From a virus: a stretch of 64,000 bases of DNA. The position numbers and the translations under genes are program-made. The notes beneath the pieces are model-generated. The model saw nothing but the letters and a program-made list of their open reading frames with translations. It searched no databases and was not told the DNA's origin. Shown here piece by piece: positions 1 through 64,000 of this stretch (the stretch's first letter is position 1; every line of letters starts with the position of its first letter). Where the stretch lies: IMG/VR virus record IMGVR_UViG_3300035670_000147, positions 9,294 to 73,293 of that record; one strand, written 5' to 3'.

Positions 1-1
1 A

Positions 2-1204
2 GCCGCCAGCACCCGGGCCGCCACCGAAGCCGCGCGCCAAGCCAAGCGCTTGCTCCTGCTCACCGGCACGCCGATCACAAACGAGCCGAGCGACTTAGCC
101 AGCCTGTTGTCCATGCTGCACAACAAGCCGATTTCGCCCGACCAGTTCGACGAGAAATACGTGGGCTATAAAAAAGTCCGTCCGGGTTGGTTGGGCTGGC
201 TCAAAGGCGTCAAGCCGGGTGAAAAGCCGCAGGTCAAAAACGAAGCCGAGTTGCGTGAGTTGCTCAAGGGCAAAGTCGACTATCAACCGAGCAAGACTCC
301 AGAAGGCGTAAACGTCAATGAAGAAGTCGTGCGCGTTCCGTTGTCGCCGGCGCAGCAGAAAATTCAAAACGCCATCCGCACCAAAATTCCACCGGGCTTC
401 TTGTGGAAACTCGATCAAGAGTTTCCGTTGTCGCGCGACGAACTGGCGAAACTTAATTCGTTCTTGACCGGGCTGCGCCAAGTGAGTTTAAGCACGCAGC
501 CGTTTCGGAAAGATAAAGACGTGCTCAAGGCATTCGACCAGTCGAGCAAATTGCAGAAAGCCTATGCCGACCTGCAGCAAGTCTTACAGGAAGACCCGCG
601 CAAGAAGGCGATTATCTATTCGAACTTCATTGATTCGGGCTTGAAACCGTATGCCGCCGCGCTGGAACGAGCCAAGGTGCCGTACGGTATTTTTCACGGC
701 AGCATTCCGGTGAAAACCCGGCTGCAGGCGTTGAAAGATTACAACGAAGGGCGGCTGCGGGCGTTGTTATTGGGCCCCGCGGCGGCTGAGGGAATTAGCA
801 CGAAGGGCACGAGTTTAATTCAACTCTTGGACCCGCACTGGAACGAGTCGCGGTTGCAGCAAGCCCGGGGTCGCGGCCTGCGCTTTGACAGCCACGCCGG
901 CCTGCCCGAAGACCTGAAAAACGTGCTCGTGCGCCGGTATCTCACGCAATCGGAAGAGCCGGGCCTTGTAGGAAAATATTTATTGGGCCGGCAACGGCAG
1001 CGCACCGGTGACGAAGTGCTGGAGCGCCTGACCGCCGAAAAAGAAGAGATTAACGAGGCATTTCGGCGCATTCTCCGCGAAGAGGGTGGTGCTCCCCCGC
1101 CCGAGGGCCCCAGCGTAAAGATATCAAGTATTCTGGACGACCCGCCGGAACCGCCGCTCAACCCTGCTGCAAAAGCATGGTTACAAGCGCAATTTGGTGC
1201 CTAA
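2..1204 (+). CDS. SNF2-family (SF2) helicase/ATPase, C-terminal part (5' truncated by window edge)
   Basis: Frame is open from base 2. Motifs: III LLLTGTPITN, IV IIYSNF, V AAAEGIS, VI WNESRLQQARGRGLR. Confidence 0.85.
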   Translation, partial: AASTRAATEAARQAKRLLLLTGTPITNEPSDLASLLSMLHNKPISPDQFDEKYVGYKKVRPGWLGWLKGVKPGEKPQVKNEAELRELLKGKVDYQPSKTPEGVNVNEEVVRVPLSPAQQKIQNAIRTKIPPGFLWKLDQEFPLSRDELAKLNSFLTGLRQVSLSTQPFRKDKDVLKAFDQSSKLQKAYADLQQVLQEDPRKKAIIYSNFIDSGLKPYAAALERAKVPYGIFHGSIPVKTRLQALKDYNEGRLRALLLGPAAAEGISTKGTSLIQLLDPHWNESRLQQARGRGLRFDSHAGLPEDLKNVLVRRYLTQSEEPGLVGKYLLGRQRQRTGDEVLERLTAEKEEINEAFRRILREEGGAPPPEGPSVKISSILDDPPEPPLNPAAKAWLQAQFGA

Positions 1205-1233
1205 AAATAGCGTTCGTCGTGGCTTTCGCGGCC

Positions 1234-1263
1234 TGATACAATCGTCTCATTGGCAAGGATGCC
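1234..1263 (+). promoter_or_regulatory. Extended -10 promoter (TGaTACAAT) followed by a GGC-AAGGAT-GCC hairpin (CsrA-like site)
   Basis: TGnTAnAAT at 1234-1242; hexaloop hairpin at 1252-1263 upstream of ATG 1280. Confidence 0.5.
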
Positions 1264-1279
1264 TTCTGGAGACGTGAGC

Positions 1280-1627
1280 ATGGCGGCTCGATTTAAACAG
1301 TACCAGTCTCTCTTGCGGATGCTTAAGAAGGAGTTGCCGGCTGCGTTTCCGGTCAGCGTCCGCCGCGTAAAACTTGCCCGCGTGGAAGGCCGGTGCTGGA
1401 AGCACGGCAAAAAGTTCCACATTCAGGTCGACAGCACGATCGACGAGCACCGGGCGATGGACACGCTTCTGCACGAATGGGCGCACGCCCGCGCGTGGAA
1501 CCACCGGCTCGACGCCGCGACCACGGACGACGAATTCAATAAGTTAGCCCATGACGCGGCGTGGGGCGTGGCATTTGCAGAAATTTATTCACTGTATGAG
1601 CAGCGATTCACCACGGCCAGCATGTAA
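1280..1627 (+). CDS. Small HExxH metallopeptidase-like protein
   Basis: TLLHEWAHA, with a downstream HDAAW motif (SprT/zincin-like). Start moved to ATG 1280 after GGAG. Confidence 0.6.
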   Translation: MAARFKQYQSLLRMLKKELPAAFPVSVRRVKLARVEGRCWKHGKKFHIQVDSTIDEHRAMDTLLHEWAHARAWNHRLDAATTDDEFNKLAHDAAWGVAFAEIYSLYEQRFTTASM

Positions 1628-1874
1628 ACCCTTAGCGCGCGAGGTGTTGTTATCCGCGGGAAAATGTTGCGGCAACGGCTGTGTAAACTGTCCGTATTGG
1701 CCGCGCCATCATCGAGGCAGCACGGAGTATGTTACAATGAAAACCTGCTGGGTATGTGGCGGCACACTGCTTGATATTCGCGGCAAATTGGTGTGCAATG
1801 CCTGTCGTACCGTGAACGAAACCTGCTGCGACGGCGGCCAGCAATGCCCCGCGACGCTAGAGAAAAAACAATGA
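1596..1874 (+). CDS. Cys-rich small protein (CCGNGCxNCPY module plus Zn ribbon); possible internal start at 1737
   Basis: REVLLSAGKCCGNGCVNCPY followed by CWVC...CNAC...CC; GGAG precedes ATG 1737. Confidence 0.5.
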   Translation: MSSDSPRPACKPLAREVLLSAGKCCGNGCVNCPYWPRHHRGSTEYVTMKTCWVCGGTLLDIRGKLVCNACRTVNETCCDGGQQCPATLEKKQ

Positions 1875-2539
1875 ACGCAAAACAATTTGGCCTGTTGTTG
1901 CGCCAAAAAATTGCCGCGGCCCCGCCGGACAACGTCGTGCCGCCGAATTCGCCGGCCACCCGCGATCCAGACTGGCAGGCTATCCGGACTAATTTGGCAA
2001 ATGCCAACCTACCGGCGGCGGCGTGGCAGCACGCCGGGTTACCGGCGATGACGGCAGAGCAATTGAACAATGCCAGCACGCGCGACATCTGGCACGTCAG
2101 CCAGCAACTGGCGAAAGCCCCGCGGGCTACCTATCGGCGCGGCAGCGACCCGCGACAAGTTAACGCGTTTAACGCGCTCAGAGGCAAATCCATCGGTCTT
2201 GGCAAACAATACAGCCCCGTGTTTGCGGGAGAGGGGAAGCCGGGCTACAAGCCGCCGCTGTCGTCTATCCCCGGCTTACCGCCACCCGCGGCAGCCGCGC
2301 CTCAACAGCGACAACCGCCAGCGCCCGCTCCTGTTCCGCCGCAGCCGCCTCGTGTTCCCGCGCCGCCGCCGCCTCCTCGCCGCCAGCCGCCGCAGCACGC
2401 CGTACCCGGCTTTCAGGTGGGACAGCCGGTTCCCGCTGGGCACGTACTGAACGACCAAAATATTTTAGTGCGAGACGTAACAAAGCAGCGGCCTCCGGCG
2501 CAAGCCGTGCCCCGGTTGCCCGCGCCGCCCCGCCAGTAA
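1871..2539 (+). CDS. Pro-rich hypothetical protein, putative virion internal protein
   Basis: ATG overlaps the previous stop (ATGA). Short N-terminal leader ends in QKIA. Confidence 0.6.
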   Translation: MNAKQFGLLLRQKIAAAPPDNVVPPNSPATRDPDWQAIRTNLANANLPAAAWQHAGLPAMTAEQLNNASTRDIWHVSQQLAKAPRATYRRGSDPRQVNAFNALRGKSIGLGKQYSPVFAGEGKPGYKPPLSSIPGLPPPAAAAPQQRQPPAPAPVPPQPPRVPAPPPPPRRQPPQHAVPGFQVGQPVPAGHVLNDQNILVRDVTKQRPPAQAVPRLPAPPRQ

Positions 2540-2548
2540 GAAAGGCTG

Positions 2549-4654
2549 ATGATGACACTTCCGCGCAACTTTCGTGCGACGCTGAACAAGTATGCGTTTA
2601 ACGTGAAGACGCCGGCGGGCGGAAAACCGCCGGCAGCCTCGGCTCCTGCTGCGGCGCCCTCTTCCGTCCCGAAAGGACTGACGGAGCAGGCGCAGGACTT
2701 CTGGGCGAGCCCGGCCGCGAAAGGCGCAACCCCGAAACCGGCAAAACTCTTAGAGCCTGCCGGCCCGTCGATCGGTGCGGGCCCGAAGCCCGTCGGCAAC
2801 AATGTTATTTTTGCGAATCAAAACGCAGCCGCCCAGACCCCGCAACCAGCCGCCGCGGCACCCGCGGGTCGTGGCGGCGGCGCCGCATTACCGTCGCATC
2901 TGCGTAATACGTCCCCGCGAAGCGCCCCGCCGCCGCAAGCAGCGCCGCGTGTGCCCGGCACTTATCGCGAAGGCGAGACGCCGGCCAGCCACACGGGTCT
3001 CGGCTCTTATGTTGACGTGTTAGATCGGTGGTACAACCCGTGGACGACGCAGACCGGCTCAGAGCGTGGCGAAGAAAGTTTGAAAGGCTGGGGCCAGACG
3101 GCCATGGGAGTCGCGGGTGGCGCAGCCGCTACGGCCGCGGCTGTTCCCGTGGCCGCCGCCGCGGGTATGACGGCAGCCGGTGGCGGGGCGATGACGGCCG
3201 GCGGAACGGCGACTACGATCGGGTCGCAGGCTGTGCTCCCCGCAGCCATAGAAGGGGCGCGGCAATTAACGGAACCCACTACGCCGCCGGCACCCTCTCC
3301 TGAACAGGCCGCGCCGCAAACGCAACAAACGCAGCAAACGCAGCAAACGCAACCGGGCGCGCAGCCGGCGCCCGACGCAGCAACAGCGGCGAAGCCGGCA
3401 GCACCAATGACGCCCGAGCAAAAGCAGCAGGCGAACACGGACGTCATGGCGAAGTTAAACAGCGACATGCCCGACGCCGAGAAGAAGCAACTGGCGCAGC
3501 AGCACGTGCAGCAGATGCTTGACAGCAATCCGGAAATGAAACAAGGCATGGCTGATTTGCACGCCGGCAAAGACACGCCGCAAGCCAAAGCGTTTCAGGC
3601 AGAAGTTGATAAAGCCGGAAACGCGTATATCCGGGAAGAGTTTGCCAAGTTACGGCAGCAGAATCCGGGTGCCGGGCCGCAAGAACAAGGCGGCATGTTA
3701 AACAGCGTGATGCAGGGTTGGCAAAACATGCCCGAGCCGATGAAGTGGATGATGGGCATTGGCTTGGGCGGCGGTCTTCTGGGCGTGCTTGGGAGCATGT
3801 TCGGTGGTGGCGGGGGCATGGGTATGTTGGGGCTGTTAGGTTTAGGCGCCGCGGGCTTAGCCGGCGCGGCCGGCGGCATGTTCGGTTCGGGCGCGCAAGA
3901 CGCGTTGGGCGGCATGGTCGGCCAACTGGGGCAAGCAACCGGCATGATTCCAAAAGACATGGACTTGTCGGCATTGAAGGGGGAAGACGCTGTGCAGCGC
4001 GCGACAGCGGACGCTTCTGGCGGCGGTATTTGGGGCGGCATCAAAGCGTACTTCAACCCCGAAGGCGAGGCGAAGAACGTGCAAGGCAAACTCGATCAGG
4101 CCAACCAATTGGAGCGCCTGATGATGGTGCCCGAAGGCATGCGCTCGGGCTTGATGCGGCAGATCAGCCCGAACTCGTCGCCGGAAGAAATTCAGCAAAT
4201 GTTAAATAACGCCAAACAAATGCATGGCGCAATGAACGATCCAAAACATCAACTCGGGCAGCAGATGCAGAAGGGGCGCGCGTTTGTGAGCGACCCGACG
4301 AAGTACGTGAACGACGCCGCGTCCGAATATTACAACCCGGCGAAGTGGGATGTGATGCCGTGGAATTGGGGCGGCAAGACAAGTGCCGACCGCGGCGCGC
4401 TCCTCGCGAAACATTGGGCGAAAGAAGCACGCTGCTGGAAGGGTTACGAGCCTGTACCGGGCAAGGCGCCATATAGCGAAAACTCGTGCCGCCCGATCGG
4501 CAGCAAGAAGAAGAAAAAGAAGACCGAGAAAGCCGAGAAGCGCGCGGAAGAAATTATTGACGAGTGGCTGAAAAAATATCGGGCTCGCGGCCAAAAGGGG
4601 CGCTGGGTTAACACCCGCCGCGGCAGCAAAACCGAACTTAAAATGGCGCACTAA
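2549..4654 (+). CDS. Large Ala/Gly/Pro/Gln-rich protein with glycine-zipper segments, putative internal/ejection protein
   Basis: 701-aa ORF. Leader ends in NKYA; GLGGGLLGVLG hydrophobic segment; C-terminal CWKGY module after AKEA. Confidence 0.6.
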   Translation: MMTLPRNFRATLNKYAFNVKTPAGGKPPAASAPAAAPSSVPKGLTEQAQDFWASPAAKGATPKPAKLLEPAGPSIGAGPKPVGNNVIFANQNAAAQTPQPAAAAPAGRGGGAALPSHLRNTSPRSAPPPQAAPRVPGTYREGETPASHTGLGSYVDVLDRWYNPWTTQTGSERGEESLKGWGQTAMGVAGGAAATAAAVPVAAAAGMTAAGGGAMTAGGTATTIGSQAVLPAAIEGARQLTEPTTPPAPSPEQAAPQTQQTQQTQQTQPGAQPAPDAATAAKPAAPMTPEQKQQANTDVMAKLNSDMPDAEKKQLAQQHVQQMLDSNPEMKQGMADLHAGKDTPQAKAFQAEVDKAGNAYIREEFAKLRQQNPGAGPQEQGGMLNSVMQGWQNMPEPMKWMMGIGLGGGLLGVLGSMFGGGGGMGMLGLLGLGAAGLAGAAGGMFGSGAQDALGGMVGQLGQATGMIPKDMDLSALKGEDAVQRATADASGGGIWGGIKAYFNPEGEAKNVQGKLDQANQLERLMMVPEGMRSGLMRQISPNSSPEEIQQMLNNAKQMHGAMNDPKHQLGQQMQKGRAFVSDPTKYVNDAASEYYNPAKWDVMPWNWGGKTSADRGALLAKHWAKEARCWKGYEPVPGKAPYSENSCRPIGSKKKKKKTEKAEKRAEEIIDEWLKKYRARGQKGRWVNTRRGSKTELKMAH

Positions 4655-4723
4655 CAGCGAAAATGCTGTTTACAGACCCGCGCAGACCCGCTACAGTACT
4701 AACTCCCTCGCAGGAGTTGTCCC

Positions 4724-5623
4724 TTGAAGCGGGTCTTGTTTTTTATTGAGAACAACTGGGTCTTCGGAAAGATATTCAATGAACTCTCCAAGCACATTTA
4801 CCCACTCTACGATTGCGACATATTCGATTGGGGCAAGGTCCAAGAAAAAGAAAACACGGACCGGATGCAGCAAAAGTACGATTTATTCTTCTCCACACCC
4901 GTGGGATGTTTTTTCCTGCACGACACCTACGGAATCCCGCTGGAACGATGCTATGGTCACGCCCACAGTGACTTTGACATCGTGGACGCCCGCAGACGAT
5001 TTCCGCCCGAATACTTCGACCGACTGCGCGGCTATGGCGTAGTGTCGTCGCCCCTGCGTTATGTTTCTTTTTCGCACGGCGTTCGTCGCGTGCCCGCAGT
5101 GTTACCCGCCGGCGTAACGTGCGCAAACTATCAACGGACGCCGCCTGCAAAAATAGCGCGGCTGGGTTACTTCGGGCGGATGACGCGCAAAGACGGCAAT
5201 TTTGATATCAAACGCGGTTATCTCGCCCAGACTGTCGCAGAAAAAACACAACTTGAATTCTGGAACCGCGAGCACGTGCCGTTCTTCGTCGCCGACCGGC
5301 TGTATCACGAAGTTGATCTAGTTATGTTTTGTTCGCTCGTTGAAGGCAATCCGTACGTGGCGATCGAAGCCTGTGCCGCCGGAATTCCGACGCTCGGAAC
5401 CGCTGCGGGTATTTTTCCTGACATCGCCAATATGGGCGCCGGAATTTTACTTCCCATGGAAGAAGATGCTTTCGTTGCTAGCGCCGTAAAAACAATTTCG
5501 ACTTTACAAAACGAGCCGGCGCTGTACGCTCGTATGTGTGAAAACGCCGCAGAGGTCGGCAAGACGTTCGATTGGTCCGTCATTAAAAACACGTGGATCG
5601 CTGAGTTTCAGCGCGTGACATAA
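4724..5623 (+). CDS. Glycosyltransferase (GT-B fold, GT4-like)
   Basis: LGYFGR...KRG; SLVEGNPYVAIEACAAGIP (E-x7-E motif); C-terminal FDW. Confidence 0.8.
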   Translation: MKRVLFFIENNWVFGKIFNELSKHIYPLYDCDIFDWGKVQEKENTDRMQQKYDLFFSTPVGCFFLHDTYGIPLERCYGHAHSDFDIVDARRRFPPEYFDRLRGYGVVSSPLRYVSFSHGVRRVPAVLPAGVTCANYQRTPPAKIARLGYFGRMTRKDGNFDIKRGYLAQTVAEKTQLEFWNREHVPFFVADRLYHEVDLVMFCSLVEGNPYVAIEACAAGIPTLGTAAGIFPDIANMGAGILLPMEEDAFVASAVKTISTLQNEPALYARMCENAAEVGKTFDWSVIKNTWIAEFQRVT

Positions 5624-5662
5624 ACGCCCCGCGCACGGATGCCCCAACGCGAAAGGATTCGC

Positions 5663-6298
5663 ATGGCCCAAAAACTAATAGAGATCGTCCCGACGAAACG
5701 CCAGATTCAACGCGCCCGCGACCGTGAAGAGGAAATGACCGCGCTGTTTACGGCACGCTACGGACGCAGCCACTTGAACAACTCGATTCTTGAAGGCGAA
5801 GGCATGTTCGCCGGCTTATTGGGTGAAGACCTGTTTCGCGATTATTACGGGTTTGTCCGGTCTTCTGGCGAAGCCATCTTTCATTACGACCTGCTAGACT
5901 CGGTGATTCTCGGGAAGATCGAGGTCAAAACCAAACGTTGCACGTCGGCGCCCAAGGAGCATTACAACTGCTCGATCGCGGCGAGCAACGCCGAGCAGCA
6001 GTGCAATTACTACGCTTTTGTTCGCGTGCTCAATGATTTCTCGCGCGCGTGGATTCTGGGTTTAATGCCCAAAGACGATTTTTTTGAAAAAGCGCTGTTC
6101 TTCAAGCGCGGCCAGACTGATCCGGCTGGTTTTGGTGGCTGGCGGTTTAAGTGGGACTGCTTCAACCTGCCGATTAAAGATTTATTGGCCCCGCCGCTAG
6201 TCACCCGCGGCTTTGACGATTATGATTATCGCCCGGCGCGGCATCCAGAGTTCACCCCCGAAATTGAAACTCGTAACCCCGAGGAGTTTGAAGCATGA
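5663..6298 (+). CDS. PD-(D/E)xK nuclease-like protein
   Basis: GLLGE...YDLLD...KIEVKTK...YAFVRV pattern. Two ANGGAN hairpins precede the ATG. Confidence 0.55.
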   Translation: MAQKLIEIVPTKRQIQRARDREEEMTALFTARYGRSHLNNSILEGEGMFAGLLGEDLFRDYYGFVRSSGEAIFHYDLLDSVILGKIEVKTKRCTSAPKEHYNCSIAASNAEQQCNYYAFVRVLNDFSRAWILGLMPKDDFFEKALFFKRGQTDPAGFGGWRFKWDCFNLPIKDLLAPPLVTRGFDDYDYRPARHPEFTPEIETRNPEEFEA

Positions 6299-6837
6299 CA
6301 TTATCTGATTCCGGCCCGAAAGGCCCGCTCGGCGAACCGGGCCTGACGCTGCAGTCGTTTCTGGAGTTCATGAACAATGACCTGCAGAACGAGTGGACGC
6401 ATTTAAAGTTTTATTTGTACCACTCGGCGCTGATTGCGGGGCTGCACTCCGCCGAGTACCGCGAGTTCTTTACTGACGCGGCCAAGGGCGAAATGGAGCA
6501 TGTGCAAGCGTTCATGGACCGGCTGCTGGGGCTGAACTACTCCAACCCGACGCAGACATCGGCCGCGTTTTCAACGTTCTCGCACCCCGCGGACGCGATT
6601 ACGCACGCCATCGAGTTAGAAATGCATGTTGTTGAAAACTACATTCAGCGATTGAAGCAGTTGGAGCATCTTTCTGCGGCCCACCCGGTAACCGCCCGGT
6701 ATTTAACTGTGTTCTATGAAGATCAACTCAAGGACAGTTACGAGGACTGCGAGCGGATGCGCCGGATTATGTCGGACGACCTGCGGCAGATTTTGCGCAA
6801 CACCCGGCACGACCCGCACAAGTTTTTAGCCAAGTAA
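6295..6837 (+). CDS. Ferritin/bacterioferritin-like di-iron protein
   Basis: Four-helix-bundle pattern: NNDLQNEW...FYLYH...GEMEHVQAFMDRL...AIELE...VENY. Confidence 0.75.
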   Translation: MTLSDSGPKGPLGEPGLTLQSFLEFMNNDLQNEWTHLKFYLYHSALIAGLHSAEYREFFTDAAKGEMEHVQAFMDRLLGLNYSNPTQTSAAFSTFSHPADAITHAIELEMHVVENYIQRLKQLEHLSAAHPVTARYLTVFYEDQLKDSYEDCERMRRIMSDDLRQILRNTRHDPHKFLAK

Positions 6838-6841
6838 TGTC

Positions 6842-6934
6842 ATGACGGAGATACTGTGGTGTGTTGCGGTCGCATTGATGCTGCACTTGCTTACTCGCGC
6901 CGGCGGCAACACGACGGACACGGGGCCAAGGTGA
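6842..6934 (+). CDS. 30-aa small hydrophobic protein (not in ORF track)
   Basis: MTEILWCVAVALMLHLLTRAGGNTTDTGPR fills the gap; its stop abuts the tRNA. Confidence 0.35.
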   Translation: MTEILWCVAVALMLHLLTRAGGNTTDTGPR

Positions 6935-7006
6935 TGCCCGGTAGCACAATGGTAGTGCACGGCACTGTTAATGCTGGGGTTGTAAGTTCGAGTCTTACCC
7001 GGGCAG
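6935..7006 (+). tRNA. trnN: tRNA-Asn (GTT), CCA not encoded
   Basis: Acceptor stem TGCCCGG/CCGGGCA; D arm GCAC/GTGC; anticodon arm CGGCA-CTGTTAA-TGCTG; T arm GTAAG-TTCGAGT-CTTAC; discriminator G. Confidence 0.95.
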
Positions 7007-7014
7007 TTTGAGCG

Positions 7015-7560
7015 ATGATTGTTGAGATCGGCACCTGCGACTTCGAAACCCAAGCCGGAGTTGCCGACGGATTGTTTATCGAACCGGTCAAGTATTATTT
7101 CGACCGGCTCCCGCCGTGCCGCAAAGAAAATGTGGCGGTATCCAACTACACCGGCGAAATTGATATCTATTACGTGGACCCCGACGAGATCGCCGCCCGG
7201 GGGCTCGATACGTGGCTCCGCGGCTGCAACTCAGTGGTTCGGCCACACATGCAGCACGCCCGCCTGCCGCCGGAAATCGTACGAAAAGATACGGTGCCGG
7301 TTGTGCGGATCAAATCACTGCTCGATAAATACGAAATTACCGAGATTGACACATTAAAAATCGACACCGAGGGGCACGACGCGATAATTTTGAACGATTT
7401 TTTAAGTACGACCAGCATCCGCCCGCGGGAAATTATGTTTGAAAATAACGGGCTTGTTCCGCGCGCAGACATTAAATTGCTGGCAACGCGCTTGCAAACT
7501 TTGGGTTATGCTGTCACGATTACGGATGGCGCCGGGTACGCCCTGCGGCCTAGTACTTAA
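7015..7560 (+). CDS. FkbM-family methyltransferase
   Basis: VEIG, FIEP, ENVAVS and IDTLKIDTEGHD motifs. Confidence 0.8.
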   Translation: MIVEIGTCDFETQAGVADGLFIEPVKYYFDRLPPCRKENVAVSNYTGEIDIYYVDPDEIAARGLDTWLRGCNSVVRPHMQHARLPPEIVRKDTVPVVRIKSLLDKYEITEIDTLKIDTEGHDAIILNDFLSTTSIRPREIMFENNGLVPRADIKLLATRLQTLGYAVTITDGAGYALRPST

Positions 7561-7575
7561 TACAGGAGACGCGCA

Positions 7576-7785
7576 ATGGATCGGTTTGAGTTAGAGCAGG
7601 CGATCGTGGCCTGCGGCAACGTGGCAGACGACCTCGATATGCTGCTGGAGACGATCTTAGAAGACAACATCGACCCCGACCGGATTGCGAACGCGCTGCT
7701 GGGCGCCCGCGAACTGCACGAGATGCGCTGCAAAAAAGCATTTGATATTTTTTCGCACATGATTCAGACGGGCCACATTTCGTAA
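7576..7785 (+). CDS. Hypothetical phage protein
   Basis: 69 aa, AGGAG RBS. Confidence 0.65.
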   Translation: MDRFELEQAIVACGNVADDLDMLLETILEDNIDPDRIANALLGARELHEMRCKKAFDIFSHMIQTGHIS

Positions 7786-7796
7786 AGTTGCGGCTT

Positions 7797-8057
7797 ATGG
7801 AAGAGTTTAGTTGGTACACCGCCGCGACCGTGTTCGTGGTGTACGTGTTCTTCGACATTCTGTACGCGCTGTATGTAATTTGCGTCAGCCGCCAACAGGC
7901 CCTTACAGCGAGCGGCATCAGCGCCGTGCTATACAGCCTCGGAGCGTACGGCGTGATGAACTACTTGCATAATCCGTGGTATTTAATTCCGCTCGCGATC
8001 GGTGCTTTTATCGGCACCTACATCGCCGTGAAGTACATGGGCAACTGGCACGCATGA
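7797..8057 (+). CDS. Small membrane protein (about 3 TM segments)
   Basis: Hydrophobic segments; its stop overlaps the next ATG. Confidence 0.65.
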
Positions 8058-8464
8058 CGCCGTACCGGTATACGACGATCGCCATTGACTTCGACCGGAC
8101 CTTTACCAGCGACGTCGAATTCTGGCGCTTTTTTATTCGCCACGCGGTCAAACGCGGGCATAAAGTTATTTGTGTCACCGGCCGGACGGAAACTCCTTTT
8201 TCGCGGATGGAGTTGTTGCACACGTTTGGCGAGCAGACTTACAAACTGCTGGCGGACTGTATTTTTTGCAACCACTCCCCGAAACGTGACCGGACGCTCG
8301 CGCTGGGCTATAAAATCGACATCTGGATCGACGATATGCCCGAAGGAATAGGCGCGACAGATGCGGCGGTGTTTCGTAAGTTGGAAGATATGTTCCCGGT
8401 CTGCGAAACGTTGCCGGTGTTTGTAAAAAAAGCCGTAGACCCCGTGAAAGTGTGGGCGCCATGA
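8054..8464 (+). CDS. HAD-superfamily hydrolase
   Basis: Motif I IAIDFDRT, motif II VTGR, motif IV WIDD. Confidence 0.75.
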
Positions 8465-8730
8465 CACTCCCCTACGAACGAACGCGGGCTGTCATTCACG
8501 CCGTCGATTTTTTGACGCGGCTTGTGAGTCCGTACAACGAGCGCGGCATCAAAAAGATACCGAAAGAGGTGCGGCAAGAAGCCCTGCGGGTGTTGCGGCA
8601 CTTTCCCCGGCCCTACGACTTATACGAAGCCGCGAAAGCCGCCCCTGATGTGTTCGACTCTCAAGAATTATTACGCTATGACGAAGAGCAACAACAAAAA
8701 TGGCTCGTTAAACAACCGCATGAAACGTAA
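8461..8730 (+). CDS. BPSL0761-like small protein
   Basis: [11 protein letters not shown]...[13 protein letters not shown] pattern. Confidence 0.6.
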
Positions 8731-8759
8731 GGTATACTTAAGTTTCACGCGGAGGAGTT

Positions 8760-9125
8760 ATGGATATTTATGACATCTTGGCTGTCGTTTTTGTCGTTGT
8801 ATTTGGCGCTGGTTTTCTTGGCGGTTATCTTTGCGCACGCCTTGATTACCTCTATGTCCGTCTCCGGGAGTGGCACGAAGGCGCCAGTCAAATTCCGCAA
8901 GCGACGGGATTCTTCTCGGAGCGCGCCAGTTCGTCCTCGCGGCAAGCCAAAACCCAAGCCCGCGCGGTTGCAGAAAAAATCGACATCGACACGCGCACGG
9001 TCGTCACGGAAATCAACACGGCGGGCATCCAAAAAGGCTCAGAAGTAGAAATGGGCAAAACGACCGCAGCGCAAGATACAATTAACGAGTCAGTTTCTCG
9101 GCTGGCGCAATTAAAAGGAAAATAG
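8760..9125 (+). CDS. N-terminally membrane-anchored protein, likely partner of the actin-like ATPase
   Basis: N-terminal TM helix, GGAGG RBS, GTATACT at 8732-8738. Confidence 0.65.
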   Translation: MDIYDILAVVFVVVFGAGFLGGYLCARLDYLYVRLREWHEGASQIPQATGFFSERASSSSRQAKTQARAVAEKIDIDTRTVVTEINTAGIQKGSEVEMGKTTAAQDTINESVSRLAQLKGK

Positions 9126-9126
9126 A

Positions 9127-9270
9127 TTGAGTACGCCGCTGCTCGCCGCCGTTGGACTAGTGTATTTCTACGTCGCCTGCGAGCAGTGGTGGAAGGGCAA
9201 TACGGCCGGCTTTGCGCTGTTCATGAATTACGGCTGTGCCAATATCGCATTAATCTGGTATATGAAATAG
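9127..9270 (+). CDS. 47-aa membrane protein (TTG start; not in ORF track)
   Basis: LSTPLLAAVGLVYFYVACEQWWKGNTAGFALFMNYGCANIALIWYMK fills the gap between the neighbouring genes. Confidence 0.55.
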   Translation: MSTPLLAAVGLVYFYVACEQWWKGNTAGFALFMNYGCANIALIWYMK

Positions 9271-9279
9271 GAGAGCATC

Positions 9280-10314
9280 ATGGCTAAAGGACTCGACGTC
9301 GGAACTTCTTTTATCGTGCTGGCCTCGGACTCAGACGCCCCGATTAGTTACACCAGCGACGACAAGTTCGGGTACGTCAAATACACCGATTTCCGCGACG
9401 CCTTTTTCGTCATTAAGCCTACGACGCCAGTCGCCACGAAGATGATTGAAAAGGGCTTGCAGGGAAAAGTGTTCGTGAAAGACACGGACGGCTCATTTAT
9501 CATTCTCGGTCAAGACGCGATCGAAAAAGCCATCGAGCGTAACGAGTCGGCCAAGCGCCCCATGTATCGCGGCGTTGTAAGCCCCAAAGAAAAAGAAGCG
9601 AAGCGCGTGCTGGCCTACATTCTCCAGCAGGTGTGCGGCCAAGCCAGCGAGCCGGACGAAAAGTTGGTGTTCTGTATTCCGGCCCAGCCCGTCGATCAAG
9701 AAGACGACGAGTTTGATGTCGGATATCACGAAGATGTGGTCAAAACCGTGCTGCAGGGCCAAGGGTACAGCGCGCGGGCGATCAACGAGGCGGAAGCCCT
9801 GTGCTACTCGGAGTTGGAGAACGACGATTACACTGGCGTGGCGCTGTCGTGGGGCGCCGGCATGGTGAACTGCTGCGTCATGCTCAACGGCGAGCCCACG
9901 GTGACGTTCTCGACCACGAAATCGGGCGACTGGATCGACCGCATGTCGGGCATTGCGACGGGCGAGCCGGATAGCGTCGTGCAGGCCGAGAAAGAAAATG
10001 GCGAGTTCGTAATTGGCGAACAGAATGACAATCCGGTTCTCGCCGCGGTCAGCGCCTACTATGAGCGGCTGATCGACTACACCACGAAGCAATTGGCAAA
10101 TGCGCTCCGCGGGCACAAAGCCTTGCCCAAGTTCAAGAGTCCTTTGCTCGTCGCGTTAGCCGGCGGAACAACGCAGGCGCAGGGTTTTGTGGCGATGTTT
10201 GAAAAGAAACTGGCGGAGAATGAGTTTCCGTTGCCGGTCAAAGAAGTGCGCCACGCCGCAGACCCTTTACACGCAGTTGCCCGCGGTTGTTTGATTGCTG
10301 CCAAAGTGCTCTGA
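9280..10314 (+). CDS. Actin-superfamily ATPase (MreB/FtsA/MamK-like)
   Basis: Phosphate-1 GLDVGTS, connect-1 INEAEA, phosphate-2 LSWGAGMVN, adenosine LAGGT, connect-2 PLHAVARG. Confidence 0.85.
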   Translation: MAKGLDVGTSFIVLASDSDAPISYTSDDKFGYVKYTDFRDAFFVIKPTTPVATKMIEKGLQGKVFVKDTDGSFIILGQDAIEKAIERNESAKRPMYRGVVSPKEKEAKRVLAYILQQVCGQASEPDEKLVFCIPAQPVDQEDDEFDVGYHEDVVKTVLQGQGYSARAINEAEALCYSELENDDYTGVALSWGAGMVNCCVMLNGEPTVTFSTTKSGDWIDRMSGIATGEPDSVVQAEKENGEFVIGEQNDNPVLAAVSAYYERLIDYTTKQLANALRGHKALPKFKSPLLVALAGGTTQAQGFVAMFEKKLAENEFPLPVKEVRHAADPLHAVARGCLIAAKVL

Positions 10315-10334
10315 TTTTTGCCACGCAGATAGAC

Positions 10335-10374
10335 GCGCCCATCGACCCTTGGTACGATGGGCGCTTTCTTTTTT
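10335..10374 (+). terminator. Rho-independent terminator
   Basis: GCGCCCATCG/CGATGGGCGC stem followed by TTTCTTTTTT. Confidence 0.8.
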
Positions 10375-10398
10375 GAGGCGCGGAGCAAGGACGGCGTT

Positions 10399-10854
10399 AT
10401 GCGCAAGCAGGCTTTTGATGGAATTATTATTGCACACCTTGGCAACACAGATGGGCGGCAACCGGAGTTAGAAAACACGCTGCCGTATATTCAAAAAGCG
10501 TTAAAAGAAGGCTGGCACGTTTGCGTCGATGTCGTATTTAAATACGGGCAATTTCTGTTACCGCACGCCCGCGGCCACTATGCCGCCCCGCCGGCCCTGC
10601 TTTCTAAGCAGCGTGTTTGGAGCCGCGCCTTTGACGCCGACACCGTCGACGCGTTGTGCAACATTGGCGCCCATTGTTTTTTACATAGCGACAATTTTAT
10701 GTCGTTAACAAGCGCGCAGTTTATTTTTACATTGCCGCCACATGTGCTTTCACCCCGATCGATCGCTATGTTTCCGGAAACAACTAGCGACGACTGGTTA
10801 AAAAATTTTGAGCCAGCGGGGCTATGCAGCAACGAGCCGCGCCGGTATATCTAG
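10399..10854 (+). CDS. Glycerophosphodiester phosphodiesterase-like protein (divergent)
   Basis: IIAHLGN...ENTLPYIQKALKEG...VDV. Start moved to ATG 10399, past the terminator. Confidence 0.6.
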   Translation: MRKQAFDGIIIAHLGNTDGRQPELENTLPYIQKALKEGWHVCVDVVFKYGQFLLPHARGHYAAPPALLSKQRVWSRAFDADTVDALCNIGAHCFLHSDNFMSLTSAQFIFTLPPHVLSPRSIAMFPETTSDDWLKNFEPAGLCSNEPRRYI

Positions 10855-10915
10855 TCTCGTTCTTTGACAATTTGCCCGCACACGCTACCGGTCAAACCCC
10901 GGTAGTTTGTATAAT

Positions 10916-11149
10916 TGGTGTGTACCGTAAGTTGACCGTGGTGGTCGGTCGGTTAGGGTTGGAGCCAACGCAGGGATGCGGCAGCGACAACATGGTTTCG
11001 TGGTCAGGTTTAGTCGTGAACACGATCGGAGGCGCGGCGAATACCACACAGGGCGAAATTCCTTGCCCTCGAAAGTTGCCGTGAAGCCTTGATTTTTATC
11101 AAGGTCGGACCCGCGGAAAGGGGATCGCGGGGGCTTGCGGTACACACCA
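10916..11149 (+). ncRNA. Unassigned structured RNA (~234 nt) upstream of the holin
   Basis: 17-bp terminal helix (10916-10932 with 11133-11149, two G-U pairs), at least 6 internal stems, preceded by GTATAAT and followed by T5. Confidence 0.6.
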
Positions 11150-11188
11150 TTTTTGACAAAAGAAACGACATTTACTGGTTTACGGTCT

Positions 11189-11554
11189 ATGCTCGATGAT
11201 TTTATTGCATCTTTATCCGTGTTTGCGGCCTCGTTCGGCGTTTCGGCGTTCGCGGGGTTGGCGACCCTTTTGCGTTTCAGCCGCAAACTTTCTAAACTAG
11301 CGATTACCAGCGCAATGCTGAATTCGGGGTTTATGGGCCTCGCCATTTCGTTGATTTGGTACCAAAACTACCGAGAAGCCGCGAACATTCATGGGTTAAT
11401 TGGTATTTGTGTCCTTGCCGGCATGGGTGGTTCCACGCTGACCGACGTTTTAATTTCTGTGCTGTCGGGCGCCGGCATCAAAGTCGTCATTAATCACGAG
11501 AGGGACCGCGATGAACTCCACTGCCCCCACGACAGCGAGCGATCCAATGATTGA
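11189..11554 (+). CDS. Putative holin (3 TM segments)
   Basis: Three hydrophobic helices with small-residue motifs (NSGFMGLAISL, LAGMGG) and a charged C-terminus. Confidence 0.55.
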   Translation: MLDDFIASLSVFAASFGVSAFAGLATLLRFSRKLSKLAITSAMLNSGFMGLAISLIWYQNYREAANIHGLIGICVLAGMGGSTLTDVLISVLSGAGIKVVINHERDRDELHCPHDSERSND

Positions 11555-11714
11555 CCAACACGTGCGCAATCAGATGAGTTTAATGGCGTGGGTAATGACA
11601 TTTTTGTGCGGGTGGGTTATGTTTCTTTCAGCGTACGTGTGTGTAGCATGCCACCGAGCCGAGGCTAACGATACCGCAACGACAAAAACGACCGCCGTGA
11701 CAGCCCGGCACTAA
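11547..11714 (+). CDS. Small single-TM protein overlapping the holin (lysis accessory?)
   Basis: Hydrophobic LMAWVMTFLCGWVMFLSAYVCVAC segment. Confidence 0.45.
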   Translation: MIDQHVRNQMSLMAWVMTFLCGWVMFLSAYVCVACHRAEANDTATTKTTAVTARH

Positions 11715-11732
11715 AACTTTTGCGGGTTTGCC

Positions 11733-13655
11733 ATGGATGGCTTCTCTATTCTTGACGGCGTGTGGCGGAAACCGCTGACGAGCCAGCGCGAATACCACGT
11801 CGGCAACGCGATTGGGTGGCTGGCGCGCACAGAAAAACAAGCCGCCACGCAACACGCCCTCGCCGGCCGGCTGTATGTGGCGAAAAGCGGCTGGCTACTC
11901 CTCTCGGTTCCGAACGCGCTGGTCCGGGGCGTCTACGACGCGATGACCGCCCCCGGCGCCGAACTTCCGCTGGCGGGCACTATGAATGTGCCCAACGTAG
12001 CCAGCGATGTCTTGAACGCGCATATTTCGGTCATGACCGCCGAAGAAGTCAAAAAGATCGGCGCTGAAAATATCAATGAGCGCGGGCACATGGTCGGCTA
12101 CTCGCTGGGCCACCTAAAAGAAATCACGCCGAGGAACGTTGCCGGCGTGAGCAAGGTCTGGGCGCTGCAGGTCTCGTCGCCCATGCTCTCGGCGATTCGT
12201 AAAAGTTACGGGCTACAGCCGTTCGTAAATGGCCACCCGTTCCACATTACCGTTGCCGTGCGCCGGAAAAACGTGCTGCAGGCCAATAGCACGCGCAAAG
12301 CCGCGGCGGCCGCTAAAAGCCCGCAGCCCCGTGTGCGCGTCGTCGTGCCGTACAAAGACCAGTATTTGATGGAAACGCTCAATAACTCGAAGTGGCCTGA
12401 AAATATCGGCAAACGGCGATTTATCGGTGGCGGTATCGAAACGGGCGAAACACCAGAACAGGCCGCTGCGCGTGAGTTATTCGAAGAACTCGGCGTGAAG
12501 ATCAAACCGACCGCTTTTCGCGCTTTAGGTAACGATCCGCGCGAAGGATGGCAGCACGAGCATTATCTGGAACTGCCCAAGCACAAACTCAAGCCCGGAA
12601 ATTTTAACGCTACCGTTGGTTCTGACGCCGTGGTCACGCTTTCGCACGGGCTGCCCGAAGGCGACGATTATATGGGGCCAGACATCAAAAAACTGCTTGC
12701 TCCTGTTTTGAAGAAGGCAAATGACCTGCTTCACGGCGGCGCGGCAGACAATATGTCCGACAGTAAATTTCCCAAAGAAGAACTTGCCGAAGGAGCAGAG
12801 CATGAGCGCGAGCACACCGACAATGACCAAATCGCCAAAGAAATTGCCAAAGATCATCTGCAAGAAGACCCGGCCTACTACAAAAAAGTAGAGGCGATTG
12901 AAAAAGACGCGGCTACAGCAGTGGTGCCGGTACCGCAGCCGCCGAAGCCGCCAGAAATGCGGGAAGATGTAACCGCCCCGCCTGAGATGCCCCCGCCCCC
13001 GACAGCCGACGTCGCGTTTGGTGTTGTCCCGCCGCCGGCTCTCCCGCCATCCGGGCAGCAACTCCAAAGCCCGCAGCAGACCCCAGAGCAAGAAGAGCAA
13101 GATAAACAAGCAGAGTCTAAGGCGCTCTTGTTAGCCGAACTTCAAGCGGCAAAAGAGCACTCAGATAACAAGCGGTACGAACTAAAAACGCAAATTTTGC
13201 GGCGATTAATGCAACAATCGCCGCAAGACTGGCGTGTAGACGATCCAAAACCCTACCACAAAGGCATTACGCACGGGCCGACCAAGTTTAAGTTTCACGT
13301 CGAGCCGACAGCGATTCCGGCGTCCGTAAAAGCCGCGGCCCGCCAGCCGCGCAGCGCGTACATGTCGGCGCTCTATAACTCGTACGGTCTGCATCGACCA
13401 ATTACGTACAACTACAACAAAACAGTTGCCGAAAACATTCAGGATCAAATGATGATGGTAAAGCAGCGCGGCGACTTCATGCGCAACGCTAAAATTAATC
13501 ATCAGCGATACATGGCCACGCTCGACCCCAAATACCGGTATGAGTTAGCAATGAAAGCCATGAATAACGAACTCGAAGAAGAGCCGATGGTCGACAAAAT
13601 GATCGGGCGGTATGGCGATAGTTTTATGAACACGATTTTTGGGAGGCCGAAATGA
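11733..13655 (+). CDS. Multidomain protein: 2H phosphoesterase + Nudix hydrolase + DUF5661-like module + C-terminal domains
   Basis: HISV and HITV 2H motifs; Nudix box GGGIETGETPEQAAARELFEELG; EHEREHT...AKEIAKDHLQEDPAYY. Confidence 0.75.
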   Translation: MDGFSILDGVWRKPLTSQREYHVGNAIGWLARTEKQAATQHALAGRLYVAKSGWLLLSVPNALVRGVYDAMTAPGAELPLAGTMNVPNVASDVLNAHISVMTAEEVKKIGAENINERGHMVGYSLGHLKEITPRNVAGVSKVWALQVSSPMLSAIRKSYGLQPFVNGHPFHITVAVRRKNVLQANSTRKAAAAAKSPQPRVRVVVPYKDQYLMETLNNSKWPENIGKRRFIGGGIETGETPEQAAARELFEELGVKIKPTAFRALGNDPREGWQHEHYLELPKHKLKPGNFNATVGSDAVVTLSHGLPEGDDYMGPDIKKLLAPVLKKANDLLHGGAADNMSDSKFPKEELAEGAEHEREHTDNDQIAKEIAKDHLQEDPAYYKKVEAIEKDAATAVVPVPQPPKPPEMREDVTAPPEMPPPPTADVAFGVVPPPALPPSGQQLQSPQQTPEQEEQDKQAESKALLLAELQAAKEHSDNKRYELKTQILRRLMQQSPQDWRVDDPKPYHKGITHGPTKFKFHVEPTAIPASVKAAARQPRSAYMSALYNSYGLHRPITYNYNKTVAENIQDQMMMVKQRGDFMRNAKINHQRYMATLDPKYRYELAMKAMNNELEEEPMVDKMIGRYGDSFMNTIFGRPK

Positions 13656-13897
13656 GTTGGCTACCCGACTGGCTCACCCGCCCAAAACCGTCGACACCCA
13701 ACGTGCCGATAGATGAACCGGGCCGCACGCCGTGGTTGCGCGTGTGGCGGCTACTTCGCGACGTAAACTTAAAAGATTTGTGGCCGGTTGTTATTAGCGT
13801 ACCAACGATTGTTTTTTTTGCTATCAGCGGTTTTATCGCGTGGGTGTATCTTCTGCTGCGCGCCGTAGTGCTTTTTGTGCGCAAACTCTTTAGGTAA
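13652..13897 (+). CDS. Small membrane protein
   Basis: Long C-terminal hydrophobic stretch; ATGA overlap with the previous gene. Confidence 0.6.
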   Translation: MSWLPDWLTRPKPSTPNVPIDEPGRTPWLRVWRLLRDVNLKDLWPVVISVPTIVFFAISGFIAWVYLLLRAVVLFVRKLFR

Positions 13898-13920
13898 CGA
13901 AACAGCGGGGACACGGGATA

Positions 13921-15009
13921 ATGATTGATGTTTCTTTATGGCGGGCTGTTCCAGAGCGCGTTGCGGACTTATTGCCGCGCGCGATAGAAATTGGCCACGC
14001 CTACATTAAAGTTGCCGAACAAACCGGCGACCTCGCCGGCAGCACGGCGACGTGGCTCGTCGATGAAGACGTGCTTGTGTGCTACCGCCCGAACGCGAAA
14101 CGCGCGGTCAAATTTGGGCATCTCGATAATGGGCGGTGTTTCCGCATCCGCGATATTAACGACAAACCGGATGTCGAAAAAGAAATTCTGATTAAGAAAG
14201 CCGCGCTGCCCGGCGTCAGCCATGTTTGGGATTTTGCGAACAAAGCCCTGCTCGGCCCAACGCCCCTGTCGAACGCGATTGTGTCCGGTTTAATGCTCGG
14301 CGGTTTGGGTTACGGCGCCGGCACGCTCGCTGAAAACTTGTTTCCGGAAAGATATTTAGAGCGGGGCAAGTTTCGCCGAACGCTTGGGCTGCTCGGCGCT
14401 GGCGCGGGTTTGGGCCTTGGCGCAATGAATGCGCACGCGAACGGCCGCCGTACCGGAAAAGGTTTTTGGTCCGGCCTGATTACGCGCAACGATTCAGATG
14501 TGTCGCAGTACACGCCTGAATCTCGGATTGCAGCCCGCGGCCTAAACGCGCGCGAGCGCCTTGGAATTGCCAAACAGCCGGCCGTAAAAACAAGCGCCGC
14601 AGAAACGGTGAAAGAAAGTTTTCAGCAGTTCCCGTCGCAGTTGCGGCAGCCCGGGCTGTTTGCGCCGATCGTTAACGTGCCGCAATTTAATCAGGCCGCG
14701 TGGGGCGACGTGCAACGCGGTATGCACACTAATAATTTTCAAAATTACACGCCGCCGCAGTTCGCCGCGGCGACGACCGGTTTAATGACGGGAATTAGCG
14801 CGGCACAACGGTCGCCGATTATTCGGCCGGTTGACGTCATTCGCGGCATTGCGTCGGCGGGCGTTGGGCTCGCCACGGCGAATCTTGCTGGCCGCACGTT
14901 ATCGGCGCTGGCGGGTTTAACACCGGCGGGACAAGAAAAATTACAGGATATGGGGCTGTGGGGTGGTATGATGCATGCTGTCGTACCCGCAATGTTTGGC
15001 AATCGTTAA
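13921..15009 (+). CDS. Glycine-zipper protein, putative virion internal protein
   Basis: GLMLGGLGYGAG and GLLGAGAGLGLG segments; IKKA, VKTS, VKES motifs. Confidence 0.55.
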   Translation: MIDVSLWRAVPERVADLLPRAIEIGHAYIKVAEQTGDLAGSTATWLVDEDVLVCYRPNAKRAVKFGHLDNGRCFRIRDINDKPDVEKEILIKKAALPGVSHVWDFANKALLGPTPLSNAIVSGLMLGGLGYGAGTLAENLFPERYLERGKFRRTLGLLGAGAGLGLGAMNAHANGRRTGKGFWSGLITRNDSDVSQYTPESRIAARGLNARERLGIAKQPAVKTSAAETVKESFQQFPSQLRQPGLFAPIVNVPQFNQAAWGDVQRGMHTNNFQNYTPPQFAAATTGLMTGISAAQRSPIIRPVDVIRGIASAGVGLATANLAGRTLSALAGLTPAGQEKLQDMGLWGGMMHAVVPAMFGNR

Positions 15010-15019
15010 AGGAGCCGTT

Positions 15020-15394
15020 ATGACTACGTCAAAGAAAAGTGTGGCAACTAAAGTAGAAGAATTGCGCTCATTCGGCGAAGCCGCCGAAGGCACCGCGCTC
15101 GAAGGGCTTGATAAGTGGCTCACGCCAGAGTTTTGGACAATGGCGCTCACCGCGGCTTCTAACATTATTGCCGTACTGGCGCTCGTTGGCTGGCTCGACC
15201 ACTCTCAAGTTGAAACTGTAACCAAAGCCGTCACGGCCTTAATTGGCGCCGTTGAGGTTATTTTGATCAACGGGTTGCTGGTCTGGAAGTACCTGTCCGG
15301 CCGACAGGAGATCGCGAAGCAAATTATGGCGTCGCGGTTGCGGATTCGCGAAGAAGTTGAGTACGCAAAATTGCAAGCGTTAAAATCTAGGTGA
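15020..15394 (+). CDS. Two-TM membrane protein (holin-like)
   Basis: AGGAG RBS; TPEFW followed by two TM helices. Confidence 0.55.
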   Translation: MTTSKKSVATKVEELRSFGEAAEGTALEGLDKWLTPEFWTMALTAASNIIAVLALVGWLDHSQVETVTKAVTALIGAVEVILINGLLVWKYLSGRQEIAKQIMASRLRIREEVEYAKLQALKSR

Positions 15395-15397
15395 TTT

Positions 15398-15811
15398 ATG
15401 GACGAGGGCGCTCTTGCAGACCGGATCAAAGCATCTCCGGCGTTGTCAGCGTTACACGACGACATTGCCAGAGAATTAGCCTTTCATTCGGAACACAGTG
15501 TGCAATTTGATCCGATTACGATCATCATGATTATTTCAATCGTGGTGCAAGTAATCATTCACTGCCGCAACAAGCGCAGTGACGAGCAAATTGCGCAAGA
15601 TATTCGCGACATTAGAACGCTTCCGCCGCGCCAATTAATGCGGCTCCGACGGCGTTTAAACAGATTGTGGCGAGACCGTTGCGGGGGTTACGACGCGAGC
15701 CCGAACGCAACGAATCCGCTAATCACTGCGTTGTACGAAGTAAGCGAGCGCGCAGACGACGAAACTATTAGTGAACTTTTACTGCTGGCGCGTCAGAATG
15801 AAAATGGGTAA
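15398..15811 (+). CDS. Hypothetical protein with one TM segment
   Basis: FDPITIIMIISIVVQVIIHC. Confidence 0.6.
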   Translation: MDEGALADRIKASPALSALHDDIARELAFHSEHSVQFDPITIIMIISIVVQVIIHCRNKRSDEQIAQDIRDIRTLPPRQLMRLRRRLNRLWRDRCGGYDASPNATNPLITALYEVSERADDETISELLLLARQNENG

Positions 15812-15816
15812 GAAAT

Positions 15817-16644
15817 ATGGCACGGAAGCCGAAACAGACAACTGAAAGCAAAAACGTCATTCCAACGAGTCAGGCGTTAAAGTATTTGTTCAACCTTGGA
15901 TATTTCGGAAAAGACCCGTGGTCGAAGGTTCGGTCAATACGCGGCAAGGAACTGGAAAAGGCCATTGCTGCGTATCAAGAGTTTAACGGGATTGAGCCGT
16001 GCGGGTGTGTAAACGACGTGACGGCCCACCGATTCAATCGGCGGCGGTGCGGGCTGCCGGACTTCGGGCTCACAGACCCGAACGGCGAGCCGTGCAAGTG
16101 GCCGATGAAAAACATTACGTACTATCACGAAATTAAAATGCCGGGATTGAGCGACGAGCAGGTTCGTGAGGCGTATGACGTCGCGTTCAGTCAGTGGGCC
16201 GAGGTTTGCAACATTGAACCGACCCGCGTTGACAGCCCGGCTCGTGCCAACATTTATGCGCGTTCCGGGACCGGCCGAAAAAATCATCTCGATAATCGCG
16301 GCGGCACATTAGCGTGGAGTGAGTTACCGTGCGGCGTTCATGAAACTATTCAGTTAGACCAGATGTACGACGAGGCTGAGCCGTGGTCGTTTAACATGGC
16401 TATCGCAGTGATGTGTCACGAACTCGGACACGCGCTTGGCCTGCCGCATTTAAACGATGGTAATTTAATGGCCCCGTACTACGACCCGAATGTGACGGCG
16501 CCGCAGAAAGATGATATTAAAGAAATCGTAAAGTTATACGGGAAACGCGCGCAAAAGTACCCCATTACGAAAGACGCGTCGCTAAAAATTGGCGGCACAA
16601 TCGTAATTAACGGTCGCCCGTATGTACTCGTGCCAAAAACCTGA
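15817..16644 (+). CDS. Matrixin (M10) metalloprotease with MMP-type propeptide
   Basis: HELGHALGLPH zinc motif, Met-turn LMAPYY, cysteine switch RRCGLPD, PG-binding-like prodomain (YLFNLGY...AIAAYQEFNGI). Confidence 0.85.
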   Translation: MARKPKQTTESKNVIPTSQALKYLFNLGYFGKDPWSKVRSIRGKELEKAIAAYQEFNGIEPCGCVNDVTAHRFNRRRCGLPDFGLTDPNGEPCKWPMKNITYYHEIKMPGLSDEQVREAYDVAFSQWAEVCNIEPTRVDSPARANIYARSGTGRKNHLDNRGGTLAWSELPCGVHETIQLDQMYDEAEPWSFNMAIAVMCHELGHALGLPHLNDGNLMAPYYDPNVTAPQKDDIKEIVKLYGKRAQKYPITKDASLKIGGTIVINGRPYVLVPKT

Positions 16645-16676
16645 TAGAATCATACGCGTCTTGCAAGGAGATAATT

Positions 16677-16958
16677 ATGACCCAGTTTCAAATGCTTGCA
16701 CTTGGTTTATTTCTCGGCGTCACGGCTGTCGCCTACCGTAAAGAACTTGTTTCTTTGGCGAAAGCCCTGCTGAAGCGCGGCGGCGTTGAAACCCCCGCTG
16801 TACAGCAGTCGATCGCCGTGACGATCGTCGACGATCTTGTGTCTGTAACCGAACTCCGCGACAAATTGGCCGCAGAGGATTGCCCGCAGGGTGTTGAGGC
16901 GTGCACAAATTTACTGCGCGTAATCGTCGAACACATCCCGCCGGCAAAAACCGTCTGA
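16677..16958 (+). CDS. Small N-terminally anchored protein
   Basis: AAGGAG RBS, N-terminal hydrophobic helix, upstream TGaTAGAAT. Confidence 0.6.
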   Translation: MTQFQMLALGLFLGVTAVAYRKELVSLAKALLKRGGVETPAVQQSIAVTIVDDLVSVTELRDKLAAEDCPQGVEACTNLLRVIVEHIPPAKTV

Positions 16959-16982
16959 TAACCCCGATCGGGAGTAATTTCA

Positions 16983-17432
16983 ATGAAAAAGTTAGTTTGG
17001 GTCGCCGGTTTGTTGCTTATTGTGGCGCTCTTATACCCGAACGGGATTTCTCTGCCGACGCCGTCTCCGGAGCCCGTACCCGTTCCGGCGCCGGACGACG
17101 TTGTTGACACGAATCCCGAAATTGTTTCTCTCCTCGCCAACGCGACAGCGGAAGATAAGCAACGCATCGCCGGCACGTACGAGGGTATGCTTCGGGTTTT
17201 TACGCGCGACAAAGGCACCCGCGTGAAGACGACCGAGCAGTGGGCCGATTTTCAGGCAAACACATTGCAGTTAGCGATTGATACGCCCGGTAAATATCCG
17301 GGACTAGACGTTGCGATTGAAAATGTGTTTAAGACACAACTTGGCACAGACGATGTGCTGCCGACAAATCCTGAAACGCAACAGCAGATTAACAAGGCTT
17401 GCCGAATTATTATCGCTTCGGCGCGTAAATGA
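16983..17432 (+). CDS. Exported or membrane-anchored protein with Pro-rich linker
   Basis: Signal-like MKKLVWVAGLLLIVALL followed by PTPSPEPVPVPAP. Confidence 0.65.
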   Translation: MKKLVWVAGLLLIVALLYPNGISLPTPSPEPVPVPAPDDVVDTNPEIVSLLANATAEDKQRIAGTYEGMLRVFTRDKGTRVKTTEQWADFQANTLQLAIDTPGKYPGLDVAIENVFKTQLGTDDVLPTNPETQQQINKACRIIIASARK

Positions 17433-17602
17433 TTTGGTGGCACACATTTGCGATAGGTGGTTCCATGACTGGGATCGATCCCTTTCTGGCAGCATTTGTT
17501 ATTTTGTGGTGCCTGTTTCTTTTTTTTGTTATCATAGGCAGTGTGTTGCCGCAGCGTCCTCTAACGCCGCGGTTGTCTGTTTTTGAGCAAAGGAGAGAGT
17601 CT

Positions 17603-17983
17603 ATGGCTGACGTTTTAACTTACGCTGTTTCTGCCGCACCGGTCGCTGAAGGCGACGTTGTGACCCGCGAACTCAGCGTGGTTATCAACGGAGTGGAACA
17701 ACCTGTTGTTTCTTTTCCGGGTTACGCGGTCGATCTCGGCACCGTGGAGGCGCCGCAGGATTCTGAAGTAGTATTACGGCTTGTCGACGTCGATGACGCC
17801 GGCAACCGATCCGAACCGGCTGAAGTAACGTTCGTCGCTGTCGATACGCTGCCGCCGTCCGTTCCGGGCGCGCTCGGCGTGGCGCTGGTCGGCGAAAAGA
17901 CAGTCGCTGACGAGGTCGTCGATGAAGTTGTCGACGAAGTCGTGGACGGCGAAGAGTCGAACGAAGACGTTACGGGTGCGTGA
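17603..17983 (+). CDS. Acidic Ig/FN3-like beta-sandwich protein (in-frame TM extension possible from 17429)
   Basis: AAGGAG RBS; VDVDDAGNRSEPA...DTLPPSVP pattern. Confidence 0.55.
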   Translation: MADVLTYAVSAAPVAEGDVVTRELSVVINGVEQPVVSFPGYAVDLGTVEAPQDSEVVLRLVDVDDAGNRSEPAEVTFVAVDTLPPSVPGALGVALVGEKTVADEVVDEVVDEVVDGEESNEDVTGA

Positions 17984-18001
17984 CGATTAAAATCGGTTAA
18001 C

Positions 18002-18029
18002 GCCCCTGCCGCCGAAAGGCGGCGGGGGC
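18002..18029 (+). terminator. GC-rich GAAA-tetraloop hairpin (terminator or processing site)
   Basis: GCCCCTGCCGCC-GAAA-GGCGGCGGGGGC; weak U-tract. Confidence 0.5.
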
Positions 18030-18052
18030 TTAACCCCAACCACAATCTACTT

Positions 18053-19078
18053 ATGGCTGACGAAGAACTGTTTTTTGAAAACGTATACGACGTTGTCGAG
18101 GCGTACGAAAAAGGGTTTATCGGCGCCTACAACGACCCCGAAGCCGACGCCCAATTGTGGGCAGAAGTCCGGGCCGCCGGCGGCATCCCAGACGGCGCGA
18201 TGGCTTGCCAAGCCTACGGGCTCGAAAATAGCGGCAAAGGCAAACTCAGTTTGCCGGTACTAGAAATTGAAGCGCTGTACCCCAGTTGTTTGCCCGGCGG
18301 CGCACAAGGCCGCGGCGACTGCGTCAGTTGGTCGACGCGGAATGCCTGTCTCGGCACAATGTGCTGCGAGATTACAAGCGGCAAGCCGGACGAAGTTAGC
18401 GGCCGGCTGGAGGGCGCTCCGGAAGTCAGCGACGTCGCGCGCTTAAACGGCGTTTTATCGACGGAAGCGTTTTACAATTGGCGCCGGCACGGCGGCGACG
18501 GCTGGACATGTTCGGCCGCGGCCCGAGTGGCGTTAAAAGAGTCTGGCTTGTGGCTGCGCAAGAAGTACGAATCTATTAACGTCGATATGACGCAGTATTC
18601 GTCGCGCAACGCCGGCATTTACGGCCGGACTACGCCGCCCGAGTCGTGGCTTGAGATCGGCAAAGACCATTTGGTGCGCACCGCGACGGACGTCGAAGAC
18701 TTTGAACAACTCCGCGATTTGTTAGCCAATGGTTACTGTGTAAGTTCGTGCGGCTCGGAAGGATTTTCCAGTCAACGCAATGAGCATGGCGTCAGTTCGC
18801 GTAAGGGGTCTTGGGCGCACGCGATGGCCTATCTGGGCGTAGATGATCGCGACGCTATTAAAGCCATTTACAACGAGCCGCTCGTGTTAGTCCAGAATTC
18901 ATGGGGCCAGTGGAATGACGGGCCTCGGCGAATTTTGGGTACGAATATCGACATTCCCGTTGGTTCGTTCTGGGCTCGCTGGTCAGATATTAAGAATCGG
19001 TCGATGATCGCGTTCTCTGGCGTAAATGGCTGGCCGCCCAAGAAACTGAAGTCATATGGTGCGTTAGGTAACATTTAG
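18053..19078 (+). CDS. Papain-like (C1-like) cysteine protease
   Basis: QGRGDCVSW (catalytic Cys), WAHAM (His), QNSWG (Asn). Confidence 0.85.
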   Translation: MADEELFFENVYDVVEAYEKGFIGAYNDPEADAQLWAEVRAAGGIPDGAMACQAYGLENSGKGKLSLPVLEIEALYPSCLPGGAQGRGDCVSWSTRNACLGTMCCEITSGKPDEVSGRLEGAPEVSDVARLNGVLSTEAFYNWRRHGGDGWTCSAAARVALKESGLWLRKKYESINVDMTQYSSRNAGIYGRTTPPESWLEIGKDHLVRTATDVEDFEQLRDLLANGYCVSSCGSEGFSSQRNEHGVSSRKGSWAHAMAYLGVDDRDAIKAIYNEPLVLVQNSWGQWNDGPRRILGTNIDIPVGSFWARWSDIKNRSMIAFSGVNGWPPKKLKSYGALGNI

Positions 19079-19168
19079 CGACATATCAGTTTTGATTTGT
19101 CGCGCGGAACGACATAAAAAACTTGTGTCATTCCGCGCAGACGTTCAAATACTTTAGAGGTTTGTGCC

Positions 19169-19444
19169 ATGCTTAACTGGTTATTAGCATTTTTTACCTC
19201 GCTTTTTTCTTGGGGTGGCGTGCAGCAAGCCGAGCCGCCGCAGAAAGATTATGTCGGGTATGTGGCGGCTGAGGCGGCATATTCGGCGCTAATTCCCGTA
19301 GCAGAGCCCACCAAGCCGAAAGTGCCCACAAAAGATTGCACGACCTGTAGGGGCACTGGCCGCGTCCGCACAGGCGACGATCAGGGCTGGACAAAATGCC
19401 CGGATTGCGAGGGTTTGCCGCCGAGTGACGCTATTTCGCAATAA
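19169..19444 (+). CDS. Exported small protein with DnaJ-type Zn finger
   Basis: Signal-like N-terminus; CTTCRGTG...CPDC. Confidence 0.6.
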   Translation: MLNWLLAFFTSLFSWGGVQQAEPPQKDYVGYVAAEAAYSALIPVAEPTKPKVPTKDCTTCRGTGRVRTGDDQGWTKCPDCEGLPPSDAISQ

Positions 19445-19557
19445 TTGCTCGTCAGCCAATAATTGCGAAATAGAATACCGTTGCCGAAATTCGTAATGTT
19501 CGATATACAAAACATTACGGAGGCTGACGTTCGATATATGCTACGTAAGGTGCAAGG

Positions 19558-20058
19558 ATGCCCGATCTGAAAAAAGTCACAGGGAAGTGCTATACGTTCC
19601 GCGGCCTCAAGTTTTATGCTGAAAACGGCTTTATCTGCCTGCACGACGAGGATACGGGCGAATTTTACGTCCTGACGCGCAAAGAATTCTTGCTGCGCGC
19701 TCAGGCGCTCTCCGAAGAAGCCGCCCGTCTTCGTCACGTTGCCGCCGCGAACCCCGATAAAGCGTCGTGGCTCTCCGCTGACCGCTCTGAGTTAATTCGC
19801 GCGATCGAGGAGATGATTGCCTGTACTAATGAGGCAAAAGAGCAGGGCGACCGTACAGACCCCGCCGTCGATGCTTGGTTTATGAAGCACCGACCCTCTC
19901 GCAAAAGCAGAATTTCGTTGGTAAGTGCTGCAGATTTTAAGACTGCAATGCCCGGCGCCCTTCCTTTAGGCCGAGATACTGGAAAACATGTCGCTCCAGA
20001 CTTTACAATGGGGGCTAAGCCAAATACCCCTAAAAAGTTAATTCTGCCGGGAGAGTGA
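19558..20058 (+). CDS. Hypothetical protein
   Basis: 166-aa ORF after a structured intergenic region. Confidence 0.65.
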   Translation: MPDLKKVTGKCYTFRGLKFYAENGFICLHDEDTGEFYVLTRKEFLLRAQALSEEAARLRHVAAANPDKASWLSADRSELIRAIEEMIACTNEAKEQGDRTDPAVDAWFMKHRPSRKSRISLVSAADFKTAMPGALPLGRDTGKHVAPDFTMGAKPNTPKKLILPGE

Positions 20059-20059
20059 C

Positions 20060-20578
20060 ATGGATTTAGATAGCATTGACGAAAAGACGGCGTTTAAGTT
20101 GGGTTTTGCCACGCGCTGCTTTGAAATGGGCCTCGAACCCGCGCAGGTCAAAGAAGCATTCGAAAAAAGCGCACTTCTTCCTACATTTCTCGGCGGTACC
20201 GGCACTGGAATATTAAGCCGCTTGGCGCCCGGATTAGCCGCCCGCCTCGCCCCGATTGCCGCGCGCACCGGACCTTGGGGTAAATGGATGGCTGGCGGCG
20301 CTGCTGCGGCCGGACTTCCCGCTGCTGGCTTTTTCGCAAGCGGCGCGCCGCTGCAGGCCATAAAAGACATGGGTCTGCTTGGCATCGGCCTCGGGGGCGG
20401 CGCGGGCTTACTGGGCGGCGCAGCGCTCGGCTACGGCAAGGCCAAGTTAGACGAGGAGCCGGTCGATGAGGACGAAATCAAGTCCAAGGAACTCTCAGAT
20501 ACTTATAAGGCGTACACGGCCCGATTGAAGTCTCAGCGGGCCTATCAGCAGTACCGCAAAGCGCGCGAAAGCGCCTAA
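20060..20578 (+). CDS. Glycine-zipper protein with K-x-A sites, putative virion internal protein
   Basis: EKTA, VKEA, EKSA near the N-terminus; GLGGGAGLLGGAALG. Confidence 0.6.
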   Translation: MDLDSIDEKTAFKLGFATRCFEMGLEPAQVKEAFEKSALLPTFLGGTGTGILSRLAPGLAARLAPIAARTGPWGKWMAGGAAAAGLPAAGFFASGAPLQAIKDMGLLGIGLGGGAGLLGGAALGYGKAKLDEEPVDEDEIKSKELSDTYKAYTARLKSQRAYQQYRKARESA

Positions 20579-20593
20579 CCACGGAAGGGTCTT

Positions 20594-20941
20594 GTGAGTA
20601 CACGGAAGTATTTTCAAGAGATAGCAGGCCAGCAGCACGGAAACCATCGCCTTTACTGGCCCGGCACGCCAGAAGGTTTTCCTGTAATCGCGCCGCCGGG
20701 AACCGCTCCAAACCTCAAACAAGAGGAAATGGAGAACATCGACTTCCGGCTCGATTTCAAGTCCAAAATGTTTGAATTGTGGGATACGGCGCAAAAAGCC
20801 GAATTTGACGACATCAATGATAAAATAGTCAACGGTTGGTACATGCTGCAAAAGCGGTCTGACCACTGGGACGACGAGCACAAACACTTTCGAATCTGGC
20901 TGGAGTGGTGCCAAGTTTACGGCATGATTCCGCCCAAATAA
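20594..20941 (+). CDS. Hypothetical protein
   Basis: 115 aa, GTG start. Confidence 0.65.
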   Translation: MSTRKYFQEIAGQQHGNHRLYWPGTPEGFPVIAPPGTAPNLKQEEMENIDFRLDFKSKMFELWDTAQKAEFDDINDKIVNGWYMLQKRSDHWDDEHKHFRIWLEWCQVYGMIPPK

Positions 20942-20953
20942 CGGCAGGCGATT

Positions 20954-21970
20954 ATGGGCTACGCAGAAGACGGCAAAGAAATCATAAATAACATTGTGTT
21001 GGGCACCGGAGTCGGGGCCTCGGCGACGGGGCTGTATTATCTGGCCAAGAAACTGCGGAAGCGGTTTGAAGAGCAGTTGGCTAAGAATGCGCCCAATACG
21101 CCGGACTATCACGACGTAGCCCTCGACGTGCCGAAACTCGAATCGCCTGCCCAGCCGAAGTTAGCATTTGACGCTTACAGTGTCGCGACACCTCTGGCTA
21201 CTGGCGGTGCGAGCGCAATTCTGGCGGCGGCCCTGTCGAACAAAAAAAATAAACTTCGTAACGCCGCTATTGCAGGCGCGCTGGGTGCCGGCGCCGGCGC
21301 TGGTTTGAACACCAAGCCCGTGCACGAGTTTGTCGGTAAAAATATCCCCAGTTCTATCTTCCCGTTTCTCGAACCAGTTATGGGCGGCTCGTGGTTTGAC
21401 CGCGGCTCTGGTTACAACGCTTGGAACGCCGCTTTGAATGTAGGTGGCGCCGGCCTTGGACTCGCAGGCGGAAAAGCCCTATACGACATGTCGGTCGCTC
21501 CGCAACTTGAGGTCGAGAAAAAGAAGGAGCACTACAACAGCGTAAACGACGCCCGTAAAAAATACTTTGACGCACTGCTGCGTGACGAAGACGACGACAA
21601 GAAGAGCGACAAGAAAGCCTCGGTAAACGACGCGCTCGAAGCCGCGTACACAGCCTACGCCGAAAAGAAAGCCGACTGGAAGGACTACATCAATCCGCTC
21701 AAACTGCCGCTATTAAAGCAGGTCTTTTACGACTTGCCCAACATGTACGCGGCGGCTGGCGTGGGCGCGACATTAGGTGGCGGCCTAATCGGCGGCAAAT
21801 ACATGTACGACAAGACGATGGCGGCGTCAAAAGCCAAGAACTTGGCGAAAGCCCTCGCCGCCAAGGAGCGAATGAAAGATGCGCTGCCAGTGTGGGTCGA
21901 CCCGCAAGAACTGGCGCAAATTAAAGACGTAGCCGCCGAGAAGGGCCTAGCCGCTGATCAAGGGGTGTGA
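20954..21970 (+). CDS. Glycine-zipper protein with K-x-A sites, putative virion internal protein
   Basis: PKLA, DKKA, EKKA; several GxxxG hydrophobic segments. Confidence 0.6.
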   Translation: MGYAEDGKEIINNIVLGTGVGASATGLYYLAKKLRKRFEEQLAKNAPNTPDYHDVALDVPKLESPAQPKLAFDAYSVATPLATGGASAILAAALSNKKNKLRNAAIAGALGAGAGAGLNTKPVHEFVGKNIPSSIFPFLEPVMGGSWFDRGSGYNAWNAALNVGGAGLGLAGGKALYDMSVAPQLEVEKKKEHYNSVNDARKKYFDALLRDEDDDKKSDKKASVNDALEAAYTAYAEKKADWKDYINPLKLPLLKQVFYDLPNMYAAAGVGATLGGGLIGGKYMYDKTMAASKAKNLAKALAAKERMKDALPVWVDPQELAQIKDVAAEKGLAADQGV

Positions 21971-24900
21971 CCATGTCAGACCCGCTGCCCCCGCTGCGCG
22001 CCCCCGCTCCGTTTCCTCCCGCTCCAGCGCTCCCGCAGCCGACACCGCCACAAACGCGCGCATTCGGTGATGTTGGGGCTCTGCGCGACAGCATTTTTAA
22101 CGAGGCGCTCCGCTCGGCGTCAGGGATCGAGCCGATTCAGAACGACCTGTATACGTTAAAGTTAACCAACGTCGCGTATACGGGTCCGGAACGCTACTCC
22201 CGTAAAGACCAAAAGAAAGCGGTGTTAACTCGCGGCTCGTTGGCGCGAAAGTTAACAGGAACGTGGACTTTAATAGAAAATGGCTCGGAAAAGCCTGTCG
22301 CTACGCGACAGGCTACTATAGCAAACGTGCCATATCTGACCGACTCGGGTACGTTTGTAAACAAAGGTGTCGAATACACGCTGGCACACCAACTCCGACT
22401 TCGGCCGGGCGTGTTCACGCGCGAAAAAGATAACGGCGAACTGGAGTCGCACGTTAACACGCTGCCGGGCAAGGGCCGCTCGCACCGGTATTACATGGAC
22501 CCCAAAACCGGCGAGTTTCAAATCCAAATCGGGCAGGCCAAGATTCCGCTGATGCCGCTGCTGAAGACGCTCGGCGTGCAGGAAAAGCAGATACGGGAAG
22601 CGTGGGGCAACGAGATCGCCTCTGTAAACATGCAGAAGGGCGATGCGGGCACGCTGGATAAACTTTACAGCCGCCTCGTGTTCAAGCCAGACCCCGCCGC
22701 AGATCAGTTAGCCAAGATCAAGGCTATCGCCGCGGAGTTCGCAAAAACAGAGTTAGACGAAGAGGTCACGAAACGAACGCTGGGCAAGCCGTACAAAAAT
22801 CTCACGCCGGAAGCGATTCTCGACATCACCAAAAAACTCATCGCTGTTAATCGAAAAGAAGCCGACAGTGATGACCGAGACAGCATGACGTTTCAGCAAG
22901 TCTTTGGGCCGGAGGATTTGATATCAGAACGGTTTGTGAAAGATAAGACCGCGTTGCGTCAATTGTTGTGGAAAGCGACCGCAAAGAAGTCGCTCGACCA
23001 TATTCCCAGCGGCGTATTTAACAAAGCCATTACCGCTGCGCTAATTGGCTCTGGGCTGGGTTCATCGCTCGAAGAAATTAATCCGGCAGAAATCTTTGAC
23101 CATCAAACGCGGGTCACCCGCCTTGGTGAGGGCGGCATTGGTTCGATGGACGCCGTACCGGCGGAATCGCGCAGCGTCCAGCCCAGCCATTTCGGGTTTA
23201 TCGACTACCTGCGCACGCCCGAGTCTGGCAAGGTGGGCGTCGACATGCGCTTCGCGTCGGGCGCCCGCAAGTTAGGTAATAACTTGCACACGTTTGTCGT
23301 GCCCGTCAAGAACGCTAACACTGGCGAGACAGAATATAAAACCCCGCAAGAACTGTCGGACATGCCGCTCATGTTTCCGGGCGAAGAGAAGTCCGACCTG
23401 CCGATGGTTGCGGCGCTTGTTAACGGCAAGATCAAATACGTGCCACGCAAGGACGCGCAGTACACCGTGCCGAACATGGACAACACTTTTTCGTCGCTGA
23501 CAAACATGGTGCCGATGAAAAGCATGGTAAAAGGCCAGCGCGTCATCATGGGCAGCCGCATGTTTACGCAGGCGCTTCCGCTTGAAAATGCTGAAGCCCC
23601 GTTTGTGCAGTCCGCTAAGTTTGATAGCGACGGGTCTATATCGCACGAAGACGAAATGGGCGAAAAGTTAGGCGCGATTAAAGCCCAAGTTGGCGGGCAG
23701 GTTCTGTCTGTCACGCCAGACGACATGGTTATTCGCGACAAGGACGGGCAAAAACACACGATAGACCTGTACAACGACATGCCGTTCAACCGAAAGACGT
23801 TTTGGACGCAGACGCCGACAGTCAAGCCCGGCGATACGGTGCAGCCCGGCCAACTTATTGCCACAAGCAACTTTACTGACAAAAGCGGCTCGGCCGCGCT
23901 GGGGCTGAACTTGCGCGTAGGCTACACGCCGTTTCGTGGTCGGAACTATGAAGACGCGGTTGTGATATCTGAATCGGCGGCCAAGAAACTTACTAGCCAG
24001 CACATGTATCAGCACGAAGCCGAGTGGGACGACAACACGCACGTCGGAAAAAAGTCTTTTTTGAGTTTGTTTCCCGCCGAATATGACAAGAAGGTGCTAG
24101 AAAACTTTGACGACAACGGCGCAATTAAAAAGGGTTCAATCGTAAACTTCGGTGATCCGCTTGTGCTCGTCGCCAAGAAGCGCGATCAGGTGTACGGCAA
24201 AGTACACCGCGGCCGAGCGGGTGCTTTTGCAAATGAAACAATTACGTGGGAACATCATTCTCCGGGCGTTGTGACTGACGTTGAGCACACAAAAAAGGGC
24301 GTATCGGTCGTCGTGAAGTCGCAGGCGCAGATGGAGGTTGGCGATAAAATTACGGGTCGTTTCGGCGATAAGGGCGTTGTGTCTGAAATTGTGCCGGACG
24401 ACCAGATGCCGCAGGACGCGAAGGGTCGCCCGCTTGAAATTCTGGTCAGTCCGCTCGGCCTTATAAACCGCGTAAACCCGGCGCAAATTATTGAAGCGGC
24501 TCTCGGAAAAGTTGCCGAAAAAACTGGCAAGCCGTTCAAAATCAAAGACTTCGACAACGACAATGATTTGATCGAAATGGCGATGGCTGAGTTGACTAAA
24601 AACGGTCTGACAGACACCGAAGACCTGATAGACCCCGAGACTGGGCGCAAGATTCGCGGCGTGCTGACTGGCAATCGTTTCTTTATGAAACTGCACCATA
24701 CGGCAGAGTCGAAGGGGCAGGGGCGGTCTATTGGTGGTTACACGGCAGAAGGCACGCCGGCAAAAGGCGGCAGCGAAGGCGCCAAGCGTGTCGGCATGTT
24801 GGAACTGGGTGCGCTTCTTTCGCACGGTGCCGGCAAAGTAGTCCGCGACGCCAAAATGGTGCGCGGACAGGCTAACCCTGAGTATTGGACGCAGTTCATG

Positions 24901-26403
24901 GCCGGTTACGACCCGCCGCTGCCCAAGGTGCCGCACGTCTACGAAAAGTTTGTGAATCAATTGCGAGGCGCCGGCGTTAACGCAGTTCGGACCGGTACGA
25001 AAACGCACATCATGGCGCTGACCGACAAGAACATCGACGAGTTAGCGGGCGACCGTGAAATCCAGAACGCCGAAACCGTGGATTGGAAGGGCAACCTTAA
25101 GCCCGTAAAGGGCGGGTTGTTTGACGAAACACTCACCGGCGGGCATAACGGCAATCGCTGGTCAAAAATAACATTGCACGAACCGATGCCGAATCCAATC
25201 ATGGAAGAACCAATTCGGCGTACGCTTGGGCTGACAGAAAAGAAATTTCGCGCGATACTCGCCGGGCAAGAAAAACTGGGCGACAAAACTGGCCCGACAG
25301 CAATTCACGAAGCGTTGAAAGCCGTTAACCTGCCGCGCGCAATCGAACAAGCGCGTGCTGATATTAAGTCTGGTCGCCGCACACTGCGCGACGCGGCGGT
25401 GCGTCGCTTGGCGTTTTTGAAGGGCGCCGAAGCAACGGGCGTGCACCCCAAAGACTGGATGCAAACAAAGGTAGGCGTCTTGCCGCCGGCATTTCGCCCC
25501 GTGTCGACGATGGGCGCAAAAAGAATGCAACTTATCGACGACGCAAACTATTTGTACAAAGAACTGCTTGATTCAAATAACGTGCTGAAAGAAGCGTCTG
25601 GATTACTGTCGGATGTGGGCAACGAGCGGCTGTCGCTGTACGACTCGATGAAAGCCGTCTCAGGTTTAGGCGACCCGCAGCACCCGAAAAACGTCGAGCG
25701 AAATGTCCGCGGATTTTTGTCAAAGATATTTGGTGATAGCCCCAAGTTCGGCACGATGCAGCGCAAGTTGTTGTCGAGCACCGTCGATCTTGTAGGTCGT
25801 GCGGTAATTTCGCCCAACCCAGACCTCGACATGGACGAGGTAGCGCTGCCCGAAGACAAGGCGTGGGAGATTTACAAGCCGTTCGTGGTTCGCGGCCTTA
25901 TTCGGCGCGGAATGCCGCGCATGAACGCGCTGCGCGCCGTTGAAGAACGCAACAAAGAAGCGTTTGCTGAGTTAAATACGCAGATGGGGTCGAAACCAAT
26001 TGTTATTAACCGCGCTCCGGTGCTGCATCGATACGGCGTAATGGCGTTTTACCCGCGTCTTACCAAGAACAAAGTCATGGAAGTCAACCCGGTTATTACC
26101 AAGGGGTTCGGGGCCGATTTCGACGGCGACGCGATGCAATATCACGTCCCCAGCACCGACGATGCCGCGAAAGAAGCCATAGAAAAAATGCTGCCTAGCC
26201 GCAATTTGTTTGCGGCGTCCAACTTTAAAGCGCATTACGTGCCCAACAAAGATTACCAAACTGGTGTATACTTAGCGTCCAGCAAGATTAATAGCAAATC
26301 AAAACCGCGCGTATATCGCACCAAAAAAGACGCTCTCGCGGCCTACCGCCGCGGTGACATCGATGTAGACACGCCGGTACATATTGTGGAAGATAAAGCC
26401 TGA
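21967..26403 (+). CDS. rpoBC: Phage multisubunit RNA polymerase: beta fused to the N-terminal half of beta' (contains the catalytic loop)
   Basis: Beta motifs: GTFVNKGVE, TPESGKVG, GRNYEDAVVISE, GDKITGRFGDKGVV, FMKLHH, KRVGMLE. Beta' motifs: GGLFD, VLPPAFRP, GRAVI, NRAPVLHR, GADFDGD. Confidence 0.93.
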   Translation: MTMSDPLPPLRAPAPFPPAPALPQPTPPQTRAFGDVGALRDSIFNEALRSASGIEPIQNDLYTLKLTNVAYTGPERYSRKDQKKAVLTRGSLARKLTGTWTLIENGSEKPVATRQATIANVPYLTDSGTFVNKGVEYTLAHQLRLRPGVFTREKDNGELESHVNTLPGKGRSHRYYMDPKTGEFQIQIGQAKIPLMPLLKTLGVQEKQIREAWGNEIASVNMQKGDAGTLDKLYSRLVFKPDPAADQLAKIKAIAAEFAKTELDEEVTKRTLGKPYKNLTPEAILDITKKLIAVNRKEADSDDRDSMTFQQVFGPEDLISERFVKDKTALRQLLWKATAKKSLDHIPSGVFNKAITAALIGSGLGSSLEEINPAEIFDHQTRVTRLGEGGIGSMDAVPAESRSVQPSHFGFIDYLRTPESGKVGVDMRFASGARKLGNNLHTFVVPVKNANTGETEYKTPQELSDMPLMFPGEEKSDLPMVAALVNGKIKYVPRKDAQYTVPNMDNTFSSLTNMVPMKSMVKGQRVIMGSRMFTQALPLENAEAPFVQSAKFDSDGSISHEDEMGEKLGAIKAQVGGQVLSVTPDDMVIRDKDGQKHTIDLYNDMPFNRKTFWTQTPTVKPGDTVQPGQLIATSNFTDKSGSAALGLNLRVGYTPFRGRNYEDAVVISESAAKKLTSQHMYQHEAEWDDNTHVGKKSFLSLFPAEYDKKVLENFDDNGAIKKGSIVNFGDPLVLVAKKRDQVYGKVHRGRAGAFANETITWEHHSPGVVTDVEHTKKGVSVVVKSQAQMEVGDKITGRFGDKGVVSEIVPDDQMPQDAKGRPLEILVSPLGLINRVNPAQIIEAALGKVAEKTGKPFKIKDFDNDNDLIEMAMAELTKNGLTDTEDLIDPETGRKIRGVLTGNRFFMKLHHTAESKGQGRSIGGYTAEGTPAKGGSEGAKRVGMLELGALLSHGAGKVVRDAKMVRGQANPEYWTQFMAGYDPPLPKVPHVYEKFVNQLRGAGVNAVRTGTKTHIMALTDKNIDELAGDREIQNAETVDWKGNLKPVKGGLFDETLTGGHNGNRWSKITLHEPMPNPIMEEPIRRTLGLTEKKFRAILAGQEKLGDKTGPTAIHEALKAVNLPRAIEQARADIKSGRRTLRDAAVRRLAFLKGAEATGVHPKDWMQTKVGVLPPAFRPVSTMGAKRMQLIDDANYLYKELLDSNNVLKEASGLLSDVGNERLSLYDSMKAVSGLGDPQHPKNVERNVRGFLSKIFGDSPKFGTMQRKLLSSTVDLVGRAVISPNPDLDMDEVALPEDKAWEIYKPFVVRGLIRRGMPRMNALRAVEERNKEAFAELNTQMGSKPIVINRAPVLHRYGVMAFYPRLTKNKVMEVNPVITKGFGADFDGDAMQYHVPSTDDAAKEAIEKMLPSRNLFAASNFKAHYVPNKDYQTGVYLASSKINSKSKPRVYRTKKDALAAYRRGDIDVDTPVHIVEDKA

Positions 26404-26423
26404 TTGTTCACACGGAGGTAAAC

Positions 26424-27155
26424 ATGGATTACACGGTAAATCCGGAACTGCTCGCGCTTGCGAACCGGCGCGTATTCGAAAAATCGGCGGTAGTGCCTCC
26501 GCAGGGCGGCATGGGTGTCGACCAGTCGCAGCAACTCGGTATGGCGCCCCCGACCCCGGACGCAATGGGCGCGCAACAGCCGGTTGACCCGGCACAGGCC
26601 GCCGCCGCTGCTGGCGGCGCGCCCCCAGCCGCTCCTCCCGGCATGATGGACCCGGCTATGTTGGGCGCGTTGCCACCCGCCACTCCGACCGCGCCGGCTC
26701 CCGGCGCCGCAGGGCAAAAATTGAAGCCCGAGCAGATGATGCAAATGCTCGATTATCGGCTGTACAACATGCAGCAGCAACTCACGGCGATTATGAACGC
26801 TATGGGCGTGCAAGTCGCGCCGGAGTCGCTTGTGTTGCCTCCCGGCACTACTGGCGCGCCGCCCGCAGAAACTGCGCTTCCGGGCGGCCCCATGGCCCCG
26901 CCGCCGGCACCAGAAGGCGCGGCCGGCCCGCAACCCCCCGGCGGGCCCATGCCTCCCGGAGGTCCGCTGCCTCCGGGCGCACCGCCTGCAGACCCGGCAG
27001 CCGGTAAGCAAGCGAACTGGTGGGAGCGCGTCGAGGCGCACGCCGTTAGCCGCGTAGGCCGCCCCGTAAGCCCCGACATTGTGACCATTGATCTGCAAGC
27101 GAAAGTCGGCGCCGCGAAGGCGTTGCACCGGAGTTTAGCGGACGATGCTCGTTAA
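26424..27155 (+). CDS. Pro/Gly/Ala-rich protein between the RNAP genes
   Basis: GGAGG RBS; EKSA and GKQA flank a low-complexity region with a central helical segment. Confidence 0.65.
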   Translation: MDYTVNPELLALANRRVFEKSAVVPPQGGMGVDQSQQLGMAPPTPDAMGAQQPVDPAQAAAAAGGAPPAAPPGMMDPAMLGALPPATPTAPAPGAAGQKLKPEQMMQMLDYRLYNMQQQLTAIMNAMGVQVAPESLVLPPGTTGAPPAETALPGGPMAPPPAPEGAAGPQPPGGPMPPGGPLPPGAPPADPAAGKQANWWERVEAHAVSRVGRPVSPDIVTIDLQAKVGAAKALHRSLADDAR

Positions 27156-27360
27156 AACTCAGCACAACTTAATGCCGGCGGAGCAGAAAGCCCACAGCGT
27201 TGTCGTTGAAGACGATTTAGGTAATCCTATTTTTGTCGCAACGCATTTGGTGGACGGCATTCTGTACTCAGCCGTCGGGGATAAAGATTTTAAGGCTGTG
27301 CTCAACATGGTCGGGCTGACGAATGCGCCCGAAGTTAAAGAATTACCGCCGCCGAAGTGA
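27145..27360 (+). CDS. Small hypothetical protein
   Basis: 71-aa ORF between the Pro-rich gene and the beta' C-half gene. Confidence 0.55.
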   Translation: MLVKTQHNLMPAEQKAHSVVVEDDLGNPIFVATHLVDGILYSAVGDKDFKAVLNMVGLTNAPEVKELPPPK

Positions 27361-27366
27361 TATATC

Positions 27367-29319
27367 GTGCTAAAAACCACCCTCGGCCAGTTAATGATTA
27401 ACGAAGCGCTTCCTGAAGACATGCGCGATTACGAGCGCGTGTTGGACAAGAAGACTATGGGCGCGCTGGCGACTGATCTGGCAAAACGATATCCGGATCG
27501 TTATCGCGAGGTGATGAAAAAAATTCACGACGTCTCTCGCGACGTGGCATACACGACGGGCGGTCTTTCGATGGGCTTGAAGGACATTCGCCCCACGTTT
27601 GCCAGCCAACACGCGCAAATTAAAGTGCGCAAAGAACTGCGGCAGATTCTGGCAGACACGAGTTTGTCAGACAAAGAACGCGAGTTGCGAATCCTCAAAC
27701 TCGCCGCCGAGACGCAGCAGAAACTTGTCGAAGACGTATTTAACGAAGCCCGCGACGCGAATAACCCGCTTGCCCATCAAGTGCTGGCCGGCGCGACTGG
27801 TAACAAATTCATGTTAAATTCGCTACTGGGCGCCGACCTGCAATACGTAGACCACCGCGACCAGCCGATTCCGCTGCCCGTAATGCGGAGTTACAGTCGG
27901 GGCTTAACTCCTGCAGAGTACTTCGCGGCGTCTTTCGGCACGCGTAAGGGTGTTATTGACGTAAAGACTGCCACAGCAGACGCCGGATTTTACGGCAAGC
28001 AACTAACGCAGATGGCGCACCGTTTACTCGTTACAGCCGACGATGACGACGACGAAGACAGGCTTAGAACTGCGCACAATCGCGGCCTGCCGTCCGACGT
28101 CGACGATCCGGACAACGAAGGCGCTTTTTTAGCGCGACCTGTGGGGCCATACAAGCGAAACACTGTACTGACGCCCAAAATTCTCAAAGATATCAAAGCG
28201 ATGGGCGTAAAAGATATTTTAGTGAGAAGCCCGCTCGTCGGTGGGCCAGAAGATGGCGGCGTGTACGCCAAAGACGTCGGATACCGCGAAAAAAGTCGGG
28301 TGCCGCCGGTCGGCGATTATGTCGGCATTGCCGCTGCGCAAGCGCTGTCTGAGCCAGTCTCGCAATCGCAACTATCGTCTAAGCACTCGGGCGGTGTTGG
28401 CGGCGCAAAGTCTATTTCTGGCTTCAAGGCTATCAACGCGCTAGTACAAGTGCCGCGCAAATATCCTGACGGCGCGACGCACGCTCAGCGCGAGGGTCGC
28501 GTGCAGGAAATACGCCCGGCGGCGCAGGGCGGATTTTATGTCACGGTAGACGGCGAAGATCATTACGTCCCGGCCGACCGGCAGGTCTCCGTAAAAAAAG
28601 GCGACGTGCTGGAGGCCGGCGACGTGCTGTCCGACGGCATGCCAAACCCGGCCGAAATTGTTAAGCACAAAGGCGTCGGCGAGGGCCGTAAATACTTTGT
28701 GCAGGCAATGCGCCAAGTTTTAGGCAACTCAGGTATCACCGCTCAGCGCCGAAACATTGAACTCGTGGCGCGGGGTTTGATTAATCACGTTCGGCTGACC
28801 GACGAATATGGCGATTACGCTCCGGACGACATTATTCCGTATTCCATGCTTGAGCGCTCGTGGCGCCCGCGCTCCGGAGCCGTGGCGTCAGCGCCCAGCG
28901 CGCTTGTAAATCATTATTTGGAAGAACCCGTACTGCACTACTCGGTCGGCACAAAAATAACAAAAAGCGTCGCTGACAATTTAAAGAAGTACGGTATTGC
29001 AACAGTGCAGGCTCACAAGCAGCCGCCGCCGTTCGAGTCAGAGATGGTGCGCGGCATGGCGAATATATCGAACGACCCCGACTGGATGACCCGCATGCTG
29101 GGTTCTTATCAGGAGCGCGGGTTTTTAAACAGTGTTCACCGCGGACTGGCCAGCGACACGGCCGGCAGCAGTTACGTTCCGGCGCTGGCACGAGGCGAAG
29201 AATTTGGCAATTCTGGCCCCACAAGCGGCTGGAAACCTGCGCCGCCCTCCGGTAGCATATTGCAGCCCGTCCCCAAGCCCCCGACAAGTCCGCTAGGCTC
29301 TGAGCCAAAAACACTGTAA
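27367..29319 (+). CDS. rpoC: Phage RNA polymerase beta' C-terminal subunit
   Basis: TTLGQLMINE; bridge helix GLTPAEYF...GTRKGVID...TADAGF; trigger loop VGIAAAQALSEPVSQ...KHSGG; RRNIELVAR. Confidence 0.9.
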   Translation: MLKTTLGQLMINEALPEDMRDYERVLDKKTMGALATDLAKRYPDRYREVMKKIHDVSRDVAYTTGGLSMGLKDIRPTFASQHAQIKVRKELRQILADTSLSDKERELRILKLAAETQQKLVEDVFNEARDANNPLAHQVLAGATGNKFMLNSLLGADLQYVDHRDQPIPLPVMRSYSRGLTPAEYFAASFGTRKGVIDVKTATADAGFYGKQLTQMAHRLLVTADDDDDEDRLRTAHNRGLPSDVDDPDNEGAFLARPVGPYKRNTVLTPKILKDIKAMGVKDILVRSPLVGGPEDGGVYAKDVGYREKSRVPPVGDYVGIAAAQALSEPVSQSQLSSKHSGGVGGAKSISGFKAINALVQVPRKYPDGATHAQREGRVQEIRPAAQGGFYVTVDGEDHYVPADRQVSVKKGDVLEAGDVLSDGMPNPAEIVKHKGVGEGRKYFVQAMRQVLGNSGITAQRRNIELVARGLINHVRLTDEYGDYAPDDIIPYSMLERSWRPRSGAVASAPSALVNHYLEEPVLHYSVGTKITKSVADNLKKYGIATVQAHKQPPPFESEMVRGMANISNDPDWMTRMLGSYQERGFLNSVHRGLASDTAGSSYVPALARGEEFGNSGPTSGWKPAPPSGSILQPVPKPPTSPLGSEPKTL

Positions 29320-29365
29320 ATTATTAGAGTTGCGAGTTTATATTTGCCGCATGGAGGTGGCGCAC

Positions 29366-31768
29366 GTGTATAACAAAAAGCAAAAAGAAGCGTCGGGAAA
29401 GCACTGGTTAAACGTTGTCCGGTCATATGACCGCACCCGCACCAAATCTGCCGAACTCGGCGGCCGCGGAGACGACGTAGCGTTTGAACAGGCTTTTTCG
29501 AACCTTGCGCACGCCTATCTCCGCGACGGCGCGCCGAAGTTGATGGACCACGAAATCGGTTTCCAACTTCTCGACCGCAACCGAGAAAACACAAAAGCCG
29601 TCGGCGTTTTTGCGTTTAAAGTCGGTTCCATGTGGTTGTACGCCCCGGTGTTCTTTTTGAACGGCGACCTCAAGGGCCACGAACTCCTGTACATCAAGAA
29701 TCAGGACATGTTCGTGCCGCTTAAGGAAAATTGGGTGAATTACCTTGTGAACCGCAAACCCAGCATTTTGGGGAGCGGCATCGACAAGAATTTAACGCAA
29801 TTTGGGCAGCGGCAGCCGGACTTCACGCAACTCTCGCGGAGCCCGGCCAAGTTCGGGTCCGCCCAGCCAACGCTGAAAGAGATGATGACCGCCGTGATGC
29901 CGACACTGGCCAAGACCGCCACGATGAACACCAAGTTGGCATTTGAAGAACTTGGTCACAAATTGAATCTCAAAGAGTTTTTGAAGCAGGCGGGGCTGGA
30001 AACAATTTCGGCGCTGGTGAAGACCTGCCAGTACGCGCCGCATCTCGCCGAGGCAATCGATGAATTTCACGGTTTAGATATTATTAGCGAAGCGATTAGC
30101 GCCGCGAACGCCCGCACCGCCGCCGCTAATCAAAAAGTTGCCAGCGTTTTGTCCGAGGCGCCCGATACGCCCAAGGCCATGGCGACATTAAAAGTCATTA
30201 CGTACGACGCAACAATGCAGACGGCGCTTCCTCCCGGGTATAGCGAGGAAGATCAAGAAAAATTATTGCGCGACGGAATTCTGATCAAGGACATCCGCGA
30301 TCGCGATAACGTTTCTGTGCCGTACAACATTCAGGTCGAAAAGAAGTTGTTCAACCCGACCGACAGCGGCCTCTACATGGTGCTAGTCAAGCCGGGCGAC
30401 GTCGAAAAATGCTACATCGCCGTACACCCGATGGGGTCGTGCAAGCGGAGCGACTTTGTCACCGTCGTGCGCACCGAAGGCACGCCCGAGTGGATCAACA
30501 TTCGAGCCGACCGCGTGTTCTGTTTAAGCCGGGTCGAGGGCGACGAGTTCGATTCTTGGTACAACGGGCTCCCCGACGCCGACAGCGTATCAAAGAGCGG
30601 GCGCTATATGGCAATTCACAAATGCGGCGACACCACAGTGCCGTTCCGCGTTTTGCGCGAATACGGCGACACAGAGTTTGGCGGCAACGCTTACGAAGTC
30701 CACATGGAAGATCGCTCTGATTTCCCGCCCAAAGGCCACATTAGCGGCTGCGGCTACACCGACGCATTAAACTACGACAAGTATCGCGACGGGGTGCGTG
30801 TCCACTTAAAAGGCAAGGGCGGCTCTAAACTTCGCGTCAGCATGGGCGACGTCTTTGTGCCGGAAGGCTATAAGTTACTGAAATGCGCCCCCGGCGAAGA
30901 CGATCAGACAAGCGCTGACGGCCAAGAGGCGTGCGGCTGTGGCGAGAGCAAAAACCCGCCGCTGATGCCGGGCAACCTCGCGGACGCGCAGTTGTCGCTC
31001 ATGCAAAAATTAGGCAGTGTCACGATTTATCACAACGGCACGGCCGTAGAAATTCATAGCCCCAAAAAGCAACTCGTTGAAAAAGAACTGTCGGAGAAGC
31101 AGGCGTTGGCGTCTCTGGTCGAGCGCCACGGGTTACGCGAAGAAGCCGCCCGAACGTTGCTCGACAACGCAAAAGCCCGCCGTAAGTTTTCTTGTCACAT
31201 CAAGTACGCCAATCCGTACGGCAGCCCGATGATGATTCAAAACGCCCCAACAGCCCCGGCCGACCCCGGCCCGGTTATGGGCGGCGAAACTATCATGGGA
31301 ACCAGCGTGCCGACACAACTTGGCATCGATGTCGGCGTGCCGGTGCCGGGGATGTCCGCCAGCCAAACAGATCGCAGCGTGTATAACCCGAATACAGAGT
31401 TAGATCAAAACTCCGTGAAACAGGTTCTTGACGCGGCGCAAACCGGTCAGCGCGAAGTATTTGATACTGCGATGATCGGTACGATGCTGCGCGCCGTGCG
31501 GGACGACGGCCTTGTTGACCGTTATATGGGCGAGTTGACGAAGGGCCTCGATAAGTTGGGCCGCATTTTGTTTATGTTTTACTGGCACGGCGACCGGTTT
31601 GCCGATCGCTACGGCAAGGCTGACATGCCGGAATTAGAGGATTCGTTGCGCAACGCGTTTGAAATGTTGGGCGACGTAATTTTGTTCCTCAAGCAAAAGA
31701 CGATCGAACCGTACCCTGAAGAAGAGTCGCAAGACGTCGATCTCGGCGCCGCGGCTGGCGCATCGTAA
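29366..31768 (+). CDS. Large head-associated protein with K-x-A sites
   Basis: GTG start after a GGAGG hairpin; TKSA, AKTA, TKLA, LKQA, QKVA, IKYA; lies in the head module. Confidence 0.6.
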   Translation: MYNKKQKEASGKHWLNVVRSYDRTRTKSAELGGRGDDVAFEQAFSNLAHAYLRDGAPKLMDHEIGFQLLDRNRENTKAVGVFAFKVGSMWLYAPVFFLNGDLKGHELLYIKNQDMFVPLKENWVNYLVNRKPSILGSGIDKNLTQFGQRQPDFTQLSRSPAKFGSAQPTLKEMMTAVMPTLAKTATMNTKLAFEELGHKLNLKEFLKQAGLETISALVKTCQYAPHLAEAIDEFHGLDIISEAISAANARTAAANQKVASVLSEAPDTPKAMATLKVITYDATMQTALPPGYSEEDQEKLLRDGILIKDIRDRDNVSVPYNIQVEKKLFNPTDSGLYMVLVKPGDVEKCYIAVHPMGSCKRSDFVTVVRTEGTPEWINIRADRVFCLSRVEGDEFDSWYNGLPDADSVSKSGRYMAIHKCGDTTVPFRVLREYGDTEFGGNAYEVHMEDRSDFPPKGHISGCGYTDALNYDKYRDGVRVHLKGKGGSKLRVSMGDVFVPEGYKLLKCAPGEDDQTSADGQEACGCGESKNPPLMPGNLADAQLSLMQKLGSVTIYHNGTAVEIHSPKKQLVEKELSEKQALASLVERHGLREEAARTLLDNAKARRKFSCHIKYANPYGSPMMIQNAPTAPADPGPVMGGETIMGTSVPTQLGIDVGVPVPGMSASQTDRSVYNPNTELDQNSVKQVLDAAQTGQREVFDTAMIGTMLRAVRDDGLVDRYMGELTKGLDKLGRILFMFYWHGDRFADRYGKADMPELEDSLRNAFEMLGDVILFLKQKTIEPYPEEESQDVDLGAAAGAS

Positions 31769-31778
31769 TAGGTGAAAA

Positions 31779-32177
31779 ATGGCAAATACAGTCTGGTCCG
31801 GTAAAAAAGAATTTACAGCAGTTAGCGGCGCCGAGACGGTAGTTTCCGTGCCGGCGCCTGCCCGCGGAGAACTGCGCGGCTACACGCTTGTGCAGTTAGA
31901 CGGTGCGGCCGCGGGTATTACGGCGTCGCTGTATACCAGCACAAAATCCCCTGAAGAGATTTATCATTTAGTTAATCTCAGCACGGCGGCTACTGTAACT
32001 TCTGATTCTGATGTCGTGGCTATCTTAGAAAACAATAGCCTCTCTATTGCTTATCAAAATCGTGACGGAACGCCGTCGCTGCATCAGCGGTATTTGTACC
32101 TCAAAATTACACCCGCGGGCACCGGCACAAAGTCTTTTGTGCTGTCGATTACGGTGGAAGATTCGCGGGTTAAGTAA
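31779..32177 (+). CDS. Small beta-rich structural protein
   Basis: 132 aa, Thr/Ser/Val-rich. Confidence 0.5.
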   Translation: MANTVWSGKKEFTAVSGAETVVSVPAPARGELRGYTLVQLDGAAAGITASLYTSTKSPEEIYHLVNLSTAATVTSDSDVVAILENNSLSIAYQNRDGTPSLHQRYLYLKITPAGTGTKSFVLSITVEDSRVK

Positions 32178-32198
32178 TACTGGCTTGGCAACAGCGCT

Positions 32199-33146
32199 AT
32201 GTCGGCGTCGCACATTTTAAACCCCTCGTTTCGCGACAATCCGTGCCGCGCCCCGCACTGGAAGTGGCTTCGCGTACAAGAAATTGACGCCGGCGGTCAG
32301 CGGGCGACCCGCGCCATCGACGGCCCCGACGGATTTACGTGGATTCGGCGGGCCGTGCGAATGAAGCGGCGTTACGAGCGCGCGGGTAATCGCCGAGACG
32401 CGATGCACGCGCTCATTCTGCGCGATAAAGAGTTATTCTGGGCGCACTCGATCTGGCTGGCCGAAAAGAATCCCGTGCGCTGGGGTATCGAGGCGCGCGT
32501 ACTGGCCGGCGAAACAAACGAAGAAATTGCCAAAAAGGTTGGGACGGACCCGGGCGTAATTGACGCTTACATAAGCGTGTTTTTCGACGTCCGGGACCGG
32601 CTGCAGAATCTTGATTATGTGCAAAACGTGATTATGGCGGATGCCGTGACGCGGGGGCTTCAGGAGCGGCACTACGACCTACTTTGGAAACTGCTCGGGT
32701 TTAAGGGCGGGCAGCATGTACTTGACGCCGTTATTAACCGCGGCACAGACGTCGCCAAGCCAACTTCGTCAGACGGCGTAGGTACGTTTTTCCAAGACTT
32801 TGCAATTAGTTCTATGAAGTACAAAGCAGCCTTGGCGAGCCTGACGGTACAGGTCAACACTCACACGCAACTGCCGCTTATTGAGTCGTTTGTGAAGTAC
32901 GTTGAAATCGAGAAAAACAGCGATAACGCAATGAAAGCCCAGTCGTCAATCGTCGATAACATCGGCGTAATGTTGACGTCTTTGCCGTTCAAAATTGGCA
33001 CAAAACTGGATTCCGAGGGTGCAAAAATGTTACCCTTTGATAACGGCGCAGCAGAATTGCGCGGCGACGAAATGCTGGTTATTTCTGCCGGCGGGCAACT
33101 TGAGAATACCGCCGATATCCAAAAATTAAGTTTCCCGGGAGATTAA
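32199..33146 (+). CDS. Hypothetical protein (possible HTH: TNEEIAKKVGT)
   Basis: 315-aa ORF. Confidence 0.6.
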   Translation: MSASHILNPSFRDNPCRAPHWKWLRVQEIDAGGQRATRAIDGPDGFTWIRRAVRMKRRYERAGNRRDAMHALILRDKELFWAHSIWLAEKNPVRWGIEARVLAGETNEEIAKKVGTDPGVIDAYISVFFDVRDRLQNLDYVQNVIMADAVTRGLQERHYDLLWKLLGFKGGQHVLDAVINRGTDVAKPTSSDGVGTFFQDFAISSMKYKAALASLTVQVNTHTQLPLIESFVKYVEIEKNSDNAMKAQSSIVDNIGVMLTSLPFKIGTKLDSEGAKMLPFDNGAAELRGDEMLVISAGGQLENTADIQKLSFPGD

Positions 33147-33147
33147 C

Positions 33148-35082
33148 ATGCGTTCACTCAGCAAGGAAGCCGAGCAAAAATTAATTGGCGCGATCGAAAA
33201 GGCCGCCACGCTCGTTAACGAAGGCGCGACCCCGACAGACGCAATTATCAAAAGCGCGCGCGAACACGATATTCCGTCGGGCCACATTAACCTTATGGTG
33301 CACGCTTACAACACCGGGCGCACCACGACGCAACGAGAAAAAGGAGAAAGCACGCTGGAAAAAGCGGCGGAATTTCCGTTGGCAGACGTTAAAGACGTGT
33401 TAAACGCCCTGTATCCCGAAACGGTAAAGTCCTCGTCTGAGATTAAGCGCGCAGAGGCGGTCTCCACGGAGTATGCGCTGCCAGTCGCTGGCATGCTGGC
33501 CCGCCGGCGCGGAGAGATGCAAAAGGCCGCTGCGGCTCAAGTCGCGCTGCCAGAAAAGACTTGGACGCCGCCACCGCGCGACGCCCACGCGGCTGTCATG
33601 CGCGCGCAAAGCGAAAAAGTTGCGGCGCAGCGGGCGGAAGAAGAAAAACGGCGGCAAGCGTCAGCGGCGTACAGCAAGGCCGCCGCCGCCATGGATGAAA
33701 TAAATATTTATTTCAGGACGCCCGGCAACATGCTATTCGGCGACGCTGTCCGAGAAGTTGGCTTACGGTTCGGCGACCCGGGTGTTTCAGTGCTGCAAAA
33801 AGTTGCGGCCGTATACCCGCACTTTACGAAACAGGCAGATAGCAAGAAAGCGCACTTTGGCGCAGACCCTGTTTACGAGTTGGTGCAAAATGTTCTGGAC
33901 GCGGTAGGTGCGTATAACAGCGCGCAAGGAGCCGTAGTCACAAAAAAATCTGAAGCGGTCAGTAAGAAAACCGCACCAGAATTTCTTACAGGCTCGATCC
34001 TGACAGCGATTCAAGAAGCGCCGCTGACATTAAAAGCCGCCGAAAGAAAAGGCGGCCCGGGAACGAACCCGCTCGGCGACCGAGCCAAGAACACGAACAA
34101 GCAGCCGCCAAAAGACAAGACGCCCCATATACCCTCGTTAAAGTCTACTCCCAAGCGTGAAGAGCCAGAGCCCGCCCCCGGCCCGGCACCGTCAGCGAAT
34201 ATTGACCCTCGCACAGCCGTTGACGGCCCGGATGACTGGGACGTGGGACCGACCCCCGAATTAGACGCGGCACTCGAAGAAATATCTTTTGGAGAGCAGT
34301 TAGACCGGAATAGGGCCGACGCAGCCGCGCGCAACCAAGAATACGCGCGGCAAAAAATGCTTGACGAAGCCAGCGAATACGAACGCGCCGAAAAAGAAAA
34401 ACTGCAAGACGCTTTATTTAACGAAAGCGAAACAAAGCGTGTGCAGCAAGAGCGGGACGAGGCGTATGCCAGAAAACTTCGGGACGAAGACTTGGCCGAC
34501 GACGCCGCGGCCGCAGAACAACTGAAAGCCGAGCAAGCACAAGCCGCCGAAACAAAGAAACAACGGCAAGAAACTTGGAGCAAAGGTAAAGACATCGGCA
34601 AAAACTTTGGCGAAGGTGTTAGCAAAACCATTAAAGACACGGTCGGCGAGCCGCTGACCGGGCCGGCAAAATTTATTGGACAACTGCTCGGGGCGAAGGA
34701 CCTGAGCGCCCTATCACCCATTAAAGATAAAGACCCGAAAAGCATGCTGCGCGAGCAGTATCAACAACTCACTGATCCAAGCCACGAAAATGCTCTCAAG
34801 ACAATTCGCGCAAAAAGCATTGTCCACGACATGGTGCTAAACGACCCAGTTATCTCGGGTTACGACCCGCAAGACGTCGCGATGGCATTTAACGAGATTG
34901 CGGAGTTGGCTCCGAGCCTCATTGACGCCCCGGGCATGATCCGCCCGCTGCTGCGTAAGCGCTTAGAGTCGGGACAGTTGGCCGACTTTGACGTTAAGCA
35001 AATTTTGGAGATGGACAAACTCCGGGCCGACCGCGATAAGACTTTGATGGACGTCAAAGACAAAACTCTCAACCTGCTGTAG
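33148..35082 (+). CDS. Coiled-coil head-associated protein with many K-x-A sites
   Basis: IKSA, EKAA, IKRA, QKAA, EKVA, QKVA, TKQA, KKTA, LKAA. Confidence 0.6.
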   Translation: MRSLSKEAEQKLIGAIEKAATLVNEGATPTDAIIKSAREHDIPSGHINLMVHAYNTGRTTTQREKGESTLEKAAEFPLADVKDVLNALYPETVKSSSEIKRAEAVSTEYALPVAGMLARRRGEMQKAAAAQVALPEKTWTPPPRDAHAAVMRAQSEKVAAQRAEEEKRRQASAAYSKAAAAMDEINIYFRTPGNMLFGDAVREVGLRFGDPGVSVLQKVAAVYPHFTKQADSKKAHFGADPVYELVQNVLDAVGAYNSAQGAVVTKKSEAVSKKTAPEFLTGSILTAIQEAPLTLKAAERKGGPGTNPLGDRAKNTNKQPPKDKTPHIPSLKSTPKREEPEPAPGPAPSANIDPRTAVDGPDDWDVGPTPELDAALEEISFGEQLDRNRADAAARNQEYARQKMLDEASEYERAEKEKLQDALFNESETKRVQQERDEAYARKLRDEDLADDAAAAEQLKAEQAQAAETKKQRQETWSKGKDIGKNFGEGVSKTIKDTVGEPLTGPAKFIGQLLGAKDLSALSPIKDKDPKSMLREQYQQLTDPSHENALKTIRAKSIVHDMVLNDPVISGYDPQDVAMAFNEIAELAPSLIDAPGMIRPLLRKRLESGQLADFDVKQILEMDKLRADRDKTLMDVKDKTLNLL

Positions 35083-35090
35083 GGCTAACT

Positions 35091-36548
35091 ATGAGCATGA
35101 TTAAAGTCATTCAGCCGCACTCGCAAGAGTTTAGCGAGCCGGTCGCCGCGCTGATTAAAGTTTCAAGTCGGGGCATTATTGGCCACGACAAGCAAGCGTT
35201 TGTAAAGCGCGCCGGGGCAGAGTTCGTCGAAAAAGTATCGCACATTAAATTCGCAAAAGATGAAGTTCCTGTGCACCTGATCGCTATCGGCGCCACTGAA
35301 GATTACGGGCCCAACCGCAACGGCGACGGGTTTAGCCGAGACACTTGCAAAAAAGATCATCATACGTTTGAGAAGTTAGCGCGGTTTTATCGTGACCACG
35401 CCAACAAAAACCCGGCTAAAAGTTTCGGGATTGTAAAGGCGTCGTACTACAACGAGCCAATGAAGCGCATCGAATTGATCTGCGCGCTAAACGGGTCAAA
35501 AGAGGCCGCCGATCGAAACGGCGGACTTCTTGCCGACAAAGAGATGGAAAAACTCTCGTCAGGCAAGGACATCCCCGTGTCCATGGCTTGCAAAATTCCT
35601 TTTGATATTTGCTCGGCCTGCGGCAATAAAGCCCGGACGCGCGCCGAATACTGCGACTCGATTGAAAACGGCGGACACTGTAAGGCGGGCGGGTTAAAAC
35701 ACAATATGGGTCGTGTGCTGGAAGACGGCCACATCCTTCACGCCGACAACATTAAATGCGCTTTTTTCGACATCTCTCACGTTTTCAGGCCCGCCGACCG
35801 GATCGCGTATGTATCAGGCCGGCTGGAAAAGGCGGCCTCAGCAGGGATCATTTCCGGCGCAGAACTTGCCGAGCAAATGGGGGTCACGATGCCGTTTGGG
35901 CTCGACTCTGCCGCGGCGTCGAAACAGGCAGCGAGGCAATTTAACGCGCTGCAGCAACTGGCCCAAGCCGAGCAAGAAGGCGTTAACAACTCGGCCGGCT
36001 GGACGCAGGCTGCGCTTGCCAGTCACCCAGCCGTGCAACCCCCGCTCGATGTAAATTCGTGCCCGTTTGCTAAAATGGCCGAAGTGCTGCGAGGACTTGC
36101 CGACGCTGGCGTGATCTTGTCAGTGCGGGATTTCTTGGCACTTACGGTAAAATCTGCTAATGTAAAACTTGTTGATGCAGTGACTTATGCGCTGCCCAAC
36201 ATTTTTTCCAAACTTGCGGCAGAAGAAGATATCGGTTCATTACTCGAAAACAACAAGTTCTATCCGGCAGAAGGGGCGTCAGAGTCCGTACGACTTTGGG
36301 CCGAAAAGGTCGCGACCACACACAGCGCGCTAACCCCTAATGTCGAAAAACGAGCGTATTTGGCCGCAATTCGCAACGTTAAACCTGTAAAACCAGAAAT
36401 AGAAAAGCGGGCGAGCACCAACGCAGAAATTGCACTTGCGAAGCATTACGCTTTGTATAAGATTGCTGCATTCGCTGCCGCCGGCGAAAAATATCAGAAT
36501 AACTTGTTGACAGCAAACCACTGTGTAATGCAAAATTATGTCACGTGA
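35091..36548 (+). CDS. Putative prohead maturation protease
   Basis: NRNGDGF, RDH, VSMACKIPFDICSACGN, FFDISHV..PAD (His/Ser layout of HK97/assemblin-type head proteases); directly upstream of scaffold and capsid genes. Confidence 0.65.
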   Translation: MSMIKVIQPHSQEFSEPVAALIKVSSRGIIGHDKQAFVKRAGAEFVEKVSHIKFAKDEVPVHLIAIGATEDYGPNRNGDGFSRDTCKKDHHTFEKLARFYRDHANKNPAKSFGIVKASYYNEPMKRIELICALNGSKEAADRNGGLLADKEMEKLSSGKDIPVSMACKIPFDICSACGNKARTRAEYCDSIENGGHCKAGGLKHNMGRVLEDGHILHADNIKCAFFDISHVFRPADRIAYVSGRLEKAASAGIISGAELAEQMGVTMPFGLDSAAASKQAARQFNALQQLAQAEQEGVNNSAGWTQAALASHPAVQPPLDVNSCPFAKMAEVLRGLADAGVILSVRDFLALTVKSANVKLVDAVTYALPNIFSKLAAEEDIGSLLENNKFYPAEGASESVRLWAEKVATTHSALTPNVEKRAYLAAIRNVKPVKPEIEKRASTNAEIALAKHYALYKIAAFAAAGEKYQNNLLTANHCVMQNYVT

Positions 36549-36595
36549 ACAAGACGCTAACTGCTAATAACAGTTAGGCCTTAAAGGAGATAAAC

Positions 36596-37894
36596 ATGGC
36601 ACGGATGCAACGTTCCCTCTTCGCTCAACTTAACGCTCTCGCGGAAGAAATTTCGCAGAGTTCGGTAAAGGCCGCCGCCGAAAAGAAGGCTGGTCCTGTT
36701 CCTTCTGACCCGGGCGGGTATCAAGGCGCTTCGACGCATCCGTCTGTCAGCGTAGGGAACGACGTGCAGGATGCCCCCTCCGGCGATCGTGCTCGCGAGT
36801 ACGAAGCCGACATCAAAAAGCAGCAGGGCGCGGTTTCCGTAGACAGCGCCCCCGAGATGTCGCAAGAGGGCCGGCAGGACGATGTCCAGTTGAACATCGG
36901 CACAAACGCCGCGGCCACCGGAGAAGACCCGGCTGCTGAAAAAGATTACAAGGGCACCAAAGACGACCCGGGCACCTCTTCGCCCGTTAAAGCCGACGAC
37001 GGCGAAAAGTATTCGTCGGTAACGTTTAAGCAGGCGCGCGACGCCTGCAGCACCCTTGGCAACGATATCTTGGCGAACCTGATTAATTTCGGCACGTCGA
37101 ATCTCAAGCAGGCCGAAATGCCGGCAGGTTTGGCGAAGGCGCTGCACGAAAAGAAAGAATCGCCCGCCGAAGAAAAAAGCGAACACAAGGGCGAGTTAAA
37201 GGGCGACCAGCATAAACTTGACGTCGACGACGACGGCAAGATCGAGGGCTCTGACCTCGCCGCCCTTCGCGCCGGCAAGGAAGCCGCTTACGAAGCCGGT
37301 TACGAACTGGCCGCGGCGCTGGGTGTCGAAAAAGACGCCGCCGAAGCCGCAGTGCGCGAGGTTTGTGCCAGCACAATCCGAGAAGCCGACGAGATGGCTG
37401 ACTTGTTAATCGGTTTTTTAACGGCTAAGCAGGCCGGAGCCGATGTTATGGACGAGGCAGCCGCGGGTGAAGATCATGGCGTGCCGGCCGATGCCGCCTC
37501 CGGCGCTAACGACGCGCCCCCGACGGGTGGCGGGCTTGAAGAAATGATGGCCGCTGGACCGGAAGGTGAGGCGGGCGGCGAGATGGGCGGCGAGATGGGC
37601 GGCGAGCCGAGCGACGAGGAAGCCGTGCAAGAACTGGCCATGGCGCTCGAAGAACTTGGAATCCCGCCGGAAGCGCTGCTGCAGGCCGTAGCCGAAGGCG
37701 GTGGCGGCGAAATGGGTGGCGGCGAAGCCGAGGCACCCAAAATGGCCGCCGCGGCCGATCTTAACGCGATCGGGCGTGCTGTTGTGAATTTTAAGCGTGC
37801 CGGAAAGTTTCAGGTCAAGGAAGCGCGCACCAAGCGTTCGCGCCAACTCCGCGACGTCATGAAGCAGCACGTGCTGGAACTCGTTAACCGATAA
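36596..37894 (+). CDS. Putative capsid scaffold protein (acidic, K-x-A-rich)
   Basis: Acidic low-complexity protein between protease and capsid genes; about 10 K-x-A sites; DVDDDGKIEGSD EF-hand-like loop. Confidence 0.55.
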   Translation: MARMQRSLFAQLNALAEEISQSSVKAAAEKKAGPVPSDPGGYQGASTHPSVSVGNDVQDAPSGDRAREYEADIKKQQGAVSVDSAPEMSQEGRQDDVQLNIGTNAAATGEDPAAEKDYKGTKDDPGTSSPVKADDGEKYSSVTFKQARDACSTLGNDILANLINFGTSNLKQAEMPAGLAKALHEKKESPAEEKSEHKGELKGDQHKLDVDDDGKIEGSDLAALRAGKEAAYEAGYELAAALGVEKDAAEAAVREVCASTIREADEMADLLIGFLTAKQAGADVMDEAAAGEDHGVPADAASGANDAPPTGGGLEEMMAAGPEGEAGGEMGGEMGGEPSDEEAVQELAMALEELGIPPEALLQAVAEGGGGEMGGGEAEAPKMAAAADLNAIGRAVVNFKRAGKFQVKEARTKRSRQLRDVMKQHVLELVNR

Positions 37895-37911
37895 GTCACG
37901 GAGGTTTACTA

Positions 37912-38337
37912 ATGTCCGATACGAACACGCTTGTACAGAAAGTCATCGACTACATCGGTTATTCCGATGCCGCGCTGACCAAGGCTGCTGCGGCGATCAA
38001 GGCGCAGGAAGAGCAGGCCGAAAAGTTGGCCGCGCTTATTCCGGCCGCGGTCGAAGCCTGCGTTGAACACGAACGTATTGAAGCCCACCAGAAAGAGGCG
38101 CTTGAGAAGGCGCTTCACGATCCGGTGCGCACAATGGAACTTGTCGTCAAACTCGCCGGCCACAAGAACGCCGCCGAGATGGCGCGACTCGGCACACCTG
38201 TGGGTCAGCAGAAGTCCGCTTCTTACGACCCCGATAAAAGTTTGACGAGCGGGTATGTGGGTGCCCGCGATGGTCGCCTCAAGGCCAGCGACATTAAGTT
38301 GTTTACTGGTCTTGGTCTCAATCCGCCCACTACCTGA
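37912..38337 (+). CDS. Helical head/scaffold-associated protein
   Basis: TKAA, EKLA, QKEA, VKLA, QKSA; GGAGG RBS. Confidence 0.55.
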   Translation: MSDTNTLVQKVIDYIGYSDAALTKAAAAIKAQEEQAEKLAALIPAAVEACVEHERIEAHQKEALEKALHDPVRTMELVVKLAGHKNAAEMARLGTPVGQQKSASYDPDKSLTSGYVGARDGRLKASDIKLFTGLGLNPPTT

Positions 38338-38373
38338 TAGATACAATAACTTTTTAGACATGGAGGTCTAACA

Positions 38374-38967
38374 ATGCCTGCTCCTGAGCAAATGTTTACT
38401 CACGGCCTTGACGTAAAGAAGGGCTGGTTCGACATGGCTTCGCTGGATTACGCAGCGAAGTTGTCGCCCGACGTAGAATTCGTTGTAAAGCGCGGTCGCG
38501 TTGTGCACGTCGATACGAACGGCGATTTTGTCCCCGGCGTGCACCAAACGAACGTCGCCATCTTCCTGCTCAACGGCAGCGAAGACGCTGACGTCAGCAA
38601 CCCGGGTTGGGGTCAGGGTCAGGGTGCCGGCGGCTCGAACGCCACCCAGACCGCTGCTAACTTCATGCACATTGCCGTCGCCCCGACTGGCAAGATGTCT
38701 GGCCTCGTGGCTACCGGCGGTTACGAAATCTCGTCGACCGAATTCGTCGAGACCGGAACTGCTTACGTGCCGGGCCAACTTTTGACTGCGACGACAACGG
38801 CTACGCCGGCTGCTGGTGACGGCCGCCTGACGAACGCCTCTGTCACGCAGTTTGAAACGCCGGTTGTCGGTGTGGTGTCCAGCGGTGTTGCTACGAACCA
38901 CAATGGAATTGCGGCCCTCTCGTTCTGGTGTGTCTGGCTCCCGGGCAGCACCGAATGGGCGGCTTGA
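38374..38967 (+). CDS. Putative capsid decoration/cement protein
   Basis: Beta-rich 197-aa protein immediately upstream of the major capsid gene; YVPGQLLT...VVGVVS pattern. Confidence 0.6.
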   Translation: MPAPEQMFTHGLDVKKGWFDMASLDYAAKLSPDVEFVVKRGRVVHVDTNGDFVPGVHQTNVAIFLLNGSEDADVSNPGWGQGQGAGGSNATQTAANFMHIAVAPTGKMSGLVATGGYEISSTEFVETGTAYVPGQLLTATTTATPAAGDGRLTNASVTQFETPVVGVVSSGVATNHNGIAALSFWCVWLPGSTEWAA

Positions 38968-39005
38968 ACTAATCAACCCTAATAGAAGACATGGAGGTCT
39001 TTAAA

Positions 39006-39932
39006 ATGCCCACTCAGCAAGAAGTTCAACTGCTCAACGAGACGCTTTTTGAGCAACTTGACACCCCCGGCATGCAGAAGCAGGCCATTGACGCGGTTAA
39101 CGACTTCACGCGCACCAAAATGCGTGAAGACGGGTTCTACCGGCGGATTATGCCGCCGCTGACCATCACCAACGACGAACTGGACCGTCAGGTTGACACT
39201 GACAAGCCGGTCAAGGTGGTGGACAAGGAGCCCGATTCCCCGGCGGCTGTGTCGCTCCCGTTTGCGACACTCCCGATCAACTTCTACATCCGTGGCCCGC
39301 GCTACCGCGTCATGTTTGACCGGATCGTGTCGCCCCGCGCTGTGAAGGACGTCGACGAACTCCGGACGTATGTCATCGACATCCGTCAGGTGCTCAGCGA
39401 CAACATGATCAAGGACATGCTCGCCGAGGAGGACTCCAAGTTCATCAACGCGATGGACGCCGCGGTTGGCGCCGCGGACACGAACAACGCGTTGTCTGGC
39501 GTTCCGCAGAACGTCACGATCTCGGGCGGAATCACCCGCGAGACGATCGTTGACGCGCTGAAGGTCATGCCGTCGACTCCCAGCCACTTCGAGGTGGAGA
39601 CTTGCTTGGTGAACAACATCACCATCAAGGAACTGCTGAAGTTCGGCCGCGACGAGATGGGCGGTGACTTCTCGCAGGACATCATCAAGAACGGTTGGGC
39701 GGAGACCAACTTCCTCAACTGCCGCTGGATTGTCACGATCAAGCGGAATCTTGTGCCGAACGATGTACTGTACATGTTCGCCTCGCCGAAGTTTATCGGC
39801 AAGAACTACGAGTTGGAGCCCACCACGATGTACATCCGTCGCGAGGCTTACATGCTTGAGTACTTTGCGTACAACACGCAGGGCGGCTCGTTCGGTCACA
39901 CGAACGGTCTGGCCAAGGTAACGTTTGTCTGA
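39006..39932 (+). CDS. Major capsid protein (HK97 fold, inferred)
   Basis: 308 aa; strong codon bias; position after protease, scaffold and decoration genes; helical IKDMLAEEDSKFINAMD segment. Confidence 0.75.
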   Translation: MPTQQEVQLLNETLFEQLDTPGMQKQAIDAVNDFTRTKMREDGFYRRIMPPLTITNDELDRQVDTDKPVKVVDKEPDSPAAVSLPFATLPINFYIRGPRYRVMFDRIVSPRAVKDVDELRTYVIDIRQVLSDNMIKDMLAEEDSKFINAMDAAVGAADTNNALSGVPQNVTISGGITRETIVDALKVMPSTPSHFEVETCLVNNITIKELLKFGRDEMGGDFSQDIIKNGWAETNFLNCRWIVTIKRNLVPNDVLYMFASPKFIGKNYELEPTTMYIRREAYMLEYFAYNTQGGSFGHTNGLAKVTFV

Positions 39933-39963
39933 GCCGTATAAATAACAAAGGAGCACCATCACC

Positions 39964-40356
39964 ATGTCCGAGAACATTAAGGAAGCGGCAGAGCAGGCTT
40001 ACGCCACAGTTGTGACGCAACTTGCTGCGCCATATTTCTTCGAAAAACTCGCCGCGCACGGCATTACGCCGGGCTCGGAGGGTGAAGCCGCAGAAATGTG
40101 GACTGCCGCGCAGAAATTGCACGTGCTCTATACGGCGGAACAGGAAAAAACCGCTGCGGCAAGGCACAGTGGTCTGGCTGCTGTAAATCAGCAACTGGAT
40201 GCGGTGCTTGCGGCGGCGACGGGCACCGACGGCGGCGACGAGAAGCAGGCTGCGTTTTATGACGTAGCCGCTCTCGCCGCAGGCCGGCCCGAAATTGCCG
40301 ATGCTGTATTAACCCTGCAAGCCGCCGCTGCTGCGGCCATGCAATCCGCAGAGTAA
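39964..40356 (+). CDS. Ala-rich head-associated protein
   Basis: IKEA, EKLA, EKTA, EKQA. Confidence 0.55.
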   Translation: MSENIKEAAEQAYATVVTQLAAPYFFEKLAAHGITPGSEGEAAEMWTAAQKLHVLYTAEQEKTAAARHSGLAAVNQQLDAVLAAATGTDGGDEKQAAFYDVAALAAGRPEIADAVLTLQAAAAAAMQSAE

Positions 40357-40367
40357 CGGAGTCAAAA

Positions 40368-40754
40368 ATGTCCATCACTTCTTCTGATCTTTATACTGTT
40401 GTAAAGAACGTTTCGGGCAAGACCCTGACGTTCGGTTTTCTGGGGGCGCACGGCAAGACGCTGGAAAGCAACGCTACGTTCACCGTCCCCGGCGACCTTG
40501 TAACGAAACTGGGCGCGCAACGCAGCCAGCGGAAGTTCAAGGCGCTGGAGCGCGCGCTGACAGAAAATTTGTTGGAAATTGTCAGGTCTCCGTCGGTCTA
40601 CTTGCTCAGCGAGTCTGGCAACGTAACCCGCGAACTGGCGATGGCGTCGACGAAAGAACTCGGCACAACTGCCCCGTCTTACAAGGGTGGCGGCGACTTT
40701 GTCGAGGGCGATCTTGACGCCAACGAACCCGAGCCTGTGCCCGAAGGCGCCTGA
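40368..40754 (+). CDS. Small virion protein
   Basis: Last gene of the capsid operon before a terminator. Confidence 0.55.
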   Translation: MSITSSDLYTVVKNVSGKTLTFGFLGAHGKTLESNATFTVPGDLVTKLGAQRSQRKFKALERALTENLLEIVRSPSVYLLSESGNVTRELAMASTKELGTTAPSYKGGGDFVEGDLDANEPEPVPEGA

Positions 40755-40779
40755 TAACAAAAACAGTCGCAATAAAATG

Positions 40780-40810
40780 AGGCTGACCGATTCGTCGGTC
40801 AGCCTTTTTT
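40780..40810 (+). terminator. Rho-independent terminator
   Basis: AGGCTGACCGA-TTCG-TCGGTCAGCCT followed by T5. Confidence 0.9.
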
Positions 40811-40845
40811 ATTTGTATACTAAGACGTAAATACAGGAGCAATTT

Positions 40846-41835
40846 ATGGCCGTCATTGCCACGCCTACGTCTCACGCGCTCGAACAATGCTGTGACAACC
40901 GCAATACGGCGCCCGTTTTGACGCCTGTTTCGTGCGCGGGGCAAAGCATAGTTAGCGCCCCGATCTCTGAGCAAAACGGCCAGCCCGTCCTGACGCGAAT
41001 GCGGGCTATTTCGATTACACAAGGCCAGTGCGCCACAATTACGTGGCAAATGCACGATAAAGACGGCTTGCCGGTCGACATGTCGGCGTGCAACGAACTG
41101 CCGCTAAAAGTCGTATTGCGCCTGCGCGAACAAATTGCGCTCAGCCACACGTCGCCAACAGTGCAGGTCGACGCGACAGTAACGGACGCAGCGACAGGCA
41201 AGATCGAAGTACAACTAACTAAAAATATGGTCGGAATACCGGGAATCTTTTATGGCGAAATGGCGTTAATCAACATTCCGGCCGAAGAAGCCGGGCTGCC
41301 ATGCGTCGTATTCTCGAACACTTTTTACGTAATTATTAACCGCAGCGCTTTTGATGCGCGCGGCGGGCTGAATAGCGGGCCACCGAGTGTTGCCGAGATC
41401 AGGCTGCATTTACGAGATTCAGCGCCGAATGAAAGTTATCTGTTAGAACATTTAATGTTTGATGACGCGGAAATCGCGCTCGCCATCGGCCGCCCAGTTA
41501 TGTACTGGAACGAGACGCCGCCTCCGCTGCGCACATTCAGCACACAAAACTTTCCGTTCAGATATCATTGGCTTGAAGGCATTTGCGCCAATTTATTCAT
41601 GATGGTAGCCGAGCAGTTTCGGCGTAATCAGTTGACTTACTCTGCCGGCGGAATTCAAGTAGACGACCAAAACAAAGAATCGTCGTACGAACGCGCGGGT
41701 CAGGCGCGCTGGCAGGCTTACCGCGAATGGGTCAGAGCCACGAAAGCCAGCATCAACCTCGAAAGTTGCTATGGTGAGGTGTCGTCGAACTACAAATACA
41801 GCGCCTACACCGACGCGATCAGGATTCGGTACTAG
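40846..41835 (+). CDS. Putative head-tail adaptor/neck protein with N-terminal Ig-like domain
   Basis: ITQG...DAATGKIEVQL (BppU-like) followed by a helical IRLHLRD...FDDAEI...WNETPP domain; position after the capsid operon. Confidence 0.55.
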   Translation: MAVIATPTSHALEQCCDNRNTAPVLTPVSCAGQSIVSAPISEQNGQPVLTRMRAISITQGQCATITWQMHDKDGLPVDMSACNELPLKVVLRLREQIALSHTSPTVQVDATVTDAATGKIEVQLTKNMVGIPGIFYGEMALINIPAEEAGLPCVVFSNTFYVIINRSAFDARGGLNSGPPSVAEIRLHLRDSAPNESYLLEHLMFDDAEIALAIGRPVMYWNETPPPLRTFSTQNFPFRYHWLEGICANLFMMVAEQFRRNQLTYSAGGIQVDDQNKESSYERAGQARWQAYREWVRATKASINLESCYGEVSSNYKYSAYTDAIRIRY

Positions 41836-41861
41836 TATCGCATTCTAGAATTTGGAATATT

Positions 41862-41945
41862 CGCCGTAAGTCGTTTATTTTCAAACACTTACGACGTCAG
41901 GGTATTGCTTGCGCGCCGTAAGTCGTTTATTTTCAAACACTTACG
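41862..41945. repeat. Two identical 32-bp direct repeats, each an imperfect palindrome, separated by 20 bp
   Basis: CGCCGTAAGTCGTTTATTTTCAAACACTTACG at 41862-41893 and 41914-41945. Confidence 0.95.
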
Positions 41946-42122
41946 CAATTCGCGAATAGCGAACGTGTTACGGAACGTAGGTCGAAATTTTTTTTGACCG
42001 AGGTTTTGTAACACCTAAATATCCGGCAAAAACGCGGCATATTTGGTAGTGCACGTTTTTTATTGCCGGTCGAACGCGCATTCTCCGGCAATTTCCTTCC
42101 ACTGCGCGGTGGAGAATACCAA

Positions 42123-42656
42123 ATGAAGAGCGTGAGTTTAGCCACTCAGGACGTTTTGGCTCAGTTTCGCAAAAAGGCGGCTGATTTGCCGTACGAGTCC
42201 CACCCTTACGCGAACGCCGCACGCGGTCGCGACAATCTCGGTCTTTCCGAGTGGACCGAGGAGCACCGCCACGACGCCACGATGGCGATGGCTATGTGGG
42301 TGACCATGATCGTCGGCCAGTCGATTGCGTCGACGCTGAACGAAATGGTGGCGCTCATGAAAATCGCCTGCGAAACGGGCGACGAAGAGCATAAGAAGGC
42401 CGCCGACGAACTCGCGGGGTCTATGACGTTTGTTGAGAACGTTTTTAAGACTTTTATGTGCTCTATCGATTTTGAGCACGTCGCTGAGCAATTGTTTGCG
42501 GACGGCGAAAAGATGGAGAAAGAGCGTCGCGAAGAATTCGCGGCGGCGGAGGCGGCGAAGGCAAAGGTTGCGAAGTCAAATATCGACAACCCAACCCCGA
42601 GCCCGGCGCCCCTGAGCGGCACCGTTCACCGGCGCTGGGAGCCGAGCCAGAACTAA
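42123..42656 (+). CDS. Hypothetical protein, first gene of the inserted island
   Basis: GGAG RBS; followed by a terminator. Confidence 0.65.
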   Translation: MKSVSLATQDVLAQFRKKAADLPYESHPYANAARGRDNLGLSEWTEEHRHDATMAMAMWVTMIVGQSIASTLNEMVALMKIACETGDEEHKKAADELAGSMTFVENVFKTFMCSIDFEHVAEQLFADGEKMEKERREEFAAAEAAKAKVAKSNIDNPTPSPAPLSGTVHRRWEPSQN

Positions 42657-42678
42657 CGCAACAGCGTTAGCGGCCGAG

Positions 42679-42725
42679 AAAGAGCCACCCCAGAATGCAG
42701 TCTCTGGGGTGGCTCTTTTATTTTT
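42679..42725 (+). terminator. Rho-independent terminator
   Basis: AAAGAGCCACCCCAGA/TCTGGGGTGGCTCTTT stem followed by a T tract. Confidence 0.8.
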
Positions 42726-42743
42726 GACTGCGCAGGAGCAAAC

Positions 42744-43574
42744 ATGTCCGCTTCCGTTGAAACGCTGCTGCCCGGCTATCACGCGCGGCGGCGTGAAAGT
42801 TTGGCCGCCAAGTTGTTGGCGCTCGTCACCGACACGGTTCGTGCCGCACTCCTTGTCGGGGCTCCCGGTACCGGAAAGACTTTCTTTGCCGAGTGCTTTG
42901 CGCGCGGCAGGAAGGCTAAACACTACTTCATTCCGTGCCATCCTTGGTTGACCAACGAAGAGGTTAATCAGGGCGTGGATATCGGCAAGGTGGCGGTCGG
43001 CGTCGCGCACGCAGATGAGGCGTATCTTGACGGCCAGTTGCTGCGCGCGGTCAAAGCAACGGCACATCACGACGTCGTCATCACGCTCGACGAGGTGGAG
43101 AAGGCCGGCAGTCGGTTCTACCCGCTTATTCTGGACTTTCTCCAGCACGGGCGGGTGCCAGACGCGCGACACCACATGCACCAAGCCGACCTGAAACGAC
43201 TCTTTATCGTGCTTACCGCGAACGAAGAGACGGACTTGCCCGAAGCCGTGAAGCGTCGATGTTTTCGCGTGATCATGGAATTCCTTCCTGAGCACATCGA
43301 GGTCGACGTCTTACGGAAATCGACCGGCGCGCCGGGAGGGGCTTGTCGGCTGGCGGTGCGCATGGCGAACGCCATTCGCACCCGCGGCGAATCCAAGCCG
43401 AGCCTTCAGGAGTTGCGTGAACTTCTGCGGTCTCGTGTTTTGGTGGAATCCGCGGCGGACACAGACGCGCTGATTGACGGGTTTCTCGTAAAGGACCCGA
43501 AGGACCGCGCCGCAATCGAACGTGAAATTCGTTCGCCCGGCGCAGTCTTGTTCGGCGAGTTCGGGAGGAAGTAG
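42744..43574 (+). CDS. MoxR-like AAA+ ATPase
   Basis: Walker A GAPGTGKT, Walker B TLDEVEK, sensor-1 LTAN, arginine finger EAVKRRC. Confidence 0.85.
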   Translation: MSASVETLLPGYHARRRESLAAKLLALVTDTVRAALLVGAPGTGKTFFAECFARGRKAKHYFIPCHPWLTNEEVNQGVDIGKVAVGVAHADEAYLDGQLLRAVKATAHHDVVITLDEVEKAGSRFYPLILDFLQHGRVPDARHHMHQADLKRLFIVLTANEETDLPEAVKRRCFRVIMEFLPEHIEVDVLRKSTGAPGGACRLAVRMANAIRTRGESKPSLQELRELLRSRVLVESAADTDALIDGFLVKDPKDRAAIEREIRSPGAVLFGEFGRK

Positions 43575-43644
43575 TCAACGGGGCGCGACTCTGTGGCGGG
43601 AGTCGCGCCCCGTACACCCACGCCACGAAAGGAGGTTGCAAATC

Positions 43645-45096
43645 ATGGCTATAACACTTCGTGAAATGCAGAAGTTTTTGAGCCTGTCGCGGCGCGACGG
43701 GGTGGTGGATTCTGCGCTATACCCGTGGCGCAAAACCGTAGCGCGATTTGCCAATTTCGTGGCGGGGCATAAGCGCTTTCGTAGAGTAGTACTTGACCGC
43801 GGATTAATTGTAAACACGTGCACTTGCAACGAATGCGTGTTTGCCGGGCGGACAACCAACCCGCAGTCGCTTGTCGACTCGTTAACGCGACGCTACGGTC
43901 CTTATGCCGATCTTGATGACGTTTTGAACGATCTGGAGCGAGCGGCCGCCGAAAAGCAGCCGCAGCAACCCCAGCAAAACGAGCAAAGTCAGCACGAGCA
44001 GCCGGCGCAGGAGCAGGAGCCGCAAAACCAGCAATCGCAGGGCGGTCAGGGTTCGGACAGCGATCAGGACGGCGATCCCGACCCCGACGGGGCGGGAGAA
44101 CCTGACGCGCAGTCTCAGCCCCAGCCGGGACAATCTCGCGCGCAGCCAACCGGTTCTGCGCCTGAGTCGTCTCAGCAGCCGCACCCGCAGCAGGTGTTGC
44201 AGCAGATGAAAGAGGCTTTTCGCGAGGCAGTTCGGACGGCGCAACGGCAGCCCAACTGCCCCGTTGCCGCGAATAACCTCCGGCAGGCAAAGAAGTTGTT
44301 GCGAGAAACTCGTAAGCGGGTATCGGTTAAACCGAGACCTGTGCGCGAGGGTCCTTCGCTCTCCGCTCGGAAACACCTGACAACTTCCCACGGGAGGTTG
44401 CGGCGTGTGCCGCAAAATTTGCGGAGTCAGATGGCCGAACTGATTAATCGGCTAGTCTTACAGGCCGGGACATCAGGTTCCCAACTGGGTCCTATTCCTG
44501 TATTGAGCCCGCGTAAACTTGTAAATAGGATGCTTGTCCAGCGTCCGTTACAAAACGCACTCAAGGAAGACAGCGTCAGCGGACGTCCGGTTACGCTGTT
44601 TCTTCCAGACATTTCGCCGAGTTGCGAGGCGCAGGCTCAGATCGCCTGCGACCTTGCAAACGCGGCAGGGTACGCCGGAATCTCAGGTTCCGACGTGTTG
44701 GTTTTTCCGCACTGCAACGGCGAAGTGTCCGCGCACGAGGACTACTTTCCGTGGCTTAACGGGAAGCCAGTTACCGACGCCGTCCGCGAGATTCCCAAAC
44801 TCTACGAGGACGTTTGCACCGGTCACAGTCGTTTTAAGGTTCGTGTTGTCGTCTTACTAGGCGACCACGACGCGGTTCATCATTACGAGAAAATCGCGGC
44901 ACTCAAGACGGTGCTCCGAGTCGTCTGGCTGCATAACTACCGGTCCTCGTCGGACCGGCGTGACGCGGCGCTGGAGGAATCCAGTTCTTTCCTCGCCCCG
45001 GGCTGGTCTACCGAGGTGATGGAAAAGTTGTCGTTGGTGTCTGGCTGCACCACGACGACAACAATGCTTCGCGGCTTTGGTTTGGCCGTGAAGTAA
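43645..45096 (+). CDS. vWA/MIDAS-domain partner of MoxR with Gln-rich disordered linker
   Basis: AGGAGG RBS; MIDAS-like LPDISPS (DxSxS) and VVVLLGD; Q/E/P/D-rich linker. Confidence 0.7.
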   Translation: MAITLREMQKFLSLSRRDGVVDSALYPWRKTVARFANFVAGHKRFRRVVLDRGLIVNTCTCNECVFAGRTTNPQSLVDSLTRRYGPYADLDDVLNDLERAAAEKQPQQPQQNEQSQHEQPAQEQEPQNQQSQGGQGSDSDQDGDPDPDGAGEPDAQSQPQPGQSRAQPTGSAPESSQQPHPQQVLQQMKEAFREAVRTAQRQPNCPVAANNLRQAKKLLRETRKRVSVKPRPVREGPSLSARKHLTTSHGRLRRVPQNLRSQMAELINRLVLQAGTSGSQLGPIPVLSPRKLVNRMLVQRPLQNALKEDSVSGRPVTLFLPDISPSCEAQAQIACDLANAAGYAGISGSDVLVFPHCNGEVSAHEDYFPWLNGKPVTDAVREIPKLYEDVCTGHSRFKVRVVVLLGDHDAVHHYEKIAALKTVLRVVWLHNYRSSSDRRDAALEESSSFLAPGWSTEVMEKLSLVSGCTTTTTMLRGFGLAVK

Positions 45097-45148
45097 ACGC
45101 AGCAACCGCAGCGCAGAAGGGAGGTAATAAGGTGTTTACGTAAATACG

Positions 45149-45693
45149 GCCCGCGGAGTTAACAACTCGCGCGGGCAATCTATTTTGCGCATTTTAGTTC
45201 GTTGGCGCAGAGTAGACGTAGGACGAAACTAACGAGCACAGGCGAGCGAAAAGTCGCCCGGGGACAAAAGTCGCGACCTCGTCGGTTGCGATACTTTTCG
45301 GGGTGGTTGGTCCTGCACCCATAGAGATACCAGAGAGATAGCCGGGACGTCGCGCAAGCGAAACGCCGGCGACTCGTCTCTGTAAGGCACAGTACCCCGG
45401 ATTTGTAGTGGGGCGCGCAAAATGGATAGGCAGGCGCGTTTTATGTAAAATCCGGAGCGCCTGCGGGCGCTTATACGCCACGTCTGAAGGGCCTAGTCCC
45501 CGCAGACATGTTTCCTCGTTGTACCTTTCGGCCGCGATAATAATAACTAACGCGCGCCGGTTGTTGCCGCCATGGCCGGTGAACAACGAGCCAGTTAACG
45601 CGCGAGCCCGCGTAAGCGGGTCGTTAACGGGGGACGCCGGGTGGGAGAGTTGCTAGCCTCTCCCACCCGGCGCACATCGCACTTCTTTTTTTT
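45149..45693 (+). ncRNA. Unassigned large structured RNA or structured 3' region (~550 nt)
   Basis: No credible ORF; about 12 stems including a long-range 13-bp helix (45178-45190 with 45415-45427); ends with a 15-bp hairpin (45635-45672) and a T tract. Confidence 0.55.
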
Positions 45694-45723
45694 AGATATC
45701 AGACGCCGGGGTATAATTACGCT

Positions 45724-47013
45724 ATGAGCCAACCACGCATTTTTCCGTTCCGCCGCGTATCTGTCGACCACATGACCCGCGGCGTTTCGCGTGTCTGGTG
45801 GCAATTAGACCGCCTTTTTCGCGACGAGGGTCCGTACTCTTTTCAATTGCAGTACGGCCGCACGGGCGTCCGCGACGCCGCTGACTGGACAAATATCGGG
45901 GCGCCCGTCGTTAATTCATACTTCGCGCTCGACCCAGAGTGGCGCGAAAGCGGCTACGATATAACCTCGCATTATCGTGTCGTTTTAACTACTCCGAACG
46001 GTCGCTATGTTTCTCAGGCAGCCAGTTGCTTTGGCGAGTTAACCGAAAAAGACTGGTTACTTGCCCGAGAGATTATTCGCAAGGAGCAGTTGCGCAACCG
46101 GCTCGTATCAATTCCCGGTTATTTGATTAAGCCACTGCGGTACGGTACACCCTGCAAACGGTGCCGCGACCAGTTAACTGACGAAATCTCAGACGCTGAT
46201 TGCCCGCTCTGTAGCGGCACCGGTTTCGAGACTGGATACCATACCCCCGTCCCGCTGCAGTGTTGGGATTTGTCGCCGCAAGTTATTCAAGAACAAATCG
46301 ATAATAACATCAAAGGCAATACGCGAGAAAACCCATACGTTAATGCACGCGTAATCGGCTTCCCGGCGTTAAACAAGTACGATATCTGGGCCAACGGCTC
46401 GTCCGACGAGCGCTGGATGATCGATACAATACAGGTAACAGCCGCCTTGCGGGGCGTGCCGATTATCTATCAAGTGCGCATGGGATTATTACCGTTTAGT
46501 AACGCCGTATACGCAATCGAGATTGGCGGAGAACCAGCCGCTCGCCGCGGGCCCACCCTGCCGATAGAAGGTTGCGGCGACGTTATTGTAGACCACGATT
46601 ACACGGGTATTGATGCTTTAATTTATACAACGGCTGCCGGCTGCCCTGTAGAAGGTGCTGATGTTTACTTGTTTACAAAAGAGTCCTTTGACGCGCACGG
46701 ATTAAATATTGACCGAAGTTTGGCGGCTGGTAAAACAAAAACACGGGTTAACGGGCGCTGGTTACAGTCGCTAAAACTCGACGCGGGCGATTATGTTATC
46801 TTGTACGAGAAGGTCGGCGAGTACGGACCGGACACGCAAGAAATAACCGTCGCGCCTCCCGAGGCCCCGCTGCCAATGTCATATCCGCCGGTTATGGGTT
46901 CTCACGAACCGCCGCCGGCGCACCAATTACCGGTCGGACGGAAAATACGTACTGTTGTGCCCGGCCGCCCGTCGCCGCCCGATCAGACCGAAAAAGGTTT
47001 CTGGGATATATGA
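45724..47013 (+). CDS. Putative head-closure/neck protein with Zn finger and C-terminal beta-sandwich
   Basis: CKRC...CPLCSGTGF..GY; lies between adaptor and tail terminator; apparently leaderless (GTATAAT at 45711-45717). Confidence 0.55.
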   Translation: MSQPRIFPFRRVSVDHMTRGVSRVWWQLDRLFRDEGPYSFQLQYGRTGVRDAADWTNIGAPVVNSYFALDPEWRESGYDITSHYRVVLTTPNGRYVSQAASCFGELTEKDWLLAREIIRKEQLRNRLVSIPGYLIKPLRYGTPCKRCRDQLTDEISDADCPLCSGTGFETGYHTPVPLQCWDLSPQVIQEQIDNNIKGNTRENPYVNARVIGFPALNKYDIWANGSSDERWMIDTIQVTAALRGVPIIYQVRMGLLPFSNAVYAIEIGGEPAARRGPTLPIEGCGDVIVDHDYTGIDALIYTTAAGCPVEGADVYLFTKESFDAHGLNIDRSLAAGKTKTRVNGRWLQSLKLDAGDYVILYEKVGEYGPDTQEITVAPPEAPLPMSYPPVMGSHEPPPAHQLPVGRKIRTVVPGRPSPPDQTEKGFWDI

Positions 47014-47177
47014 AAGACCAGCAATTATCGCCGGACAAAGTGAAACTGTTCGAAAAGCCGATTAAACTGTTCTCGAAAATCAGCCTGTTTGGCGACGATA
47101 AAGAAGTCAAAATACTCCCGAAAATAGATTTGCGGCGGGAAAAGGAACAAGAAAATGACCGACTGCCCGAATCCTGA
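47010..47177 (+). CDS. 55-aa basic protein (not in ORF track)
   Basis: ATGA overlap with the upstream stop; MKDQQLSPDKVKLFEKP... Confidence 0.4.
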   Translation: MKDQQLSPDKVKLFEKPIKLFSKISLFGDDKEVKILPKIDLRREKEQENDRLPES

Positions 47178-47871
47178 GCAAGACAACACCCCGTTTGAAG
47201 ACCAGTTTCCGCCCGGGAGTGGTCCGGAAAACAAGGTAGCAAAGGTCAGCGCGCTGTGTTCGTATGGAATGCGGCCGCACGTAATGACCGGATTTCTGCG
47301 GCAACTATTAATCGGCCACTTCTCTGACCCCGAAAACATTGAAGAGCCGCGTATACGCCGCCACATTCAAGAAATCGGAACATGGCAACCGTCGCAAAAC
47401 GGTTTGAACTCGGGCGGGATTTTGATAGAAAGTATTACTAGATGGGCGCCAAATACCGCCGATAAACGTCCGGCCATACTAATTAAAAGAAATGGCTGGC
47501 AGTGGTCTTCGCGAGTAATTGGTGACAGGTCCGTTGAAAATCTTTATACTGGAGAGACAGGTTACGTAGGTTTCTGGGAAGGCAGCCATACACTATTCTG
47601 CCTCGCCCAAAACGGTGCCGAAGCCGAGTTTTTATCCACGGAGGTGTTCAAGTTTTTAATACTTTTCTCGCCAATGATTAGGGAACAAATGGATTTGTTT
47701 AAATTCATGCCCACCCAAGTCGGCGGTGTTGGGGAAGTACAAGAGGTGATGCAGGGGTATGCCGTCCCGATCACTGTGACGTATGTGGCCGAGGAAGCGT
47801 GGTCGCTCCAGCCGTACGTCCCGCGGCTTAAGCGGATTGTCTTTAAGGCATCAGATTTGTTGTCAGGTTAA
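47155..47871 (+). CDS. Putative tail terminator/completion protein
   Basis: Immediately upstream of the sheath gene; KRPAILIKR pattern. Confidence 0.55.
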   Translation: MTDCPNPEQDNTPFEDQFPPGSGPENKVAKVSALCSYGMRPHVMTGFLRQLLIGHFSDPENIEEPRIRRHIQEIGTWQPSQNGLNSGGILIESITRWAPNTADKRPAILIKRNGWQWSSRVIGDRSVENLYTGETGYVGFWEGSHTLFCLAQNGAEAEFLSTEVFKFLILFSPMIREQMDLFKFMPTQVGGVGEVQEVMQGYAVPITVTYVAEEAWSLQPYVPRLKRIVFKASDLLSG

Positions 47872-47970
47872 ATTTTGTCGCGAGGTGTTTTTTTCAAGCA
47901 TGAGTGGTTGTGTATACTACTCGCTAAGCACTTGACCGCACACAAATAACTGAGGCACGGAGGCCTTCGC

Positions 47971-50900
47971 ATGTCGAGTTATATCAAGCCACAAGTATTA
48001 GTCTTCCAAGAGTTCCGGATCGTCCCGACGGAGATCACGGAACCGCTGCGCGCCCACATCGCCGGCCCGCACGCCATCCTTCACCGCTACAGCGATCTTG
48101 ACGAGAAGAAGACCATTCTTCTTGGGCAATATGATCGGCTGAACGACATTTGCTATCTGTGGCCGTCGCGTCGGCCCGGTTCGATCGTCGACCTGCCGTA
48201 CACGAAGGTGTATATGGACGACGCGCTGCTGAAGTATTTCGACCACGTACTTCAGAGCACGTACACCACGATCACCGCGGTAGACGGCAAGTTCAACTGG
48301 ATTCAATCGGACGATCTTTCGTTTAAGTCCAACACGTCGGCTTATCCGCGCAGCAGCGACTTCCTCGACCGCGACGTGGCGGTTGGCGACGTCGCTTACC
48401 TGCGCACGGTGTATGACCGCGACGACGAGTGCCGCGAAATCGAACTGTGGACTGAAGTTGTTGGCTTTGCTAGCGACCTCGTCGACTCTTTGATCAAGCC
48501 CGCCGAAAACGACGAAGACAATCAGCCCAACACGCTGGCTTACTGCGGTATCCCGAACCCGGCCGTGGGCGACGATGGGCAGCCCGATGCTGACAACAAC
48601 TATTTGCAAGTTGCCGGCAAAGAAAACTGCGTCAAACTCGTCGAACTTGACGGCGCTGCTTACAACGGCCTCGCCAGCGGCGATGTCGAAGAAGAGTACA
48701 CTATTCAAGTTATTAAGAGCACCGTGTCGGGGTGCAACGCCGCGCGTCTGCGCGTGCGCAGCGCCAGCGGCCGCGACGATCAAGAAGAAGTTGTGCCGAA
48801 CGACATGGGCCAGTGGACCGAAATCGGCACCCGCGGCTTGAAGGTCAAGTTTAACGTGCTTGACACCGAAGCCTGCATCGACGCCTCGGTGGCGAACGAC
48901 GTTGTTTATGATAACTTTGTCACCGGCCAGAAGTGGGTCGTGGCCGTGGCGCAAGAGTTTTACGCCGCAGACGCCGACTCGGCTGCTGACGGGCAGTTCA
49001 CGGTGCAGTTGGACGGCGACATTGCCGGCGCTTACAACGGCGCTAAGAACGACGTTTACATTGTTGAGGTCACGAAGGGCGGCGCGTTGGACGCCGTGGT
49101 CGCCGATACGCTCGGCTTCCCGGAAATCACCGTACGCACCGTCAAAGGTCTCGACATGTCGGGCCCCACGGAGGTTGTGGAAAACGGCGGCGAAATCGGC
49201 ATCGGTACCAATGGCGTAAAGGTCATCCTGTCCGTCCCCGGTCCGGTGTCCGCGCTTGAGTTGCAAAACGGCGGCAGCACGTACACCACGGCTCCCACCG
49301 TGACGATCGTCCCGCAGCCCGGCGAGCCGGGACAGGGCGCGACGGCTACGTGCACTATTAATGACGACGGCGTCGTCGACAGCATCACCCTGACAAACGC
49401 GGGCAGCGGTTACTTGAATCCGCCGCAAGTCGTGTTTACTGGCGGCGGCGGGACGGGCGCTTCGGCGCAGGCCTCGCTGAACGTCGGACTCCGGAAGGGT
49501 GACAAGTTCTACGTCGCGGTCGTTTCCAGCAAGGCTGGTCCGGTGCGCAAACTCATCCTTCGCGACGACCTGCCCAGCGAAATGCGCGACACCTACGTGC
49601 GCGCTTCGACTGTTAAGCAGTCGGTCAAGGTGGTTGCCGACGCGAACATCACGTTGGAAGGCCTGCAGACAATCGACGAAGTCGAACTGGAAGCCGGAGA
49701 ACGCGTGCTCGTAGTCGACCAAGATGACGCGACCGAAAACGGGGTTTACGTTGTTAGCGCCGAGGCGTGGACTCGCGCCACCGATTTCGACGAAACATCC
49801 GAAATCTCGAAAAACGTTTACGTTCCGGTACTGTCCGGCGACACTTATGCCGGTTCGGGCTGGGTCGTGACGAACAGCGGCACGGTCGCCGTTGGTGAAT
49901 CTGTTATTAACTTTGTGCGCGACGACGAGGCGAACACAGATCGCCCCGTGCCGCTCGACCTGAAGTTGTTCATTAAGGACGACATCCAGATTTCGCGCGT
50001 CCGTCCGGAGACTTATGCTCTGACGAACTACTGGTTCGAAGACACGCAAATCTGCATTCAGGAAGGCATCACTGCCTATCATCCTGACTGGACGGCGACG
50101 GGCGTCGAGCAGCCGCTTCCCGTTGAAGCGGGCAAGGTGTACGTCGAGTACCGCGAATGGCTGGCCGAGTTCGCTGACGAAGTAAATTCGATCAGCGACG
50201 TCGCCGATCTTGACGATCTTGCCGGGCAACTTCACCCGGATAACCCGCTGAAGTGGGGCGTGTACAAGGCGCTCTCCAACAGCAACGGTACGGTTGTGAA
50301 GTACACCGCGGTTGCCCACCCTGAAGAGTTCGATGAGACCGGGAAAATCCTCGGCCCCGACCTCGACAGTTGGGTACAGGTGCTTGAGCGCATCAAGGGT
50401 CGCGACGATATGTACAACCTCGTACCGATGACGTTTGACCGCAGGGTGCAAAACCTGTGGGCTGCGCACATCGGCGCCGAGTCGAACGAGATCGCCAACA
50501 ACTGGAAGGCCGGCTTCTTCTCCCTTAAGGCCGAGCCGAAGCAACTGGTTGTCGGCGAGGGCGCCCTTATCAAGGGCGTGCTTGGCGAAGTTATGGAGCC
50601 GATGCTTGCTACGCTGAAGGACGACCCGAACGCTACGGGCCAGCAGTACACGTTGCTGCAGGTTCCGCAGGGTACGACTTTCGCTAAGGGCTACTTCATC
50701 ACCAATGAGGTGCAGCCGGGCGACATCGTGCGCTACAACTTCTCGGTCGACCAATACGGCGAGGAGCAGTACGAAGAGTATGTTGTCGATCAGGTTCTGT
50801 CGGAAAACTCGCTGCGGCTGTTCACCGGCGCTGACGCGCCCGTGACGCAGGAACAGCGGTTTGAAATCTGGCACAACCGGAACCGCAACGAGATCGCGGA

Positions 50901-51528
50901 GGACATTGCGCAGCAAGCCGGTTCGCTTTCGAACCGCCGTATCTGCGCCGTGTGGCCCGATCAGGTAGGCGAGGCTGGCACGAGCCAGCCCGGCTACTAC
51001 CTCGCCGCTGCGCTCGCTGGTCTCGTCTCCGGCGTGGTGCCTCACCAGCCGCTGACGAACGTTGAGGTCGCCGGTTTCGACGACTTCACGCGGTCCTACA
51101 AGTATTTCAATGAAACGCAACTGAACCGCATGGCGGAAGCCGGCGTGTGGATCGTCACGGAAGACCGCGACGGCACCCCGCACACCCGGCACGCTCTGAC
51201 GACGGACAACCTCGACCTGAATCGTCGGGAAGAGATGATCCGCCGCAATGTGGACTCGATGTCGTACCTGTTCCTGCGTCGGCTGCGTCCGTTCATCGGC
51301 CGCACCAACGTGCAGCCCGGCATGTTGCGTCGTCTGAAGTTCGAGGTCGAAACAATCATCAACTTCCTGTCTAACAACGGCAACACGGAAGAACTGGGCT
51401 CGCAGTTAATCTCCGGCGAAATCCGGAAACTGCAAGTGCATCCGCTGCTGAAGGACCGGATTGAGATTGTGCTGGACCTCGTTGTTCCGGCGCCGCTCAA
51501 CAACATCGAACTGCACTTGGTCGTCTGA
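47971..51528 (+). CDS. Contractile tail sheath protein with inserted domains
   Basis: N-terminal YIKPQVLVFQE; C-terminal PGYYLAAALAG...QPLTN...RHALTT...RRNVD...VPAPLNNIELHLVV. Confidence 0.85.
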   Translation: MSSYIKPQVLVFQEFRIVPTEITEPLRAHIAGPHAILHRYSDLDEKKTILLGQYDRLNDICYLWPSRRPGSIVDLPYTKVYMDDALLKYFDHVLQSTYTTITAVDGKFNWIQSDDLSFKSNTSAYPRSSDFLDRDVAVGDVAYLRTVYDRDDECREIELWTEVVGFASDLVDSLIKPAENDEDNQPNTLAYCGIPNPAVGDDGQPDADNNYLQVAGKENCVKLVELDGAAYNGLASGDVEEEYTIQVIKSTVSGCNAARLRVRSASGRDDQEEVVPNDMGQWTEIGTRGLKVKFNVLDTEACIDASVANDVVYDNFVTGQKWVVAVAQEFYAADADSAADGQFTVQLDGDIAGAYNGAKNDVYIVEVTKGGALDAVVADTLGFPEITVRTVKGLDMSGPTEVVENGGEIGIGTNGVKVILSVPGPVSALELQNGGSTYTTAPTVTIVPQPGEPGQGATATCTINDDGVVDSITLTNAGSGYLNPPQVVFTGGGGTGASAQASLNVGLRKGDKFYVAVVSSKAGPVRKLILRDDLPSEMRDTYVRASTVKQSVKVVADANITLEGLQTIDEVELEAGERVLVVDQDDATENGVYVVSAEAWTRATDFDETSEISKNVYVPVLSGDTYAGSGWVVTNSGTVAVGESVINFVRDDEANTDRPVPLDLKLFIKDDIQISRVRPETYALTNYWFEDTQICIQEGITAYHPDWTATGVEQPLPVEAGKVYVEYREWLAEFADEVNSISDVADLDDLAGQLHPDNPLKWGVYKALSNSNGTVVKYTAVAHPEEFDETGKILGPDLDSWVQVLERIKGRDDMYNLVPMTFDRRVQNLWAAHIGAESNEIANNWKAGFFSLKAEPKQLVVGEGALIKGVLGEVMEPMLATLKDDPNATGQQYTLLQVPQGTTFAKGYFITNEVQPGDIVRYNFSVDQYGEEQYEEYVVDQVLSENSLRLFTGADAPVTQEQRFEIWHNRNRNEIAEDIAQQAGSLSNRRICAVWPDQVGEAGTSQPGYYLAAALAGLVSGVVPHQPLTNVEVAGFDDFTRSYKYFNETQLNRMAEAGVWIVTEDRDGTPHTRHALTTDNLDLNRREEMIRRNVDSMSYLFLRRLRPFIGRTNVQPGMLRRLKFEVETIINFLSNNGNTEELGSQLISGEIRKLQVHPLLKDRIEIVLDLVVPAPLNNIELHLVV

Positions 51529-51562
51529 CAAACAAATTAGAGTTCAAAGGAGTTAACAAACT

Positions 51563-52024
51563 ATGCCATCGGTCTTTCAAGGTACAAGTCAGGCGCTCAA
51601 CGGCGTCATCCGGGCTGAGGACGTTAAACTCACGTTCCCGGGTGCCGCCGGCGGGGCCGACGGGGCTCTTGTTCAGCAGGCGCAAATCACCTGCGAGCGC
51701 ACCGTCAACATGATTTATGAAATCGGCTCGTCGAAAGTTTATTACGTCGGCGACCGTCGTCGTGGCACTGCGCAGTTCAGCCGAGTTGTCGGCGGTTCGG
51801 CGTCGTTCAAGGCGATGATTGCTCAGTTCGGCGACATCTGCAAAGCGCCCGACAACCACATCGACATGGAAGTTGGGTCGAGTTCTTGCGGCGGTACCAA
51901 CGGCACCATGAACTACAAGATGATGTCGGCGACGTTAAACTCGCTGGGGGCGTCTGTGACGGCCCAAGACATCGTCGTAACGGAGAGCATGGGCTTCATG
52001 TTCGTCGACCTCGAATACGTCTGA
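51563..52024 (+). CDS. Tail tube protein
   Basis: 153 aa directly after the sheath; RTVNMIYEIGS pattern. Confidence 0.75.
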   Translation: MPSVFQGTSQALNGVIRAEDVKLTFPGAAGGADGALVQQAQITCERTVNMIYEIGSSKVYYVGDRRRGTAQFSRVVGGSASFKAMIAQFGDICKAPDNHIDMEVGSSSCGGTNGTMNYKMMSATLNSLGASVTAQDIVVTESMGFMFVDLEYV

Positions 52025-52050
52025 TTCGTTTAATATTGGCTTATACCGAA

Positions 52051-52083
52051 AAACGGCGGTTGCGGTTTCCGCAGCCGCCGTTT
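52051..52083 (+). terminator. Terminator-like hairpin after the tube gene
   Basis: AAACGGCGGTTGCGG-TTT-CCGCAGCCGCCGTTT. Confidence 0.7.
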
Positions 52084-52138
52084 AAGGTATATGGGCTTCG
52101 GCCCGGGGTCTTTTTGACCCGTAACCGCACCTTAACTG

Positions 52139-55100
52139 GTGGATAAAATGGCAGAAAATGGCGATAATTCCGCCGGGCAATCCGGCGGCAAAACTTCTTT
52201 TGGCGTCGACGTTCCGTCCGCCATGAACGCGGCCGCAAACATCGCCAACGCGATGATTGGCGGCGGAAAAACCACCAACGCGGTCGGGGGCATTGCTTTA
52301 GGCGGGATAGCCGCGGTGGCGAACGCGGCGACTGGCGGCGCGATGAGCCAGACGCATAAGGGCACAGGCGTCGGTTCCAGCCCCACAACTCAGACACAGT
52401 ATTTTCACGACCCGTCAGCGGCCGCGCGCAGTGTATTGAGACAAATCGTAGGCCGCGGCGTTCTCGGCGACTACGGCTCCAATCTAGCCTCAGTAGCCGA
52501 CCCATTTCTTAACATGGTCGGGTACAAAACGGGCTTTCAGGACACCGGCCGAATCTTAACGGGGATTATTCACGACGGGACGCCGATCGCGAATAACTAT
52601 ATTGTGCACCCCGACCACGGGCACAATCCCGTCATCGCCGTAGCCATGACGCACACAAGTTCCGCTGCGTTCGGAGTGACGGAATTAAACACGTATATTC
52701 CCGGCACCCGCGTCATTGTCATGATTCAAGACAAGGACTATCGGGGCGTCATTCTCGGAGCAATTCCGCACACCTTGGAGTGCGGCAAACGCGCCTTTCA
52801 AGATTACTACTCGCAAGCCAGCCGAAATCGCGTAGATGACTGCCAGAAAAAGCACATCAAGCAAGAAAAAAGTTCGAACATGGCTGACTACGCCAATTGG
52901 CGGCCATATGACGCGACATTAGCCGGCGAGTGGGGCGCGATTTCATCGACAGGCGCGAGAATTACTCTGGACGATTTTATGTTCCAGACCGCCGTGAATG
53001 AGTTTTGCGGCGTGTACGGCTTTTATCACGACAGCCTGCTCCGGATTGCCGGTTACAACATGCAGGTTTGGACCGCCGGCAGCGAACGCGACGCCTACAT
53101 GGATCAGGCTGAGTGCAACGACTCGCAGGGTTACACGCCGTATCCGTGGGAAGGTATGGGTGTACTCATTCCGGGTCCGCCTATTATCGAGGAGTATGAG
53201 CCGGGCTGTTATCACTGTTTTGAGCAAAAGCCGTACTACTCACGCTGGGAAAATAAACACGAATTTGCGCAGCCTTATCACCGCTCGCAAATTTTCTACG
53301 GTTATCTCGGGCAGGGGATGCGGCAACTTGTACACGCCCCGCCGCCCGGAAAAGAGCGCTGGACGTACAAGGGCGTTCCGGGCCCAACCGGCGATACGCC
53401 GTTTGATTCCAAGGTCGAGCCCCGGCGTAACGGCGGTACGCTTAGTTACAACTGCGAAGGCGGCCCCGATAAAGATAAAGACCACCAAGAAGAGCCAGTA
53501 TACGGCCTGAGCGAAGAAAACAAAGCGCTCGATGGTCGGTTGTTTCTGGCGTCGGCTAAGGGTGTGCATATCTCGAAGCGCATTTTGTTGCCGTTTCCGC
53601 AGCGCATCAAGCGACCAGAAGATTACAAAAACGGCGACGAAGCAGAGAAAAACTACAAGGCTGCTAGCAAGTACGGTTCCGGGCCTGAGCACGACATAAC
53701 TGGCACTATTAAGACCACAGACGATCAGTATCCAAATTTTCAGCGTGCGGCCGCGCTACTGGACCTGCACGGTTACCTGTACAACTACGCCGGATTACAC
53801 GCGTTCTACTGGCATGAAAAAGACTATAAGACGTGGGAACAGCAAGACCTGCCGTACGCCAAAACTAATCAAAAAATCCCGAAGTTCAATCGGCTGCTGG
53901 GCAAGATGTATCTGAAAGAAGAAATCCCAGTCAACTTTAAAATCGACCACCGTTACGACAAAAAAGGCGAGCAAAAATTCTACGAGACTGAGTCTTTTGT
54001 GTCCCTGCTCGAAGACGGCGGCATAGTTATCGGCGACGGGTACGGCGGCGAAATTCGGATGACCGGTGGCTGTGTTTTTATCTCGGCTCCGGGTGACATT
54101 TGGCTGAAGGGCGGGCGAGACGTACAGACGTGGGCCGGCAACGACGTTATTGCGCGAGCAAACAAAACTGTCGATATATCGGCTACGGAGAAAAATGTCC
54201 GCATCAAAGCCGAGCGCAACGTGTTGGTGCTCGCGGGCAACGAGACGTCGGATCGCGAGGGCGGCATTCTGCTTGAGAGCCGCAGTAAAACGACAATTTA
54301 CGACTTTGAAAAGTGCGGCGACGAGATTTTATTCGGGGGCGTGGTTATGCGCGCGCCAAAGTCGAATGTCGTGGCGCTGGCCAAAGATATCTATTTGCGG
54401 ACTGGAGGCGGCGAGGTCGAAAAGGGCGACATTTACATCGACGCGTCAGTGGGCGAAAAAGACATTATCACCAAGTCTAATGACATACATCATTTCGTAA
54501 AAGAAGAAGGGCGTATTTACCAGTACTTTGGCGGGCAAGAAGTTGGCGGGGCAACGAAAGCCAACATGTTTTCAAAAAATATCAACCTGCTGTGCGACGA
54601 CACAAGCATCGGCGGCAATGCTTTTATCAACGGATTTGTGCTCTGCAACCGCGATATCTTTGTGCATGACGGGCATATCTTCACCAAAGACGCCGAGCAA
54701 ACGCCAATGGTTCTGCCGTGTACTGGCGAATGCACAACCGAAGTTGGAAAAGCCCTCGACGAGTTTCGTGTGCTTACAAATCTGACTATCCCGAAGGCCG
54801 GCGATAAAGTTGACGAGGCACAGGCGCTCAAATGGTATATCGAGAAGCGCGCCGGTAATGATCGCGTAATGACGATTATGGAGTTCTCATTCCGCAAAGA
54901 CGACGACTACGATATCGACGATTTTATGCTGTACGAAGATCGTTGGCAGCAGATGGCGCGGATCGGCGGGCAAGACCCTGACAAATGGAAAGAACGCCCT
55001 GTTCCTGTCAAAGTGTGCGAAGAAACATACCCATTCCCCGGCAAAAAATGGTTGCAAGACAAGCCCGCCTACAAAGAACAAGATTTCAAAATTGTGCAAC

Positions 55101-55237
55101 TTGAAGGTGGCGGGTATATCGATAAAAAACGAAACCCCGCGCCGGGGCTGGCCGGAGAATACCGCGACCCCGAGTTCAAACAACCTCGTCCGCAGATCAT
55201 CAACGGTTACTACCCGATCGTACCCCGCCCCAAATAG
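52139..55237 (+). CDS. Baseplate spike/hub protein (gp5/VgrG-like OB fold plus beta-rich region)
   Basis: YIPGTRVIVM...GVILGAIP OB-fold pattern; beta-helix-like region (GGEIRMTGG..ISAPGDIWLKGG). Confidence 0.55.
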   Translation: MDKMAENGDNSAGQSGGKTSFGVDVPSAMNAAANIANAMIGGGKTTNAVGGIALGGIAAVANAATGGAMSQTHKGTGVGSSPTTQTQYFHDPSAAARSVLRQIVGRGVLGDYGSNLASVADPFLNMVGYKTGFQDTGRILTGIIHDGTPIANNYIVHPDHGHNPVIAVAMTHTSSAAFGVTELNTYIPGTRVIVMIQDKDYRGVILGAIPHTLECGKRAFQDYYSQASRNRVDDCQKKHIKQEKSSNMADYANWRPYDATLAGEWGAISSTGARITLDDFMFQTAVNEFCGVYGFYHDSLLRIAGYNMQVWTAGSERDAYMDQAECNDSQGYTPYPWEGMGVLIPGPPIIEEYEPGCYHCFEQKPYYSRWENKHEFAQPYHRSQIFYGYLGQGMRQLVHAPPPGKERWTYKGVPGPTGDTPFDSKVEPRRNGGTLSYNCEGGPDKDKDHQEEPVYGLSEENKALDGRLFLASAKGVHISKRILLPFPQRIKRPEDYKNGDEAEKNYKAASKYGSGPEHDITGTIKTTDDQYPNFQRAAALLDLHGYLYNYAGLHAFYWHEKDYKTWEQQDLPYAKTNQKIPKFNRLLGKMYLKEEIPVNFKIDHRYDKKGEQKFYETESFVSLLEDGGIVIGDGYGGEIRMTGGCVFISAPGDIWLKGGRDVQTWAGNDVIARANKTVDISATEKNVRIKAERNVLVLAGNETSDREGGILLESRSKTTIYDFEKCGDEILFGGVVMRAPKSNVVALAKDIYLRTGGGEVEKGDIYIDASVGEKDIITKSNDIHHFVKEEGRIYQYFGGQEVGGATKANMFSKNINLLCDDTSIGGNAFINGFVLCNRDIFVHDGHIFTKDAEQTPMVLPCTGECTTEVGKALDEFRVLTNLTIPKAGDKVDEAQALKWYIEKRAGNDRVMTIMEFSFRKDDDYDIDDFMLYEDRWQQMARIGGQDPDKWKERPVPVKVCEETYPFPGKKWLQDKPAYKEQDFKIVQLEGGGYIDKKRNPAPGLAGEYRDPEFKQPRPQIINGYYPIVPRPK

Positions 55238-55252
55238 CAATAAGGATGCGCT

Positions 55253-56269
55253 ATGGAACTGGTTGAAAACGTTTACGTCTCTGACTTCACCAAAAAAACG
55301 CTGGAGCAATTTGGCTGGAAAACCGGCGACGCTATCCCCGCCGACCTTGGCGGTTTGATGATCAAAATGAAAGAAACGTTGCCTACGTCAAAACGCGACG
55401 ACGTTTTGGTCGACAAGGACGTTATGTCTGAAGAACAGGTTGAAACAGTCACAAATATGCTGCGCGAAGCGCGGGACCTCGGGCGCAAGAAAAAGAAGGA
55501 AGAAGAGTTAAACGAACAAACAAAAAATATGGCCGACAGCGTCAGTGAAGTTTACAAGCAAATCGTAAAGGCGACTGAAGGGCCAGAAATTATTGACGAC
55601 CGAGAAGAAGCAGCCAGTCAAAGCGAACCACCAGCGCCCGCGGCAGCACCAGAAAAGCCGGAAGAAAAAAAAGAAGAGCCAGCGCCTGCAACAGCAGCAA
55701 CACCCCAGCCCGAAGAAAATTTGCGGCCGGCCGTTGTCGCGTACTGCCCGCGCTGCGGCTGGGACATGCGGCAAAAATTCGACATTGTCCCGACAGACCG
55801 GGACAAAGAGGATTTTATTGCAACGCTGCTGGGCGGCTCGCGATTTAAGAAAAAGTACGAGTTGTTTGGCGGTAAAGTTGTGATTACGTTTCGCAGCCTG
55901 CTCGCCGAAGAGAACAAACTGGTATACCGCCAGTTAGTGCTCGACCAGCAAAAAAACAAAGTAGCCACCGAAGCCGAATGGTTCGTGCAAATGATGGACT
56001 ACCGGCTGGCCTGCTCGCTGGAGACGATCGCGGACAAGAAAGGCAAAGTTATCGCCTCAATTCCGCTGCTGGAAGAAATGAATTGGGACGGAAATAGCGA
56101 CGAACCGCTTGCCACTCCGCTTCCTAAACAATTAGCGTTAGTAAACCAACACTTGGCTCAAGAAGCAACAAGGCGCCTTGTCGGCACGCACCTCCGACAA
56201 TTTCAACGGCTCCTTGAAGGCCTTGAAGCCATGGCGCTTGAACCAAATTTTTGGAACGGGATCGAATAG
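55253..56269 (+). CDS. Tail assembly chaperone (G-like)
   Basis: Two genes upstream of the tape measure; ends at a slippery heptamer. Confidence 0.65.
   Translation: MELVENVYVSDFTKKTLEQFGWKTGDAIPADLGGLMIKMKETLPTSKRDDVLVDKDVMSEEQVETVTNMLREARDLGRKKKKEEELNEQTKNMADSVSEVYKQIVKATEGPEIIDDREEAASQSEPPAPAAAPEKPEEKKEEPAPATAATPQPEENLRPAVVAYCPRCGWDMRQKFDIVPTDRDKEDFIATLLGGSRFKKKYELFGGKVVITFRSLLAEENKLVYRQLVLDQQKNKVATEAEWFVQMMDYRLACSLETIADKKGKVIASIPLLEEMNWDGNSDEPLATPLPKQLALVNQHLAQEATRRLVGTHLRQFQRLLEGLEAMALEPNFWNGIE
56245..56251 (+). other. -1 programmed ribosomal frameshift site A_AAT_TTT
   Basis: X_XXY_YYZ in the frame of 55253; the -1 frame continues into ORF 56251..56679. Confidence 0.75.
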
Positions 56270-56679
56270 CAGCCTACATGGTGCGGGCTGCAGTATCGGG
56301 GGCCGTCGACTACTCCCGAGCCGATCCCACGGATACTCGCTGGCGCATTAAGCACCGACTCGTGCTGCTGGAAATGCAGCGGCGAGAGAATCAGCACGTG
56401 CTGGAATATACGCACCGGCACTGGTGCGCATATTTAGCGCACGGCGCCCTGACCGAAGAAAGTTTCGGGAACGTCAAAAAGAATGCGGGAGAGACGCTTA
56501 TTGACCTGCAAAACAACGTATTTCCGTGGAGTGCTAAGCCCGCGAGCGAAGAAAAACCCGATGGCGAAAAAGAAGAAACAGAGGCGCAAAACAGTAAAAT
56601 AGACCCTGAAACCAAAAAGATGATCGAAAAGTTTAAAATTTGGCGCCACGGAAACGCACAGAGCGGCGATAAAAAATGA
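56251..56679 (+). CDS. Tail assembly chaperone frameshift extension (T-like)
   Basis: -1 frame overlap with the upstream gene; no clear RBS; stop overlaps the tape measure start. Confidence 0.65.
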   Translation: MERDRIAAYMVRAAVSGAVDYSRADPTDTRWRIKHRLVLLEMQRRENQHVLEYTHRHWCAYLAHGALTEESFGNVKKNAGETLIDLQNNVFPWSAKPASEEKPDGEKEETEAQNSKIDPETKKMIEKFKIWRHGNAQSGDKK

Positions 56680-59600
56680 CAATGATGGGTGGCCAAACAC
56701 AGCCGTTTCTGTATCCCGGCATGTATAACCCGGGGCAGTTTGCATTCGGCAACAACGCCGAAATGTCGAACTTGATATCTATGATGGCCATGCCGATTTT
56801 GGGGCAAATGGCCGGGCCGGGTAATTTTTTGCCGCACATGATGCCCGGGCAGGCGCTGTTCGATCAGTTCACAATGCGGAACTATCAGCAGCAGACGCAA
56901 GCGGCTACGTACCAAATTGCCGGCGCGCAAAACGACGAACTAGCCACCCGCTTGCTTGGCGGTCGGTCTATTTTTACGCCCGAAGGGGCCACTGATTTAA
57001 ATAAATCGCAAGCGTCGAATATCGCCGGAATGTTAAACAACCCGATGGTGAAAAGCCTGATGGGTATGGCGCTCGGACCGGATAACGTCGAAGCGCTGTT
57101 ACACGGCAGCAAGGGCGACATTCAAAGCCTAGGGTCCTCTATAAATCAGATTGGTTATTTTCGGCGCGACCCGGGCGGCGGCGGGCGCATGGACTCCGAA
57201 TCGCTAGAAGACCTCACGACCGGCATATTTTCACACTTGTACGAGCCCCAAGAAGATTTAGGCAAATTATCCGAGCAAGCCAAGGCCGGCGATGAGCGCG
57301 CCATGAAGCGCCTGCGAGAAGCGTCTAACACGATGGACGATCAGGTTGTCGTGTCTGACGACGACGTTCAAACGCGCTTACGAAATAAAGGCGACACAGA
57401 AGTCGGTCGGCTGTACGAAAAATACGTGCAGGGCGGCACCGCTACAGACGCCGAGACGCAAGCCAAAGAACTTGTTAAATTTGACCGCGCAATCAAAGAA
57501 GCGGGCGTGATCGGGGGCGGAGAAACAACTTTTGGCCGAATGCAGGACCGCGCAGAAAGAATGCCGGTCGATGAAATGCACGGCTTTATGGCTGGGCAGG
57601 TCGGGCAACTAACTGAGAACCTTGCGCAGCGCGGCATATTGCCGCCCAGCATCGGCAGCCTATCTGCGCGCGAGCGCGTCGGGGCCGTCGCCGAAACAAA
57701 ATTAGACGACGCCACGCTGGACAGATTAGCGCAAACAATGGCGCGCCGTGATTTACAGTCCGGCGACAGCGACGCGGCTATTAAATACCGCGAAGCCGTT
57801 GCCGCCGGAGACGAAACCGCTAAAAGCCGGATTCTAGAAGAAGCCGCAGCCGGGCATGCGTCTGGTTTGCGCGCCACCAAAGAAGAAGCCGAAAAGTTCG
57901 CCCGCGGCGAGAGCACTAAATCTGCGGAAGAAATTTTGCAAGGCGCCGGCGGCGAAGCGTTGGCAGGTAACGTCGACGCCAGCCGCTCCGCCGAAAAAAT
58001 AAAGGGATACACGGACGCCCTGTCAGCCGTGCGCGATATCTTTGGCGACAACGGCAACCCGAACGCCCCGATGCCTGCGCTAATGGCGATGCTTGACCAT
58101 TTAGCGCAGGGCGGCATGGGCAGCATGGACCCGAAACGTGCCGCATCCACGTTGCGTTCTATGCAAACGCTGGCGCGCGAAACGGGCACAGGAATGCAAC
58201 AACTTGCGCAGATGTCTTCCGTGGCCGGCAATATGGGCCAGCAACTCGGACTGGCCCCGAGCATCACAATGCAAAACGTCGCCGCCACGATGGGCATGAC
58301 AAAAGCCGCGATGGACAGCGGCGCCTTTAGCACCGGCACGTTCGGGACAATGAACAAGGAGCAGTTTCAAAATCAAACGTTGCAAATGCTGCAAGAAGGC
58401 GACGCGTCTGGGAACGCGAAATCCATGGCGGCACTGGCGCGCATTTACGAAATGGACCCCGACAAGTTTAAGGGCACAGAACTTGAGGCGGCCATGGCGG
58501 CGTACAACGATCCGAACAGTGATGGCACATACACGTTTACCGATCCGGCGACAGGCGAAAGTGTTACGCGCAATATTTACGAGGATATCGGTAAGGGCCG
58601 GCAATTCGCGGCGCAAGATTTGCTGACAGACTCCGGCGGTTCTGTTGAAGATTTTCACGCGTCGCTGCATGACCCGCTTACACAACAGTTTGCTCGCGCC
58701 GGCGCCGGCTACATGACGCAAAAACACGAACGTATTCAAGAGTTGAGCGCGTACGTTACTGAAGGCACAATCCGGTCGCGAATGGCTGGCACAGACACGC
58801 TCAACGACATGGGCGACGACGAAATCATGGCCGCCGGCGAAGTAATTACCGGCATGATGCTTGATTCTGCAGATATGGGTCCAGACGCACAAATGGACTA
58901 CATGCAGAACAACATGGAAGAAAAACTAACTGCGCACTTTAAAGATCAAGGAAAAGACGAAGCCACTGCGAAAAAAATGGCGCAAGAAATGACCCAAAAA
59001 ATGACCGGGGACAGGTCGGCGCTAAATCGCATGATTGCAAATACCGGCACGGTTGCGCATCAAGTCTACGGGCAAAATCTCGCCGCTATGTCGCAGCAAT
59101 ACGGACATAATCGCGATGTTTACGGCATGTTAGAGCAGGGTAACGCGCAGGCCCGGGCCGAGGCGCAAAAAAGAATGGTGGGTTATGAGAGCACGATTGG
59201 GCAGCGGGCGTCCGATTATCTTCTCGACATCGGGAAGAAGGGGGAGAAGTTTAATCTTGATCAGTTTATGAAAGCGATGGCGCCCGTAATTGGCGACGAT
59301 GAAGTGCTTCGCCAATTTTCTGGCGAAATGGGCGCAGGCATGAGCACCGCGGCCAAAATGCGCGACCAGTATCAAGTCACGCAAAAGCACATCGACACGC
59401 TCGCCGAAAAATCGCGCGGTGGAGACGCCGCTGCGATGAAAGAGTTGCGCCGACTGGGTAACGTCGCTGACGACGTAAAAGTTATATCGTCAAAAGAAAT
59501 TGACGACGCTCGTGAAGAAAAAATCAGCAAACTCGAAGGCGACGATTTAGAAAAAGCGTATTCACAAGCCTTCGGCGGTTCTGGCGCCCACCTCACTCCA

Positions 59601-60875
59601 GAGCAGAAAAAAGAAGCACTTCGCAAAAGCGAAAGTTATCGCAACACGTTTTCTAAACAATACAAAGACGAGCAGCGAAGCCGAAAAGACGGCAAGTACA
59701 TTACAGAAGAAGAGTTGGAGTCGCGCGCGGCCGGCAGTCTTGGGAAGGCGCTTACAGCCGATGTTGAAGGCGACCTTAAAGACATCGAGTCGGTGCAGCG
59801 CGCGTTTGAGCAGGGACAAAGCAAAGACGCGCTGCAAGGCGGCGTTGATGCCATGTTCCGCCTAAAAGGTTTGAAGGGCGCGTTTAGCGGTATGAGCGCC
59901 AAAGATAAAAAAGCGCTCGAAGAAGCCATCACGACAGAGGGCGACAGTAAAGACGCAATTCTAAAAAGTTTTGGGTTAAGCGAAGAGGAGTATCAGAAGG
60001 GTCTGCAATCGGCGGAAAAGAGCGACAAGCAAAAAGCCGCCGAGATCGCGATGGGGCTCGACGCCGCGCATAAATATGACATGGATAAGATGGCGCAAGA
60101 TGCCGCGCAGAAAGTCGAAAAAGCCGAGATCGACGCCACCACCGTCACGATTAACGCAGACCGCGTCGAAGGCGGCGGTGCCGGCGCCGGAGGCGCTGCC
60201 GCTGGCGCCGCGGCCGTTCAGGCGCCCGGGGCAGCCTTACCAAGCGACATGGCCGGCATTGACGCTGAACTCGCGGCAATTGAGGAGCGCAACGCAGATA
60301 ACTGGTGGGATTACGACGCCCCGGATAAAGAACGCCGCGCCGAGTTGATGAAAAAGAAAGAAGAACTCGCGCAGAAAGAAATGGACGAAAAGACACGTCC
60401 AAAAGACGCCGCCGAAACAAAACCGGACAAACCCGCTGATCCGCCACACAAACCGCCAGAGGAGGCCACTAAAACGCCACCGGGGGCCGACGGGCAGCCG
60501 CCGCCCGGCTCGGATGTTGCGCAAAGCGAGTCTGCGCAGCGCGGCGCAGAGGCGGCGGCTACAGTCAACGCACAGCAGTCTGCCGCGGCGGCCATACCGG
60601 ACGCAACGGCGGCTACTGGCACGTCGGGCGCCACGTCGGCAAATGTGACGCCGGCGGCTACAAGTTCTCCGCAGCAACAACCCGCCCCGGCGACTACCGC
60701 TGGCGGCGGTGGCGGCGGTGGTGGCGGTGGCGGCGGGCCTATTACTGTAACCGGCACCGTAAGCCTCTCAAATTTACGCGAAGGCGTGTTGGAGTTAGTC
60801 AGCCAAAACGCAATTCATCCCCCGGCTAACGGCTCGCCGATTGTGCCGGACCCTGCGCCCAACCATGTCGGCTAG
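56676..60875 (+). CDS. Tape measure protein
   Basis: 1399 aa, Ala/Gly/Met-rich and helical; follows the chaperone pair. Confidence 0.75.
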   Translation: MTMMGGQTQPFLYPGMYNPGQFAFGNNAEMSNLISMMAMPILGQMAGPGNFLPHMMPGQALFDQFTMRNYQQQTQAATYQIAGAQNDELATRLLGGRSIFTPEGATDLNKSQASNIAGMLNNPMVKSLMGMALGPDNVEALLHGSKGDIQSLGSSINQIGYFRRDPGGGGRMDSESLEDLTTGIFSHLYEPQEDLGKLSEQAKAGDERAMKRLREASNTMDDQVVVSDDDVQTRLRNKGDTEVGRLYEKYVQGGTATDAETQAKELVKFDRAIKEAGVIGGGETTFGRMQDRAERMPVDEMHGFMAGQVGQLTENLAQRGILPPSIGSLSARERVGAVAETKLDDATLDRLAQTMARRDLQSGDSDAAIKYREAVAAGDETAKSRILEEAAAGHASGLRATKEEAEKFARGESTKSAEEILQGAGGEALAGNVDASRSAEKIKGYTDALSAVRDIFGDNGNPNAPMPALMAMLDHLAQGGMGSMDPKRAASTLRSMQTLARETGTGMQQLAQMSSVAGNMGQQLGLAPSITMQNVAATMGMTKAAMDSGAFSTGTFGTMNKEQFQNQTLQMLQEGDASGNAKSMAALARIYEMDPDKFKGTELEAAMAAYNDPNSDGTYTFTDPATGESVTRNIYEDIGKGRQFAAQDLLTDSGGSVEDFHASLHDPLTQQFARAGAGYMTQKHERIQELSAYVTEGTIRSRMAGTDTLNDMGDDEIMAAGEVITGMMLDSADMGPDAQMDYMQNNMEEKLTAHFKDQGKDEATAKKMAQEMTQKMTGDRSALNRMIANTGTVAHQVYGQNLAAMSQQYGHNRDVYGMLEQGNAQARAEAQKRMVGYESTIGQRASDYLLDIGKKGEKFNLDQFMKAMAPVIGDDEVLRQFSGEMGAGMSTAAKMRDQYQVTQKHIDTLAEKSRGGDAAAMKELRRLGNVADDVKVISSKEIDDAREEKISKLEGDDLEKAYSQAFGGSGAHLTPEQKKEALRKSESYRNTFSKQYKDEQRSRKDGKYITEEELESRAAGSLGKALTADVEGDLKDIESVQRAFEQGQSKDALQGGVDAMFRLKGLKGAFSGMSAKDKKALEEAITTEGDSKDAILKSFGLSEEEYQKGLQSAEKSDKQKAAEIAMGLDAAHKYDMDKMAQDAAQKVEKAEIDATTVTINADRVEGGGAGAGGAAAGAAAVQAPGAALPSDMAGIDAELAAIEERNADNWWDYDAPDKERRAELMKKKEELAQKEMDEKTRPKDAAETKPDKPADPPHKPPEEATKTPPGADGQPPPGSDVAQSESAQRGAEAAATVNAQQSAAAAIPDATAATGTSGATSANVTPAATSSPQQQPAPATTAGGGGGGGGGGGGPITVTGTVSLSNLREGVLELVSQNAIHPPANGSPIVPDPAPNHVG

Positions 60876-60882
60876 GTGACGT

Positions 60883-61368
60883 ATGTCTAATTTAGTTTTC
60901 ACGCCATGCACCGGCGCCGTAGAAGTCACCCGAACGGGGTGCACGGACGAAGATTTTTTAACAATCACAATCGACGGCAGCAAATTCACTAGCGAATTTA
61001 TTTTGCAGGGCGTCACGTTAGAGATGTCCGGTAACTATCAGTTTTTGCATACCGTTAATGATTTTGTGTACTTCTATTCGTTCGGTGACCGCGTCGGGAT
61101 GCTGACTGTTACTGGAATCGGTTTTTTGAAAACATGTCAGGGCGCGAAAGAAGGCGCCAACATTTTTCAAATCTACAAATACTACAATGACAATAAAGCC
61201 GTCGCACGCGAAGGGAAAGCGTTAAATGTCGTGCTCACGGCGCCAAGTGGGCCGCCGATCAGGTTGCACGGTTTTCTGACAGGCATGAAAATAGACGTCA
61301 ATCAAAGCGAAACCGGGCCCGTCGGATATTGGACGTTGCGGCTAGAAGTGTTGCCGCAAAAAGAATAA
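60883..61368 (+). CDS. Baseplate/tail-tube initiator-like protein
   Basis: Follows the tape measure; YFYSFGDRVGMLTVTG pattern. Confidence 0.5.
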   Translation: MSNLVFTPCTGAVEVTRTGCTDEDFLTITIDGSKFTSEFILQGVTLEMSGNYQFLHTVNDFVYFYSFGDRVGMLTVTGIGFLKTCQGAKEGANIFQIYKYYNDNKAVAREGKALNVVLTAPSGPPIRLHGFLTGMKIDVNQSETGPVGYWTLRLEVLPQKE

Positions 61369-61370
61369 AC

Positions 61371-62369
61371 ATGATCAATCACGCGCGTACACTGCTGTTA
61401 AATCAAGCCCGTCGCAAAACTCACTACAGCGACATTGGCTACGAGTACGTACCGCCAGAATTTCGCCCGGTAACGCTCACGCCAACACTGCAACTAGTTC
61501 GGCAATTATTGTTCGGCTCTACCCCGGACAACTATTTTTTGAACTATCGGTGCCGCGAGTTGTTGTCTTATGTACACGCAACTGAACTCGAAGAATATAT
61601 CTATCGTTTTGATCCTCGCGTCACGTACTGGCCTGAGACGCACAAACCATTTTTTGAGCCCACCAGCAAGCGCGTCGTAATTAATCAAACGTACGGTACG
61701 CCTTACCGCTTTAACGTCACAGGAAGCCTGCAATCACTCAACTCGCTGGGCCACGCAAATCGTCAGTACACAATTGACTTGTTTAAAACAAACATCGGCG
61801 GCGAAGTTGTGATGCAACTTAAGTTGCAGCGCGTCGGTTCGCGTGCCGCGCCAATTGTCGAAACTGTACAAAGTTTTGACTCGACACCCGTACTCGTACT
61901 GCCAGAAACAGACATTAAATTGAGACTAACGCTGCGCGCGCCGATACTAGGCGAAACGTTACTCGCGAGTGAACGAGACAACAATTTTCAAATTGAAACT
62001 TATTCTGAAGGTTTTAACTCATTTCTTACTACGGAGCCGTTTGGTTTACGGCGTATTACCAGCGATAACGACGCGCTAACTTTAATCGAAGTCTATTCAG
62101 CAAGCAGCGTGGCGGCTGAAACAGACACAGGGCTAATTGCGCGTTGGTTCGTAGAAACCAAAGCCACCCCCGAACCAATTCTCACGTCAGCGATAGCGGG
62201 GTTAGAACTAATTGGAGAGCCGGCCAGTATCGAATTGTTTGGCTTCAAAAATGAAGAACCTTATTTGACGTTCAAAAATTTGTGGTTTGACCATCCGTTG
62301 CCGGTTTACAGATTAAACGGTATGGTATTGGCTCTTATCTACCGCACCGAGGAGTTACGCGGCCGATGA
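61371..62369 (+). CDS. Putative baseplate protein
   Basis: 332 aa in the baseplate region. Confidence 0.5.
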   Translation: MINHARTLLLNQARRKTHYSDIGYEYVPPEFRPVTLTPTLQLVRQLLFGSTPDNYFLNYRCRELLSYVHATELEEYIYRFDPRVTYWPETHKPFFEPTSKRVVINQTYGTPYRFNVTGSLQSLNSLGHANRQYTIDLFKTNIGGEVVMQLKLQRVGSRAAPIVETVQSFDSTPVLVLPETDIKLRLTLRAPILGETLLASERDNNFQIETYSEGFNSFLTTEPFGLRRITSDNDALTLIEVYSASSVAAETDTGLIARWFVETKATPEPILTSAIAGLELIGEPASIELFGFKNEEPYLTFKNLWFDHPLPVYRLNGMVLALIYRTEELRGR

Positions 62370-64000
62370 CGTCACAATTAGACCCGCCATATATCCGCAC
62401 TGAATTCAAGTTAGAAGCGATTTTCAAGCATCGCCGCGGGGGAGAAACAAAGTTTGAAGACATCGTCGGGATGTCGGCGTCGTTTCCTTTAAACACAATA
62501 CCATCGGCGTCGCTCGAAGTTCCAACGGGACTGGAAGTGCGCACGCAAAAACGCGCGACGATTCACGACGTCATTGAGAAATTGGAGCCGCGCGATCGTT
62601 GCTTGGTGTATCTAGAAATTAAGTCAACTGACGGTTATTTAAAGGCGCCGATCACGAACGGCATGAAAGACGGCCGCTATTTGATATTTGACGGCTATTA
62701 TGCGGGCATTGGTTACCAGCGCAGCCACAGCCACTGCAATTACACCATACATTTAATCCACTGGCTGGACGACTTGAATTGCTCGTCCATGCTTAACGGT
62801 GATTGGTCGCAAGGCACTCCCCACGACTTAACGCAGGCTGCGTCACACATTGTTGTTAGCGATTTAACGGGCGGCAGCGGCGGCCAAGTTACGCGCGGCG
62901 GAACTGGTGTGCGCGGCATCCCGCTTATTGACAATGAATACCCGTCGCCCGGCGGCAAAACAATTGTGACAACCACAAATATGGAAGAAGATTTGTGGGA
63001 AAAAGTCATCAAAAAAATTCTCACCACTATCGCCAAGATGCGGCACCCGCGGCTGCAGTGCAAAAAGCCAGACGGCTCAGAACCAGACCCGCCGCCGGGC
63101 GGGGCTGAAGACGCGGATAATGCGCGTAAACCAAAAGATAATAACGAAGCCGCGATAGCGGCTTTAGATCGGATGCCCGGTAGGGCGCCGGAAAAATACA
63201 AAGCAAAATTACCGCTGAACCTTCGTGGGTTTGAGTCAGGCGAGCCGTTTGCCTATATGAGCCTGTCTGCGCACGACGGACTTTGTCGAATGATTATGGA
63301 CGGTATGGGCTACAACTCTTTTTGGAGCAAACTTGTCGGGGACTTGGGGCCGTCATTTTTATTCGCGATCTCGCCGTGTGTTGACTACGCACAGGCAATT
63401 CCGTTTTTTCCCGGGCTACATACGCCGTACGTTACGATTACAGGCGAAGAGTACAACTACGCGAACTTTAACGTAAACTGCGCGCACATGATCAGTAGCA
63501 TCATTATTTACTGGGCGCCGCAAGCAGACGGCTCGCAGGCGCAGATGGGCGGCAAACTTTCAGCCATTCACGGTTACTGCCGACCTGCCGGCATGTATCC
63601 CGTAGACCCGGCAGATCACGATCATCATTGGGGAAACATTCTCGTTCGTGACCCGCCCGCGTGGTTAGCCAACCCTGTGTACACAATGGGCTACACGCGC
63701 GAACAGCATTTAAACTACCGCGGGCGATCGGCCGCCCGGCCGCAAAAGGGGGAGCAGCCCAATCCAGAAGCGAAAGACACACATCGCGAATGCGAAGACA
63801 CGTATTTAAACAAATCTAAAGACGACATTGACGGAAAAAGTTTAAACATTTACGACCGCTTCGCCAGTCATTGGTATAAGTCAGCAATTCTTGGTCAACG
63901 TCACGGCGAGATATCTGGCAAACTAAGATTCGACATCGCGCCGGGAAGCATTGTTAAAATTATGCCGCCCATCACTTCAATCGGCAAAGAAAACACGCCG
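62366..64000 (+). CDS. Putative baseplate hub protein (3' truncated by window edge)
   Basis: ATGA overlap at 62366; frame appears open to the window end; GEISGKLRFDIAPGSIVKI resembles the gp27/gpD-type hub C-terminus. Confidence 0.55.
   Translation, partial: MTSQLDPPYIRTEFKLEAIFKHRRGGETKFEDIVGMSASFPLNTIPSASLEVPTGLEVRTQKRATIHDVIEKLEPRDRCLVYLEIKSTDGYLKAPITNGMKDGRYLIFDGYYAGIGYQRSHSHCNYTIHLIHWLDDLNCSSMLNGDWSQGTPHDLTQAASHIVVSDLTGGSGGQVTRGGTGVRGIPLIDNEYPSPGGKTIVTTTNMEEDLWEKVIKKILTTIAKMRHPRLQCKKPDGSEPDPPPGGAEDADNARKPKDNNEAAIAALDRMPGRAPEKYKAKLPLNLRGFESGEPFAYMSLSAHDGLCRMIMDGMGYNSFWSKLVGDLGPSFLFAISPCVDYAQAIPFFPGLHTPYVTITGEEYNYANFNVNCAHMISSIIIYWAPQADGSQAQMGGKLSAIHGYCRPAGMYPVDPADHDHHWGNILVRDPPAWLANPVYTMGYTREQHLNYRGRSAARPQKGEQPNPEAKDTHRECEDTYLNKSKDDIDGKSLNIYDRFASHWYKSAILGQRHGEISGKLRFDIAPGSIVKIMPPITSIGKENTP

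Follow-up and report, generated by a model that had tools for sequence, protein, structure and literature searches.

The 64-kb window (the whole stretch of viral DNA analysed here) contains a gap of 627 nt (45097-45723), which starts after the stop codon of a 524-aa open reading frame (ending at 45096) and runs up to the following gene, whose ATG lies at 45724. As had been noticed from the sequence earlier, no longer stretch without a credible gene was found in the window, the runner-up measuring 227 nt; this ranking sets aside a non-conserved 82-aa frame at 45408-45656. Two genes precede the gap on the + strand. The first (42744-43574, +) encodes a 276-aa AAA+ ATPase of the MoxR/dynein-related kind, which matched the Pfam model PF07728 (AAA_5) with an E value of 1.4e-12 and 48.3 bits against a cut-off of 22, and which is 69-83% identical across five aligned loci carrying the gene pair and 96% identical in the contig of L003, the closest relative. 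The second (43522-45096, +) encodes a vWA/MIDAS-like protein of 524 aa as listed, with the conserved start probably at M42, and is laid out as a basic N-domain, an acidic low-complexity linker, a strongly basic segment (residues 226-345) and a C-terminal MIDAS-like domain. The vWA assignment of this protein is tentative and draws on a DxSxS MIDAS motif (D363-x-S365-x-S367), invariant in 6/6 homologues, and on weak fold matches; no Pfam match at E <= 1 and no relevant NCBIfam match, and hence no match to a vWA profile of either set, was obtained. Its AF2 model has a pLDDT of 61, and among the Foldseek matches to E 0.1 the best were the MIDAS domains of MDN1/Rea1 (E 2.4e-3), followed by collagen VI, CaV alpha2delta and NorQD. 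Its Atlas neighbours include clusters with 15-23% of members in vWA families, and PADLOC returned only generic AAA matches.

The gap itself was found to be non-coding, as the earlier note had proposed. Compared to L003, it has accumulated 98 substitutions and 18 indel events, mostly of 1-2 nt, codon periodicity is absent and no frame is conserved; the three candidate frames (82 aa on the + strand, 130 aa on the - strand and 40 aa on the + strand) were rejected, all being broken in L003 by indels of 1-2 nt. Folding of the + strand gave a minimum free energy of -275.2 kcal/mol compared to -233.2 +/- 6.7 in 20 shuffles (z -6.3), in line with the dense structure expected there. An explanation that would require no RNA at all is that the gap is a functionless GC-rich spacer which happens to fold well, since any sequence of 56% G+C, the composition of the gap, folds stably and the - strand also reached a z of -4.35. 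Ten distinct homologues, about 480-700 nt long, were collected from ~200-kb uncultivated phages and metagenome contigs. Over all tested domains together, 87-89% of the cells at 91 base pairs were paired, compared to 31-48% in controls with slid partners, and 61 pairs had changed on both sides. The 5' domain (nine sequences) contributed 48 pairs (86.7% paired versus 38-47%; 33 changed on both sides), and 0/500 shuffles reached the observed values on any of five measures. The P6 domain (seven sequences) contributed 19 pairs (87.3% versus 31-48%; 14 changed on both sides; 0/500 shuffles) and the 3' domain (nine sequences) 24 pairs (88.9% versus 35-43%; 14 changed on both sides), with 0/500 shuffles reaching the observed value on four of the five measures and 17/500 on the fifth. 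Conserved blocks of the RNA are moreover kept although the flanking proteins are only 37-60% identical between homologues. Because of the covariation counts, which lie far above all controls, we regard the spacer as refuted and leave it hardly any probability, and we are almost certain that a real, selected, structured non-coding RNA lies here. G-U pairs had been said to favour the + strand, and across the aligned homologues 73 G-U cells were counted versus 17 A-C cells, which sets the RNA strand as +. Taken by comparative analysis, these data show a predicted structured RNA of ~570 nt encoded at about 45120-45693 on the + strand.

The 5' end of this RNA carries signals for translation. A Shine-Dalgarno sequence GGAGG (45120-45124, +) precedes a mini-ORF, GTG TTT ACG TAA (45132-45143, +), which would encode M-F-T followed by a stop. 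SD-like sequences were present in 9/10 homologues (GGAGG in seven, GGTGG in one and AAGGAA in one), 5-7 nt ahead of the start codon, and an ORF of 3-5 codons was likewise found at this place in 9/10. In four of the mini-ORFs the peptide is MPFP, and the only differences between these four are silent ones in third codon positions (CCC/CCG/CCA and CCC/CCT); the peptides of the others are MNFT, MTWP, MHWPR and MGTQ. The peptide thus seems to be under selection, as judged from the synonymous changes and from an aromatic residue followed by Pro or Thr before the stop; exceptions are L111, which has no mini-ORF, and L110, whose peptide MGTQ falls outside this pattern. GGAGG followed by a start codon, up to four further sense codons and a stop has its single occurrence in the 64-kb window here. 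RNAalifold suggested that the ribosome-binding site, which is rich in purines, pairs with the U tract at the 3' end; this pairing was rejected as a low-complexity match with no covariation.

Several stems that had been read from the single sequence were borne out by covariation, and others had to be redrawn. The first hairpin, H0 (45149-45176, +), exists in the window by sequence and minimum-free-energy fold, and is lineage-specific, being shared only with L003. The 13-bp long-range helix previously drawn between 45178-45190 and 45415-45427 is not conserved, although the window can form it with 12 Watson-Crick pairs and one G-U pair: in L003 its 5' strand is altered, yet compensating changes there preserve a local hairpin, P1, and in the other homologues its 3' strand falls within the P6b helix. 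P1 (45179-45190 with 45205-45216, loop 45191-45204, +) has 12 pairs, ten of which changed on both sides. Part of its loop (45197-45204, GUUCGUUG) would pair with a strand just 5' of P2 (45230-45237, UAACGAGC) in a pseudoknot, PK1, on the + strand; an uninterrupted helix of 6-9 bp, its sequence varying between homologues, was found at this place in 9/9, compared to a mean of 4.8 bp for shuffled loops (at least 7 bp in 8.6% of 2700 trials), and 5/7 pairs changed on both sides on the MAFFT alignment. It is followed by P2 (45241-45258, +; 92.5% paired, 3/6 pairs changed on both sides), by a joining strand GGACAAAAG (45262-45270, +) with invariant or near-invariant alignment columns, and by P3 (45270-45292, +; first drawn as 45266-45298), a hairpin of nine pairs, eight of them changed on both sides, with a conserved loop of the CUCGU/CUUGU type. 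P4 (45301-45320, +; GGGUG/CACCC, with a conserved UGG-containing loop) was 75.6% paired in an alignment that is one column off in three rows. The P5 domain (45331-45382, +; its stem previously placed at 45344-45380) consists of an outer extension, P5 proper (45341-45345 with 45366-45370) and an inner stem, with 95% and 94% paired; it contains an invariant 4x4 internal loop GACG/AACG, and the inner stem is capped by a GNRA loop GCAA (45354-45357), such a loop (GCAA or GAAA) being present in 5/10 homologues. The outer extension appeared in the minimum-free-energy folds of 9/10 sequences. P2 to P5 all recur with covariation in the homologues.

The earlier note had also suggested a pseudoknot between CCGGATTT and AAATCCGG (45397-45404 with 45448-45455). 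These strands form an ordinary nested helix, P6 (94.5% paired, 5/8 pairs changed on both sides), within a domain (45397-45455, +) in which P6 encloses a GUA/GUA internal loop and P6b (45408-45418 with 45434-45444); a pseudoknot does exist in the RNA, at PK1 instead. A hairpin at 45430-45464 competes with the conserved P6, is lost in L003 and was dropped. In the 3' domain, P7 (45482-45507, +; ten pairs, eight changed on both sides, with the conserved UACGCCACG just ahead) and P8 (45515-45590, +) lie as first drawn and are supported by covariation. P8 is a three-way domain of P8 (45515-45522 with 45583-45590; 5/8 pairs changed on both sides), a variable P8a (45529-45559) and P8b (45564-45582; conserved loop of 7 nt), with 100% and 94% paired, and this domain forms the core of the covariance model R1, which scores the window at 89.9 bits. 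P9 (45594-45628, +) was read from the sequences as a hairpin with a GNGAR internal motif and a GNRA loop GUAA (45612-45615), its stem sequences varying among homologues. A G-run, GGGGGA (45629-45634, +), is present in most homologues, as is a C/U-run after the 5' strand of P8 (45524-45528 in the window), and a second pseudoknot between the two is tentatively proposed, the pairing being low in information. The last hairpin, P10 (45635-45672, +), has 15 bp and an 8-nt loop with the palindrome GCUAGC (45652-45657), and a U8 tract (45686-45693, +) is the probable 3' end. P9, P10 and the U tract, all anticipated from the window, recur in homologues by sequence reading and single-sequence folds. The U tract lies 13 nt beyond P10 in the window and L003 and directly after the hairpin in most homologues, and termination in the window may for this reason be inefficient. 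Beyond it, outside the RNA, a promoter-like motif of the next gene, AGATATCAG ... TATAAT (45694-45717, +), was found. Palindromes of 6 nt occurred in 6/10 P10 loops (GCUAGC in four, UCGCGA and UCAUGA in one each), compared to 2/56 other apical loops and to a chance of 4.7-6.2% per loop. The palindrome is absent from 4/10 homologues, three of which (L024, L036 and L111) share the non-palindromic loop UCAUAGUA; a consistent internal partner for this loop was sought in these three and was not found. A look-up of sequencing runs listed no RNA run that contains the sequence. Contigs of four DNA runs were near-identical to the window; the two differences seen, G>A at 45560 and an extra base after 45312, had low depth, lie at positions unpaired in the model and are too weak for use. 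Overall, the comparison of homologues shows a predicted fold with at least ten covarying helices, with helices capped by GNRA loops, with internal loops that do not vary, and with PK1 as a pseudoknot between a loop and a strand.

The RNA was compared with known families. At the gathering threshold of Rfam 15, the whole window gave only a tRNA (6935-7006), and at E <= 10 the region 44900-45900 gave one spurious match, mir-1303, with 16.3 bits against a gathering threshold of 107. No match to the RNA was obtained with the Rfam 15 models, including those of GOLLD, ROOL, OLE, HEARO, raiA, RNase P, tmRNA and 6S, nor with those of group I/II introns, self-cleaving ribozymes and riboswitches. ARAGORN likewise found only the tRNA-Asn at 6935-7006, so that the failure of the earlier note to recognise a tmRNA, RNase P or intron core holds against these models. 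By length (>400 nt), lack of coding content and many helices backed by covariation, the RNA is a large ornate structured ncRNA, which names a kind and not a homologous family. With no Rfam family, no tRNA or tmRNA, no conserved frame and strong covariation in ten homologues, the notion of a novel large phage ncRNA was upheld, and the comparison shows what would be a previously undescribed RNA family that matches no known one.

Further searches for relatives added no new ones. No match was found among 50,697 GenBank phage records by blastn with the gap or by tblastn with the vWA-like protein and the downstream protein. In public assemblies the downstream protein has at least 221 relatives, many of them encoded on Logan or ENA contigs. 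A locus search of viral contigs with a single protein gave nothing, and the relatives' loci were found there with an alignment query instead. The pattern CCGGNRAACAACGAGCC occurred at 39 loci in viral contigs, with the other motifs only in five contigs already known, and the pattern GGGACGTCGN{2,32}CGAAACGCC at 21 loci, R1 matching only four known contigs; in genome contigs the latter pattern gave at least 120 loci, and 0/80 examined matched R1. The vWA alignment found nothing in a set of one genome per prokaryote species, and a metagenome scan yielded only three loci, one being a truncated copy of L043.

In all ten homologues the RNA lies directly 3' of the stop codon of the vWA-like gene on the same strand, and among the loci and genomes searched it was never found alone or with other cargo. 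R1 matched 14/15 sources bearing the ATPase and vWA-like genes (the exception, L109, ends before the modelled part) and 0/45 loci without them. Whole genomes gave the same picture: R1 matched 3/3 with the gene pair (scores of 94.9 and 66.5 bits, and in G008 a match that is only partial, at 19.1 bits) and 0/7 genomes rated 98-100% complete whose core-gene interval is without it, and in five of these seven complete sister genomes a genome-wide search for the ATPase and the vWA-like protein gave no match. These patterns show, as read from the genomes, that the ATPase gene, the vWA-like gene and the RNA come and go as a unit, an accessory cassette inserted between two core structural genes in a family of ~200-kb uncultivated phages. 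The gene on the far side of the RNA (45724-47013) occurs without the RNA element in 45/56 loci. This distribution bears on a reading in which the RNA is a leader-peptide attenuator controlling read-through into that structural gene. The order of mini-ORF, hairpins and a terminator-like hairpin with U tract upstream of a gene would fit it; however, the downstream gene is present in all relatives and the RNA only in cassette carriers, another gene intervenes between the RNA and the structural gene in L005 and L110, and the element is several times as long as known attenuators. The conserved promoter-like motif also lies between U tract and gene, and the same terminator-plus-motif junction follows unrelated insertions at the site in other relatives and is missing where the two core genes abut. 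With a promoter-like motif in between and a next gene that mostly occurs without the RNA, we consider attenuation very improbable.

The site is an insertion hot spot, at which other relatives carry unrelated small genes, and the opposite edge of the insertion has a perfect direct repeat of 32 nt. A 740-nt stretch at the same site in L022 was examined as a candidate and rejected, as two ORFs of 94 aa occupy it and its fold is unremarkable (z -2.2). The hot spot and the direct repeat, together with the complex fold, its GNRA loops and pseudoknots, could suggest that the RNA is a ribozyme, or is left over from a mobile RNA element (a self-splicing intron or similar) that brought the cassette. We regard such an origin as improbable, since Rfam intron and ribozyme models were unmatched even at E <= 10, the neighbouring genes include none for a reverse transcriptase, maturase or homing endonuclease, and no gene is interrupted by the RNA.

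That the RNA acts with the AAA+/vWA pair, as the earlier note suggested, is borne out only at the level of genetic linkage (co-occurrence, same strand, shared loss), and is countered by distant pairs that have no such neighbour. Homologues of the ATPase and vWA-like protein (31-33% identity; hhalign probability of 97% for the vWA part) were found in ~40-kb phage contigs, no copy of the RNA was detectable in these contigs, and the pair can thus work without it. In L271 the gap that follows the distant homologue of the vWA-like gene was considered and rejected as a counterpart: it folds with a z of -3.2 and contains a terminator, and has no similarity to the RNA. The linkage could also reflect one shared insertion history, the carriers all belonging to one phage family with ten distinct sequences. 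An alternative explanation is therefore an independent trans-acting phage RNA that shares the mobile cassette and does not work with the ATPase and vWA-like protein, such as one that soaks up a host protein as a decoy or sponge, one that serves host takeover or anti-defence, or one acting on the ribosome recruited by its mini-ORF. Cargo at a hot spot with unrelated genes need not be functionally related, and the strong ribosome-binding site and mini-ORF would bring a ribosome, as this explanation would have it. Set against it are the place directly after the vWA-like stop in every homologue and the failure to find any copy alone or with other cargo; in addition, no conserved terminator was found between the vWA-like gene and the RNA, and a sigma-70 consensus scan for a strong promoter inside the gap gave only two weak matches (9 of 12, + strand). 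We judge this alternative to be a serious if unlikely contender.

The same position, immediately after the vWA-like stop on the same strand and with a hairpin and U tract at the end, would also suit a 3' UTR that acts purely in cis, on how stable the ATPase-vWA messenger is or how well it is translated. Regulatory 3' UTRs of considerable length have been described in bacteria (PMC3868564, PMC6299119) and provide a precedent. About 500 nt in which ten helices covary, with a pseudoknot, GNRA loops and invariant internal loops besides, would nevertheless far exceed what stabilising a messenger needs, and a ribosome-binding site and mini-ORF of its own are unexpected after the last gene, which makes a mere 3' UTR distinctly unlikely.

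As for function, our best guess is that the RNA is a stable partner on which the AAA+/vWA machine relies or acts. It would be made as the 3' part of the ATPase-vWA transcript and then persist as a stable RNA, its 5' end shielded by ribosomes loading on the mini-ORF and its 3' end by the terminal hairpin. It would serve the ATPase/vWA-like pair as a structural partner (client or scaffold), the likely contact being the conserved basic segment of the vWA-like protein. Residues 226-345 carry a net charge of +16 to +20 in 6/6 RNA-linked proteins, compared to -18 in the matching 120 residues of a distant homologue without an adjacent RNA, which represents one lineage only. Through the palindromic loop of its last hairpin, the RNA may in addition pair with a second copy of itself. 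To the whole statement, comprising the new RNA family, the cassette linkage and this inferred mechanism, we give a probability of roughly 40%. In its most far-reaching form, no MoxR-type AAA+/vWA machine before this one would have had an RNA component: an RNA of ~570 nt, self-associating through a palindromic kissing loop and recruiting a ribosome by its mini-ORF, would be the client or scaffold remodelled by the ATPase/MIDAS pair. This form is doubtful, and we would not bet on it.

Structured ncRNA families above about 400 nt are few, and each has so far been linked to unusual chemistry or assemblies. The present one has strong comparative support from just ten sequences, and the two protein genes that constantly accompany it give a hint at where to look for its role, a hint mostly missing for other orphan large RNAs. 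If the RNA binds the ATPase/vWA-like pair, a very widespread chaperone family would be extended to RNA clients; if it does not, it would still be a compact, well-defined target for structure determination and an example of a structured RNA to which a translated mini-ORF is joined. If a machine with an RNA component does operate, it would be the phage equivalent of Rea1 at work on pre-ribosomes, or of Ro60 and its Y RNA, and a new kind of ribonucleoprotein during giant-phage infection.

Among known RNAs, the closest likeness is to GOLLD, ROOL, OLE, HEARO and raiA, which share a length of several hundred nt, many covarying helices, pseudoknots and the lack of coding content; GOLLD and ROOL are found in phages or prophages. 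Unlike these, the phage RNA always follows an AAA_5 ATPase gene and a vWA-like gene, begins with a ribosome-binding site and mini-ORF, and is known only from ~200-kb uncultivated phages of subsurface and other metagenomes. Ro60 (TROVE plus vWA, with Y RNAs) and Rea1/Midasin (an AAA_5-type ring plus a MIDAS domain, acting on pre-60S particles) are vWA/MIDAS proteins that bind or remodel RNA-protein particles, that of Rea1 being driven by a MoxR-related AAA+ ring. Likeness to Rea1 lies in the fold matches described above, which are weak even at their best, whereas TROVE and Ro60 structures appeared only at E 0.029 and 0.091, the Y RNA models were unmatched, Y RNAs are ~100 nt long, and no TROVE protein beside a Y RNA was found here. 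Kissing-loop dimerisation hairpins are known from retroviral genomes, and intermolecular loop-loop contacts from the phi29 packaging RNA. P10 resembles them in its self-complementary 6-mer within an apical loop of 8-9 nt, preceded by two unpaired bases on the 5' side, and in a 6-mer that varies in sequence yet stays palindromic; it differs in that the palindrome occurs in just six of the ten homologues. Such a loop would be suited to self-association, and the large bacterial and phage RNAs GOLLD, ROOL and OLE are reported to form homo-oligomers (PMC12286853). The gene pair recalls the MoxR-vWA pairs RavA-ViaA, NorQ-NorD, CbbQ-CbbO and CoxD-CoxE, in which an AAA_5 ATPase gene is likewise followed by a gene with a MIDAS motif, and differs in that the phage vWA-like protein matches no Pfam vWA model. 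We know of no RNA component in these chaperone pairs, and the open-access papers searched held nothing relevant on an RNA linked to MoxR/vWA or on an RNA class of this type. The MoxR-vWA conflict systems of Kaur et al. 2020 (PMC7159879) are counted with these pairs. For the 5' end, two further papers offer parallels: a strong SD with initiating ribosomes blocks the 5' exonuclease RNase J1 on the hbs mRNA of B. subtilis (PMC5737220), and minigenes of 3-8 codons trap tRNA as peptidyl-tRNA (PMC2490762). The phage RNA shares with these a 5' end at which a strong SD and a very short ORF precede a long stretch that is not translated, the difference being that SD and mini-ORF here head a structured RNA instead of a messenger.

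The 627-nt gap (45097–45723) between the 524-aa ORF at 43522–45096 (+) and the 429-aa ORF at 45724–47013 (+) holds an RNA of ~570 nt (45120–45693, +) that is structured, under selection, non-coding and genetically tied to the cassette it shares with an ATPase gene (42744–43574) and the vWA-like gene of the 524-aa protein (43522–45096). The gap is the longest stretch of the window free of credible genes, as the earlier note had stated, and all evident genes lie on the + strand. Compared with L003, the closest relative of the window, it carries 98 substitutions without codon periodicity and 18 indel events, mainly of 1–2 nt, and its homologues have no reading frame in common. Rfam gave no match to the gap at the gathering score and ARAGORN found no tRNA or tmRNA there; together with the covariation counts, the Rfam result bears out the proposal of a novel ncRNA. 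The sole Rfam row at E ≤ 10, a miRNA, was spurious. The + strand of the gap folds at −275.2 kcal/mol compared to −233.2 ± 6.7 in shuffles (z −6.3), a comparison that the note had suggested, and the − strand reaches z −4.35.

Covariation was assessed on ten gap sequences from a single phage family, in which near-identical blocks common to all are separated by variable inserts. RNAalifold found compensating changes in 32 of 59 pairs of a crude alignment of the ten. Named helices were then scored on MAFFT sub-alignments, leaving out L036 (3′ set) and L111 (5′ set), where inserts broke the alignment; the P6 set omitted L036, L043 and L111. P7, P8 and P8b were 88.9% paired (24 pairs, nine sequences, 14 both-side changes) against 35–43% in slid controls; P1, PK1 and P2–P5 86.7% (48 pairs, nine sequences, 33 both-side changes) against 38–47%; and P6 and P6b 87.3% (19 pairs, seven sequences, 14 both-side changes) against 31–48%. 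None of 500 shuffles reached the observed values for P6/P6b, for P1/PK1/P2–P5 on all five measures, or for P7/P8/P8b on four of five, the fifth being reached by 17/500. The shuffle control overstates significance because the sequences are related, but the slid-partner control retains this relatedness and the separation is equally clear. Chance as the origin of the structure is extremely improbable. The DNA runs holding the sequence of the window RNA carry near-identical copies.

Six stems named in the earlier note (P2, P3, P4, P5, P7 and P8) were confirmed by the pair counts, and its view that G-U pairs favour the + strand agrees with 73 G-U versus 17 A-C cells, which identifies the RNA as the + strand. 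P9 and P10, also proposed there, recur in all homologues; like a putative second pseudoknot they were judged by eye from printed sequences, with single-sequence folds for the two stems. The 13-bp long-range helix exists in the window but is lost in L003, its 3′ strand being part of P6b elsewhere, whereas the local P1 hairpin is preserved in L003 by compensating changes. The hairpin at 45430–45464 lacks conservation and competes with P6, and the suggested pseudoknot is P6 itself, an ordinary helix. PK1, formed between the P1 loop and the strand directly 5′ of P2, was found in 9/9 sequences as helices of 6–9 contiguous pairs whose sequences differ; with shuffled loops the mean was 4.8 pairs, and 8.6% of trials reached at least 7. 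P5 and P9, and in L024 also P8a, end in GNRA tetraloops, and the 4 × 4 internal loop of P5, GACG/AACG, is nearly invariant.

The source record (73 kb) is 36% complete according to CheckV, complete relatives have genomes of 198–210 kb, and nucleotide and translated searches of GenBank phage records returned no cultured relative. A 1064-aa open frame (47998–51192, −) antisense to a 1185-aa structural gene (47971–51528, +; PHROG matches Ig-like and tail-sheath-like) is probably a shadow frame. The 429-aa protein matched nothing in Pfam or PHROG and has at least 221 relatives, many from contigs ~200 kb long; four invariant cysteines (C144, C147, C160, C163) show zinc-ribbon-like spacing. Searching with these relatives as an alignment yielded 56 viral loci. 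In most, a 330-aa gene (homologue of 40846–41835) adjoins the 429-aa gene or small unrelated ORFs lie between, while 11 loci (7 distinct sequences) have the ATPase gene, the vWA-like gene and then a 580–1150-nt gap. Two metagenome contigs, L110 and L111, add further cassette copies, giving 10 distinct gap sequences in total.

Since varied insertions occur between these two core genes, two 94-aa ORFs in L022 for instance, the site is an insertion hot spot. Insertions of every kind end there with a terminator hairpin, TTAGCTATCAGCG, 7–10 nt and TAYAAT, immediately 5′ of the 429-aa gene (window 45686–45723; loci L022, L025-L030, L032, L034-L035, L037, L041, L042 and L050); the motif is missing where the core genes abut and occurs once in the 64-kb window. 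That the RNA is a ribozyme or a mobile remnant is very unlikely. Where the inserted region begins on its upstream side, 227 nt separate the 329-aa core gene from a 197-aa ORF, and this spacer contains a perfect 32-nt direct repeat (41862–41893 and 41914–41945, 52 nt apart), each copy with a small hairpin and neither found elsewhere in the window. The 197-aa ORF (42123–42656; probably 177 aa, ATG at 42123) and the small ORFs inserted at the hot spot in L022 (3120–3404) have a short motif in common, TFxxNVFK..SID (pairwise E 6e-5). An extra small gene separates the RNA from the 429-aa gene in L005 (2984–3500; 129 aa) and L110 (1685–2500), and has in front of it its own promoter-like motif copy and a ~100-nt leader conserved between both contigs. 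L003 and L098 are the same 198,312-bp record, whose ends, classed by IMG/VR as direct terminal repeats, fall inside the vWA-like gene, so the cassette is split across them. Within 45712–45726 of the window, the TATAAT box stops just 6 nt short of the 429-aa gene's ATG and no ribosome-binding site intervenes; this messenger may be leaderless. An attenuator acting on this next gene is highly improbable.

The covariance model R1, covering the P8–P9 region, matched 14/15 cassette-bearing sources (the fifteenth is truncated) and 0/45 loci without the cassette. It also matched 3/3 whole genomes with the cassette, partially in G008 (19.1 bits), and 0/7 genomes of 98–100% completeness with a cassette-less locus; the five of these that were searched genome-wide have neither the ATPase nor the vWA-like protein. 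Among the matches listed when the viral and genome collections were scanned for its motifs, no RNA copy lay elsewhere. The co-occurrence proposed earlier thus holds in that the RNA is found only with the cassette, but not for distant ATPase/vWA relatives on phage contigs of ~18–44 kb (L270-L275), which have no detectable RNA of this family; in L271 (3254–5921), for example, a 511-aa ORF has the ATPase domain as its C-terminal part, and next come a 405-aa protein sharing the LFLPDxSPSC motif of the vWA-like protein and a 450-nt gap with a terminator. The main rival reading, a trans-acting RNA working independently of the genes with which it shares the cassette, is unlikely. A strong terminator (42678–42719) lies between the 197-aa ORF and the ATPase gene, and a sigma-70 consensus scan of the + strand of the gap gave only two weak matches (9/12); the RNA is therefore taken as co-transcribed with the two genes. 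That it acts solely in cis, as a 3′ UTR, is distinctly less likely still.

The MoxR part of the proposed MoxR/vWA pair is reasonable (AAA_5, MoxR/dynein-related; PF07728, E 1.4e-12), while the second product is only probably a vWA protein: it matched no Pfam or NCBIfam family, its D-x-S-x-S motif is invariant among homologues, and its structural model (pLDDT 61) is closest, though weakly so, to vWA domains, those of the MIDAS type in MDN1/Rea1 among them (E ≥ 2.4e-3). A basic segment carries a net charge of +16 to +20 across 120 residues in 6/6 homologues, compared to −18 for the equivalent stretch in a distant homologue without adjacent RNA (one lineage), a contrast in sequence that is only a hint.

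Near its 5′ end the RNA carries a mini-ORF, laid out in 9/10 sequences as an SD-like motif (seven times GGAGG), a 5–7-nt spacer, a start codon, 2–4 further sense codons and a stop (window: SD 45120–45124, GTG TTT ACG TAA 45132–45143, +). Four encode MPFP with only synonymous differences, the others MFT, MNFT, MTWP, MHWPR and MGTQ; judging from these sequences, the peptide looks translated and selected, usually as an aromatic residue, then Pro or Thr, then stop. In 6/10 sequences the loop of P10, the last hairpin, contains a 6-nt palindrome (GCUAGC, UCGCGA or UCAUGA) compared to 2/56 other apical loops (chance ~5%), a layout expected of a candidate site for self-association by loop-loop contact; three sequences have a non-palindromic loop in common.

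We favour, at a probability of roughly 0.4, a reading in which the RNA would be the 3′ portion of the ATPase–vWA transcript, with the terminal hairpin and ribosomes loading at the mini-ORF stabilising it, and would serve the ATPase/vWA-like pair as client or scaffold partner, possibly as a dimer. No MoxR-vWA system is known to us to include an RNA, and searches of an open-access literature collection brought up none. Protection of an RNA 5′ end by initiating ribosomes has a precedent (PMC5737220). The window RNA looks like the large ornate orphans among RNAs, namely GOLLD, ROOL, OLE, HEARO and raiA, and may work like them; none of their models matches it, so it forms a new family of that kind rather than belonging to one of these.
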